Below are positions 1 to 41,675 of a DNA stretch of 41,675 bases, one piece after another. This DNA is from a virus. Lineage: Duplodnaviria; Caudoviricetes. The notes beneath the pieces are model-generated. The model was given only the letters and a program-made list of their open reading frames with translations. It was not told the DNA's origin and searched no databases. The position numbers were made by a program, and so were the translations under genes. The stretch covers positions 1 to 41,675 of IMG/VR virus record IMGVR_UViG_3300037047_000122; one strand, written 5' to 3'. How positions within the stretch are numbered: the first letter of the stretch is position 1; every line of letters begins with the position of its first letter.

Positions 1-127
1 CCAGATCCGACCAGGGCATGGGCGGTAAGGTAACATTGAATTCAGAGATTACGGGCGCGGAAGTGACTGCGCACCATTACGCGGCTTCGGCCACAAGCAA
101 AAGTTTGTTTTCGAACGCCACTCAGGA
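1..127. repeat. 127-bp direct terminal repeat (circular assembly overlap), copy 1
   Basis: 1-127 (ccagatccga...ccactcagga) is identical to 41549-41675, and the reading frame is continuous across the junction. Confidence 0.97.
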
Positions 128-587
128 AGAGGGGATATTTACGATCTCTTTTACTGAGCCTATCCACGATTTGGCGGTGGTAGGGGCAACGATCATAGAA
201 AGCGGGGCAAATTACGCTGTTCTTAACGTGACTGGTGCAGCGCATAATGTAACCCTGTCGGGGCAAATTTATACCGAAAAGAAAATGATTTTTTCGGTGT
301 ACACTCCTGATTTACCCGCATCGGTCAGCCCTAATATTGTCAGGGTTGAAGAGGCTACCCTGGTAAGTCCGACCAACGGGCAGGCCATTGCCCAGCGTGT
401 GTATGATTACTACCAACAGCGGTACATCCAAAAAATGAGGCTATTTGCTTCGCAGATCGCGATTGGGGACGTGGCACTGGCCGAGACTTTATACGGGCAG
501 CAAATTCGCGGCGTGGTGGAAAAAACAGAGATCAATTTGAGCGGCGGTTTTATCTCGCAAGTGGAAATAACGGGGGTAAAACAATGA
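1..587 (+). CDS. C-terminal part of the tail tip/baseplate hub protein that starts at 40426 (569 aa in total)
   Basis: The ATG at 18 corresponds to 41566, which is in frame with ATG 40426 (1140 nt apart). The gene lies after TMP and Dit. Confidence 0.8.
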   Translation, partial: RSDQGMGGKVTLNSEITGAEVTAHHYAASATSKSLFSNATQEEGIFTISFTEPIHDLAVVGATIIESGANYAVLNVTGAAHNVTLSGQIYTEKKMIFSVYTPDLPASVSPNIVRVEEATLVSPTNGQAIAQRVYDYYQQRYIQKMRLFASQIAIGDVALAETLYGQQIRGVVEKTEINLSGGFISQVEITGVKQ

Positions 588-1162
588 GCTGGACAACCCC
601 CATTTTTGATCGCGTGCTGCTGGATATAACGAACAAAACCAGCAAGGCCTATTTGAATGTCTTGGATTGGATTCGCATTTATCGGAATTCACTCAATGTT
701 AATGCTTTTGTCAATGCGATCTTTGGTACAAGCACAGTGATGGGGGAAATTGCAGAACCGACGATCACGACAATTCCAGATGTGGCCGACCTTATAACCT
801 TGACGCAGAATATTGAGGATGTGCGACTTGCAACCAGGATGCCCGCCAATGCGACAACGGGTCTGGCAGTTTTGAATACTGCCTGGATTGGTGGCGCAAA
901 TGCGGTCGCGCCAGATTATGAGGACGTGAATGACTGGGAGAAAAATCTCAGCCTATTACGGGACTATACCCGGAATATAGCCAATAACCGGATTTACTGT
1001 GGGGTCGCCAGTGTGGGCCAATCGCGCCTTTGGCAGCATCGTTTCCGCCAATATCAGACCTGGGTACAGCCCGCGGCCACGCCGGTTAGACGGCCTCGGT
1101 TGGATGCGACAATTTGTGGGGCTGACCTTACACGGAACAACCTTTTTAGGAGGTACGCGTGA
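584..1162 (+). CDS. Minor tail protein, 192 aa
   Basis: ATGA overlap with the upstream gene; N-terminal W-x-TPIFDR...KAYLN motif of the kind seen in distal-tail proteins; tail module context. Confidence 0.7.
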   Translation: MSWTTPIFDRVLLDITNKTSKAYLNVLDWIRIYRNSLNVNAFVNAIFGTSTVMGEIAEPTITTIPDVADLITLTQNIEDVRLATRMPANATTGLAVLNTAWIGGANAVAPDYEDVNDWEKNLSLLRDYTRNIANNRIYCGVASVGQSRLWQHRFRQYQTWVQPAATPVRRPRLDATICGADLTRNNLFRRYA

Positions 1163-1344
1163 TAACCAGGCGGCAATTTTTAATAGCTGGGCTATCAACA
1201 CTGATTGGCTTATTGTTTGATCAGCCACCGTGGAGGTTTTATTTTCCACAAGTTTTCAGCCCGTACTCAGTAGCGGGCGCGCAATTTCCGCTAGCAATCT
1301 GCGGGGCGGATTCAATACGACAGACTTTTTTCAGGAGAAATTGA
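1159..1344 (+). CDS. 61-aa protein with twin-arginine (Tat-like) N-terminus
   Basis: AGGAGG RBS, GTGA overlap, TRRQFL followed by a hydrophobic stretch; exactly fills the gap to the next gene. Confidence 0.6.
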   Translation: MITRRQFLIAGLSTLIGLLFDQPPWRFYFPQVFSPYSVAGAQFPLAICGADSIRQTFFRRN

Positions 1345-1345
1345 A

Positions 1346-2197
1346 ATGGCTTATACACCTACGACTTGGGTTGATGAAGTTCTGGCGGCTGATGCCCGCT
1401 ATGACATCTTGGAAGATGGCGGCGGCGCGTTCAAGGCCGATATGCGGATTGAACTGGCTACCGCGGTTTCTGTGGCTGGCACGGCGGTAACTGCGGCCAG
1501 GATGAACAATATCGAAACGGGCCTGGCCACGCTGGACGCTCAGAGAACGGGCTGGATTGCCGCGGGGCAAACCTGGACTTACGTCAGCGCCAATTCGCTC
1601 GTGATCGGCGGGCAGCATTTTGAGTATCAAAAGGGCGATAAGATCATGCTGACCCAAACGACGGTCAAGTATTTTTACGTCGTAGCCATTGAAATGGGTG
1701 CAAATACCACCCTAACGATCACGGGCGGAATTGATTACACCCTTGCCAACGCAGCGATAACAGACCCTTATTACAGTAAAGCGGCTGCCCCCGAGGGGTT
1801 CCCCGGCTATTTCAATTGGACACCAACTTTTGTTTCATCTGGGGCCACCTTCACATATGCGTCCCAATTGGGCACATTTACGATTACAGAAAAGATTTTG
1901 TTTGTTACTGCATCGATCTCTTTGACTGGGGCGCCTGGGGGCACAACTTCTAACTCATTGTCCTTTGCGTTGCCTGTAGCGGTGGGCAACATTACTGGTT
2001 TTCGGTCAAACCTCGGGGTGTATTGGTCAATCGTTACCCTTGCGGCGAACATGACCCAGCTCATGGCGACCGCAAATGATAGTGTCACCGCGGCACAGCT
2101 GAGGTGGACAGGGTCGGGACAGACTGTGGGGACACCGACCGCGGCTGCGCTGGGTTCTGGAGCCACGTTAGGGATCAGTGGTCAATATTTGATCTAA
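1346..2197 (+). CDS. Tail fibre / receptor-binding protein, 283 aa
   Basis: N-terminal MAYTPTTW...GTAVTAARMNNIETG anchor motif and C-terminal WTPTF...FALPVA beta-sandwich head pattern; AGGAG RBS. Confidence 0.7.
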   Translation: MAYTPTTWVDEVLAADARYDILEDGGGAFKADMRIELATAVSVAGTAVTAARMNNIETGLATLDAQRTGWIAAGQTWTYVSANSLVIGGQHFEYQKGDKIMLTQTTVKYFYVVAIEMGANTTLTITGGIDYTLANAAITDPYYSKAAAPEGFPGYFNWTPTFVSSGATFTYASQLGTFTITEKILFVTASISLTGAPGGTTSNSLSFALPVAVGNITGFRSNLGVYWSIVTLAANMTQLMATANDSVTAAQLRWTGSGQTVGTPTAAALGSGATLGISGQYLI

Positions 2198-2207
2198 GGA
2201 GCACAAT

Positions 2208-3086
2208 ATGATACACGGAATTGACATATCAGGTTGGACAACGGTTAGCGACGCAACCGCGATGATGAACGATCAGCTTTTGGTCGACTTCGCCTATGTC
2301 CGGGCGCACGATGGCTACCGGGATGACGCGAAGTTCCCCGAATTCCGCAAGCTGCTGCGGGATGTGAAAACCAAAAACGGTTCGGTATTGTGGGGGCCTT
2401 ACATGTTCTTAGGCTACTCCGGGGCGATTGGAGCGCGAACCTGGAACGCAGTACGGGGCGACTACCAGGCTCAGAACTGCTGGAATTTGGCAACCGGCGG
2501 TGGGCGTGAGTTTCCGCTCCCCGTAGCGGTTGACGTTGAGCGGATCCGTTGGTGGGACGGCAAGGCTTTTCAGATTGTGCCCCTTCCATCGGCTAAGGTG
2601 TACTGCGATACTTACCTCATTCCGGCGATTGAGTTTTTGAGTGAGAAACAAGGGCGACGGCCTGTGTTCTACTGTAACCCAGATTTGATCCTCAACTACC
2701 TTGCGCCGCTTCTCTCGCAAGCCGCATACTCCGCGATTGGCGAGTGTCCTCTGTGGCTAGCGCACTGGACCAAGACCGGGGGCGAGTCGTCTTACATGAC
2801 GAGCATCCGCGCCAAGACGCCGTGGAAATCGCACCTCATTCACCAATACGTTGGGGACGTGAAAGACTTCCCTGGCGTGGATGATGTAGACCTGAATCGG
2901 GGCAGTGGTACGCGGGCGATGTGGAAAGCCTGGATTGCCGATGAAACGAAGCTGCCCATCGAGGGCGGGGTAGAGCCTCCGCCTCCACCGCCCGACCCCG
3001 AGCCGGAGCCTACGCCAGACCTCACGGCGCTTACGGCGCGGGTTCAGGCTTTAGAAGATCGAGTTAACAAACACCTACAGCCGTAG
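2208..3086 (+). CDS. Endolysin, GH25 muramidase with Pro-rich linker and short C-terminal coiled coil
   Basis: GIDIS N-terminus, AVDVE (DxE) motif, PLWLAHW, IHQY and VDLN motifs of GH25. Confidence 0.85.
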   Translation: MIHGIDISGWTTVSDATAMMNDQLLVDFAYVRAHDGYRDDAKFPEFRKLLRDVKTKNGSVLWGPYMFLGYSGAIGARTWNAVRGDYQAQNCWNLATGGGREFPLPVAVDVERIRWWDGKAFQIVPLPSAKVYCDTYLIPAIEFLSEKQGRRPVFYCNPDLILNYLAPLLSQAAYSAIGECPLWLAHWTKTGGESSYMTSIRAKTPWKSHLIHQYVGDVKDFPGVDDVDLNRGSGTRAMWKAWIADETKLPIEGGVEPPPPPPDPEPEPTPDLTALTARVQALEDRVNKHLQP

Positions 3087-3116
3087 GTGAAACAGACAAG
3101 ACGAAAGGCATAAACA

Positions 3117-3530
3117 ATGGCACTGCAATTTTCGGCAACTGTTCGCAACGCGGAACTCGATGCAATCGAAACCGCAATATCTACCGCGCCGATCCTGCGC
3201 ATTTATGATCTGACCGGTGCAGCTCCGGCCAACTGTGCGGCATCTATTACCGCCACGCTTCTGGCGGAAATGACCCTGCCGTCTGACTGGATGGCTGCGG
3301 CCTCGGGCGGCGCTAAAGCACTCGCTGGAACGTGGTCGGATGCGTCGGCAAACAACAATGGCACGGCTGATTTCTTCCGTGTGTGGGATAGCGCAGGAAC
3401 GACGTGTCATATTCAGGGGACTGTTACGGCCACTGGTGGCGGGGGCGATATGACCCTGGATAACACTTCCATTGCCGCTGCGCAGGCTGTTTCCGTAACC
3501 TCTTTCACGCTGACCGCTGCCAACGCCTAA
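3117..3530 (+). CDS. Virion structural/fibre-associated protein, 137 aa
   Basis: RNAELDAI...LRIY...GTADFFR...QGTV pattern of small phage beta-rich structural proteins; first gene of the fibre cassette. Confidence 0.6.
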   Translation: MALQFSATVRNAELDAIETAISTAPILRIYDLTGAAPANCAASITATLLAEMTLPSDWMAAASGGAKALAGTWSDASANNNGTADFFRVWDSAGTTCHIQGTVTATGGGGDMTLDNTSIAAAQAVSVTSFTLTAANA

Positions 3531-3536
3531 CAGGCA

Positions 3537-5471
3537 ATGACAGTCGTTGTTCTCGATAATTTCACCGATTCGGATGCAGTCTCATTAGACGCGCATACCC
3601 CTGATACCCGTCCGTCCTCAAATATGTGGACGGAGCGGGTCGGTGACTGGCATATCCAGAGCAACCGAGCGGCTCTTGTCACATCGCTGAATGCTTCACT
3701 GGCGACGATCGACGCGGGGGCAGCCGAGGGGATTGTAACTATTGTCGCGCGGATGAATTCGACGAGCACATCGACGGCGCGGCTTACCGGGGCAGTCGTG
3801 CGCTGGCAATCGGCGGGATATTATTGGGCCTGCGGGTTTTTGATCGGGACGAACACGCTGTATATTCTTCAATTCAGCGGCGGTGCGCCGACAACGCGGG
3901 CAAGCGACAACACGCTCAGCCTGAGCGCGGACACGCTGTACACGGTGGAAGTGACCCTCAACGGCGATGATATTACCGCCACGATCGACGGCGGGCACTC
4001 GATCACGTATAACAGCGCGACGGGAAACAGTTCGACGGTGCACGGGATCACCGGACGGGATACGACGGCGCTGATTGATTCGTTTGAGGTGGATGACGGA
4101 GGTGGCGCCAGTATAACGGGCAGCCTATCTGCCACGCTAGGGGCGACAACGATCACAGCCGCGGCCGCGGCAGCTGTAGCAGGGGCGGTATCCCTGACCC
4201 TGGGCGCAGTGACGTCCACCGCCTCAGGTACGGGAGATGTAACAGGTTCTCTCGCCATTACATTAGGTGCAACAACCATCAGCGCCGCGGGGCAGGTTGG
4301 CACAACTCACACGTTCACAGACGGCTACGGGGGCAACACCTTCACCGCTGAAGATGTGATGCTCGTCTCGGGTGCTCCTGATATTGCATTTTGTACCCAC
4401 GATGTTTATGACGTGAGTACTTCGCGGGTTTACCTGCAACGGTTCAAACTGCCTTCACTCCCTTCGAGCGCAGTATGCGTGTCTGCAACCCTCCATTATT
4501 TCAAAACATCCTCTGTCCCCAATAGTGCCGTAACCTGTACGATCTATGAGATCACTCCCGCTAACGGGGATTGGATAGGCGGCACGACTTATGGCGGCAC
4601 TCCGCAGCCTGGGGAACCGACCTGGAATAATAAAGGGCATCCGTCTACCCCCTGGGCGGGATCGCCTGGGCTTTCAACAAGCGGGGTCGATTACAATGCT
4701 TCGCCGGTTGGGTCATTCGTAATTGGCGCTAATGCCAGTACGGGCGATGAATACACCTGCGCACTGGACCCGGCGCTCGTGCAATCCTGGTTTGGTCAAG
4801 CCTCCAATAACGGCATTCTCATGCGGGCAAGTGGTGCGGCCGAGTACATTGGCTCTGCCGACCACGCCACCACGGGGTATCGCCCAAAGCTAGTTATTGA
4901 ATATTCGTCCGCAGAAGCAGTTGGACAATTATCAATCACTCTGGGGGCCGTAATCCCAACAGCAACAGGCACGGTTGCAATAAACGGGGCCAGTGCGACC
5001 ACCCTGGGCGGGGTGACAATCGGCGCAACGGGGGCGGCGGCAATCAGAGGCGCAACAGCGCAAACGCTGGGAAGTATTTCGGTCAGCGCATCAGGCAGGG
5101 TTCAAGTAAGCGGTGCGACAAGTATAAATCTTGGCAGCGTTTCCCTGTTATCTGAAGGCTTTGTCGGCAACGTGCCGGCTATTGGGCAGCTTGCCGTGAC
5201 CCTGGGGGCGATCGAACCGGATAGCGAAGGGGCAGTATCGGTTCGCGGGGCAGCATCCATCACCCTGGGGGAAACCACCCTGGAAGCGTCCGCAACTATC
5301 ACTGGCGGGCCTGAGCGCATCGGCTCATTGGATATCACCCTGGGCACGGTTATCGTTACTTCGATGGGCGCAGTAGGCCTTACCATATCGGTAAAAAGTG
5401 GCGCCGTGTTTGTTGTATACAACGATAAGCGGGTGTATTGCCCGTACCGAGAAAAGAGGATTTATGTCTAA
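3537..5471 (+). CDS. Modular fibre/adhesin, 644 aa: lectin-like beta domain, ~20-aa repeats, DNRLRE/CBM96-like domain, more repeats
   Basis: Repeated G-x-L-x-ITLG-x-T-x-x-A-x-G units; ALVQSW...NNGILMR...RPKLVIEY signature of DNRLRE-type domains. Confidence 0.65.
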   Translation: MTVVVLDNFTDSDAVSLDAHTPDTRPSSNMWTERVGDWHIQSNRAALVTSLNASLATIDAGAAEGIVTIVARMNSTSTSTARLTGAVVRWQSAGYYWACGFLIGTNTLYILQFSGGAPTTRASDNTLSLSADTLYTVEVTLNGDDITATIDGGHSITYNSATGNSSTVHGITGRDTTALIDSFEVDDGGGASITGSLSATLGATTITAAAAAAVAGAVSLTLGAVTSTASGTGDVTGSLAITLGATTISAAGQVGTTHTFTDGYGGNTFTAEDVMLVSGAPDIAFCTHDVYDVSTSRVYLQRFKLPSLPSSAVCVSATLHYFKTSSVPNSAVTCTIYEITPANGDWIGGTTYGGTPQPGEPTWNNKGHPSTPWAGSPGLSTSGVDYNASPVGSFVIGANASTGDEYTCALDPALVQSWFGQASNNGILMRASGAAEYIGSADHATTGYRPKLVIEYSSAEAVGQLSITLGAVIPTATGTVAINGASATTLGGVTIGATGAAAIRGATAQTLGSISVSASGRVQVSGATSINLGSVSLLSEGFVGNVPAIGQLAVTLGAIEPDSEGAVSVRGAASITLGETTLEASATITGGPERIGSLDITLGTVIVTSMGAVGLTISVKSGAVFVVYNDKRVYCPYREKRIYV

Positions 5472-5802
5472 ATTTTGGCCCCAGAAAGATCCATCAGCGG
5501 TAGAGCCGTTCTTCGTGGTTTGGTGCGATCCATCAGGATCAAACGTAAATGGGGATGGCGGAGAACTGCAAGGGGCGACAATCAGTACGGTCACCTGGAC
5601 CGTGCCAACCGGAATAACGAGAGATAGCAGCAATCAAAATGCGGTGGTTATCGGCGGCGTGTCTTATTCGGCCAATACTGTTTGTACAATATGGCTGAGT
5701 GGCGGGACGGTGCACACGTCCTATACCCTCACCTGCCGAATTACGACGAGCGACGGCAGGACGCTGGATCAATTGTGCACTATTATGGTTGAAGAGCAAT
5801 AA
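5464..5802 (+). CDS. Fibre-tail adaptor-like protein, 112 aa
   Basis: KDP...W...TIWLSGGT...YTLTCRITTSDGRT pattern; ATG 5464 follows a GAGG RBS and overlaps the previous stop. Confidence 0.65.
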   Translation: MSKFWPQKDPSAVEPFFVVWCDPSGSNVNGDGGELQGATISTVTWTVPTGITRDSSNQNAVVIGGVSYSANTVCTIWLSGGTVHTSYTLTCRITTSDGRTLDQLCTIMVEEQ

Positions 5803-5815
5803 TTAACTATCTCCA

Positions 5816-6361
5816 TTACCTTTCCGACGGTTCTATCCACGGCAGGCCGATTGCATTGAAAACGTCTCGCTCTTCGGGCGTGGGGATTACCTTATCGCCT
5901 GCCCACAGCAAGCCACCCTTGACGTGCATGTAGGATGGCAGTAATCCGCCCTTGTTGCGTTGGGTGACCAGGCGATGGGAAAAATCAGCACTGCCTGTGC
6001 GGATCGTGAAGATCATACCCCACTGCTCGGGTGTAGTCAGGAACAGGTCAAAGACAACACTGCCACCCTGCAGCCGCGCCTGTTTGAAGTGGTCGCCATT
6101 CTTCAGGAGCGTGAACCCGTCCACCAACAGCGCGGCGGTAATGTCGTCGGTTTCGCGTTTGACAATGGAATCGCCAAACAGATTGAAGGCAGTGTGCAAG
6201 CGGGGGATCATAACGATCTCCACATCGCCTATTGATGGCTTTTCGCGGCGGATGGATCCGGCGATTTCGATACGATCGCACTTAGGGCGCAGGAGAGAAA
6301 CCATATCCTCTGCCAGATGACGAGCGAACGGTAGAGACATGCGGACCTCGGATTCGCTCAT
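5816..6361 (-). CDS. Minimal family X DNA polymerase (palm plus C-terminal domain)
   Basis: AGSIRR..IGDVEIV, VFDLF, RTGSADF and EERDVFNAIGLPWIEPSER motifs. Confidence 0.85.
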   Translation of the reverse strand: MSESEVRMSLPFARHLAEDMVSLLRPKCDRIEIAGSIRREKPSIGDVEIVMIPRLHTAFNLFGDSIVKRETDDITAALLVDGFTLLKNGDHFKQARLQGGSVVFDLFLTTPEQWGMIFTIRTGSADFSHRLVTQRNKGGLLPSYMHVKGGLLWAGDKVIPTPEERDVFNAIGLPWIEPSER

Positions 6362-7059
6362 CTATCCTCCCCGTCGATCCGTTTGAACTCAATCACCCAG
6401 ACAAAGGGATTGCTGTCCCAGGGATAGCCGCGTTTGGCATTGATGTGATCCCACAGAAACGAATAGGCCTCAGACGCATGCGCAAATGGGTAATATTGAT
6501 ACCGGTCTAACGGACCCAACCAACTTCCATCTTCATCTTCGCCGCGCATAATACCCTCGGCGAGAACATCGTTGTTGGTTATCTGCTGCACTCGCTGCAC
6601 GCGGATACCAGTGATCTCCAACGTGATCCGGCTGGCCCATCGGGGCATGTAAATAGATGGTCGCCAGACCTCGCCATCTTCTTTGTCGTAGCCATCTGTG
6701 GCTTTATAAATAACCCCCAAACCAGATCCAATTGGCTTTGTTTTTGGAATGTCACTTGCATACATGCCGTCGTTTTCCCATCCGTATTCGAGGCTGTAGG
6801 ATGAGTGCATGAGACCGAAAGTCTCCCGCACCCACAGCTGGTCACCCGGTAGACCGTAAGGACAAGCGCAGTAATAATCACTCATGCGCCCATCAATAGT
6901 TAAATGGGGCCAGATGTACCACATTTTCCCAGCCGGGGCAGGCATCAAAGCACCCTGGCAATCGGGTTGCAGTTTCATCACCCGCCGCGTCTGCGTCTTC
7001 CTGCCTTCCAGGATCGCTCGCACCATCTCGCCCGTGAAAAGGATCGGATGCTCTTTCAC
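6358..7059 (-). CDS. ASCH-domain-like phage protein
   Basis: PILF..EMVRAILEGRKTQTRR, WVRET, WRPSIYMPRWASRI and NPFVWVIEF. Confidence 0.85.
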   Translation of the reverse strand: MKEHPILFTGEMVRAILEGRKTQTRRVMKLQPDCQGALMPAPAGKMWYIWPHLTIDGRMSDYYCACPYGLPGDQLWVRETFGLMHSSYSLEYGWENDGMYASDIPKTKPIGSGLGVIYKATDGYDKEDGEVWRPSIYMPRWASRITLEITGIRVQRVQQITNNDVLAEGIMRGEDEDGSWLGPLDRYQYYPFAHASEAYSFLWDHINAKRGYPWDSNPFVWVIEFKRIDGEDR

Positions 7060-7340
7060 TTCACCTCCAACGCGGCTTCAACCGCGTCCAAAACTTCCCC
7101 CATCTTAGTTTGTACCTTCGAGGGTAAAGAAGTGCGTTGGGGGAGTACAGTTTTGACTAGCAAGAGAGTCTCCCTTAACCGCTTGGCCTTTGACTGGACA
7201 TGGGCGAGTTCGGCGTGCAGTTCCATCGCACATCGGTGAAACTGCTTCAGTTCGTCCACCGAAATTCGGTAATTTTCTTGTTGCATCCGAGCATCAATTG
7301 TCTCCAAAATGTTCGCCTCATTCGGATTTATGTCGCTCAT
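7056..7340 (-). CDS. Hypothetical coiled-coil protein, 94 aa
   Basis: Overlaps both neighbours by 4 nt; AAGGAG RBS. Confidence 0.7.
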   Translation of the reverse strand: MSDINPNEANILETIDARMQQENYRISVDELKQFHRCAMELHAELAHVQSKAKRLRETLLLVKTVLPQRTSLPSKVQTKMGEVLDAVEAALEVK

Positions 7341-8131
7341 TCATTCTCCTTCGTAATGTACTTCGATTTCGTTGTTCCGCTGGCCAGGTCGATATAGGTG
7401 GCCTGCTTGCGCAGATCCTGCGTCAGCAGCATCCGCACCAGGTAATCCCCGGCCTGCACCGCCACCGCCTGGTTGACCATCAGACCCTGGCTGTCCTGCA
7501 TCGCCATCTCCGCACAGCTAAGGCCATCCAGACTCGGTCCGTCTGCCTTCTCATCTTCCAGCAGCTCGGGGTGCTGATCAGTCGGCAGCGGCAGCCATGA
7601 GCACAGCCCTGGCAGCTCGAACGGATCATCCGGCCGCTTCGCCCCGCAGCCCAGCAGCATCTGGCCCGCGGCCTTATGATTGCCGCAGTCCAGCCACCAT
7701 GCCCGCGCCTTGCCGCTAACCGCCTTCGCCATCTCGCGCCGCCCTGCCGCGTTATCCACGCACCCGATCAGGACCAGCAGCGAGCCGCCAATCGGCAGCT
7801 TCGCCGAAAAGTGCTGCGGCACCGCGCGGATCTCCAGCCCCCAGGCCGCGCCGTAGCGCAGCGCCAGCGCGTCTGCCTTATTCCGCCCCACCTCCGCGTC
7901 ACAAAAATTCTGCCGGTAGACGTTTTTCGCCTCGACCTGGTCCGGGTCGATGAAATACATTTCCACCTTCCGGCGCTGAGTCTCACCCAGCAGGCGCGCC
8001 ACCCGCGCCACGGTCGGGGCCAGCCAGGACCCCGTCCCGCCGCAGCCCACCAGCGCCAGCGTGATCGTTTCCGACGCCGGAAGCAGCAGCCGGGCTGCAT
8101 TGACATAAGATAAATCAATCGACATCGACAT
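7337..8131 (-). CDS. E1-like ThiF family adenylyltransferase (PRTRC type)
   Basis: GCGGTGS nucleotide-binding loop, DPDQVE..NVYRQNF, GRNKA, GCVDN, WLDCGN and SCAE (candidate catalytic Cys). Start chosen at 8131 after GGAG. Confidence 0.9.
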   Translation of the reverse strand: MSMSIDLSYVNAARLLLPASETITLALVGCGGTGSWLAPTVARVARLLGETQRRKVEMYFIDPDQVEAKNVYRQNFCDAEVGRNKADALALRYGAAWGLEIRAVPQHFSAKLPIGGSLLVLIGCVDNAAGRREMAKAVSGKARAWWLDCGNHKAAGQMLLGCGAKRPDDPFELPGLCSWLPLPTDQHPELLEDEKADGPSLDGLSCAEMAMQDSQGLMVNQAVAVQAGDYLVRMLLTQDLRKQATYIDLASGTTKSKYITKENE

Positions 8132-8732
8132 ATTCAGGCTCCATTCCAAGATATAGCGCATCCGTGATGCCTGGAGGCAGTTGGAATACCCACTCCGCCG
8201 GGATCTCCCAGAAATGACCGTAAATGCCCACCCGCACCAGGATCGACGGCTGCGAATTCAAGTTCCCGATCACCGCGTACAAACGGAACCCGGTCGCCTC
8301 CTCACGGTTGTCGGTGGCGCTGAAATACGCGTTCATATGGTGGTGGCTGTGAACTTCGATGATCGTGTTCACGCCGGCGGCAAATGGATTTTCCGGGCGC
8401 ACGCTGGCGCCGGCCTGTATCTGCCTGGGCACGTTGACCAGCCACTGGTCCCAGTAATTCAGATAGAACAGGATTTCCTTGCCTTTCGCGCGGTACGCCA
8501 GATCGAACATCTTGCCGATCCGGTTGGCAGGGACAGGCGGGTCCAGGCGCACGAACGGCTGCACCTCGCGCAGCCCGCGAATCGGGCTGTACGTCGCCGC
8601 GACCCAGATCAGCGCCTCGAGGCCTGGCCGCCGCGCCCGGACGAAGATTCCATTCGACCCAACCACGTATTCATACAGGCTGTTGCCCTGGGGCGGCAGA
8701 TCGCCGGTGGCAAAAAGATGTTTTACAAACAC
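8115..8732 (-). CDS. JAB/JAMM metallopeptidase (PRTRC protein A type)
   Basis: KEIL (catalytic Glu) and EVHSHHHMNAYFSATD (HxH-x7-S-x2-D); N-terminal YVVGSNGIFVR; GTG start with GGAGGT RBS. Confidence 0.9.
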   Translation of the reverse strand: MFVKHLFATGDLPPQGNSLYEYVVGSNGIFVRARRPGLEALIWVAATYSPIRGLREVQPFVRLDPPVPANRIGKMFDLAYRAKGKEILFYLNYWDQWLVNVPRQIQAGASVRPENPFAAGVNTIIEVHSHHHMNAYFSATDNREEATGFRLYAVIGNLNSQPSILVRVGIYGHFWEIPAEWVFQLPPGITDALYLGMEPEYVDVD

Positions 8733-8736
8733 GAAG

Positions 8737-9441
8737 TCACCTCCCTAACTGCTGGTCGATCAGACGTCCGATCGACGAAGCGCTGTCTTCCCTGATCAGC
8801 TCGCCCTCGGGAAAACTCCGCGCGCCGCCCTCCGCCAGCTTCCGCAGCAGATCGCGCGCGTCTTTTTCAGCGCTGCGCACCTTTTTGATCGCCAGGTGCG
8901 CGTTGAACGGCGTGCGGAAGAACATCTCCCAGACCGGGCGCGCATTCCGGCTGTCCGACTCGGGTGGCGCGAAGCTGCCCCAGCAGATCCGCCCGTCTGA
9001 GTACACATTCGGGAACGGCGCGCGATAGACCGTCTCGCCCGGGTCGAAGAGTTTGGCCTTCAGCGCCCACAGGAAATACATGTTGCCGATCCCCAGCAGC
9101 ACCGTGCGCGGAATCGGGATCCGCAGCGCCGGCTCCCCATCCGCCAGGCTCAGCTCCACCTTCTGGGCCGGAGCGCTGTAGACGAAGAACGGCCCCGCCG
9201 CCCGTCGCCCCTGGCGCACGACTCCCGCCGGCGTCCACCCGGTGTCCGGCTCCGACCGGGTAAACGCCGCTTCCAGGTCTTCCGATGTCAGAAACTTCGA
9301 GACCCAGGCCGCCCCATTGCGGTGGCGAAAGAGATATTGTCCGTCCAGGAAGTACAGCACGCCGCCGGCTTCCAGTTCTCCAGATCCTGCCAGCGCGGTG
9401 TCTATCAGCCGCGTGGGGGTTTCGATCCATGTGTCCATCAT
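8737..9441 (-). CDS. Prokaryotic E2 family D ubiquitin-conjugating-like protein (PRTRC protein B type)
   Basis: YRAPFPNVYSDGRICWG with conserved Cys and WEMFFRTPFN; ATG 9441 after GGAGG, overlapping the upstream stop. Confidence 0.88.
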   Translation of the reverse strand: MMDTWIETPTRLIDTALAGSGELEAGGVLYFLDGQYLFRHRNGAAWVSKFLTSEDLEAAFTRSEPDTGWTPAGVVRQGRRAAGPFFVYSAPAQKVELSLADGEPALRIPIPRTVLLGIGNMYFLWALKAKLFDPGETVYRAPFPNVYSDGRICWGSFAPPESDSRNARPVWEMFFRTPFNAHLAIKKVRSAEKDARDLLRKLAEGGARSFPEGELIREDSASSIGRLIDQQLGR

Positions 9442-10364
9442 GCCTCCAATCCGATCGGGCCATAGAACTCGTCGATCACAGGTTCGCCGTCGTCTGCCTC
9501 GCCCGCCCATAGCTCGCCCAGCGTCTGCGGCCTGGTTTCCGTCTCTGCCGCGCTCTCGACGTACAGATCATACAACGTGCCGGCCAGGCTCATATCCCGC
9601 GCGAACCAGATCACTGCCCGGGTCAAATCCTCACGCATCGGCTGCGCCTCGGCCCAGGCCCACTCCAGCGCGCGCACGCCTTCGAGGGTGAACGCCGGCA
9701 GGTCGGCGATTACCTCTTCATCCCAGGGGTTGTAATCAAAATAATGGTTGCCTGTGTCGTACAGGCAGACGTTGATCGCGTTCTTAAATACGCCCAGCCC
9801 GCGCTCCTCGAGCATCTCGAACAGCCGTTCAAAGTTTGGGTCCTGGATATTGGCCGGGTCTTCCCCGCTCAGTTCCCATCCAAAATGGTCCGACGCTCTC
9901 AGCAGCACAGCGCTATCGCCCAGGCGCATCGCGGTGGTGAAGATATAAAGCCCCAACTCGTCACGGCAAGTGTCCAGGTCGTCCCCTGACATCTCCTCCC
10001 ACTCGTCCCAGCCCATCGGGTATCCGCAGCAGGCCGGGTACAGCTCGTCCGGCATACCGTCTTCGCAGCGCGTCTCCATCATTTCCAAATCCAGCGGCGC
10101 CAGCGCGTCGATCGCCCGCAGGCAGGCATCGATGATCGGATCGTCGCTATAAACACACTGTTTATCCTCGACTTCGCCGGCCGCGGCCCGCCGGAATTTC
10201 GCCGGGTCCAACGCGTTCAGCACCACCGCCGCCTGGATGCGCCGCTTCTTCTGCTCCAGCACTTCCAGGCAGTCGGATAACGACGGCCGCTTGCGCAGCT
10301 TCAGAAACTTGCGGGCCGTATCCAGACGCGGGAGCGCACCGGCGAGCTGCATCATGGCAACCAT
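9438..10364 (-). CDS. Acidic 308-aa protein in the PRTRC protein F position
   Basis: Translationally coupled between the Ubl and E2 genes; the family is assigned only by synteny. Confidence 0.6.
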   Translation of the reverse strand: MVAMMQLAGALPRLDTARKFLKLRKRPSLSDCLEVLEQKKRRIQAAVVLNALDPAKFRRAAAGEVEDKQCVYSDDPIIDACLRAIDALAPLDLEMMETRCEDGMPDELYPACCGYPMGWDEWEEMSGDDLDTCRDELGLYIFTTAMRLGDSAVLLRASDHFGWELSGEDPANIQDPNFERLFEMLEERGLGVFKNAINVCLYDTGNHYFDYNPWDEEVIADLPAFTLEGVRALEWAWAEAQPMREDLTRAVIWFARDMSLAGTLYDLYVESAAETETRPQTLGELWAGEADDGEPVIDEFYGPIGLEA

Positions 10365-10801
10365 TAGAAACCCAGCACCACCGCGCCGGCCGGGCGCGCC
10401 TGGGCCTGTTCCAGCCGCCGCAGCGCCGCCTTCACGTGCTCGCCCTGCTTCTCGCCGACCTCGAGCGCGGAATCGATCCGTGCGTCCAGCTCGAGCATCG
10501 TGTACGGGTCAAGATCGTCCTCGCCCTGGATCTCCTGGTAAAGCGCGATCGCCGGGTTTTGGCCGCCCGGGCTGGCTGCCAGTGCGGCCAGCGCCGCCAA
10601 AGGTGCCGGGCCACCGCCCTTGCTCCCGGCCTTCTTGATCACGTTGATGGTGACCTCGCCGGCCTTCTCGACCCGGGTGATCAGCGCGTTCGCTACCTCA
10701 GGATAGAACGGTGCCAGGGCGCGCTTCACGGCGTCGTCATTGGCGCCAATTTCTTCAGGAACGGGAATGGATTGTCCTTCGACGAGTACGGTGTAATTCA
10801 T
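10364..10801 (-). CDS. Ubiquitin-like protein (PRTRC protein C/Prok_Ub type) with C-terminal helical extension
   Basis: VKRALAPFYPEVANA...KKAGSKG matches the YPE...GxKG signature; 83 further residues follow Gly62. Confidence 0.8.
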   Translation of the reverse strand: MNYTVLVEGQSIPVPEEIGANDDAVKRALAPFYPEVANALITRVEKAGEVTINVIKKAGSKGGGPAPLAALAALAASPGGQNPAIALYQEIQGEDDLDPYTMLELDARIDSALEVGEKQGEHVKAALRRLEQAQARPAGAVVLGF

Positions 10802-10802
10802 G

Positions 10803-12107
10803 TTATTTCTCCACGTTGTGCAGACGGGTGAGAATGGATTGAAGTTGGTCCGGAAGGACCAGGTCAGCGAGACGGGCGAAGGACATCAGCGGAGCGTCCT
10901 GATTGAGACGGCCGCCAATGTTGACCATGCGGTTGCCGCTGGAGTCCTCTGGCCATAGGGTCAAGGTGAGCATAATAGTTGACTGCTCCCAACTCAGTAC
11001 CGCGGGGGGCTGAACAGGGGCCGCAGCTGGGGCAGGCTGTGGCTTGGGAGCGGGCTGGGCAGCAGCCGGGCGCGGTGGCTCAGGCGCGCGAATCGGGGCA
11101 GGAGATGGGACCGGAGCCGGGCGAGGGTGCACCGGGGCGAATTCGCGCGCGGGCTCCTGTGGCTCCTCAACCATTTCCCCAGCAGGGTCATACGCCAATA
11201 CCTCTTCGGGATCATCAGCGACCGTTTCCGTAGAAACGTTTTCGTCCATATCCTGGCTATCACCGCCAATCTCCTCGTTGTCCTGGCTTTCGTCTTCGGT
11301 TTCATCAAGGAGCGTTTCCATAGAAACGCCGGGTTCGGGCTGGGGATTCGGCAGATAAATCTGTTCTGCCGGCGGATTAATCCGGCGCGTCAAACGATTG
11401 ACCATTTCGGCAACCCGATCGGGGGATATGCCGCTGCGGGCAGCTTCGATGATCTCGGAGGGCTTGAGGTCATCGCTGTCCTCGGCCTGGAGGCGCAGGG
11501 TCTCAGGAATGTCATAGAGCGGCACCAGGGCCCTGCCTACGCCCTCTGTGATCTCACCAGCGCGCAGTGCGTTCTGGAGGGCCTCAGGAAGTCCCAGGAG
11601 GCGCATTTTGTTACGCACGGCGGAATCGCTGAGGCCGAATAAGCTGCCGATCTCGATCGACGTTTTGCCAAACTTCTCGCGGTAAACCAACATGGCTTTG
11701 GCTTCTTCGATCGGGCTGAGATCCTTGCGGGCCATGTTTTCGGACACACCGCGGCGGAAGAGCTCCTCATCGGTGAGGTCATTGACGATAACCGGCATGC
11801 GATCGAAGCCGAAATTACCGGTTTCGTCGAGGAACTTGTAGGCAGCCAGTCGAGAGTGGCCAAAGGCGAGTTGGACGCGGCAGTCGCGATCGCGACATAG
11901 CTGGTCGATGGACTGAGTGCGCATCAAGTCGGCAGATCCCGGCTGGGGTTGGCCAACATGGTCGATCAGGCGGCCAAGTGGCAGTTGGAGCAGCCCTTCC
12001 TCGGCGATAGAGACAGCCAGGTTCTTGATGTGGGCGGGGTTCTCTCCTTCGCGGGGCTGATCGGGATTGGGGACGATGTGGTGCAGTTGGACTTGAACGA
12101 TTTGCAT
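10803..12107 (-). CDS. parB: ParB/RepB/Spo0J family protein with acidic and Pro-rich linker and C-terminal domain
   Basis: NPDQPR, EGLLQ, FGHSRLAA, ENMARKDLSPIEEA and a following HTH. Confidence 0.9.
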   Translation of the reverse strand: MQIVQVQLHHIVPNPDQPREGENPAHIKNLAVSIAEEGLLQLPLGRLIDHVGQPQPGSADLMRTQSIDQLCRDRDCRVQLAFGHSRLAAYKFLDETGNFGFDRMPVIVNDLTDEELFRRGVSENMARKDLSPIEEAKAMLVYREKFGKTSIEIGSLFGLSDSAVRNKMRLLGLPEALQNALRAGEITEGVGRALVPLYDIPETLRLQAEDSDDLKPSEIIEAARSGISPDRVAEMVNRLTRRINPPAEQIYLPNPQPEPGVSMETLLDETEDESQDNEEIGGDSQDMDENVSTETVADDPEEVLAYDPAGEMVEEPQEPAREFAPVHPRPAPVPSPAPIRAPEPPRPAAAQPAPKPQPAPAAAPVQPPAVLSWEQSTIMLTLTLWPEDSSGNRMVNIGGRLNQDAPLMSFARLADLVLPDQLQSILTRLHNVEK

Positions 12108-12303
12108 GATATTTCCTATTCTTTCTGGTAATCAGCCTGGAGGCTGGCAACCTGGGCACGAAGGGCATCGATTTCGCGCGGAGTCGCTCGATCTCGGATT
12201 GGGAATTGGAGAGATCCTTCCTAAGCAAGTAAAGGTCGTGGGTAGTGATATTGGCGCGAAGCCAAATCTTTACGTTCGTTGGATCATCAATGGTTTCATC
12301 CAT
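11815..12303 (-). CDS. Hypothetical protein; probably only the first ~45-65 codons are real (3' part overlaps parB out of frame)
   Basis: TAATG coupling to the upstream gene and a coiled-coil-like N-terminus; 293-nt overlap with parB. Confidence 0.4.
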   Translation of the reverse strand: MDETIDDPTNVKIWLRANITTHDLYLLRKDLSNSQSEIERLRAKSMPFVPRLPASRLITRKNRKYHANRSSPTAPHRPQSRSAPRRREPRPHQEPGCLYRRGRAAPTATWPPDRPCWPTPAGICRLDAHSVHRPAMSRSRLPRPTRLWPLSTGCLQVPRRNR

Positions 12304-12689
12304 TATTCTGCCCCTGCTTCCTCACCCGATGGCAAAGCGTTGACAGCGATTAGGCGATTCTGCAGTTCACTGATGACGTGTTGCAGCCTGCTAAATTCGC
12401 TTTCCGCCCGTTCCTTCATCGCGGTGTACTGCGACCGGGTGACAATCGGCGCGCTGTAATCAAGAGCGGGTTCGGTGTTGCGTTCGGCATAGGCGCGCGC
12501 GATTTCTTCGGAAACCAGCTTGACCGCATAGATGGCGGCCATGCCGTAATACTCGGTGCGATAGGTTCCATCGGTTGGAACATCAACGCGGAGCAGACCG
12601 CCCCAGTCACCCGGGCGTGAAATTCTGCCGGCGGTCTGGACGTGGCCCATGATTTCTACTACAGCCCATTGCTCATTTTCTTCTGGCAT
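12303..12689 (-). CDS. Conserved phage hypothetical protein, 128 aa
   Basis: WAVVEIMGH..AGR...LLRVDVP...AIY pattern; GAGG RBS. Confidence 0.75.
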   Translation of the reverse strand: MPEENEQWAVVEIMGHVQTAGRISRPGDWGGLLRVDVPTDGTYRTEYYGMAAIYAVKLVSEEIARAYAERNTEPALDYSAPIVTRSQYTAMKERAESEFSRLQHVISELQNRLIAVNALPSGEEAGAE

Positions 12690-12697
12690 AGTTTCCT

Positions 12698-13261
12698 CTA
12701 CTTTCCTGCCTGTTCGAAAGACTTGACCTCAACCGTGTAGGTGCGTCCGCGCCTGGGTGGAGTAGCCACCGATATGCCTTCTAACGCTTCTGACAATTTA
12801 TCGAAAGTGAACATCAGTTGGGCCTGTTTGGCCTGTTCGATAGCAACATCGGTCCCGGTGATATCCAGGGTATAAGCGCCGTGGCGCTGGATGACGGCGT
12901 GAAACTCTTCGATGTCATGGGGGCGAATCGAGTAAGTCGTTTCTCCTCCGTCTTCAACTGCGCAGCAGTGGCAGAGCTGGTGGTCGATGAGGGCTTCGCG
13001 CCAGGCCTGGTTTTTGGATTTCCAGTCATGCTCCGAAACCCAGATGATAAAATCGGCATCGTCAGTGAGGGCGCGTGTTTTTGAACTCGTTTTTTCCGCG
13101 CCGGCATAAGCGACCTTTCCGCCAGAGTTGGCGGGTTCGCTGCGGAACATAAACAGGATGTTTGCTTCATGCAGATCGGGGTGATGCAGGTTGATCAGGT
13201 CCCGGGCTGTAGTCAAAACATCGTTATTGGCGCTGGTCAGTTTTTCCCATTCGATAGCCAT
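12698..13261 (-). CDS. Phage putative metallopeptidase family protein with HQxxH in place of HExxH
   Basis: DFIIW...EALIDHQLCH...IRPHDIEEF; strong GGAGG RBS. Confidence 0.8.
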   Translation of the reverse strand: MAIEWEKLTSANNDVLTTARDLINLHHPDLHEANILFMFRSEPANSGGKVAYAGAEKTSSKTRALTDDADFIIWVSEHDWKSKNQAWREALIDHQLCHCCAVEDGGETTYSIRPHDIEEFHAVIQRHGAYTLDITGTDVAIEQAKQAQLMFTFDKLSEALEGISVATPPRRGRTYTVEVKSFEQAGK

Positions 13262-13273
13262 ATTCCTCCTCTC

Positions 13274-13462
13274 CTACTTGCGGCGGTTGATCTTGCGGCT
13301 GGCCCGGGCCATCTTGCGGCGCTTCTTGGTCTCTTCGTGAGACTTGCGAGTGACGCCGATCTGGGTGGGCACCTGGAAACCGCTCGAAGCAGGCTTCTCA
13401 ATCGGAGCCATGATGTTTTCTTGATCGTTAGTCGGTTCGGGATGAAGTTCTTGTGGATGCAT
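13274..13462 (-). CDS. Small basic protein, 62 aa
   Basis: TAATG coupling to VRR-NUC; KKRRKMARASRKINRRK tail. Confidence 0.6.
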   Translation of the reverse strand: MHPQELHPEPTNDQENIMAPIEKPASSGFQVPTQIGVTRKSHEETKKRRKMARASRKINRRK

Positions 13463-13848
13463 TAGCAATTTCCTTTCAGGTACGAGAGTATTGTCCGGGC
13501 GGCCTGCTCCCAGCCCACCGCGACAACGGCGAAATAACCCTGGGCGCGGAGCAAGTCGATCCATTTCTTTTGCTGGGGCGAGGTGGTGTTGTCGCCAAAC
13601 TTGAGCTCAATGTAAAGGCCATGAAACGAGGCCCGGGCGATGGGAAGACAGATGTCGGGGACGCCGCTTTTCAGGCCTTCGGCTTTGAGCTTCATCGCCT
13701 CTGGAGAGTAGCGCTGCCCGCCCTTGTTTTTGCGCCAGGGAAGTTTGGCGCCATTGGGGATGGCGTAGAGCATGCACAGCTCGGGGATGGTTGCCTGGTT
13801 CCATTCAGCCCATTTGAACAGGGCTTCCTGGTCATCATGCTCGGACAT
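13462..13848 (-). CDS. VRR-NUC domain nuclease (Holliday junction resolvase-like)
   Basis: SEHDDQ, AIPNG, GLKSGVPD, LYIELK and SPQQKKW. Confidence 0.9.
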   Translation of the reverse strand: MSEHDDQEALFKWAEWNQATIPELCMLYAIPNGAKLPWRKNKGGQRYSPEAMKLKAEGLKSGVPDICLPIARASFHGLYIELKFGDNTTSPQQKKWIDLLRAQGYFAVVAVGWEQAARTILSYLKGNC

Positions 13849-13849
13849 A

Positions 13850-13927
13850 TCAAAATCCACCCAGGAGCAAGGCCAGAATCAGGACCAGCAGCGCGCCGGC
13901 CACGCTCAGTAGAATTTTTGCGATCAT
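13850..13927 (-). CDS. 25-aa single-TM microprotein MIAKILLSVAGALLVLILALLLGGF
   Basis: Hand-translated; ATGA overlap with the upstream microgene; absent from the ORF track. Confidence 0.6.
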   Translation of the reverse strand: MIAKILLSVAGALLVLILALLLGGF

Positions 13928-14013
13928 GAGCATCCTTTCAGGATCAGCAGGCCGATTAATATCCAGCCCGCTATTCCGCCCCAAAGCACCAAACCAAAAA
14001 CTTTTGTTTTCAT
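13924..14013 (-). CDS. 29-aa single-TM microprotein MKTKVFGLVLWGGIAGWILIGLLILKGCS
   Basis: ATGA overlaps at both ends. Confidence 0.6.
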   Translation of the reverse strand: MKTKVFGLVLWGGIAGWILIGLLILKGCS

Positions 14014-14087
14014 GCGCTTATTCCACAACCGCGCAGAATGAGCCACAAAATGATAAAGAGGATAAAAATCAACGCGACGTATCCCAT
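14010..14087 (-). CDS. 25-aa single-TM microprotein MGYVALIFILFIILWLILRGCGISA
   Basis: Hand-translated; TGATG coupling and GAGGA RBS; absent from the ORF track. Confidence 0.6.
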   Translation of the reverse strand: MGYVALIFILFIILWLILRGCGISA

Positions 14088-14281
14088 CAGTTATTCCTCT
14101 CTTTGATGGCTTCAAGTGTGGGAGAGAGCACAGGCCATTTTTCCCAGGGCAGACGCTGGTACCCGTGGAGGTGGCAAGCCATCTTGTGCTCGATCAGTGC
14201 GATGCAAAACAAGCGGAGCATCTCATAGGTAGCGGCGCGGCGAACCTGGCCTTGCAGATGCGCGCAGGTGGAACAGGTCAT
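14087..14281 (-). CDS. Small Cys/His-containing protein, 64 aa
   Basis: CxxC...H-x3-C; GGAGG RBS and ATGA overlap with dnaB. Confidence 0.6.
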   Translation of the reverse strand: MTCSTCAHLQGQVRRAATYEMLRLFCIALIEHKMACHLHGYQRLPWEKWPVLSPTLEAIKERNN

Positions 14282-15606
14282 AGGCGGCCTCCAGGGGTTT
14301 GTGCGTTAGCGATGGAACCCAGCTCGGGCCAATCTTTGACGGCCACGAGGTGGAAGAAGGAAAATTTGATCTTGCGGCGCGACTTGAGAAAAACGAACGT
14401 GCGCAACCGCTCATCGGGTTTACCTTCGCCCGGGATGTGTTTGTTGAGCAAACAGACTTTGTCCGCGTCGTAGACGATATCCATACCCTGGGACAGGCTG
14501 GTAAGGTCCGGCGCGGCGCTTTTTGCGCCCTCCTTGTTCATGGCGTGGATGACCACACCGGCGAGTTTCATCTCGCGGCAGATGAGCTTGAGTTCTCCGC
14601 TGATGTAGTTAAGACGTTCGGTCTCGTCTTTGCCGTAGCGATCGGAGATGAATTTGAGATAGTCGATCATGAAGACCTGAAGGCCATACTTCGTCTTGGC
14701 GCGGAGAAGATCGGCGCGCAGGCCGGTGAGGGACCAACGGGGGGTAAAGTCAACGTACATGCCAAAGCTGGGGCTAACGTACTGCTCAATGGTGTGGACA
14801 TAGAGCGGCCAATCGTCCTCCTGAAGGTTACCGGTCAGGAAGCGGTCGGAGGGGATGTGGCTGGCGCGCGATATCTCACGGTCCATGATTTCATCTTCGT
14901 CGGTCTCCATCTCGTAGACGCCGACGACCGCTTTCTTAGCGACTCCAGCAGCCATCTGGAGGAGGAGCTTGGTTTTGCCCATGCCGGGCTGGCCGCTGAG
15001 AACCATCAATTCGCCCTGGATGAGGCCGCCGTAGGTGGCTGAGTCGTAATCGGCAATGCCGGTCTTGAAGCGGGTGAGATACTCTTCGCCCTGGCTCATA
15101 CGGTCGATGCGGTCGAAATGGCGGCCGGCGCTGGCGGCGATGTGCTCCAAGCCACCCTTAACGCGGACCAATTTAGGTACCTGAACCGCGAATTCAGAAA
15201 TTGTTTGATCGATAGGCTTGTCCTTTTGACACAGGCCCCGGACGAAATCCTGTGCTTTGCGATAGGCCTGCCGGCGCGAGGAGAGATCTACGACGATGCG
15301 CGCGTAGCCGGCGGCGTTGAGGGCGCTGGGAGTAATGGTCAGCAGTTCGAGGAGAAAGGCTTCCCCCCCCACGCTGACCAGGTCGCCGGCGGCGCTGATC
15401 CGTTCGGAGAGGGTAACGTAATCGACCTGGACACGGGCTCGGCGCAGATGGCAGATGGCTTCGAAGACCAGGGAGCAGGCGGAAAGATAAAAATCGTCTT
15501 GGGAGATCTCCAGTGCGTCGTATTGATCGGGGTCGATGATCAACGCGCCGAGGAGTGCCTTTTCAGCGTCCGGATTGACGAGGCCTAAATCGAGGAAGTC
15601 GCTCAT
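14278..15606 (-). CDS. dnaB: DnaB-like replicative helicase
   Basis: AEKALLGALI N-domain, TGIADYD, Walker A GQPGMGKT, IDYL Walker B, YDAD and KSR finger. Start is 15606 or 15627. Confidence 0.9.
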   Translation of the reverse strand: MSDFLDLGLVNPDAEKALLGALIIDPDQYDALEISQDDFYLSACSLVFEAICHLRRARVQVDYVTLSERISAAGDLVSVGGEAFLLELLTITPSALNAAGYARIVVDLSSRRQAYRKAQDFVRGLCQKDKPIDQTISEFAVQVPKLVRVKGGLEHIAASAGRHFDRIDRMSQGEEYLTRFKTGIADYDSATYGGLIQGELMVLSGQPGMGKTKLLLQMAAGVAKKAVVGVYEMETDEDEIMDREISRASHIPSDRFLTGNLQEDDWPLYVHTIEQYVSPSFGMYVDFTPRWSLTGLRADLLRAKTKYGLQVFMIDYLKFISDRYGKDETERLNYISGELKLICREMKLAGVVIHAMNKEGAKSAAPDLTSLSQGMDIVYDADKVCLLNKHIPGEGKPDERLRTFVFLKSRRKIKFSFFHLVAVKDWPELGSIANAQTPGGRL

Positions 15607-16337
15607 GGTTGGAGACTCGCGAGCCATTCGCGTTGAACGGCGAGAGTATGGTCAGGATCGGGTTGACCGCCGCCCTTCTGCAGGCGCTTTTGCATGGCGG
15701 TGCGGGCGGGGCCTACCAGTGAGGATACATAGCGCACGGGCTTACCGTGGTTATTGGCGGCCTTCCAGGTAAGCCCTTCTAATAAATCCGATACCGTCGC
15801 GCCCATCGAAATTACTTCTCCGATGGCTTTGATGTCTTCTGACCCAGATAATACGATCCCTTTGGTTTCTAAGGCGCGTTGAAGGTTGAAAAAAGCGTCG
15901 CCGTCGCTCTTCTCTTTATCTGATTCTGACTCTGATTCTGACTCTGTCTCTGTCTCTTGCGCAACATCACGCAACACTCCGCAATCTTGCGCAACATCGC
16001 GCAACAAGCGCGATCTTGTCGCACGCTCGATTGCGGTTTCAGATTTGGGCTGCCGCTTATCCCAATTGACGAAGTGTCCATCGGCGAGGATGCCCTTATC
16101 GGTCATCGCCTGGAGCACCGCATTGATTTCGCTTTCCGCAAACCCCGAATACGCCGCGTAGACCTCTGGGTCAAAACCCGTCACGCTGCCGCGCTCGCTG
16201 TGTTGGCTGGCGAAATCTAAAAGAGCCCAGGCAATCGCCGATACGATCCCGACTTTTACATTGGCGCGCACCGCTACTGCCATCCATTTGCTGTCCAGGG
16301 GGGCGCCATGCCACGATCTCCACCAGTACTCAGTCAT
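15603..16337 (-). CDS. Phage replication initiator/replisome organiser, 244 aa
   Basis: N-terminal WWRSWHG..D.KW...NWDKRQP winged-helix-type region, ETETESESES linker, internal iterons, position directly upstream of dnaB. Confidence 0.75.
   Translation of the reverse strand: MTEYWWRSWHGAPLDSKWMAVAVRANVKVGIVSAIAWALLDFASQHSERGSVTGFDPEVYAAYSGFAESEINAVLQAMTDKGILADGHFVNWDKRQPKSETAIERATRSRLLRDVAQDCGVLRDVAQETETESESESESDKEKSDGDAFFNLQRALETKGIVLSGSEDIKAIGEVISMGATVSDLLEGLTWKAANNHGKPVRYVSSLVGPARTAMQKRLQKGGGQPDPDHTLAVQREWLASLQP
15919..16010. repeat. Candidate replication origin: five GCAAC-type repeats at 10-bp spacing next to TCTGAY hexamer repeats
   Basis: gcaacatcac gcaacactcc gcaatcttgc gcaacatcgc gcaacaagcg at 15961-16010. 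Confidence 0.65.
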
Positions 16338-16339
16338 GA

Positions 16340-16747
16340 TTAGCCCCACAGACTGGTCTGAACGGTTTTGATTGGTTGTTCTGGGCGCTGAGGCGGGGGA
16401 ACAGATGCGCGCTCGAGGGCATGAATGACCGCATCGATGGATTTGCGCCGGGCGTAGAAATCGGCCAGGCATTCGCGCTTTTCAGCTTCCGTGGCAGCCA
16501 GCCAGCGCCCTGGTTTGCCGGAGGATGAACAAACGGCAATGCCAAAATCGACGCGGAGCAGCTCTACGACGTCGCGGGCTTTGCGTACGGCGTTCTCGCC
16601 GCGGCCGCGAAAGAGGGCGAAGGCGATATCTTCGATGCTGGCGCGGTTCTCGAAACCAATGTGGCACGGATAGAGGTAATCGAAAGCGGTGAGGGGATCC
16701 GCGGCGGTGATTTGGGCTCTGAGCAGATTGTATTGGGGTGTACTCAT
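16340..16747 (-). CDS. Winged-helix/HTH-like protein, 135 aa
   Basis: HIGFENRAS...RKARDVVELLR...AVCSSSG..GRWLA pattern; GAGGA RBS. Confidence 0.65.
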   Translation of the reverse strand: MSTPQYNLLRAQITAADPLTAFDYLYPCHIGFENRASIEDIAFALFRGRGENAVRKARDVVELLRVDFGIAVCSSSGKPGRWLAATEAEKRECLADFYARRKSIDAVIHALERASVPPPQRPEQPIKTVQTSLWG

Positions 16748-16836
16748 AATGTTCCTCTTTGGGTGGGGCCGTGGGCACCCCACCCGTTGCAAAGGAGGGA
16801 GAAAACGCCGGGGTAACCAGGCCCGGCAGGATAAAG

Positions 16837-17454
16837 TTAAGCGTGGCTGAAGTAGACGCCGTTCATGCGCTGCCAGAGGGAGATGGTGAGCTTTACGTCC
16901 GAGATCTGGTACTCGATGATCTTTTCCAGCGGAAGCGTGCCAACCAGGGAGCCATCCACCTCGGGGCAGGCGACAGGCAGGCCGTAGAGTCTGGCGACCT
17001 GCTTGAGCCCTTTGGCCTGGCCCCAGTTGTAGAGGATGCCCATCAGATCGGTGACCGGGTCGGTGCGATACTTGGCCAGGTTGAGGAAGGGGACCTGTAC
17101 GCCGTGGGCCATCGAGCGGCGCTGGAGATAGAGGAGATCGAAGCCGAGGATGTTGTAGCCAACGCAGCGGCCGCCGCAATCCGCGAGGACCCGCCAGAAT
17201 TCGACCAGCATCTCAGGTTCTTTACCCTGCAGGACGGTGACAGGGCCATTGGGTTGGGTAGCGTAGCCGATGGTGATGATCTCGCCGTAATCGGGATCGA
17301 GGGCAGCGCGGTCGATCTGCTCCTGTCGTTTGGCTTCGAGGGCGGCTTTGATCTTCTCGGGGTCTTTGAGGTTGCCCGGGGCTTCCGGTTCGGGCATGAA
17401 TTGAACGCTGTCCAGGTTGGCAATGGTTTCACAGTCGAAGAAGAGACGGTTCAT
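16837..17454 (-). CDS. 3'-5' exonuclease (DnaQ/PolB-exo-like)
   Basis: ExoI FDCET, ExoII GYNILGFD, ExoIII YQISDV. Confidence 0.85.
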   Translation of the reverse strand: MNRLFFDCETIANLDSVQFMPEPEAPGNLKDPEKIKAALEAKRQEQIDRAALDPDYGEIITIGYATQPNGPVTVLQGKEPEMLVEFWRVLADCGGRCVGYNILGFDLLYLQRRSMAHGVQVPFLNLAKYRTDPVTDLMGILYNWGQAKGLKQVARLYGLPVACPEVDGSLVGTLPLEKIIEYQISDVKLTISLWQRMNGVYFSHA

Positions 17455-17487
17455 GTGGGGTTCCTTATGGGTCAGGTGCGAAAATGA

Positions 17488-18777
17488 CTAAACGAGAGTT
17501 TTCCAATCGTCGGGGTCGGGCGGGGCTTCGGGTGCGGGCTGGTCGCCGGCGGGCACCGGCTCGGTGGGCAACGGAATTTGATCGGGCTGGCTGTCGAGGT
17601 GGGCGATGATCACGCCGGCATCACGGACGGCATCGGGGAAGGGGATCCAGGCGCCGCCGGAGTCCTGGGCGGGCTTGAGCCAGGTGTAGAGGGCGATGAG
17701 GTAATGGTCGGGGATCTCGCGGATGGAGGGGAAGCCGGTGAGGAACTGCTGCACCTGGTGGCGTTTGCTGGGAGCTGCTCCATTGGCGAAGCAGGCCTCG
17801 AGCATGGGGGCGATGAGGCCTTTCTTGCCGTCAGAGATCTTGCGGTTGAGCCATTTCGCGGCAGAGGCGTCGATCTCGGCTTTGACCGCAGCGGCAGTGC
17901 GCACGGATGCGGCCGAAGGGGCTGCCGCGGGGCTTGTGGGGGCTGGAGTCGCGGAAGGGGGAGTAACAGCAGGCTTTGCCGCGGCAGGAGGCGTGGCGGG
18001 CTGTGCAGGGGGCGTGGCGGGGGCAGCTGCGGGGGGCGGCGTGGAAGCGGTCGGGGCGCTGGCGCGGGCTGGAGCCTCGGCGCCATCGTTCAGCCAGTCG
18101 AGCAGCCTTCGGAAGAACTTGTCGTCGGGCTTGTTGACCACGGCATCGGCCAGGGCGTCGCAGCGAGATTTGGTGATGGCCAGGTTATGGTCGATATCCA
18201 TATCGCCGACGATGGTGAACTCGTATTCCATGCCCTGGCGCTGGATGGGGGCCATGCCGACCTTGCGGATGACCGTCTTTTGGGTGCGCTCGTCTTTTTC
18301 CTGGACATAATCCATCTTGGAGCGCATGGTGGCAATGACGTGGCAGCGGCTTTGCAGGATGGTGTCGACCAGCTTGCGCTGGAGCGGGGTGACATCCTTC
18401 CAGGCGGTGAAGTTGTTGCCGGACTGGGAGCGCTTGGCGGCTTTGTCGACCATATCCAGCGCGCCGCCTTCGCCTTCCCAGGCGTGGGAGAGGGAGTCGA
18501 TCACGATCACGGCGTAACCGGCCGATTCGGCTAATTCGATGGCGTTGACGTAGAGCTGGGGGCTGAATGTGTCGAGCTCGAGGACGTCGAACTCGAACTT
18601 GTCGGAGTAGAGGGATGCGGAGCCGCGTTCGGTGTCGATGACGGCGATCTTTCCGCCTTCGGCCATGACGCGCGCGGCGATGAGGGCGGAGTAGGTTTTT
18701 CCGGCTCCGGAGGGACCATCGAGGGCAATACGGGCTTTTGAGCGTTTTTTGGTGGCTTTGGCGAATTGAAGTGACAT
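17488..18777 (-). CDS. AAA/RecA-like ATPase (Sak4-like) with Pro/Ala linker and extra C-terminal domain, 429 aa
   Basis: GPSGAGKT, IDTERGS, IDSLSHAW, ATMRSK and EYEF; ATG 18777 after AAGGA. Confidence 0.85.
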   Translation of the reverse strand: MSLQFAKATKKRSKARIALDGPSGAGKTYSALIAARVMAEGGKIAVIDTERGSASLYSDKFEFDVLELDTFSPQLYVNAIELAESAGYAVIVIDSLSHAWEGEGGALDMVDKAAKRSQSGNNFTAWKDVTPLQRKLVDTILQSRCHVIATMRSKMDYVQEKDERTQKTVIRKVGMAPIQRQGMEYEFTIVGDMDIDHNLAITKSRCDALADAVVNKPDDKFFRRLLDWLNDGAEAPARASAPTASTPPPAAAPATPPAQPATPPAAAKPAVTPPSATPAPTSPAAAPSAASVRTAAAVKAEIDASAAKWLNRKISDGKKGLIAPMLEACFANGAAPSKRHQVQQFLTGFPSIREIPDHYLIALYTWLKPAQDSGGAWIPFPDAVRDAGVIIAHLDSQPDQIPLPTEPVPAGDQPAPEAPPDPDDWKTLV

Positions 18778-18778
18778 C

Positions 18779-18807
18779 TTGTATCCTTTGTTCTCCAGTG
18801 CTATACT
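18779..18807 (+). promoter_or_regulatory. Antisense sigma70-type promoter inside the early operon
   Basis: TTGTAT-17 nt-TATACT with extended -10 TG. Confidence 0.55.
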
Positions 18808-18812
18808 GGAGG

Positions 18813-18902
18813 TGCGATGTGATCCCCCGAAAGGGGATGGATTGAGCGAGTGGGTTGCTCCCACCTTGATAGGGCCCCGTGCAGGGGGCCTTATCGTTTT
18901 AA
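18813..18902 (+). ncRNA. Candidate structured small RNA (three hairpins, last one terminator-like)
   Basis: ATCCCC/GGGGAT, GTGGG/CCCAC and GATAGGGCCCC/GGGGCCTTATC followed by GTTTT. Confidence 0.45.
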
Positions 18903-18908
18903 GGGGGG

Positions 18909-19367
18909 CTAGCGGACATAGCCGTTGTTCTTGAGATAGGTCCCGGCATCTCCCAAAGAGCGGGCCTGAGGGCGGAGGAACTTGGTGACCTCGTACCAGA
19001 CATCGCCTTTCTTTTCGAGGATCTGGATGAAGAAGCGGTCGCCTTCGTAGCAGATGGAGGCTTTGCGGCGGAACAAGGGCTTGCGCCAGGTCTGGGCGGT
19101 GCCGTGTTTGGAGAAGCATTTGGAGGCTTCCGTGTATTCGGCGTGGTTGTCGCCGTGCGACTGCGAATAGTCGATGGAGGAAGGGTATTCGTTGTTGTTG
19201 ACATCGACCTCGGACTCAAGGTCGGTGCCGGCGATCAGGCTGCGAGTGGCATCGGGGGTAACGTTGTTCGACCCCAGCAGCGCTATCAGCGCGAAGATCA
19301 CGATGGCGATAACGCCCAAGCCAAGAGCGACTTCGGTCAGGGATTGGCCTTTACGATTCGGAAGCAT
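18909..19367 (-). CDS. Flp/TadE-like prepilin N-terminus fused to a globular domain, 152 aa
   Basis: RKG/QSLTEVALGLGVIAIVIFALIALLG: class III signal with Gly -1, Glu +5 and a hydrophobic helix; GGAGG RBS. Confidence 0.7.
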   Translation of the reverse strand: MLPNRKGQSLTEVALGLGVIAIVIFALIALLGSNNVTPDATRSLIAGTDLESEVDVNNNEYPSSIDYSQSHGDNHAEYTEASKCFSKHGTAQTWRKPLFRRKASICYEGDRFFIQILEKKGDVWYEVTKFLRPQARSLGDAGTYLKNNGYVR

Positions 19368-19572
19368 CGGGGGCCTCCTCGGGTTTCTCGTCCTGGTCGC
19401 AGGTCAGGCGCGCTTCGTCGCAGGCGCTTTGCCAGAAGTTGGGGTTGCCTCCGGAGAGGACGGCAAGCCAGGTTGGGCGTTTGGTTCCCAGCGTGTCATG
19501 GACGTATTTGGCCGCGATGAGCAGGGACTTGCTGGGGTTGTGGTACAGGTCTTGTTTGATGGTTTCGAGCAT
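19351..19572 (-). CDS. Hypothetical protein, 73 aa
   Basis: ORF fits the operon. Confidence 0.55.
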   Translation of the reverse strand: MLETIKQDLYHNPSKSLLIAAKYVHDTLGTKRPTWLAVLSGGNPNFWQSACDEARLTCDQDEKPEEAPDASES

Positions 19573-19645
19573 GTGAGATCCGTCCGTGTTAGAATTTTGG
19601 TGGTTTTCGACCGGTCAGCGTTTGCGGCGCTGGCCGGTCAGCGGT

Positions 19646-19858
19646 TTAATTGGGGCGCGTCTTTGCGCCGACGGCTTCCAGTAGCCGAGCAATGCGGTAC
19701 AGGCAGGTCAGGGTGCGGGCTATCCTCCGTAATTTCTCGGGGTCGGGTTCGGTTTCGGTCAGGGGTTCAAGAACCATAATGGCTGCGGTTGCCTCTTCAG
19801 CGGCGCGGTCTCGGTTGTTGGCGGCCTGGTAGGGCCAGGGTTTTGGTTTGTCCGTCAT
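19646..19858 (-). CDS. Hypothetical protein, 70 aa
   Basis: AAGGAGG RBS; fits the operon. Confidence 0.7.
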   Translation of the reverse strand: MTDKPKPWPYQAANNRDRAAEEATAAIMVLEPLTETEPDPEKLRRIARTLTCLYRIARLLEAVGAKTRPN

Positions 19859-19938
19859 TGAAGCCTCCTTTTGGCGATAATTGCTGAATGGTGGCTTTAG
19901 GACGGCTTTTCGCGCCAGACGGGGCGCGGGACTGTAAA

Positions 19939-20241
19939 CTAGGATTGGTTGCGCAGCGCGGCAGCCTCGGCTTGGGAGTCCTGGGCATCGAGACGGTCGA
20001 GCTCGCGGCAGACGTCGACGTCGATCTCCTGCCAGTTGCGGGATTCGAACTGGAGCTGGAAAGCCTGCCAGGCTTCGAGGTTGCGGGTCTTCAGCTCGCG
20101 CAGGTTGTCGAAGGACTGCATGAAGGCGAGCATTTTCTCGTCTGGGGGGGTAGGGACTGCCGGAACAAAGTCCAGGCAGCGCAGGGCTTGTTTGTGGTGC
20201 CAGTTAGCGGATCGTTTGAGGTATCCGGAGGCGTAGGACAT
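19939..20241 (-). CDS. Hypothetical protein, 100 aa
   Basis: AAGGAG RBS; fits the operon. Confidence 0.7.
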   Translation of the reverse strand: MSYASGYLKRSANWHHKQALRCLDFVPAVPTPPDEKMLAFMQSFDNLRELKTRNLEAWQAFQLQFESRNWQEIDVDVCRELDRLDAQDSQAEAAALRNQS

Positions 20242-20268
20242 GGGTTGCTCCTTTTTCCCGTGCAGGGG

Positions 20269-20511
20269 TTATTCGGCGGTTGGGGCCAGAAGGCGGACGT
20301 CGGCCTGTGTTTGGGCGATGGCCTGCGCCTCGGCTTCGGCCTGTTCGATGGTCGTGCTTGGGCGCTGGACTTCTTCCATCTTGCGCCAGATCTCATCAAC
20401 AGCCCAATCGACGACGTGCGATTCGGAGCGGTGGGTAAGCTGGCCCAGGCGGATCACTCGAGCGATGGTTTCGAGCGAGAGGGAGTAGGTCTTTTTGTCG
20501 CGTTCGTTCAT
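20269..20511 (-). CDS. Ribbon-helix-helix regulator in the Cro position, 80 aa
   Basis: KTYSLS strand, helix, RSESHVVDWAV second helix; GGAG RBS; first gene of the leftward operon. Confidence 0.7.
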   Translation of the reverse strand: MNERDKKTYSLSLETIARVIRLGQLTHRSESHVVDWAVDEIWRKMEEVQRPSTTIEQAEAEAQAIAQTQADVRLLAPTAE

Positions 20512-20542
20512 GGGGTCTCCTAACAGTTACTAGAGTAATTGT

Positions 20543-20571
20543 ATTGTACTAGAGTGAGAGTAAAAAGTCAA
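20543..20571 (-). promoter_or_regulatory. Early lytic promoter
   Basis: TTGACT-17 nt-TACAAT on the - strand, overlapped by TACTAGAGT direct repeats (20528-20536, 20547-20555). Confidence 0.75.
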
Positions 20572-20597
20572 TAGGTTTACGTAAAGATATGGAAAAT

Positions 20598-20606
20598 TGC
20601 TATAAT
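20598..20606 (+). promoter_or_regulatory. Repressor promoter (extended -10)
   Basis: TGcTATAAT ending 7 nt before ATG 20613. Confidence 0.7.
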
Positions 20607-20612
20607 CTCATC

Positions 20613-21050
20613 ATGCCTTTTGATCGCGAGCGCTTTGCGTCATTCTTAAACGATCGGTTTTTCGAATATCGCGGGAAAACCGATCTGAACTGGACCGATT
20701 TCGCTCGGACAATAGGGATTACTCAACAGACAATTGCTGCTTGGAAGAATGGTTATCTGAAGAGAGCCCCTGACCAAGAAAATCAGGAGAAGTTGATTAG
20801 TTTTTTTGAGGAGAAGCACCCCGAAATCTACGACGTGTTAGGGCTGCGGCGGCCATCGTCGGCGGGCTTGTCAATTGACCTGGGGGATCCGGCGTTCATC
20901 AAGCGGGTGGTGGGGGCTGCCAATAAACTGGAAGCGGAGCTGACCCGGAGGGGTATCTCCCTAGACTCCCCCGAGGGCGAGGAGATCGCAATCCGAATTT
21001 TTTCCGAGTCCGAGTTCAGCCATACCGCTACCGAGCGGGGCGACAACTGA
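20613..21050 (+). CDS. XRE-family HTH repressor (CI-like), no S24 peptidase domain, 145 aa
   Basis: DFARTIGITQQTIAAWKNG...P HTH; divergent from the early operon. Confidence 0.85.
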   Translation: MPFDRERFASFLNDRFFEYRGKTDLNWTDFARTIGITQQTIAAWKNGYLKRAPDQENQEKLISFFEEKHPEIYDVLGLRRPSSAGLSIDLGDPAFIKRVVGAANKLEAELTRRGISLDSPEGEEIAIRIFSESEFSHTATERGDN

Positions 21051-21070
21051 TCTTTGAAAATTAGACGCAT
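20828..21070 (-). CDS. 80-aa ORF antisense to the repressor 3' half (candidate antirepressor or antisense transcript)
   Basis: GGGAG RBS 6 nt before the ATG and its own promoter at 21091-21118. Confidence 0.45.
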   Translation of the reverse strand: MRLIFKDQLSPRSVAVWLNSDSEKIRIAISSPSGESREIPLRVSSASSLLAAPTTRLMNAGSPRSIDKPADDGRRSPNTS

Positions 21071-21090
21071 GATTTTCTCCCTGTGCGATC

Positions 21091-21118
21091 ATTGTAGAAC
21101 AAACATAGAACATATCAA
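21091..21118 (-). promoter_or_regulatory. Promoter with GTTC-N7-GTTC repeat in its spacer
   Basis: TTGATA-16 nt-TACAAT on the - strand; + strand gaac aaacata gaac at 21097-21111. Confidence 0.6.
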
Positions 21119-21162
21119 GGAGCACTCAGGGGGGATGGGGCGAAGGAATATGGGGTAACCCG

Positions 21163-21756
21163 TTGGGGGATGAAAGAAATTTGACAAACATGAAAGAGAA
21201 TTGCCCTGGTTACATATTGGAAAAACCATATAATCCGGAATTTTGTTTTGGGATTTCAAATCCTAAAGGTTCCCGATATCCGAACCTGGTTGGTTGTTAT
21301 CAAATGGATATGCATATTTCCCAATATTCCGGAATGTATAAATACGGCAGGTGGTTAAATCTAAAGGGTGATTTTATGTACGACAAAAAAATTATGCATA
21401 CCCTTTTAAAACAAACTAAGAAAAAGTATGGTGGATGTCCATATTTAAATATAGAAATCGCCAAACTATTTATTGAATTGTGGCCCATGATCGTTAATCC
21501 AAACGAGGATTCCAGCTTCGAAATTTACCCCCCAGTGATAGACAAATTTAATGACGAGTTAATGAAAATAGGTCTTCAGATGCAAAGCCCTTCACCAACC
21601 TCTTATGGGGAAGAATATCCCGTTATAACAAATACGAGTATTTTTGTGGAGATTATAGACAAGATGTACAAGAATGAAAATAAAGAACAGATCAAAATCG
21701 GGCTTATGGCCAGTTATACAGAAATTTGTGAACAAATAATTCACTATTTTGATTGA
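21163..21756 (+). CDS. AT-rich hypothetical accessory protein (start TTG 21163 or ATG 21190)
   Basis: Long ORF in visibly AT-rich DNA; no recognised motif. Confidence 0.7.
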   Translation: MGDERNLTNMKENCPGYILEKPYNPEFCFGISNPKGSRYPNLVGCYQMDMHISQYSGMYKYGRWLNLKGDFMYDKKIMHTLLKQTKKKYGGCPYLNIEIAKLFIELWPMIVNPNEDSSFEIYPPVIDKFNDELMKIGLQMQSPSPTSYGEEYPVITNTSIFVEIIDKMYKNENKEQIKIGLMASYTEICEQIIHYFD

Positions 21757-21810
21757 TGAGTGCTGACGTATATCCTCATGGCGATGTTCAGAATGTAGGG
21801 GAGGAAAGCA

Positions 21811-22422
21811 ATGAAAAAGTGCCCATATTGCGCTGAAGAGATCCAGGACGAAGCGATCGTCTGCAAACATTGTGGCCGAGAATTAAGGACGCCGACAATT
21901 CAAACTCCGGTCGCACCTCAGAAAAAGAAAACCCCCGGATGGCTGATTCTCGTTGGGGGCGTTCTGTTGGTATGCATTGTTATTTTTGTGATTGCGGTGG
22001 CAAGTGGGGACCCAAAAACCGCAAACGTCACTCCCCCAAAGAGCACTACAAACTCAGCTGCGAGTGCCGATCCTACAATAGAGCCAACTGCCACCGCACG
22101 CCCACAATTGGGAATGGATGTCGGCCAATTTGTGGCAAAGTATGACAGTTTGACCGATCTCCAGAAAAAGGATTTCGTAAGTCAATCAGTCGGTAAATGG
22201 GTGAATTGGTCTGTTGTAGTTCGGGATGTCTCAACTAACGGGACGATTATGGCCGATATCCCTGAAACGTTATTGAGTCAAATCAGCCTGAAAGGTGTTT
22301 CGACGGATACGGCGGCTGGTTTAACTAAGGGACAAGCAATCAATATCACGGGAAGATTGGCCAGTGTTAGCGAAATGCTTGGTTTGATTATTTTTATCGA
22401 GGATGTTGAAATTGTGCCTTAA
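21811..22422 (+). CDS. Zinc-ribbon + single TM + extracytoplasmic OB-fold-like protein
   Basis: CPYCAEEI...CKHCG, hydrophobic helix, Thr/Pro linker, [13 protein letters not shown]...GQAINITGR; GGAGG RBS. Confidence 0.8.
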
Positions 22423-22440
22423 TTGAGGAGAGCGCCGCAT

Positions 22441-22629
22441 ATGGAAAACCACCTGACCAAAGACGACATGCTGTTCCTACTGCACCAGGCCTGCCTGCTT
22501 ATAGCCCATAAGCTTGATGAAAAACCCTGTTGGGTAGGCATTATCGCCGGGGCGAATCCGGATTTCCTAGAGGAGGCGGTGGAGATCGCGCGGGATACGT
22601 ATTGCCTGGATGAGACCGGGGAGATTTAG
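22441..22629 (+). CDS. Hypothetical protein, 62 aa
   Basis: GAGGAG RBS before ATG 22441. Confidence 0.55.
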   Translation: MENHLTKDDMLFLLHQACLLIAHKLDEKPCWVGIIAGANPDFLEEAVEIARDTYCLDETGEI

Positions 22630-22663
22630 AGGGGAAAACGTTTCTACGGAAACGGAGGGGCAA

Positions 22664-23323
22664 TTGGAAAATAACGACGCGGTAATCAGGCAGCGCTTTC
22701 AAGAATTATTAGATGAGATTGAGGTTATTCCTAAGAAGATGGGGGATTATGGATGGTATATCAGCGAATTTAACGAGTTGGAATTTCGGAAGTGGCTTAC
22801 AAGCGCCCGTTATTTACTTAAAAGTGTATTTGGAGAAGAGAGTCTTTTCTTCAAAGACTGGGAAACACTCGGGAACCAACATAGCAATAAAACTCCTGAA
22901 GCAAGATCATGCCTGGCGATTATTCAGTCAGCGAAAGAGAATTACGAAAAGGGATATATCTTCGATCAAAAAGCATTGATCGAGGCCAACCTCCTGGGAT
23001 CTGCGCTCCAGCAGGCAGAAGATTTATTTTCTAACAAGTATCTCCAGGCAGCTGCCATCGTCGCCGGCGTGGCACTTGAAACGCATCTGAAATCTTTGTG
23101 CGAACAAAAGGCGATTGTTATTACAGAAGCTAACCCGGGCATTCAAGCATACAACCAGGGTCTTTATAAGGCTAAAGTCTATAGCCAGCCGCAGATGCAA
23201 GAGATTGCGACATGGGGAAGTATTCGGAACGCCGCGGCACACGGAAACTGGGGCGAATTTACGAAAGATCATATCGATATGATGATCAAAGGAGTGACAC
23301 GATTCTTGAATACGAAATACTGA
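22664..23323 (+). CDS. HEPN (DUF4145-like) domain protein, 219 aa
   Basis: AAAIVAGVALETHL and IRNAAAHG (R-x4-H); TTG start after GGAGG. Confidence 0.8.
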   Translation: MENNDAVIRQRFQELLDEIEVIPKKMGDYGWYISEFNELEFRKWLTSARYLLKSVFGEESLFFKDWETLGNQHSNKTPEARSCLAIIQSAKENYEKGYIFDQKALIEANLLGSALQQAEDLFSNKYLQAAAIVAGVALETHLKSLCEQKAIVITEANPGIQAYNQGLYKAKVYSQPQMQEIATWGSIRNAAAHGNWGEFTKDHIDMMIKGVTRFLNTKY

Positions 23324-23437
23324 GTTTGATCGAATGAAAGGCGCACGACTCGCGGAAATTTAACAATCGAGGCACAAAAAAACACCCGTATGGGTGCTGG
23401 TTGAGAGTAGTTTTCTCGCCATAAACCACCATATATG

Positions 23438-23520
23438 GCCGGAGTGGCGGAACTGGCATACGCGCACGACTCAAAATCGTGTTCCCGAAAGGAATGAGGG
23501 TTCGATTCCCTCCTTCGGCA
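23438..23520 (+). tRNA. tRNA-Leu(CAA), probable attP core
   Basis: Acceptor stem GCCGGAG/CTTCGGC, anticodon arm CACGA-CTCAAAA-TCGTG, long variable arm TTCC/GGAA, T arm GAGGG-TTCGATT-CCCTC; no encoded CCA. Confidence 0.92.
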
Positions 23521-23536
23521 CAGGTGCTGGTGAAAG

Positions 23537-23576
23537 ACCTCTCATACCCCCATATATACGGGTGTGGGAGGTTTTT
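23537..23576 (+). terminator. Intrinsic terminator after the tRNA, containing the integrase RBS
   Basis: ACCTCTCATACCC/GGGTGTGGGAGGT 13-bp stem with two G-U pairs, then a T run. Confidence 0.7.
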
Positions 23577-23579
23577 CGT

Positions 23580-24500
23580 ATGACTGAGCCGGATTTAAGG
23601 TACACGACTAGCGAAATACTGATCTCCGATATAATCGCCAATTTTATCATAGACCGCCGGGCGCGCGGCCTGTCGCCAAATACAATCAGGTATTATCGCG
23701 ATGAGTTGGGCATTTTTGATAAATGGGCCCATGAACACGGGATTGATCAGATCGGCGAAGTGTCTTCGGATATTCTGCGGTTGTTTTTCACTGACCTGGC
23801 CGACCGACGCAATAAGGGTGGAACCCATTCGGTTTTTCGTTCGGTAAAGGCATGCCTAAATTGGTTTGAAATCGAGGAAGACGGAGAATATGCCAACCCG
23901 ATTCGCAGGTTCCATGTGCCTGCTCAGAAACCGCGGGCGTTACCGGGAATCTCCGTTGGAGATATTCAAAGGTTAATCGATTCCTGTCGCGGCGATTTGG
24001 AGCTGCGGGATAAGACCATTCTGCGCTGTCTATTGGACACCGGCGCCAGGGCATTCGAATTTGTTGCGCTGAGTATGGGCGATGTTGATCTGGCAACTGG
24101 CACCGTCAAAATCCAACGTGGAAAGGGGGACAAAGAACGCGCGGTGTTTTTGGGCGCGAACAGCCGGCGGTCTGTAAAGCGTTATTTACGGGGCAGGTCG
24201 TTTCTAAATCCATCTGCCCCCATTTGGTTGAACGATGAGGGTGACAGGTTAACCAAACGCGGGCTGCGATCTATGGTCGAACGTCGATCAGAAAAAGCAG
24301 GTATCCGTACGCCCGGGCTACATGATTTTAGGCGCGCCTTTGCACTAAATATGTGGCGGGCCGGGATCGATCTTCTGGCAATCAGCAGGCTGATGGGACA
24401 TTCGAGCACGGTAGTAACTCAAAGGTACATAGCGCATTTCGATAGTGATTTACGTGATCAACACGCAAAAGGAAGCCCGGTGGACAATGCAGATCTCTAA
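23580..24500 (+). CDS. int: Tyrosine recombinase/integrase (XerC/D-like), 306 aa
   Basis: SPNTIRYY SAM-like domain, DTGAR, GKGDK, HDFRR, MGH and TQRY. The ORF-track start at 23394 runs through the tRNA; the real start is ATG 23580. Confidence 0.92.
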   Translation: MTEPDLRYTTSEILISDIIANFIIDRRARGLSPNTIRYYRDELGIFDKWAHEHGIDQIGEVSSDILRLFFTDLADRRNKGGTHSVFRSVKACLNWFEIEEDGEYANPIRRFHVPAQKPRALPGISVGDIQRLIDSCRGDLELRDKTILRCLLDTGARAFEFVALSMGDVDLATGTVKIQRGKGDKERAVFLGANSRRSVKRYLRGRSFLNPSAPIWLNDEGDRLTKRGLRSMVERRSEKAGIRTPGLHDFRRAFALNMWRAGIDLLAISRLMGHSSTVVTQRYIAHFDSDLRDQHAKGSPVDNADL

Positions 24501-24768
24501 ACGGCGTATAATTATCACAGAGGAAATCGAGTACTTGGAACAAAACGGGGTTACGACCGCTCTCAGCACTACCCGGGCCGGCGCCGATGCCAGCGACGCG
24601 ATCAGGCTGCTTCAGTCCGTGCTGCTGCCCGGCGAGCTGATGCGCCTGGCCAGACGCCTGGAGCAGGCCAAATCCAGCGATAAGCAGATCTTAGTGGGGG
24701 TTGAATTCACGCACGGTCATGCCCGGAAGATTGTGTACCACGAAAGCGAGATCCTCGAGCGAGAATAG
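24487..24768 (+). CDS. Hypothetical protein, 93 aa
   Basis: ATG overlaps the integrase end; C-terminal VGVEFTHGHARKIV beta-hairpin. Confidence 0.6.
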   Translation: MQISKRRIIITEEIEYLEQNGVTTALSTTRAGADASDAIRLLQSVLLPGELMRLARRLEQAKSSDKQILVGVEFTHGHARKIVYHESEILERE

Positions 24769-24804
24769 CCGTATAATATCATCATAGCTTGGCAGTTTGG
24801 CGTG

Positions 24805-24842
24805 AAGCCCGGAGCGCATGTATTTGCGTTTCTGGGCTTTTT
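24805..24842 (+). terminator. Terminator-like hairpin ahead of the late operon
   Basis: AAGCCCGGAGCGCA/TGCGTTTCTGGGCTT plus a T run, downstream of TATAAT at 24772. Confidence 0.6.
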
Positions 24843-24858
24843 GTTTTCTGGAGGTTAT

Positions 24859-25224
24859 ATGGATTACGCATCGATGTTAGCTAGGGCCGCTGGACTGATT
24901 CCATTCGTAATGATCCTGGTATCGGCTATCAAGAAAATGGGGCTAGAGGGTGTTTGGCTTACCCGTGTCTCGTTCGTCGTAGGCGCCATTGTAGGGACCG
25001 CGAGCGAGGCGGCTATTAACTATCAGCCTACCGTGTTCCTGTGGTGGTTCGGCTCTATCCTCTACGGTCTAATTATTGGCGCTGGCGCTTCCGGAGCTTA
25101 TGATTTGGGCGATAGATGGCTGAAACCAAAGACGTTCAAGGTTGTCACCCCCCCGGGCACGATTATTGTCGCGCCTGAGCAGGTACAAGCGTCCGATATT
25201 GCGCAAGAACGAAAGTCGCAATAA
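24859..25224 (+). CDS. Holin-like membrane protein, 121 aa
   Basis: Three hydrophobic segments, VSAIKKMG and GLIIGAGASGAYD; GGAGG RBS before ATG 24859. Confidence 0.7.
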   Translation: MDYASMLARAAGLIPFVMILVSAIKKMGLEGVWLTRVSFVVGAIVGTASEAAINYQPTVFLWWFGSILYGLIIGAGASGAYDLGDRWLKPKTFKVVTPPGTIIVAPEQVQASDIAQERKSQ

Positions 25225-25697
25225 TGCCACCGGACTTCTGGACGTGGTTATTTGCCAACAAAGCCTGGTCGGATTTCCCAGTAGTGTTTCTCCTGGTGGC
25301 CGTGTTTACCATCGTCGGGCTTGCGGCGCGCTGGTTCTGGCACGACTACAAGGCAGAGCAGGCACGGATGCGGGAATATACCGCGATCGAAGCTGAGAAA
25401 GACCGCGCTTTCCGCGAGGCACAGGACACGAAACGCGAGCAGGCGCAGGATAAAAGAGACGGTCAATGGCGCACAACAATTCAAGGGCAATACGCTCTAT
25501 ACAATCAGTACGATCGTGAGCGCCAGGAGACGCTAGTCAAGATCTCCACGGCGCTTGAGGCGGTCGCCACAAAGGCAGACCTACAGGAGCATGACGAACG
25601 GGCGAAGGGTATCGCCCATGTGATAAGTCGTGTCGAAGAAAACACACGCCCGCTGCCCGGCCAGCCAGGATATGAGAGAAGGCACGCTGGTGACTAA
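25224..25697 (+). CDS. Single-TM plus coiled-coil protein (second holin-like/lysis accessory)
   Basis: N-terminal TM followed by a charged coiled coil; TAATG coupling. Confidence 0.6.
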   Translation: MPPDFWTWLFANKAWSDFPVVFLLVAVFTIVGLAARWFWHDYKAEQARMREYTAIEAEKDRAFREAQDTKREQAQDKRDGQWRTTIQGQYALYNQYDRERQETLVKISTALEAVATKADLQEHDERAKGIAHVISRVEENTRPLPGQPGYERRHAGD

Positions 25698-25718
25698 GGT
25701 CCACCTGGTAGAGGTGTA

Positions 25719-27698
25719 ATGGATGAACGTGCTTCCTGGGATCAACAAGAGGGCGAGTCGAATCGCTGGTATCAGCGCTTCAGTGCCTTTCGCTTGTTGG
25801 GCCCAGGTCGATCACTTATATCTGTTGCAAACGCTGAAAGGGACAGAAGGGGACGGAACAGGACAGACAATGTGTCCGGTGCGTGGCGTAGAGCGGCCGC
25901 AGAGTGGGACTGGCGCGCCCGGGCTGAGGCCTGGGACAGACACCTCACCAACCTGGCCAATGCTGAGATCGAAGCCAAGTGGGGCAGCCGGATCATGGGG
26001 AAAGCCGAGGCGCTCGGGCGTATGTCCGAGTTCGGGCGCAACGATGTGCGCAACTTTTTCAAGGTCACCGAACGCTGGACAGAGAACCCACTGCCGTCTG
26101 AAGAGATTCTGGCAGAAGAGCAGTTCGTCAAGCTCATCCTGGAAGTACCGGTAAAATGCACGCGCTACCTGGTAAAAAAGGTCGTCGTCGACATGGATAA
26201 GTTTCTCGACCCAGAGCAATCGTTTCGGGTGCGCGAGTTCACCGACAGCCCAAAGAATGGGATCGGCTTCAAGCTGTATGAGGCGCCTGCGGCGGTGGTC
26301 AATGTCGGTAAGCGCAACGGCGCGTTTTCGGACAACGACGAGAACCACACGGAAAATGCAAGCCGGGTGATCACCATCCCCGCCGACCTGATTGCCCCGC
26401 CATTCCTGGCACCATACCGGGACGTTCGAGACCGAAAGCACACTGAATACGTCTTCTACGGCGGGCGCGGCAGCACCAAATCGAGCTTTGTTTCGCTGGC
26501 GATTATCTACCTTCTTGTGAACAACCCTGGGATGCACGCGCTGGCGCTGCGCCAGGTCGCCAACACACTCAGGGACAGCGTGTATGCGCAGCTGGTTTGG
26601 GCAATCAACGAACTGAGCAATTATTATCCCGGGCTGAGCGACGATTTTAAGTGCACGACCAATCCGCTCGAGATCACCTATTTGCCGACCGAGCAAAAGG
26701 TATATTTCCGCGGGGCAGATGACGCCGGCAAGATCAAGTCGATCAAGCCGGCTTTCGGCCATATCGGCGTCGCCTGGTTCGAGGAGCTGGACCAGTTCCA
26801 CGGTGAGGACTCGATTCGCAAGATAGAGCAGTCGGCGATCCGGGGCGGCGACATCGCCTATATCTTCAAGAGCTTCAACCCGCCGCGAACTGCTGCGAAC
26901 TGGGCAAACAAATACGTTAAAGTTCCCAAAGAGACACAGTACCAGCATTCCAGTAGTTACCTGGATGTGCCGCAGGAGTGGCTGGGGAAGCCGTGGCTGG
27001 ATGAGGCCGGTCACCTGAAGAACATCAATCCGCTGGCATTTGAGCACGAGTATTTGGGCGTGGCCAACGGCACCGGCGGGCTGGTCTTCGAAAACGTGCA
27101 ACTGCGGCCGATCACCGATGAAGAGATCGCCGAGTTCGATCACATCCTGCAGGGCATCGACTGGGGGTATTACCCCGACCCCTGGGCGTGGGGGAAAATG
27201 CACTACGATGCGGCCAGGCACATCCTCTATATTTTCGATGAGCTCAGGATGCAAAAGGCCGGCAACAAGGAAACCTACACTGAGCTGGTAACGACGAAGG
27301 GCGTAGGGCCTGACGATCTAATTATTGCAGATAGCGCAGAACCCAAGTCAGTGGCTGATTACCGCCAATACAGTTCAGAGGGAATTCCCGCTGTTGACGC
27401 CAACGGGGTCCCGATACTAGATAACAGGGGTAAGCCTGTTTTACTTTATGGACCTGCATGCCGGGCCGCTGAAAAGGGTCCCGAGTCGGTCAAGTACAGC
27501 ATGAAATGGTTGCAGTCTTTGGCGGCGATCGTGATCGACAACCAACGCTGTCCCAACCACGCAGAGGAGTTTTTGAATTATGAGCTGGAGCAAGATAAAG
27601 ACGGGAACTTTATCAGCGAGTATCCCGATCGGGACAACCATTTTATTGACGAAACGCGGTATGCAACCAATTTGATCTGGCGCCGGCGGGGCCAGTAA
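25719..27698 (+). CDS. terL: Terminase large subunit (PBSX type) with ~215-aa TerS-like N-terminal fusion
   Basis: GGRGSTKS, FRGADD..KIKS, WFEE, SFNPP, GIDWGY, DSAEPKS and DNHFIDETRYA. Confidence 0.92.
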   Translation: MDERASWDQQEGESNRWYQRFSAFRLLGPGRSLISVANAERDRRGRNRTDNVSGAWRRAAAEWDWRARAEAWDRHLTNLANAEIEAKWGSRIMGKAEALGRMSEFGRNDVRNFFKVTERWTENPLPSEEILAEEQFVKLILEVPVKCTRYLVKKVVVDMDKFLDPEQSFRVREFTDSPKNGIGFKLYEAPAAVVNVGKRNGAFSDNDENHTENASRVITIPADLIAPPFLAPYRDVRDRKHTEYVFYGGRGSTKSSFVSLAIIYLLVNNPGMHALALRQVANTLRDSVYAQLVWAINELSNYYPGLSDDFKCTTNPLEITYLPTEQKVYFRGADDAGKIKSIKPAFGHIGVAWFEELDQFHGEDSIRKIEQSAIRGGDIAYIFKSFNPPRTAANWANKYVKVPKETQYQHSSSYLDVPQEWLGKPWLDEAGHLKNINPLAFEHEYLGVANGTGGLVFENVQLRPITDEEIAEFDHILQGIDWGYYPDPWAWGKMHYDAARHILYIFDELRMQKAGNKETYTELVTTKGVGPDDLIIADSAEPKSVADYRQYSSEGIPAVDANGVPILDNRGKPVLLYGPACRAAEKGPESVKYSMKWLQSLAAIVIDNQRCPNHAEEFLNYELEQDKDGNFISEYPDRDNHFIDETRYATNLIWRRRGQ

Positions 27699-27727
27699 CC
27701 TTTCGAATTTCAGACTGTGAGGACACA

Positions 27728-28156
27728 ATGAGACTACTGAGTAATGGCGAATATGCGGCTGGAATGGTGCCCGTCGATGCAGATGGGAACATAATCGAAT
27801 CGGACACCAGGAGCACCAGTTTTGCCGTAACGATTGCTGAGAATGCAGCGTTGAGCGGCGCGATCGATCTGTCGAATGTAGTGGGTGACGCGGGGCTGGT
27901 GGGTGTGCCGTCGGCCTGGACGGCGGCGGCTATCGGGTTCAAGGTATCCGACACGCTGGGCGGGACGTACTCGCCGTTGCGGGATGAGAGCGGGGCGATC
28001 GTGCAGATCAGCGGGATCATCACGAACGCGGCGGGATGGTACAAGCTGCCGGATGCTTTGCGCGGGGCGATGTTTGTGAAGCTGTGGTCGCAAGCGGCGG
28101 GAGTTGATACGAACCAGGCTGCGGCGCGGAGCCTGGTGGTGGTGGCGAAGGGGTAG
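27728..28156 (+). CDS. Beta-sandwich virion-type protein, 142 aa
   Basis: GAGG RBS; jelly-roll-like composition (LSGAIDL...PSAWTAA.I.FKVS). Confidence 0.6.
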   Translation: MRLLSNGEYAAGMVPVDADGNIIESDTRSTSFAVTIAENAALSGAIDLSNVVGDAGLVGVPSAWTAAAIGFKVSDTLGGTYSPLRDESGAIVQISGIITNAAGWYKLPDALRGAMFVKLWSQAAGVDTNQAAARSLVVVAKG

Positions 28157-28161
28157 GCGCG

Positions 28162-28878
28162 ATGAATCTACTCCTGTTGAGCGGTAAGACAAAAGTGCTA
28201 CGTAAACTGCTGAACCTATTTGGCCGCGCGTCGATTGTGGAAATCTGGCCGCTTGACGAGCGTACAGGCACGGTGGCGTATGGCGTGGTGAATGGCTACA
28301 ACGGGGCTTATACGGGTGTAGATTTGGCAAATGTTGCAAGCAGAGTAACAGGAAATTTTGCACCTTATTTTGATGGGGCTAATGATTATGTAGGCATCTA
28401 TTCGGCAGGGCTGGAGGTGGCGTTTAATGGGGCGGCGGGTACTATTCTTGCTCTATCACGTAATCTTGGCGATGCGACCTCTAGGCGCGTGCTGACTATA
28501 GGAGATGGGGGGAGCAACCGATTACTGATCAGTAATGGGACATTAACTACTGTGTTGCAGGTACAGCGGTTAGCGGGTGGTGCATCCATCGCCCGAACAC
28601 TGGGATCGACACTTGATACGCGGTGGTATTTGTCTGGTGAAACGTGGGATGAGGCAACCGATACACTACGGGGGTATTTGGACGGTGTACAGGTTGGTGC
28701 AGATATAAACACAATCGGAACATGGGCGACCCCACTTAACCAGTCAGGGTGCTACATTGGTGCAATTTCTGGGCCGTCAACGCTATGGACGGGTTACATT
28801 AGTTATGTAATCCTTCTGAACCGTGCTGCTACTGCTGCTGAAATGTTACAAGCAAATAAAATTCTAGGTGGTGCATAA
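28162..28878 (+). CDS. LamG/concanavalin A-like lectin domain protein
   Basis: WPLDE..GT, FDGANDYV, W...TWD...YLDG, YIGA, WTGYI...NRAAT..E. Confidence 0.8.
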   Translation: MNLLLLSGKTKVLRKLLNLFGRASIVEIWPLDERTGTVAYGVVNGYNGAYTGVDLANVASRVTGNFAPYFDGANDYVGIYSAGLEVAFNGAAGTILALSRNLGDATSRRVLTIGDGGSNRLLISNGTLTTVLQVQRLAGGASIARTLGSTLDTRWYLSGETWDEATDTLRGYLDGVQVGADINTIGTWATPLNQSGCYIGAISGPSTLWTGYISYVILLNRAATAAEMLQANKILGGA

Positions 28879-29300
28879 TGGCAAGCGTCAATTTGTACTT
28901 CTACATTGAGGATTTAGCGCTGACCGTGGCGCAACGGAATACGATTATCGCCAACCTGCAAGCCTGGGGCGACCGCAACAGCGACGGCAACCCCAAAAAC
29001 CGCAACCATTGGCGCATCCGGCCAGACGGCCAGGCCGCGATTTTCGAGATGTGGGTGAACGACGGCAACCTGACCCTGCCGTTTTTCAGGCAGCAATTGG
29101 CGACGATCTTCGGCGTGGCGCTGGCAACGGTGACGGCATCCACCACAACCAACGCCTACGGAAGCCTGGCGACATTCACCTACAACAGCGCAGCCCGTTT
29201 GCGCCTGGGTGTGTTTGGCGGGGTGAGTGCGACATACGAGCAGAGCCAAGCGGCGTGTCTATCGTTCCTGGCGGCTAACGCTGCGGGGTGGGAGGCGTAA
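28878..29300 (+). CDS. Hypothetical protein, 140 aa
   Basis: TAATG coupling to the LamG gene. Confidence 0.7.
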   Translation: MASVNLYFYIEDLALTVAQRNTIIANLQAWGDRNSDGNPKNRNHWRIRPDGQAAIFEMWVNDGNLTLPFFRQQLATIFGVALATVTASTTTNAYGSLATFTYNSAARLRLGVFGGVSATYEQSQAACLSFLAANAAGWEA

Positions 29301-29356
29301 TGCAAAATTACTGCACGGTTGCTGAATTGATCGAGGATATAGGCGCAAAGGGATAA
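29300..29356 (+). pseudogene. 18-aa remnant MQNYCTVAELIEDIGAKG resembling a head-tail connector N-terminus
   Basis: GGAGG RBS and TAATG coupling; YCT-x-x-EL motif; stops 3 nt before the portal ATG. Confidence 0.45.
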
Positions 29357-29359
29357 CCC

Positions 29360-30760
29360 ATGTTTGCAAAAATCCTGGCGTGGATTAAGGAGATATTTTC
29401 AAAAATGATTGGACAACAGTCAGTCAAACAAGCTTTAAATATTGACGTTGCCATTTCCAACGAAATGATGACCGCGCTGGAAACATGGTCCCTTATGTAT
29501 GCAAATCAGGCGGGGTGGTTGAATAAGGATATTAAGTCGCTTAACTTGCCGGCGGCGATCGCCAGTGAGATCGCCCGCGCCGTGACCATCGAAATGAGCG
29601 TGGAACTGACCGGTTCCGCCCGGGCAGCGTTTCTACAGAAACAGTTGACGCCGGTACTGAGTAAGCTGCGCGAAAAGGTCGAAGTCGGCGCGGCAAAGGG
29701 TGGCCTGATCTTCAAACCGTACATTAGCGGAAAAGAGATCGCCGTTGATTACATACACGCAGACATGTTCTATCCTGTCGCGTTCGACTCGAACGGCAAT
29801 ATCACCAGCTGCGTGTTTGCGGATCAGCAGACGATCGGGGGCAAGTATTACACCAGGTTAGAGTTTCACCGGATGACGCCGCAAGGGTGCGAGATCACAA
29901 ATAGGGCATTTCAGTCCGATAGTCGGGACACGTTGGGAAAGTCGGTTGATCTTTCAACTGTTGCCATTTGGGCTGAATTGCTACCAGAGGCAACGATCAC
30001 GGGCATCGACCGGCCGCTTTTTGCATATTTCAAATATCCCCTGGCCAACACTGTGGATCCAACGAGTCCGCTTGGGGTGAGCTGCTACTCTCGCGCTGTG
30101 GATCTGATCCACGATGCAGATATCCAATGGTCAAATTTAATTTGGGAATTTGAGAGCGGGCAGCGGGCCTTATACGTTGATGCTCTGGCGTTTGGCAAGG
30201 ATTCGACCGGCAAGGCGGTGCTGCCCAACAAGCGGCTCTATAAGACCATCGATGCCGGAGGGCAAGAGGATGCGCTGTTCAAGGAGTGGACTCCGACTCT
30301 GCGAGAAGAGAACATACTCAAAGGCCTGGATGCCATCCTCAAGCGAGTGGAGTTCGCGTGCGGCCTGGCATATGGCACGCTGAGCGATCCTAACACGATT
30401 GAAAAAACTGCTACAGAAATCGCGGCGAGCAAGCAACGGACTCAGTCGACCATTGTGGATACACAGAAGGCCCTTCAGGAGGCATTGGACCATCTACTCT
30501 ACGCCATTGATATCTGGGCGACATTGGGCAACCTGGCGCCTCGGGGAACGTATGCAGTAGCTTACGACTTTGACGATTCGCTGCTTGTTGACAGCGAAAT
30601 GCAATTCGCACAGGATACCCGCACGGTGGGTCTGGGTGCGATGCCTCTTTACATGTTTTTGATGCGGAACTATGGTTTGACTGAGCAATTGGCGAAGCAG
30701 TGGATCACTGAGAAACAGGCCGAAACGCCGGCCGACATGTTTGCAGATCAAGGGGCGTAA
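29360..30760 (+). CDS. Portal protein (A118/SPP1 gp6-like)
   Basis: SLNLPAAIASEIAR, YYTRLEFH, SPLGVS, CGLAYGT..KTATEI and FDDS. Confidence 0.9.
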   Translation: MFAKILAWIKEIFSKMIGQQSVKQALNIDVAISNEMMTALETWSLMYANQAGWLNKDIKSLNLPAAIASEIARAVTIEMSVELTGSARAAFLQKQLTPVLSKLREKVEVGAAKGGLIFKPYISGKEIAVDYIHADMFYPVAFDSNGNITSCVFADQQTIGGKYYTRLEFHRMTPQGCEITNRAFQSDSRDTLGKSVDLSTVAIWAELLPEATITGIDRPLFAYFKYPLANTVDPTSPLGVSCYSRAVDLIHDADIQWSNLIWEFESGQRALYVDALAFGKDSTGKAVLPNKRLYKTIDAGGQEDALFKEWTPTLREENILKGLDAILKRVEFACGLAYGTLSDPNTIEKTATEIAASKQRTQSTIVDTQKALQEALDHLLYAIDIWATLGNLAPRGTYAVAYDFDDSLLVDSEMQFAQDTRTVGLGAMPLYMFLMRNYGLTEQLAKQWITEKQAETPADMFADQGA

Positions 30761-31870
30761 ATGCTGACCGCTGACCAACTGGACGCGCTGGCTGGGCCTA
30801 TAACGGACTTGTACGAAGAGTATAACCAGTCCGTGATCAACGACATCGCACGCCGGTTGGCCAAGATGAACATGACATCCACCGCGGCGTGGCAGATGCA
30901 GCGGCTCACAGAATCGGGAAAGGTCTACGAGAAAGCGCTGGCAGAATTAAGCAAAGTCACAGGCCGCAGCGAGGCGGAGCTGCGAGAATTGTTCAAACGG
31001 GCTGGCGTGAAGGCCATGCGGTTTGACGATGCGATCTACAAAGCGGCCGGTCTCAATCCACTTCCCTTGAACCTCTCGCCGGCGATGGCACAGGTGCTGG
31101 CAGCGGGGCTGCGCAAGACGCAGGGCATCATGCGCAACCTGACCATGAGCACGGCGATCAGCGGGCAGAACGCCTTCCTCAACGCGGCAGATCTGGCCTA
31201 TATGCAGATCTCGAGCGGGGCGTTTTCTTACGACCAGGCGATCAAGTTGGCGATCAGAGAAGTGGCGGCAAAGGGCCTGTCCGTGATTGATTACGCGAAC
31301 GGTAGACAGGATCAACTCGACGTGGCCATGCGCCGAACGGTGTTGACCGGCGTGAATTCAACGGTCGGAAACCTGCAAATGGCGCGCGCGGACGAGATGG
31401 GTACCGACCTGGTGCAGACGAGCGCGCACATTGGAGCGCGACCGGAGCACCAGCTCTGGCAGGGAAAGATCTTCAGCCGGTCGGGAAGTGATTCTGAATA
31501 CCCGCCATTTGTCACGTCGACCGGGTATGGGACCGGCGCCGGCCTGATGGGTTGGAACTGCCGGCATAGCTGGTTCCCATATTTCAAAGGTATTAGCGAG
31601 AACGCATACTCTCAGGCTGAACTGGAAAGTTTCGCCAACAAGACAGTCAACTACAACGGGAAAACAATCAGCATGTACGATGCCACCCAGAAGCAGCGGG
31701 CAATCGAGCGCAATATCCGCTATTGGAAACGGCAGCGGGGGGCAATGGAGGCCGCAGGCCTGGACAGCACTGCTGAGACGGCGAAGGTAAGAGCAGCTCA
31801 GGCGGTGATGCGCAGCTTCACGAAACAGACCGGTTTACTAAGGCAACCGGTGAGGGAGAGGGTTTTATGA
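30761..31870 (+). CDS. Phage minor capsid protein 2 family
   Basis: DIARRL, SAHIGARPEHQLWQGKIF, GLMGWNCRH and QRAIERNIR. Confidence 0.9.
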   Translation: MLTADQLDALAGPITDLYEEYNQSVINDIARRLAKMNMTSTAAWQMQRLTESGKVYEKALAELSKVTGRSEAELRELFKRAGVKAMRFDDAIYKAAGLNPLPLNLSPAMAQVLAAGLRKTQGIMRNLTMSTAISGQNAFLNAADLAYMQISSGAFSYDQAIKLAIREVAAKGLSVIDYANGRQDQLDVAMRRTVLTGVNSTVGNLQMARADEMGTDLVQTSAHIGARPEHQLWQGKIFSRSGSDSEYPPFVTSTGYGTGAGLMGWNCRHSWFPYFKGISENAYSQAELESFANKTVNYNGKTISMYDATQKQRAIERNIRYWKRQRGAMEAAGLDSTAETAKVRAAQAVMRSFTKQTGLLRQPVRERVL

Positions 31871-31962
31871 GCTCTGAATTACGCGCGTTCCTGGAACTGC
31901 TTTATTCCTTTTGCAAGCAGTATATTTCCTGGTATGACAAACAAATCAAGGCAAAAGCGTAA
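31867..31962 (+). CDS. 31-aa amphipathic microprotein MSSELRAFLELLYSFCKQYISWYDKQIKAKA
   Basis: Hand-translated; ATGA overlap and GAGG RBS. Confidence 0.55.
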   Translation: MSSELRAFLELLYSFCKQYISWYDKQIKAKA

Positions 31963-31979
31963 GCACATTCCCGAAACCT

Positions 31980-31988
31980 TGCTATAAT
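31980..31988 (+). promoter_or_regulatory. Extended -10 promoter upstream of the scaffold/capsid genes
   Basis: TGcTATAAT in a 232-bp intergenic gap. Confidence 0.6.
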
Positions 31989-32047
31989 AAAGTTACCTTT
32001 ACAGCGTCACGTTCTCTGAATGGGGCGCAACGAATAAGTAGGACGGG

Positions 32048-32099
32048 AAACCGCCATGCTTGATCAGAAGAAATTCTGTTCGTGCATGGCGGTTTTTTT
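32048..32099 (+). terminator. Intrinsic terminator/attenuator
   Basis: AAACCGCCATGC/GCATGGCGGTTT with T7. Confidence 0.75.
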
Positions 32100-32194
32100 A
32101 TCAAAATTGCTATCTGGCAAGCGTAAAAGGGCCAGCGGCCACGAGATCCCAACCTCGTAAATCGGGTAGGCGCGGGTGAATAGGAGAACAGGCA

Positions 32195-32749
32195 ATGAAG
32201 CGTGAGGATTTGATCAAACTCGGTATTGACGAAGCTCTGGTCGACAAGATCATGGCGCTGCATGGGTCGGACGTCGAAGGTCACAAGGCGAAACTGACCA
32301 CGGCGCAGACTGAAATCGAAGGTCTGAAAACTCAACTGACTGAGGCAGGCACCACCATTGAAGGCTTCAAAAAGCTGGACGTGGATGGTATCAAAGCCGC
32401 GGCAGATGAGTGGAAGCTCAAGGCTGAGACTGCGACCAGCGAAGCCGCGAAGCAGCTCGCCCAGGTTAAGTTCGATCACGCCCTGGACGGCGCCCTGACC
32501 GGGGCCAAAGCACGCAACGCGAAGGCCGTCAAGGCCCTGCTGAGCACCGACATCCTGAAACTTGCTGAAGATGGCTCTATCCAGGGCCTCAAAGAGCAGC
32601 TGGAAAAGATCAAGTCTGAAAATGAATTCCTGTTCGACGGCGATGTGGCCGATCCGAAGATCGTTGCCCACACTAACAACAAAACCGTGATTACCGATTC
32701 GGTGATCCAGGCCGCTCGGAAGGCGGCAGGATTGCCCACTGGAGAATAA
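32195..32749 (+). CDS. Scaffolding protein (Phage GP20 family)
   Basis: MKREDLIKLG..IMALHG, AKARNAKAVKALL, GLKEQLEKIK..EFLF. Confidence 0.88.
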   Translation: MKREDLIKLGIDEALVDKIMALHGSDVEGHKAKLTTAQTEIEGLKTQLTEAGTTIEGFKKLDVDGIKAAADEWKLKAETATSEAAKQLAQVKFDHALDGALTGAKARNAKAVKALLSTDILKLAEDGSIQGLKEQLEKIKSENEFLFDGDVADPKIVAHTNNKTVITDSVIQAARKAAGLPTGE

Positions 32750-32752
32750 GAA

Positions 32753-33646
32753 ATGGCAAACTCGATTGCTCTGGCAAGCAAATTCCAGCCCATCCTGGAT
32801 GAAATCTACAAAAGTTCGAGCGTGACCGCTCGCATGGATGCCCCAACCAAGCCGGTTGATTTTGGCGGCGTGAATGCAGTCAACATCTTCAAAACCTCAA
32901 TGGTCGGCATGGGCACGTACAGCCGTGCTACCGGGTACCCGGGCGGCGATGTGACCGGCACCTGGGAAACGCTGACCCTGGCCGCTTCCCGCGGTCGTGC
33001 TTTCTCGATTGACCGCATGGACAACGAAGAGACCCTGGGGCAGGCGTTCGGCACTCTGGCGGGCCAGTTCATCCGCACGCAGGTAACTCCTGAAGTGGAC
33101 GCGTATCGGTTCAGCAAATACGCCAGTTGGAGCGGTATCACTGAGGTCGGATCGCCGACCACCCTGGCTGCGAATACCGTTCTGGCCGCGATCGATGCCG
33201 GCCGCGGCGTGCTGCGCGCCGCTGAAGTGCCGATGGAGGGCGTCAAGCTCTATGTGTCTGACACCATCATGGGCTTCATCGAAGGCGCTGTATCTCGCAC
33301 CCTGGCGAACGAAAACGGCGTTGATCGGCGCGTGCTGACCCTGGACGGTATGGAAGTCATCATGGTTCCTCAGACTCGCTTCTACAAGGGAATTACCCTG
33401 GATGCGGGCGGATCTTCCAGCGCAGGCGGGTTCACCAAGACCGGCTCCACTGGACGTGATATCAACTTCCTGTTGATTGACCCCGCCGCAGTTTTGCAGG
33501 CGACCAAGTTGGCACAGCTGAAGATTTTCTCCCCGGATGAGAATCAGAGCGCTGACGCCTGGTTGATCCAGTATCGCCTGTACCATGACGCCTTTGTGTA
33601 CGACAACATGGTCAAGGGCATCTACAGCCACATCAAGGCGAGCTAA
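32753..33646 (+). CDS. Major capsid protein, 297 aa
   Basis: Follows the scaffold; FSIDRMDNEET, PEVDAYRFS, INFL and YRLYHDAFV. Confidence 0.88.
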   Translation: MANSIALASKFQPILDEIYKSSSVTARMDAPTKPVDFGGVNAVNIFKTSMVGMGTYSRATGYPGGDVTGTWETLTLAASRGRAFSIDRMDNEETLGQAFGTLAGQFIRTQVTPEVDAYRFSKYASWSGITEVGSPTTLAANTVLAAIDAGRGVLRAAEVPMEGVKLYVSDTIMGFIEGAVSRTLANENGVDRRVLTLDGMEVIMVPQTRFYKGITLDAGGSSSAGGFTKTGSTGRDINFLLIDPAAVLQATKLAQLKIFSPDENQSADAWLIQYRLYHDAFVYDNMVKGIYSHIKAS

Positions 33647-33663
33647 TTTCTCGGAATGACGAT

Positions 33664-33688
33664 GGGCGGTGTAACAGCCGCCCGTTTT
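33664..33688 (+). terminator. Hairpin/terminator after the major capsid gene
   Basis: GGGCGG/CCGCCC followed by GTTTT. Confidence 0.6.
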
Positions 33689-33702
33689 GAAAGAAGGCAA
33701 AA

Positions 33703-33867
33703 ATGGTTCTCATGGAAAGAGACGGAATTACCGTTCAGGCGCGGTCTGTGCAGGAGGAAGCCGAGTATAAGCGGCTCGGTTTTGTGAAGGTTGAGACTTC
33801 CGAACCTGCCAAGAAATTGACCGCAGCTGAGAAGAAAGCTGCTGCCGAGAAGGACGGTGAGGAATGA
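33703..33867 (+). CDS. 54-aa protein MVLMERDG...YKRLGF...KDGEE
   Basis: Hand-translated; ATGA overlap with the next gene; typical small post-capsid gene. Confidence 0.65.
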   Translation: MVLMERDGITVQARSVQEEAEYKRLGFVKVETSEPAKKLTAAEKKAAAEKDGEE

Positions 33868-34355
33868 CCCTCAAGCCTGTTCAAATTCAAGGTTGGCTGA
33901 AAGACGTTAACGACAACTTTGCCGAGTTGGGCCCGGTTGGGGTCAATGTCGGACTGGGCAGCTTGCGCGTAGCGCGGTTCGAGTTCGACGCCGGCGTTGT
34001 TGCCAATCGGTCAATAGCCGCGCACGGAACTGGCGTTACGCTGCCAATTCACGCCATCGTGGTAGGCGGGTTTGTTGATGTGAATACTGCGTTCACCTCC
34101 GCTGATACGAACACTGGGCAGATCGCGATCCACGTGCAGGCGGCGAATGACATCATTTCGGCTGCTGCGGTCTCGGGCGCACCTTACAGTACGATTGGCC
34201 GCAAGGCCATCGTTCCGAAGGCTAACACGCCTGAGAGCACCTCAGTGAAGACCACGGCGGCCCGCGAGATCACTTGTACGGTGTCCGTGGCCGCGCTCCT
34301 CACTGGCAAGCTGACCGGTTATTTGTACTACGTTGAAGGCATTGCCTCAGCGTAA
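33864..34355 (+). CDS. Probable head decoration/cement protein, 163 aa
   Basis: Beta-rich; lies between the capsid and connector genes. Confidence 0.55.
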   Translation: MTLKPVQIQGWLKDVNDNFAELGPVGVNVGLGSLRVARFEFDAGVVANRSIAAHGTGVTLPIHAIVVGGFVDVNTAFTSADTNTGQIAIHVQAANDIISAAAVSGAPYSTIGRKAIVPKANTPESTSVKTTAAREITCTVSVAALLTGKLTGYLYYVEGIASA

Positions 34356-34371
34356 CGGGAAGGACTGAGCT

Positions 34372-34776
34372 ATGGCAACCTATGTGGACTGGACAGACTA
34401 CACCGTGACGTTTTTGGGCAATGCCATAGCTCAGGCCGACTTCCCCCGGGCCGCGATGCGGGCCTCTGCGGTAATTGATGCGCTCACTTTTGACCAGGCA
34501 GCTGCTGTGATCCTTGCGGATACTGATGATGTGACCATAGACAGGATCAAAATGGCGACCTGCGCCGTGGCTGAAGAGTATCAACGGCTTGACTTGGTGA
34601 ATGGCGGCAGCGGCAAAATTGCAAGCGAAAAGGTCGGCAATCATTCAGTAACCTACGTCACGGGTGCCGATGATGCCAAGTCGCAAATGGAAACCTTGCG
34701 CGACGTGGCAAAACTCTACCTGGCGAGTACGGGGCTCATGTATGGCGGGCCGGAGATTTCAACGGAGACCGCATGA
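34372..34776 (+). CDS. Head-tail connector/adaptor
   Basis: YVDW.DY...RASAVID, KMATCAVAE, SEKVGNHSVTY and YLASTGLMYGG. Confidence 0.8.
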   Translation: MATYVDWTDYTVTFLGNAIAQADFPRAAMRASAVIDALTFDQAAAVILADTDDVTIDRIKMATCAVAEEYQRLDLVNGGSGKIASEKVGNHSVTYVTGADDAKSQMETLRDVAKLYLASTGLMYGGPEISTETA

Positions 34777-35129
34777 GGACAAATGCCGACATGACCATCT
34801 ATCATCGGGCAGTCGCTGCGGGTGTCGAAAGCTGGACCCGCACGACTGTCGTTGCCGTCATGTGGGAGGATCGCCGGGCCGCCAATGCGCGCCGCGAGTC
34901 GAACATCAAAGCCGACGATATTGCCGTTTATATTCCGATGGCGCGAGGGACGATCACCATCAAACCTGGCGATGTGATTGTGAGAGGCCTGGTAACCGAT
35001 GCGGTCTCTACTTCTTTCACCATCACGGCCTTGAAGGCCAAATACCCAAACTCGGGGACAGTGCGCAGTGTAGACCGGATGGATCAGGGTTCGGCGGCGC
35101 TCAATCACTGGCAAGTGGGTGCATCATGA
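34773..35129 (+). CDS. Head closure protein
   Basis: NADMTIY..W, VYIP, GDVIVRG and HWQVG; synteny. Confidence 0.7.
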   Translation: MRTNADMTIYHRAVAAGVESWTRTTVVAVMWEDRRAANARRESNIKADDIAVYIPMARGTITIKPGDVIVRGLVTDAVSTSFTITALKAKYPNSGTVRSVDRMDQGSAALNHWQVGAS

Positions 35130-35518
35130 CACCGATAATTGAAACACCGCGGGGATCGATCGTAATCGGTTCTAACGGAAAAGCCGAACTGAAGTGGAGC
35201 ACCACCTTTCAACCGAAATGGCAGCATCGTTATACGGATGCGCAGCGATACGTCGACAGTGAGGTGATTCGTCTAAGCGAACCCTTTACACCTATGCTCA
35301 CGGGAATGTTAATAAAGTCGGCGACACTTGGCAGCGAGATCGGTTCTGGAACCGTAAAGTGGATCGCGCCCTATGCCAGGCGGCAATTTTACGCGGCGCG
35401 CAAGCCCGGCAGCCAAACCGGGCCATTAAGAGGGCCCTTTTGGTTCCAACGGATGAAAAGTGCGCATGGTAGACAAATCCTGGAAGGCGCGCGCCGAATC
35501 GCAGGCGGCAACAAATGA
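35126..35518 (+). CDS. Neck/minor capsid protein, 130 aa
   Basis: PFTPMLTGMLIKS, APYARRQFY and GPFWFQRMK; real start is ATG 35126 (ATGA overlap). Confidence 0.75.
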   Translation: MTPIIETPRGSIVIGSNGKAELKWSTTFQPKWQHRYTDAQRYVDSEVIRLSEPFTPMLTGMLIKSATLGSEIGSGTVKWIAPYARRQFYAARKPGSQTGPLRGPFWFQRMKSAHGRQILEGARRIAGGNK

Positions 35519-35946
35519 GCATCATCGGCGATGTACGGACCTACCTGAAAACCTATAGCGGCCTCGAGAGCGGCGCGCCGGTCTGGGTCGGTTACCTGAG
35601 CCCCGCGCCTACTGAGTACGCGGTGGTGTCTATTGCAGGTGGGAAGATCATCGAAACATATTTGAATGGCGCCAGCCTGCGTGAATTTCCGTTTGCGTTT
35701 CAAAGTATGGAAAGTACGGCGGATGATCTTGAACGGCTTGAAACCCTCGGTTTTTATGAAGCATTCGCCGCATGGTTGGAATCACAAACAGAAACAGGTG
35801 TTTTACCAACGTTGACCGGAACCCCATCGAAAACGCCCGTTCTAATTGAGGCAACCAGCTGGGGATATTTGTGCCAACAGGGGCAGTCTGAGACGGGCGT
35901 CTATCAGATCGTTTGCCGATTAACTTACGACCAGGCTGCGCCATAA
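35515..35946 (+). CDS. Tail terminator protein
   Basis: Position before the tail tube; FYEAFAAWLE.Q...LP and YQIVCRLTY. Confidence 0.7.
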   Translation: MSIIGDVRTYLKTYSGLESGAPVWVGYLSPAPTEYAVVSIAGGKIIETYLNGASLREFPFAFQSMESTADDLERLETLGFYEAFAAWLESQTETGVLPTLTGTPSKTPVLIEATSWGYLCQQGQSETGVYQIVCRLTYDQAAP

Positions 35947-35959
35947 GGAGTAAAGAACA

Positions 35960-36439
35960 ATGGCTAAGATAAAAAGATCAGAAATTCAATCATTTTTGGA
36001 CACCACCCCTACCACAACGGCGACCTACGTACTGTTGGGGAATGGTGTGACTACCGGAAAAATCAGCTACAACCCGAAGACCCTGGAAGAGACCTACGTC
36101 CACCAGGACAGCGCCACAATCACGATTGAGGCTTACGCCCCCACGATGCCAGTTGAGCAAACCGCGATCACCGGCGACCCGGCCTTCGAATTCATCGACG
36201 CGCTGCGAATTGCCCGGGCGGTTCTGGACGCGGCGGAAACCCATCTGGTGAACGTTTGGATGTACGAAGCTGGCGGCCCTACTGCGTATCCCGCGGAACG
36301 GCAGGACGTGAGTATCCAGATCGATGATTTTGGCGGCGACGGCGGCGCGGCAGTCAAGATCAATTACACGATCAACTTTATCGGTGATCCGGTGCCCGGA
36401 ACCTTCAACGCATCAACAAACGTCTTCACGGCGAGCTAA
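35960..36439 (+). CDS. Major tail tube protein, short form, 159 aa
   Basis: YNPKTLEETY, YAP, FGGDGG..KINYTINF.GDP; AAGGAG RBS. Confidence 0.82.
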   Translation: MAKIKRSEIQSFLDTTPTTTATYVLLGNGVTTGKISYNPKTLEETYVHQDSATITIEAYAPTMPVEQTAITGDPAFEFIDALRIARAVLDAAETHLVNVWMYEAGGPTAYPAERQDVSIQIDDFGGDGGAAVKINYTINFIGDPVPGTFNASTNVFTAS

Positions 36440-36451
36440 AGGAGCTGACCA

Positions 36452-37216
36452 ATGGCAAAAATAAAGCGGTCGCTTGTAAAGACATTCTTAAACACTGGCA
36501 CGCCTGGCGCGCCGGTATGGGTGTTGATCGGGGACGGGGTTGTCTCTGGCAAGATCAATTACAACCCTAAAACGCTGGAAGAGACCTATATCAGTGAGGA
36601 CTCCGCCAGTATCAGTATTGACTCGTACGCTCCCAATTTGCCAATCGAGATGACGGCCAAGACCACCGACGCGGCCTTTGCGTACATCGAGGCGCTGCGG
36701 GTCAACCGGTCGGTACTCAGTGGCGCGGAGACTGAGATCGTGAATGTCTGGCTCTATAAGACACCTGCAAACGGCTATTACTATGCTGAAAAGCAGGCAG
36801 TGTCCATTCAAGTGGATGATTTTGGCGGCGACGGTGGAGCTGCGGCCAAGATCAACTATACGATCAACTTCCTGGGGGATCCGACGCTGGGCATCTTCAA
36901 GCCCGCGGCAACGGCAACTTTTGCCGCCAATCCGGTTCTGACTACCCTCACCACTTTGGTATTGGGATCTGGAACACTCTCTCCGCTGTTTGCGGCAAAC
37001 CATGCCAATCTTCTGTACACGACCTCTATTGCAGCGGCCACGGTTACGATGGCTTCCACGTTGTCAGGCGCTACGATTGTGCAGCGGGAAGGCGCCAATG
37101 TGGTCAACCAGGGCGCGGCGGCCAACCTCTCGATGGGTCTCAACCACCTCAGCGTAGAGGTTACAGTCGGCGCAGAAGTGGTCACTTATTATATCGACGC
37201 TACGAGGACGGCTTAA
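36452..37216 (+). CDS. Major tail tube paralogue with C-terminal cadherin-like beta-sandwich, 254 aa
   Basis: 90 of the first 150 residues identical to the upstream gene (hand count, ungapped); LTTL..GTLSPLF..YT...GLNHLSVEVT..TY domain. Confidence 0.82.
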   Translation: MAKIKRSLVKTFLNTGTPGAPVWVLIGDGVVSGKINYNPKTLEETYISEDSASISIDSYAPNLPIEMTAKTTDAAFAYIEALRVNRSVLSGAETEIVNVWLYKTPANGYYYAEKQAVSIQVDDFGGDGGAAAKINYTINFLGDPTLGIFKPAATATFAANPVLTTLTTLVLGSGTLSPLFAANHANLLYTTSIAAATVTMASTLSGATIVQREGANVVNQGAAANLSMGLNHLSVEVTVGAEVVTYYIDATRTA

Positions 37217-37219
37217 CCC

Positions 37220-37663
37220 ATGCAGGACAGCATCAAGATCACCCGCGGCAAGCGGATCCTCATCAATGACGGCCCCGAGTATATCGAGTTTGATCCTGGC
37301 GACGTCTTATTCGCGGAGAAGTTTTACTCCCTGATGCGAGAGTTCGAGACCCGCATGGATGAATTTAAGGTCAAATCAGCGGAGATCGACGCGAACGAAA
37401 AACTCGACGAGCACGGCTTCCCGGCCAATGCCGCCGATAAGCTGGCGCTGATGCGCGCGCTGGCCGACTTCATCCGAGATCGGATTGATTACGTCTTTGG
37501 GGTTGGCACAAGTCAAAAGGCATTCGGGGACTCATTCAGCCTTGATATGGTCTCGCAACTATTTGAAGGGCTGACCCCGTTCATTGGCGCGGCGCGTACT
37601 GAGAAGATCAACCGCTATACCAACACGGTCACCGATAAGCGCAAGCGCCATGTGCTGAAATGA
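37220..37663 (+). CDS. Tail assembly chaperone
   Basis: Acidic helical protein, IDYVFGVGTSQKAFG; synteny. Confidence 0.75.
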   Translation: MQDSIKITRGKRILINDGPEYIEFDPGDVLFAEKFYSLMREFETRMDEFKVKSAEIDANEKLDEHGFPANAADKLALMRALADFIRDRIDYVFGVGTSQKAFGDSFSLDMVSQLFEGLTPFIGAARTEKINRYTNTVTDKRKRHVLK

Positions 37664-38235
37664 ACCTGTTAGTAGACCAGCTCCCCACGGCGATCGAGAT
37701 CGACGGGCGGGAATACGCGATTGAAAGCGACTTCCGCATCGGCCTTAGGATCATGCTTGCCTTTGAGGATGACGGTCTGACCCTGGAAGAAAAGTACATG
37801 ATCATGCTGCAGAATTTGTACCAGGTGATCCCGGACAATTCGCAGCAGGCCTTCGAAGTCGGAATGCGGTTCCTAAATGGCGGCAAGGATAGCGAAACCG
37901 AAGAGGAAGGGGGTGGTCCACGTCTCTACAGCTTCGATAAAGATGCTGGTCTTATCTTCGCAGCTTTCAAGCAGACTCACAATGTAGACCTTACGGCTGA
38001 CAATCTTCACTGGTTTTCTTTCCTGGCGCTCTTCATGGATTTAGGGCAAGACACAACCTTTTGCCAACTTGTTGCCCTGCGCAAGCGCCTGAGCGACGGC
38101 ACGGCAACCAAAGAAGATCGACGGATGGCCCGCGATATGGGCGACCTGGTGGACGTGCCGCAGCCTGACGATCGGACGCCCGAGGAACGGGCGAAGGAAG
38201 AGGAATTTATGCAGCTGATCAAGGCAGGTAAATAG
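37660..38235 (+). CDS. Gp15-family tail assembly protein
   Basis: LP..IEIDG.EY.I.SDFR, YSFDKDAGLIFAAFKQ and LHWFSFLALF. Confidence 0.85.
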   Translation: MNLLVDQLPTAIEIDGREYAIESDFRIGLRIMLAFEDDGLTLEEKYMIMLQNLYQVIPDNSQQAFEVGMRFLNGGKDSETEEEGGGPRLYSFDKDAGLIFAAFKQTHNVDLTADNLHWFSFLALFMDLGQDTTFCQLVALRKRLSDGTATKEDRRMARDMGDLVDVPQPDDRTPEERAKEEEFMQLIKAGK

Positions 38236-40061
38236 TGGCCGCCGGTTACGATGGCAGCATCAAAATTGATACCCGTGTTGATACCAAAGGGTTCAACGCG
38301 GGTACTGCAAAAATGTCCGCGGCGATGAAGGGCATTGGTGGGGCTTTACTTACTGGTCTCAGCAAAACCGTGATGGTTGCTGGTGTACTACTGAGTGTCA
38401 TAAAAGCGATTGGTCTGGCATTGATCGGATTAGGGATTGCAGCAGGCCTGCTTGGGTTTCGCTTATTCAATATGTTGGCAGAGAGCATCAGCAAATCTGA
38501 TGCCTTTTATGGCACGATCACTCAGTTGCAAAGTGCGTTCAGCAACCTAAAGGGCGCATTTATGGCCGCGTTTGCGACGCTATTGCAAGCCGCTCTACCC
38601 GCAATTTTGACGGTCATCAACTGGCTGGTTCGCCTGCTCAATTGGATCTCGATGGTGATCGCTGCGCTGTCCGGGCAGTCCTCGTACATGCAGTATGTCG
38701 CTGGCAGTGCCGAATCTGCCGCCGGTTCGACTGGCAAAATGGCGAAGAACACCGAAAAGACGGCGAAGGCCGCAAAGGGCGCGCTGGCCGCGTTCGATCA
38801 AATCAACGTCCTGGCACAAAAGGAACCAGAAACGCCGGATGCAGGCGCTGCGGGTGGAGGCGGCGGCGCTGGGGGTGGTTCAATGAAGTTCAAACAGGTG
38901 CCCATTGATCCGGCTGTATTTGCATGGATCGAAAAATTCAAGGCTGACTGGTACGACTTCTGGAATGCGGTACCTAAGTTTATCGCTGGCATCTGGACCA
39001 CGATACAACAGATATGGACGATCGCAAGCCTGTGGTTTCTGGAGAAGGTTTGGAAGCCTATCAGGGAATGGGCGGTGCAAGCGTGGGAAGATATTTCGAA
39101 ATGGGCGATAGAGACATGGGAAAAAATAAAGGCTGATGCGCTGAAGTTTTCAGATTGGATGCAGCTGCTCTGGATCATTATTTCAAATTGGGTAAAAGCG
39201 CGCTGGGAAGAAATTTTACAGAAGGCGCGCGATACCTGGGCATTTATTCAACTGGCCTGGATTATTGCTTATAGCTGGTTCAAGACCAATGTGATTGATC
39301 CCATTGTCAACTGGTTCAAACAGGCATGGGAAAACATCAAACTTTGGGCGAAACAGGCATGGGAAAACATAAAGACAGTTTGGAACGTTGCTTATACGTG
39401 GTTCAAGACTACGGTTATTGATCCCGTTGTGGCTTGGTTCAAACAGGCATGGGAAGATATCAAGACTTGGGCGGACGAAGCCTGGACAAACATCAAATTG
39501 ATCTGGGGCGTCGCCATGAACTGGTTCCAAACTGAGGTGGTCGACCCCATCAAGAAGATTTTTGACGACGTTCTTCTAAAAATAAAAACTGCCTTTAAAA
39601 CCACGTTTGAGGATATCAAGACGACTATCAAGGGCATTATCAATTCGATTATTGACCTGGTAAATGGAATGATCAGAGGGGTTGTTGGAGGCATCAATGG
39701 CATGATTGGTGCCCTGAATAATATAAAAATTGACCTACCAGATTGGATGTCCGGGGTTAAGGGCGCTTCACTTAGGCTGAGTATCCCCTCGATATCCGTG
39801 CCCCAAATCCCCCGCCTGGCGACCGGCGCGGTGATCCCGGCCGGCGCGGCGTTTGCGGCAATCCTGGGCGACCAACGCAGCGGGAATAATATCGAGGCCC
39901 CCGAGGCGCTAATCCGAAAGATCGTGCGCGAGGAAGGGGCGGGAAACTTAACCATCAAGTTCGAGGGGACTATGGGCGAGTTGATTCGCGTGCTCAATCC
40001 GCATATCGTCCGGGAAAATAAGCGCGTGGGCACCAGTCTGATTTTAGGGGGTGCTGAGTGA
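38235..40061 (+). CDS. Tape measure protein, 608 aa
   Basis: GTG start; DGSIKIDT N-terminus, Trp-periodic repeats, IPRLATG...GD..EAP C-terminus. Confidence 0.88.
   Translation: MAAGYDGSIKIDTRVDTKGFNAGTAKMSAAMKGIGGALLTGLSKTVMVAGVLLSVIKAIGLALIGLGIAAGLLGFRLFNMLAESISKSDAFYGTITQLQSAFSNLKGAFMAAFATLLQAALPAILTVINWLVRLLNWISMVIAALSGQSSYMQYVAGSAESAAGSTGKMAKNTEKTAKAAKGALAAFDQINVLAQKEPETPDAGAAGGGGGAGGGSMKFKQVPIDPAVFAWIEKFKADWYDFWNAVPKFIAGIWTTIQQIWTIASLWFLEKVWKPIREWAVQAWEDISKWAIETWEKIKADALKFSDWMQLLWIIISNWVKARWEEILQKARDTWAFIQLAWIIAYSWFKTNVIDPIVNWFKQAWENIKLWAKQAWENIKTVWNVAYTWFKTTVIDPVVAWFKQAWEDIKTWADEAWTNIKLIWGVAMNWFQTEVVDPIKKIFDDVLLKIKTAFKTTFEDIKTTIKGIINSIIDLVNGMIRGVVGGINGMIGALNNIKIDLPDWMSGVKGASLRLSIPSISVPQIPRLATGAVIPAGAAFAAILGDQRSGNNIEAPEALIRKIVREEGAGNLTIKFEGTMGELIRVLNPHIVRENKRVGTSLILGGAE
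39276..39560 (+). repeat. 123-bp (41-aa) tandem repeats in the tape measure gene
   Basis: WF[KQ]T.V[IV]DP units starting at 39276, 39399 and 39522. Confidence 0.8.
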
Positions 40062-40429
40062 GCCTGATTATCGATGGAATAACCTTTGATATTCCAGTGG
40101 TTGAATTGACCCGCACGGCTGATTTTTTGGACAAGGCCGCAGAACGAACAGAGGACGGTGTCCTTCATCGCGAACTTATCGGGGTCTACTACAACTATAA
40201 ATTAAAACTTGGGGCCACCCTGGACGCTACTGAGTACGCCGCGCTGTGGGGCAAGTTGACCGAACCGGTTGAGTTTCACACCGTCATTGTGCCTGCTGAA
40301 ACTGGGCCATACACCTTTACTGCGTACTTTGCCAATGTGGGAGACGAGCTGCGCAAAGATCGAGGAGCGACCACGTTTTGGCGGTCGCTTACCGTAAATT
40401 TCATTGCTAAATCACCGGCGCGAACATGA
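40058..40429 (+). CDS. Distal tail (Dit-like) protein, 123 aa
   Basis: ERTEDGVLHRELIG.YYNY...FTAYF...LTVNFIA; directly after the TMP. Confidence 0.75.
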   Translation: MSLIIDGITFDIPVVELTRTADFLDKAAERTEDGVLHRELIGVYYNYKLKLGATLDATEYAALWGKLTEPVEFHTVIVPAETGPYTFTAYFANVGDELRKDRGATTFWRSLTVNFIAKSPART

Positions 40430-41675
40430 CCCATACCCATGCAGAAGTCAGTTTCGGCATCGGGTTTATCGTTGAAATTCAACAGGATTCCATCCCGACT
40501 TCGCCAAATTTGCAACCATTTTCAAATATCAATGACCTGCGCACCGGCAGCGCCACGAATCGCCCGTTTGCTACCTTTGAGCCTGATTTCTGGCTTCTGG
40601 ATGGCGAGTACAAATTATTGCCGACCGAATTGAGAAAAATACACATCGGCATGATGACGCTGGCGATGAGTGATGATGCTGGGGCCTATGCCGTTCCACC
40701 AGTTCTAACAATCGATTTTAATGAGGTTCACTCAGTAGACGGACTGACCCTGCGCTTTGCGCAATACTCGGGGGATTATATAAATGACCTGGATGTGGCT
40801 TTTTATGATGACACGGCGACACTCATCCAAACTGACAATTACACCCCTACGGCCTGGGAATATTTCACGGGCAAGGCAGTGGAAAATTTCAAACAGATTG
40901 TGATCACCTTCAACAGTTCAAGCCACCCCTTTCGGTACGTGCGCTTGACAGCAATCGACTACGGCGAATTAATCAAGTTCACGGATGCAGATGTTTTATC
41001 AGCCAGCGTGGTTGAGGAAACGAATATCCTGGGATCTGAAGCGCGGATAGGCACCTGCGATCTTCGTCTCTACACAGAGGATGCAGATTTTTCCCCTATC
41101 AACCCTACCGGCCGCTATGCGTCTCTTGCGCAACGCAAACCGCTAACAGTTTCGGAGCAGATTGGTAATCAATCGGTTTTAATCGGGCAATATTACTTAG
41201 ATACTTGGACCAATCAGACTGAGACAGTTCTTGAGTTCACCTGCGTTAACCTGTTGGGCGTGCTGGATACCATGACGTATAAAGGCATTTTGATAGCAAG
41301 TCCGGGCACTGCCCTGGAAACTTTGCTGGATGCGATTTTGGGCCCTCTGCATGTACCTTATGATTTGCATCAGGATTTATACAGTTCCCTGGTGGTTGGC
41401 TGGATTCCGATATGCTCTTATCGTGAGGCGCTTCAACAGATTGCTTTCTCAGTAGGGGCTTACCTGGATTGCAGCAGGGACCGGCCTATAAAAATCTATC
41501 CTACCCGCCTGGCCTCCGACAACGCGATTTATTATGATGTTTCGATCCCCAGATCCGACCAGGGCATGGGCGGTAAGGTAACATTGAATTCAGAGATTAC
41601 GGGCGCGGAAGTGACTGCGCACCATTACGCGGCTTCGGCCACAAGCAAAAGTTTGTTTTCGAACGCCACTCAGGA
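40426..41675 (+). CDS. Tail tip/baseplate hub protein, N-terminal part (continues through the circular junction to 587)
   Basis: ATG 40426 (ATGA overlap), MTHTHAEVSFG...ATFEPDFWLLDG...REALQQIAF; missing from the ORF track because it runs off the end. Confidence 0.8.
   Translation, partial: MTHTHAEVSFGIGFIVEIQQDSIPTSPNLQPFSNINDLRTGSATNRPFATFEPDFWLLDGEYKLLPTELRKIHIGMMTLAMSDDAGAYAVPPVLTIDFNEVHSVDGLTLRFAQYSGDYINDLDVAFYDDTATLIQTDNYTPTAWEYFTGKAVENFKQIVITFNSSSHPFRYVRLTAIDYGELIKFTDADVLSASVVEETNILGSEARIGTCDLRLYTEDADFSPINPTGRYASLAQRKPLTVSEQIGNQSVLIGQYYLDTWTNQTETVLEFTCVNLLGVLDTMTYKGILIASPGTALETLLDAILGPLHVPYDLHQDLYSSLVVGWIPICSYREALQQIAFSVGAYLDCSRDRPIKIYPTRLASDNAIYYDVSIPRSDQGMGGKVTLNSEITGAEVTAHHYAASATSKSLFSNATQ
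41549..41675. repeat. 127-bp direct terminal repeat, copy 2
   Basis: Identical to 1-127. Confidence 0.97.

What the first reader, a model, noticed from the sequence alone, without database searches (positions are those of the whole stretch)
10364..10801. The Ubl is a proprotein: GSKG terminus followed by an 83-aa helical passenger
Seen: residues 1-62 end KKAGSKG, then GG-PAPLAALAALAASPGGQNPAIALYQE...AVVLGF continues with no stop. Known: PRTRC protein C normally ends at GxKG, E1 adenylation needs a free C-terminal Gly, and JAB proteases mature Ubl precursors. Inference: the JAB must cleave after G62 (or G63/G64), gating conjugation and releasing a second protein; the hydrophobic VVLGF end could act as a degron.
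Basis: partly seen in the sequence, partly recalled or inferred. Interest (0 to 1): 0.75.

Follow-up and report, generated by a model that had tools for sequence, protein, structure and literature searches.

The report
Phage ubiquitin-like precursor with separable passenger
A temperate phage encodes its ubiquitin-like tag fused to a second small protein that is a separate gene in some relatives, and the neighbouring protease likely cuts the two apart at a fixed glycine, which would give that protease a job in a never-tested bacterial ubiquitin system of mobile elements.

Summary
Observation confirmed: minus-strand gene, 145 aa, a beta-grasp domain ending KKAGSKG62, then 83 helical residues, no stop. 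It is not an assembly error: 172 of 178 retrieved homologues have both domains. The gene sits in a divergent PRTRC cassette (Iyer type 6d: Ubl, E2-D, JAB, ThiF/E1) on a complete temperate phage. Cleavage after G62 is inferred, not shown, but well supported. Relatives stop exactly at this Gly, or add 1-7 unconserved residues, with the helical domain as the next gene. Others carry unrelated passengers or five head-to-tail Ubl copies. The residue after Gly is never P, D, E or K (0 of 169). All 60 complete cassettes with a tail have a JAB; all 9 without a JAB end at the Gly. G63/G64 and the degron idea are not supported. The passenger is a conserved cassette protein; binding to the next gene's product got weak support only. 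JAB-cut Ubl pre-proteins are known (Bub), so this is a new variant. The scan reported a similar Ubl-passenger fusion on other DNA (e1-9728023, e1-7845362).

The parts
10616..10801 (-). Ubiquitin-like beta-grasp domain, residues 1-62, ending K-K-A-G-S-K-G62 (divergent PRTRC protein C / Prok_Ub)
   Evidence: Model E2-7, E10-14, helices 16-38, E40-46, E49-55. VIA-align rows for residues 1-62 are mostly ubiquitin-like domains, Z 4.4-5.1, e.g. 8bs3_B Z 5.1, rmsd 2.6, 57 aligned. PF14454 and TIGR03738 at E 0.046, under cut-off.
10615..10618 (-). Predicted JAB cleavage point, between G62 (codon 10618-10616) and G63
   Evidence: Inferred from natural stops at this Gly, short caps, swapped passengers, +1 residue bias and JAB co-occurrence.
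10364..10615 (-). Passenger: 83-aa three-helix domain with an NP motif and a conserved terminal [VLI]-[PVI]-x-G-F; a separate gene in some relatives
   Evidence: No Pfam, NCBIfam or PHROG family. Third codon positions differ more than first and second against 6 of 6 homologues.
9438..10364 (-). 308-aa uncharacterised protein in the PRTRC-F position, start codon overlapping the passenger's stop; candidate partner of the passenger
   Evidence: Conserved TGN-x3-D. No Pfam match, and no detectable similarity to annotated PRTRC F. Predicted complex 0.54 against best control 0.00, weak.
8737..9438 (-). E2-like protein (Prok-E2_D / PRTRC B-like), Cys152 conserved
   Evidence: PF14460 E 2.4e-21, TIGR03737 E 1.6e-14 under cut-off; invariant C152 in 7 of 7 seed sequences.
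8115..8732 (-). JAB/JAMM metalloprotease (PRTRC A-like) with intact E86, H128, H130, S138, D141
   Evidence: PF14464 E 5.3e-7, TIGR03735 E 5.1e-14 under cut-off; invariant in 9 of 9 seeds.
7337..8161 (-). ThiF/E1-like adenylyltransferase with GxGxxG and a conserved Cys216
   Evidence: TIGR03736 139.6 bits against cut-off 144.75; PF00899; invariant residues in 7 of 7 seeds.
10803..12107 (-). ParB-family protein directly upstream; its C-terminal domain looks by eye like the PRTRC-E-position gene of other cassettes
   Evidence: PF02195, PF17762, TIGR00180; TIGR03734 E 3e-9. The E-like likeness is by inspection, not tested.

Best explanation
The gene encodes a ubiquitin-like domain fused to a second cassette protein, and the cassette's JAB protease likely cuts the fusion after Gly62, which would free a C-terminal glycine for the ThiF/E1 enzyme and release the 83-residue helical protein. 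Shown by sequence: the fusion, the two-domain model, intact-looking JAB, E1 and E2 active sites, and the modular behaviour of the junction across relatives. Inferred: (1) JAB cleavage at G62; (2) adenylation by E1 and transfer through E1 Cys216 and E2 Cys152 to an unknown target; (3) the released passenger is a functional protein, not a throw-away cap, made one-to-one with the Ubl; (4) least certain, about 35%, it binds the protein of the next gene through its helices or its GF tail. The fusion is best read as two neighbouring operon genes joined where a maturase makes a stop codon unnecessary, as in eukaryotic ubiquitin-ribosomal protein fusions.
For: (a) Natural splits at the predicted site. 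Pseudanabaena galeata plasmids end the Ubl at AGPKG-stop and start an 83-aa helical gene ending IRGF two bases later; one of them has a full cassette. (c) Swapped passengers: Cys-rich domains in L012 and L013 and an acidic domain in phage L144, each with the helical gene standing alone downstream; P0177 carries a PHROG-family domain. (d) P0116 is five head-to-tail Ubl units each ending AGTKG plus a 3-residue cap, and passes the TIGR03738 and PF14454 cut-offs. (e) In 169 anchored fusions Lys at -6 (159), Gly at -3 (152) and Lys at -1 (159) are conserved; conservation collapses at +1; the linker offset runs from -5 to 124 residues; +1 is P/D/E/K in 0 of 169 against 27 of 169 at +2 (p 5e-9, sequences not independent). 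(f) Among 73 hand-deduplicated cassettes with E2 and E1 both in view: tail with JAB 60, no tail with JAB 4, tail without JAB 0, no tail without JAB 9; grouped by hand into lineages 9/4/0/6, Fisher p 0.011. (g) The JAB metal motif is matched in 60 of 62 loci tested, and the other two show it with wider spacing. (h) Precedent: the BubCD JAB domain cuts BubAB right after conserved G229 (PMC11601596). (i) Passenger with the next protein: ipSAE 0.54, best of 3 controls 0.00, runs agree in at least 96% of contacts, partner pLDDT 70; weak, since at 0.60 or under the mark was reached by 18 of 157 solved complexes and by both mismatches that passed (2 of 215).
Against: No cleavage, adenylation or conjugation was observed; all support is comparative. 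The Ubl scores under the family cut-offs (E 0.046) and its fold matches are middling (Z up to 5.1). Four cassettes keep a JAB with no tail (L027, L038, L040, L147), so the JAB must also do something else, such as deconjugation. JAB absence means none in 4.5-7 kb flanks, the JAB-less loci come from about six lineages, and most were chosen by me from plasmid hit lists. Three fused homologues lack an anchorable Gly, L096 and L100 read GTKA, and L113 lacks the KG. Another host or phage protease could do the cutting.
Confidence: 0.8

Rival explanations
1. The fusion works uncut as a two-domain adaptor; the beta-grasp domain binds E1, E2 or a target non-covalently and the cassette does not conjugate in this lineage.
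For: The fused form is the majority in this subfamily (172 of 178); no conjugation by any PRTRC cassette was found in the papers searched.
Against: Insertions of up to 124 residues and unrelated passengers after the Gly, natural splits, random short caps, the +1 bias and the JAB-tail association; E1, E2 and JAB catalytic residues are kept.
Confidence: 0.08
2. The reactive glycine is the invariant one at the far end: the JAB clips the last Phe and G144 is adenylated, so the passenger or the whole protein is what gets conjugated (in the manner of CBASS nucleotidyltransferases, which Cap2 conjugates by their C-terminus).
For: G144-F145 invariant in 30 of 30 close homologues and GF in 153 of 172 overall; the tail is extended and not helical. 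It need not exclude cutting at G62.
Against: No beta-grasp precedes G144. Whole clades lack GF (ends such as PVV, PKLI, LPAR, LGW) while keeping AGxKG. Canonical and JAB-less cassettes have no such domain and end at the G62 equivalent.
Confidence: 0.07
3. The passenger is mainly an inhibitory pro-piece with a C-terminal degron; it gates conjugation and is then destroyed.
For: Hydrophobic tail; any extension would block adenylation until cut.
Against: The same domain with the same GF end exists as an independent gene; it shows codon-position bias typical of selection on the protein; one-residue caps suffice for blocking in other clades. Degradation was not tested, so a degron role on top of another function is not excluded.
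Confidence: 0.05

Closest known systems
PRTRC cassette (NCBIfam TIGR03734-TIGR03738 hit here) = operon type 6d of Iyer, Burroughs and Aravind 2006 (PMC1779556; section 14 and passages read)
   Same: Gene order ParB, (E), Ubl, alpha-helical protein, E2-D, JAB with JAB-N, ThiF; E2 Cys; carried on mobile elements; the Ubl's GxKG.
   Different: That paper describes the Ubl as small and standalone with a C-terminal glycine. Here, and in the Nostoc 7120 plasmid cassette, it is fused to a helical domain. All hits are under the NCBIfam cut-offs, and the F-position protein is not detectably similar to annotated F. Equating PRTRC with 6d is my reading of gene content.
Type I Bub (6E.1) BubAB pre-protein cut by BubCD (PMC11601596; parts 1-3 of 7 read)
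   Same: A JAB domain cuts a Ubl fusion right after the conserved Gly and frees a second pathway protein.
   Different: There the passenger is the E2, JAB is fused to E1, catalysis uses Tyr/Ser and BubE is present. Here the passenger is an unknown helical protein, the enzymes are separate genes and keep Cys, no BubE match was seen among the cassette genes scanned, and the cassette is on a phage.
Bil (BilABCD) antiphage system (passages in PMC11601596, PMC11354881)
   Same: Separate Ubl, E2, JAB, E1; BilC trims BilA to expose the Gly.
   Different: Host defence with eukaryote-like E1; this cassette has a ThiF-type E1, an E2-D and ParB, and lies in a phage early region.
Eukaryotic ubiquitin-ribosomal protein fusions and polyubiquitin precursors (passages in PMC11354881)
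   Same: Linear fusion processed at the Ubl's last Gly; head-to-tail polymers with a final cap (P0116).
   Different: Unrelated passengers and cysteine-protease processing in eukaryotes (the protease class is recalled); analogy of mechanism, not family membership.

Membership tests
PRTRC / type 6d cassette | ThiF/E1, JAB, E2-D and ParB genes in one operon | tested here: met
   Pfam matches above cut-off for all four; TIGR03734-37 significant but under their cut-offs.
PRTRC / type 6d cassette | Ubl of the Prok_Ub / protein C family with beta-grasp fold | tested here: inconclusive
   Residues 1-62 score E 0.046, under cut-off; fold rows are Ubls at Z 4.4-5.1; relative P0116 passes both cut-offs; a profile of this subfamily finds annotated protein C of Novosphingobium (E 4e-5) and Ralstonia (E 8e-4).
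PRTRC / type 6d cassette | Ubl is standalone and ends in Gly | tested here: not met
   83-residue in-frame extension. Three NCBI-annotated protein C genes also fail this, so it is not a strict feature.
PRTRC / type 6d cassette | Alpha-helical protein F between Ubl and E2 | tested here: inconclusive
   A 308-aa gene fills the position, but 0 of 37 aligned members match a Pfam F family and the profile comparison with annotated F gives probability 0.1.
JAB-processed Ubl pre-protein (Bub/Bil type) | Cognate JAB with intact E...HxH...S..D site | tested here: met
   E86, H128, H130, S138, D141.
JAB-processed Ubl pre-protein (Bub/Bil type) | Cleavage directly after the conserved Gly | not testable with these tools
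   Only comparative support.
Bub (6E) operon | Ubl-E2 or E2-E1 or JAB-E1 fusions, Tyr/Ser catalysis, BubE/DUF6527 | tested here: not met
   Separate genes, conserved Cys in E1 and E2, no DUF6527 match in 11 proteins scanned.

The most novel reading that the evidence does not exclude
Temperate phages and plasmids use the PRTRC Ubl as a self-removing expression leader: any gene that lands in frame after GxKG is co-made and released by the JAB, and the default passenger is a regulatory subunit of the neighbouring unknown enzyme, so one protease switches on both protein tagging and that enzyme.
Probability: 0.25. Interest if true: 0.75.

Novelty: new variant of a known kind. Interest (0 to 1): 0.55.

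Why it matters
PRTRC cassettes are widespread on plasmids and prophages, and I found no experimental study of them in seven searches of the held library. The pattern here (tails only where a JAB is present) assigns protein A a maturase role, fixes the cut site, and defines an unannotated protein family that profile libraries miss because it is usually fused. It gives a ready substrate-enzyme pair, including one on the Nostoc PCC 7120 beta plasmid, for the first reconstitution of this pathway, and adds a phage-borne case to Ubl precursor processing known from host defence systems.

Tried and rejected
Assembly error: rejected. Membership in Bub: rejected after reading PMC11601596. A known family or fold for the passenger: none in Pfam, NCBIfam or PHROGs; Foldseek best E 4.3; Atlas best TM 0.60 to an exonuclease VII small subunit cluster, under the bar, as was VIA-align 1vp7_A Z 5.1: a generic helical hairpin. 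The wide structural search of the passenger alone could not be run because the machine was busy, so its fold is left open. Homology of the passenger to the small Pro/hydrophobic-ended ORFs between C and F in canonical cassettes, or to the N-terminus of canonical F: not detected (best E 0.37). GenBank phages: no match. Passenger alone against plasmids: no match, though homologues are there, so that search is insensitive. Shorter-protein search: one 53-aa fragment, uninformative. Canonical Ubls as queries in viral contigs: nothing. Rows left out of the JAB-tail table: loci cut before E1 (L002, L006-L008, L055, L062, L064-L074, L094, L098, L108, L130, L139), broken or split cassettes (L024, whose plasmid has ThiF and JAB elsewhere; L026, L028, L029, L042, L043, L145), L155 (cut at the record end, ends in Ala, no tail, no JAB seen), L056/L110 (no Ubl hit) and duplicate contigs (L015, L019, L030-L035, L131-L137, L140). 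A JAB-Ubl complex was not predicted; the one job went to the passenger.

Full report
Observation. The gene lies on the minus strand at 10801..10364 and encodes 145 aa; residues 1-62 end KKAGSKG and continue without a stop to AVVLGF. A contig from run X13 crosses the junction with no differences; three other runs laid gave no contig. A word-indexed search gave 31 proteins including the query; 30 were aligned and all read through, with K56, A58, G59, G62, G144 and F145 invariant. A profile search found 586 clusters at E up to 0.001 and listed 150. Of the 178 proteins from both searches, 172 have both domains, 5 the Ubl only and 1 the passenger only.

Context. The window is a complete virus record with direct terminal repeats and has integrase, terminase, portal, major head and tape-measure genes, so it is a temperate phage. 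The closest genome loci are in Anaerolineae, which suggests the host class; this is inference. The gene sits in the replication-side arm in the order ParB, Ubl, 308-aa unknown, E2-D, JAB, ThiF/E1. This matches PRTRC and operon type 6d of Iyer et al. 2006 (PMC1779556; I read section 14 and passages), where the Ubl is described as small, standalone and ending in glycine. The active sites look intact: JAB E86/H128/H130/S138/D141, E1 GxGxxG and C216, E2 C152.

Anatomy. AlphaFold2 models residues 1-55 as a beta-grasp, 61-65 as low-confidence, and 67-132 as three helices, pTM 0.42. Structure rows for residues 1-62 are mostly ubiquitin-like domains at Z 4.4-5.1, several aligning residue 61-62 with the Ubl's end; such Z values are middling. 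Residues 1-62 give PF14454 and TIGR03738 at E 0.046, under cut-off, while the five-unit relative P0116 passes both. The passenger folds alone (pLDDT 85) and has no family or clear fold match.

The junction behaves like a processing site. First, natural splits: two Pseudanabaena galeata plasmids end the Ubl at AGPKG-stop and begin an 83-aa helical gene two bases on. Second, caps: 18 Blastocatellia-class loci add 1-7 unconserved residues after the Gly, and 17 of them have the helical domain as a separate gene just downstream. Third, swapped passengers: L012 and L013 (Cys-rich), L144 (acidic), with the helical gene separate; P0177 and annotated protein C genes of Azonexus and Manganitrophus carry other tails. 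Fourth, P0116 is a head-to-tail pentamer with a 3-residue cap. Fifth, in 169 anchored fusions the motif is conserved up to the Gly and conservation collapses after it; linker offsets run from -5 to 124 residues; the +1 residue is never P, D, E or K, against 27 of 169 at +2. The Gly itself is the anchor, so its invariance there is by construction; 3 of 172 could not be anchored. Gly at +1 occurs in only 18 of 169, so G63/G64 are not the site.

JAB and tail go together. Among 73 cassettes with both E2 and E1 in view, 60 have a tail and a JAB, 4 no tail and a JAB, 9 no tail and no JAB, and none a tail without a JAB. The JAB-less ones are Deinococcus (2), Pseudomonas (2), Marinobacter, Bacteroidales (2), Thiodictyon and one Chloroflexota-phylum genome. 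Grouped by hand into lineages the table is 9/4/0/6, p 0.011. Caveats: relatedness, my choice of plasmid records (tails unknown when chosen), absence judged within flanks only, and three loci counted as tailed whose motif deviates (L096, L100, L113). Dropped rows are listed under Tried and rejected. The four JAB-plus, tail-less cassettes imply a second JAB role, probably deconjugation.

Mechanism. Shown: fusion, modular junction, intact enzymes. Inferred: the JAB cuts after G62 (about 0.8); E1 adenylates the new end and passes the Ubl through C216 and E2 C152 to an unknown target; the passenger is released one-to-one. The direct precedent is BubAB, cut after G229 by the JAB domain of BubCD (PMC11601596; parts 1-3 of 7 read), a different operon family.

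What the passenger does. It is a real cassette protein: it persists as a separate gene, and against 6 of 6 homologues third codon positions differ more than first and second. Its GF end is kept in 153 of 172 fusions and in the split forms, with a charged residue before GF in 24 of 154, which fits a docking motif better than a plain hydrophobic degron; degradation was not tested. It lies directly before the F-position gene, in most of the 37 loci examined within 20 bases. A predicted complex of the two scored 0.54 against a best control of 0.00, with runs agreeing in at least 96% of contacts and partner pLDDT 70; the tool rates this weak, since at 0.60 or under only 18 of 157 solved complexes and both passing mismatches (2 of 215) fell there. 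I put binding at about 0.35. P0126 joins the Ubl to the C-terminal part of the F-position protein with the passenger gone; it may simply be a deletion.

What is known. Seven searches showed no paper on PRTRC Ubl precursors or PRTRC biochemistry; most results were seen as listings only, subscription journals are mostly missing, and I did not see the supplements of PMC1779556 or the Bub preprints, which may list such fusions. PMC11601603 and PMC11354881 were read as passages. The scan's own notes report similar Ubl-passenger fusions in other genomes (e1-9728023, e1-7845362) and a Ubl-JAB fusion (e1-1954190); I saw them after forming this reading, and they are not independent evidence.

Verdict. 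Real, conserved and correctly read as a proprotein; the site is G62; the degron idea is unsupported. A new variant of JAB-processed Ubl pre-proteins, in an untested system. Interest 0.55.

Noticed in passing
L023:4513-4995, L024:4439-4993, L025:4532-4999, L029 (gene upstream of the Ubl): The PRTRC-E-position gene of cyanobacterial plasmid cassettes ends in QL[S/K/T]LF, which resembles the beta-clamp binding motif (motif recalled, not from a call). dnaN lies next to the cassette in L025 and L040, holA in L041. This hints that the cassette acts at the replisome. The phage ParB fusions of the window's clade do not end this way.
   Followed up: partly
L038:2340-2561, L040:2340-2576, L039:2452-2646, L148:4697-4924, L043:5792-6019, L152:5239-5394: Canonical PRTRC cassettes often have a 50-80-aa ORF with a Pro-rich hydrophobic end just before F, fused to the Ubl in Manganitrophus: a positional analogue of the passenger with no detectable sequence similarity.
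   Followed up: partly
P0116 (protein id, no locus): A bacterial or phage poly-Ubl of five head-to-tail PRTRC-C units with a 3-residue cap, built like a eukaryotic polyubiquitin precursor.
   Followed up: partly
window 9438-10364 (-): The F-position protein family has a conserved TGN-x3-D motif and a conserved Glu but no Pfam match in 36 of 37 members; candidate unknown enzyme.
   Followed up: partly
L012 and L013 (one Blastocatellia genome), L124, L104: Unrelated genes are inserted inside the cassette, between JAB and E1 (L012, L013, including an AAA-ATPase-like ORF), between F-position and E2 (L124) or E2 and JAB (L104).
   Followed up: no
window 5816-6361 (-) and 12698-13261 (-): A stand-alone DNA polymerase beta palm/thumb protein and a phage metallopeptidase (PF18894) flank the cassette; the latter is a second protease in the same arm.
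   Followed up: no
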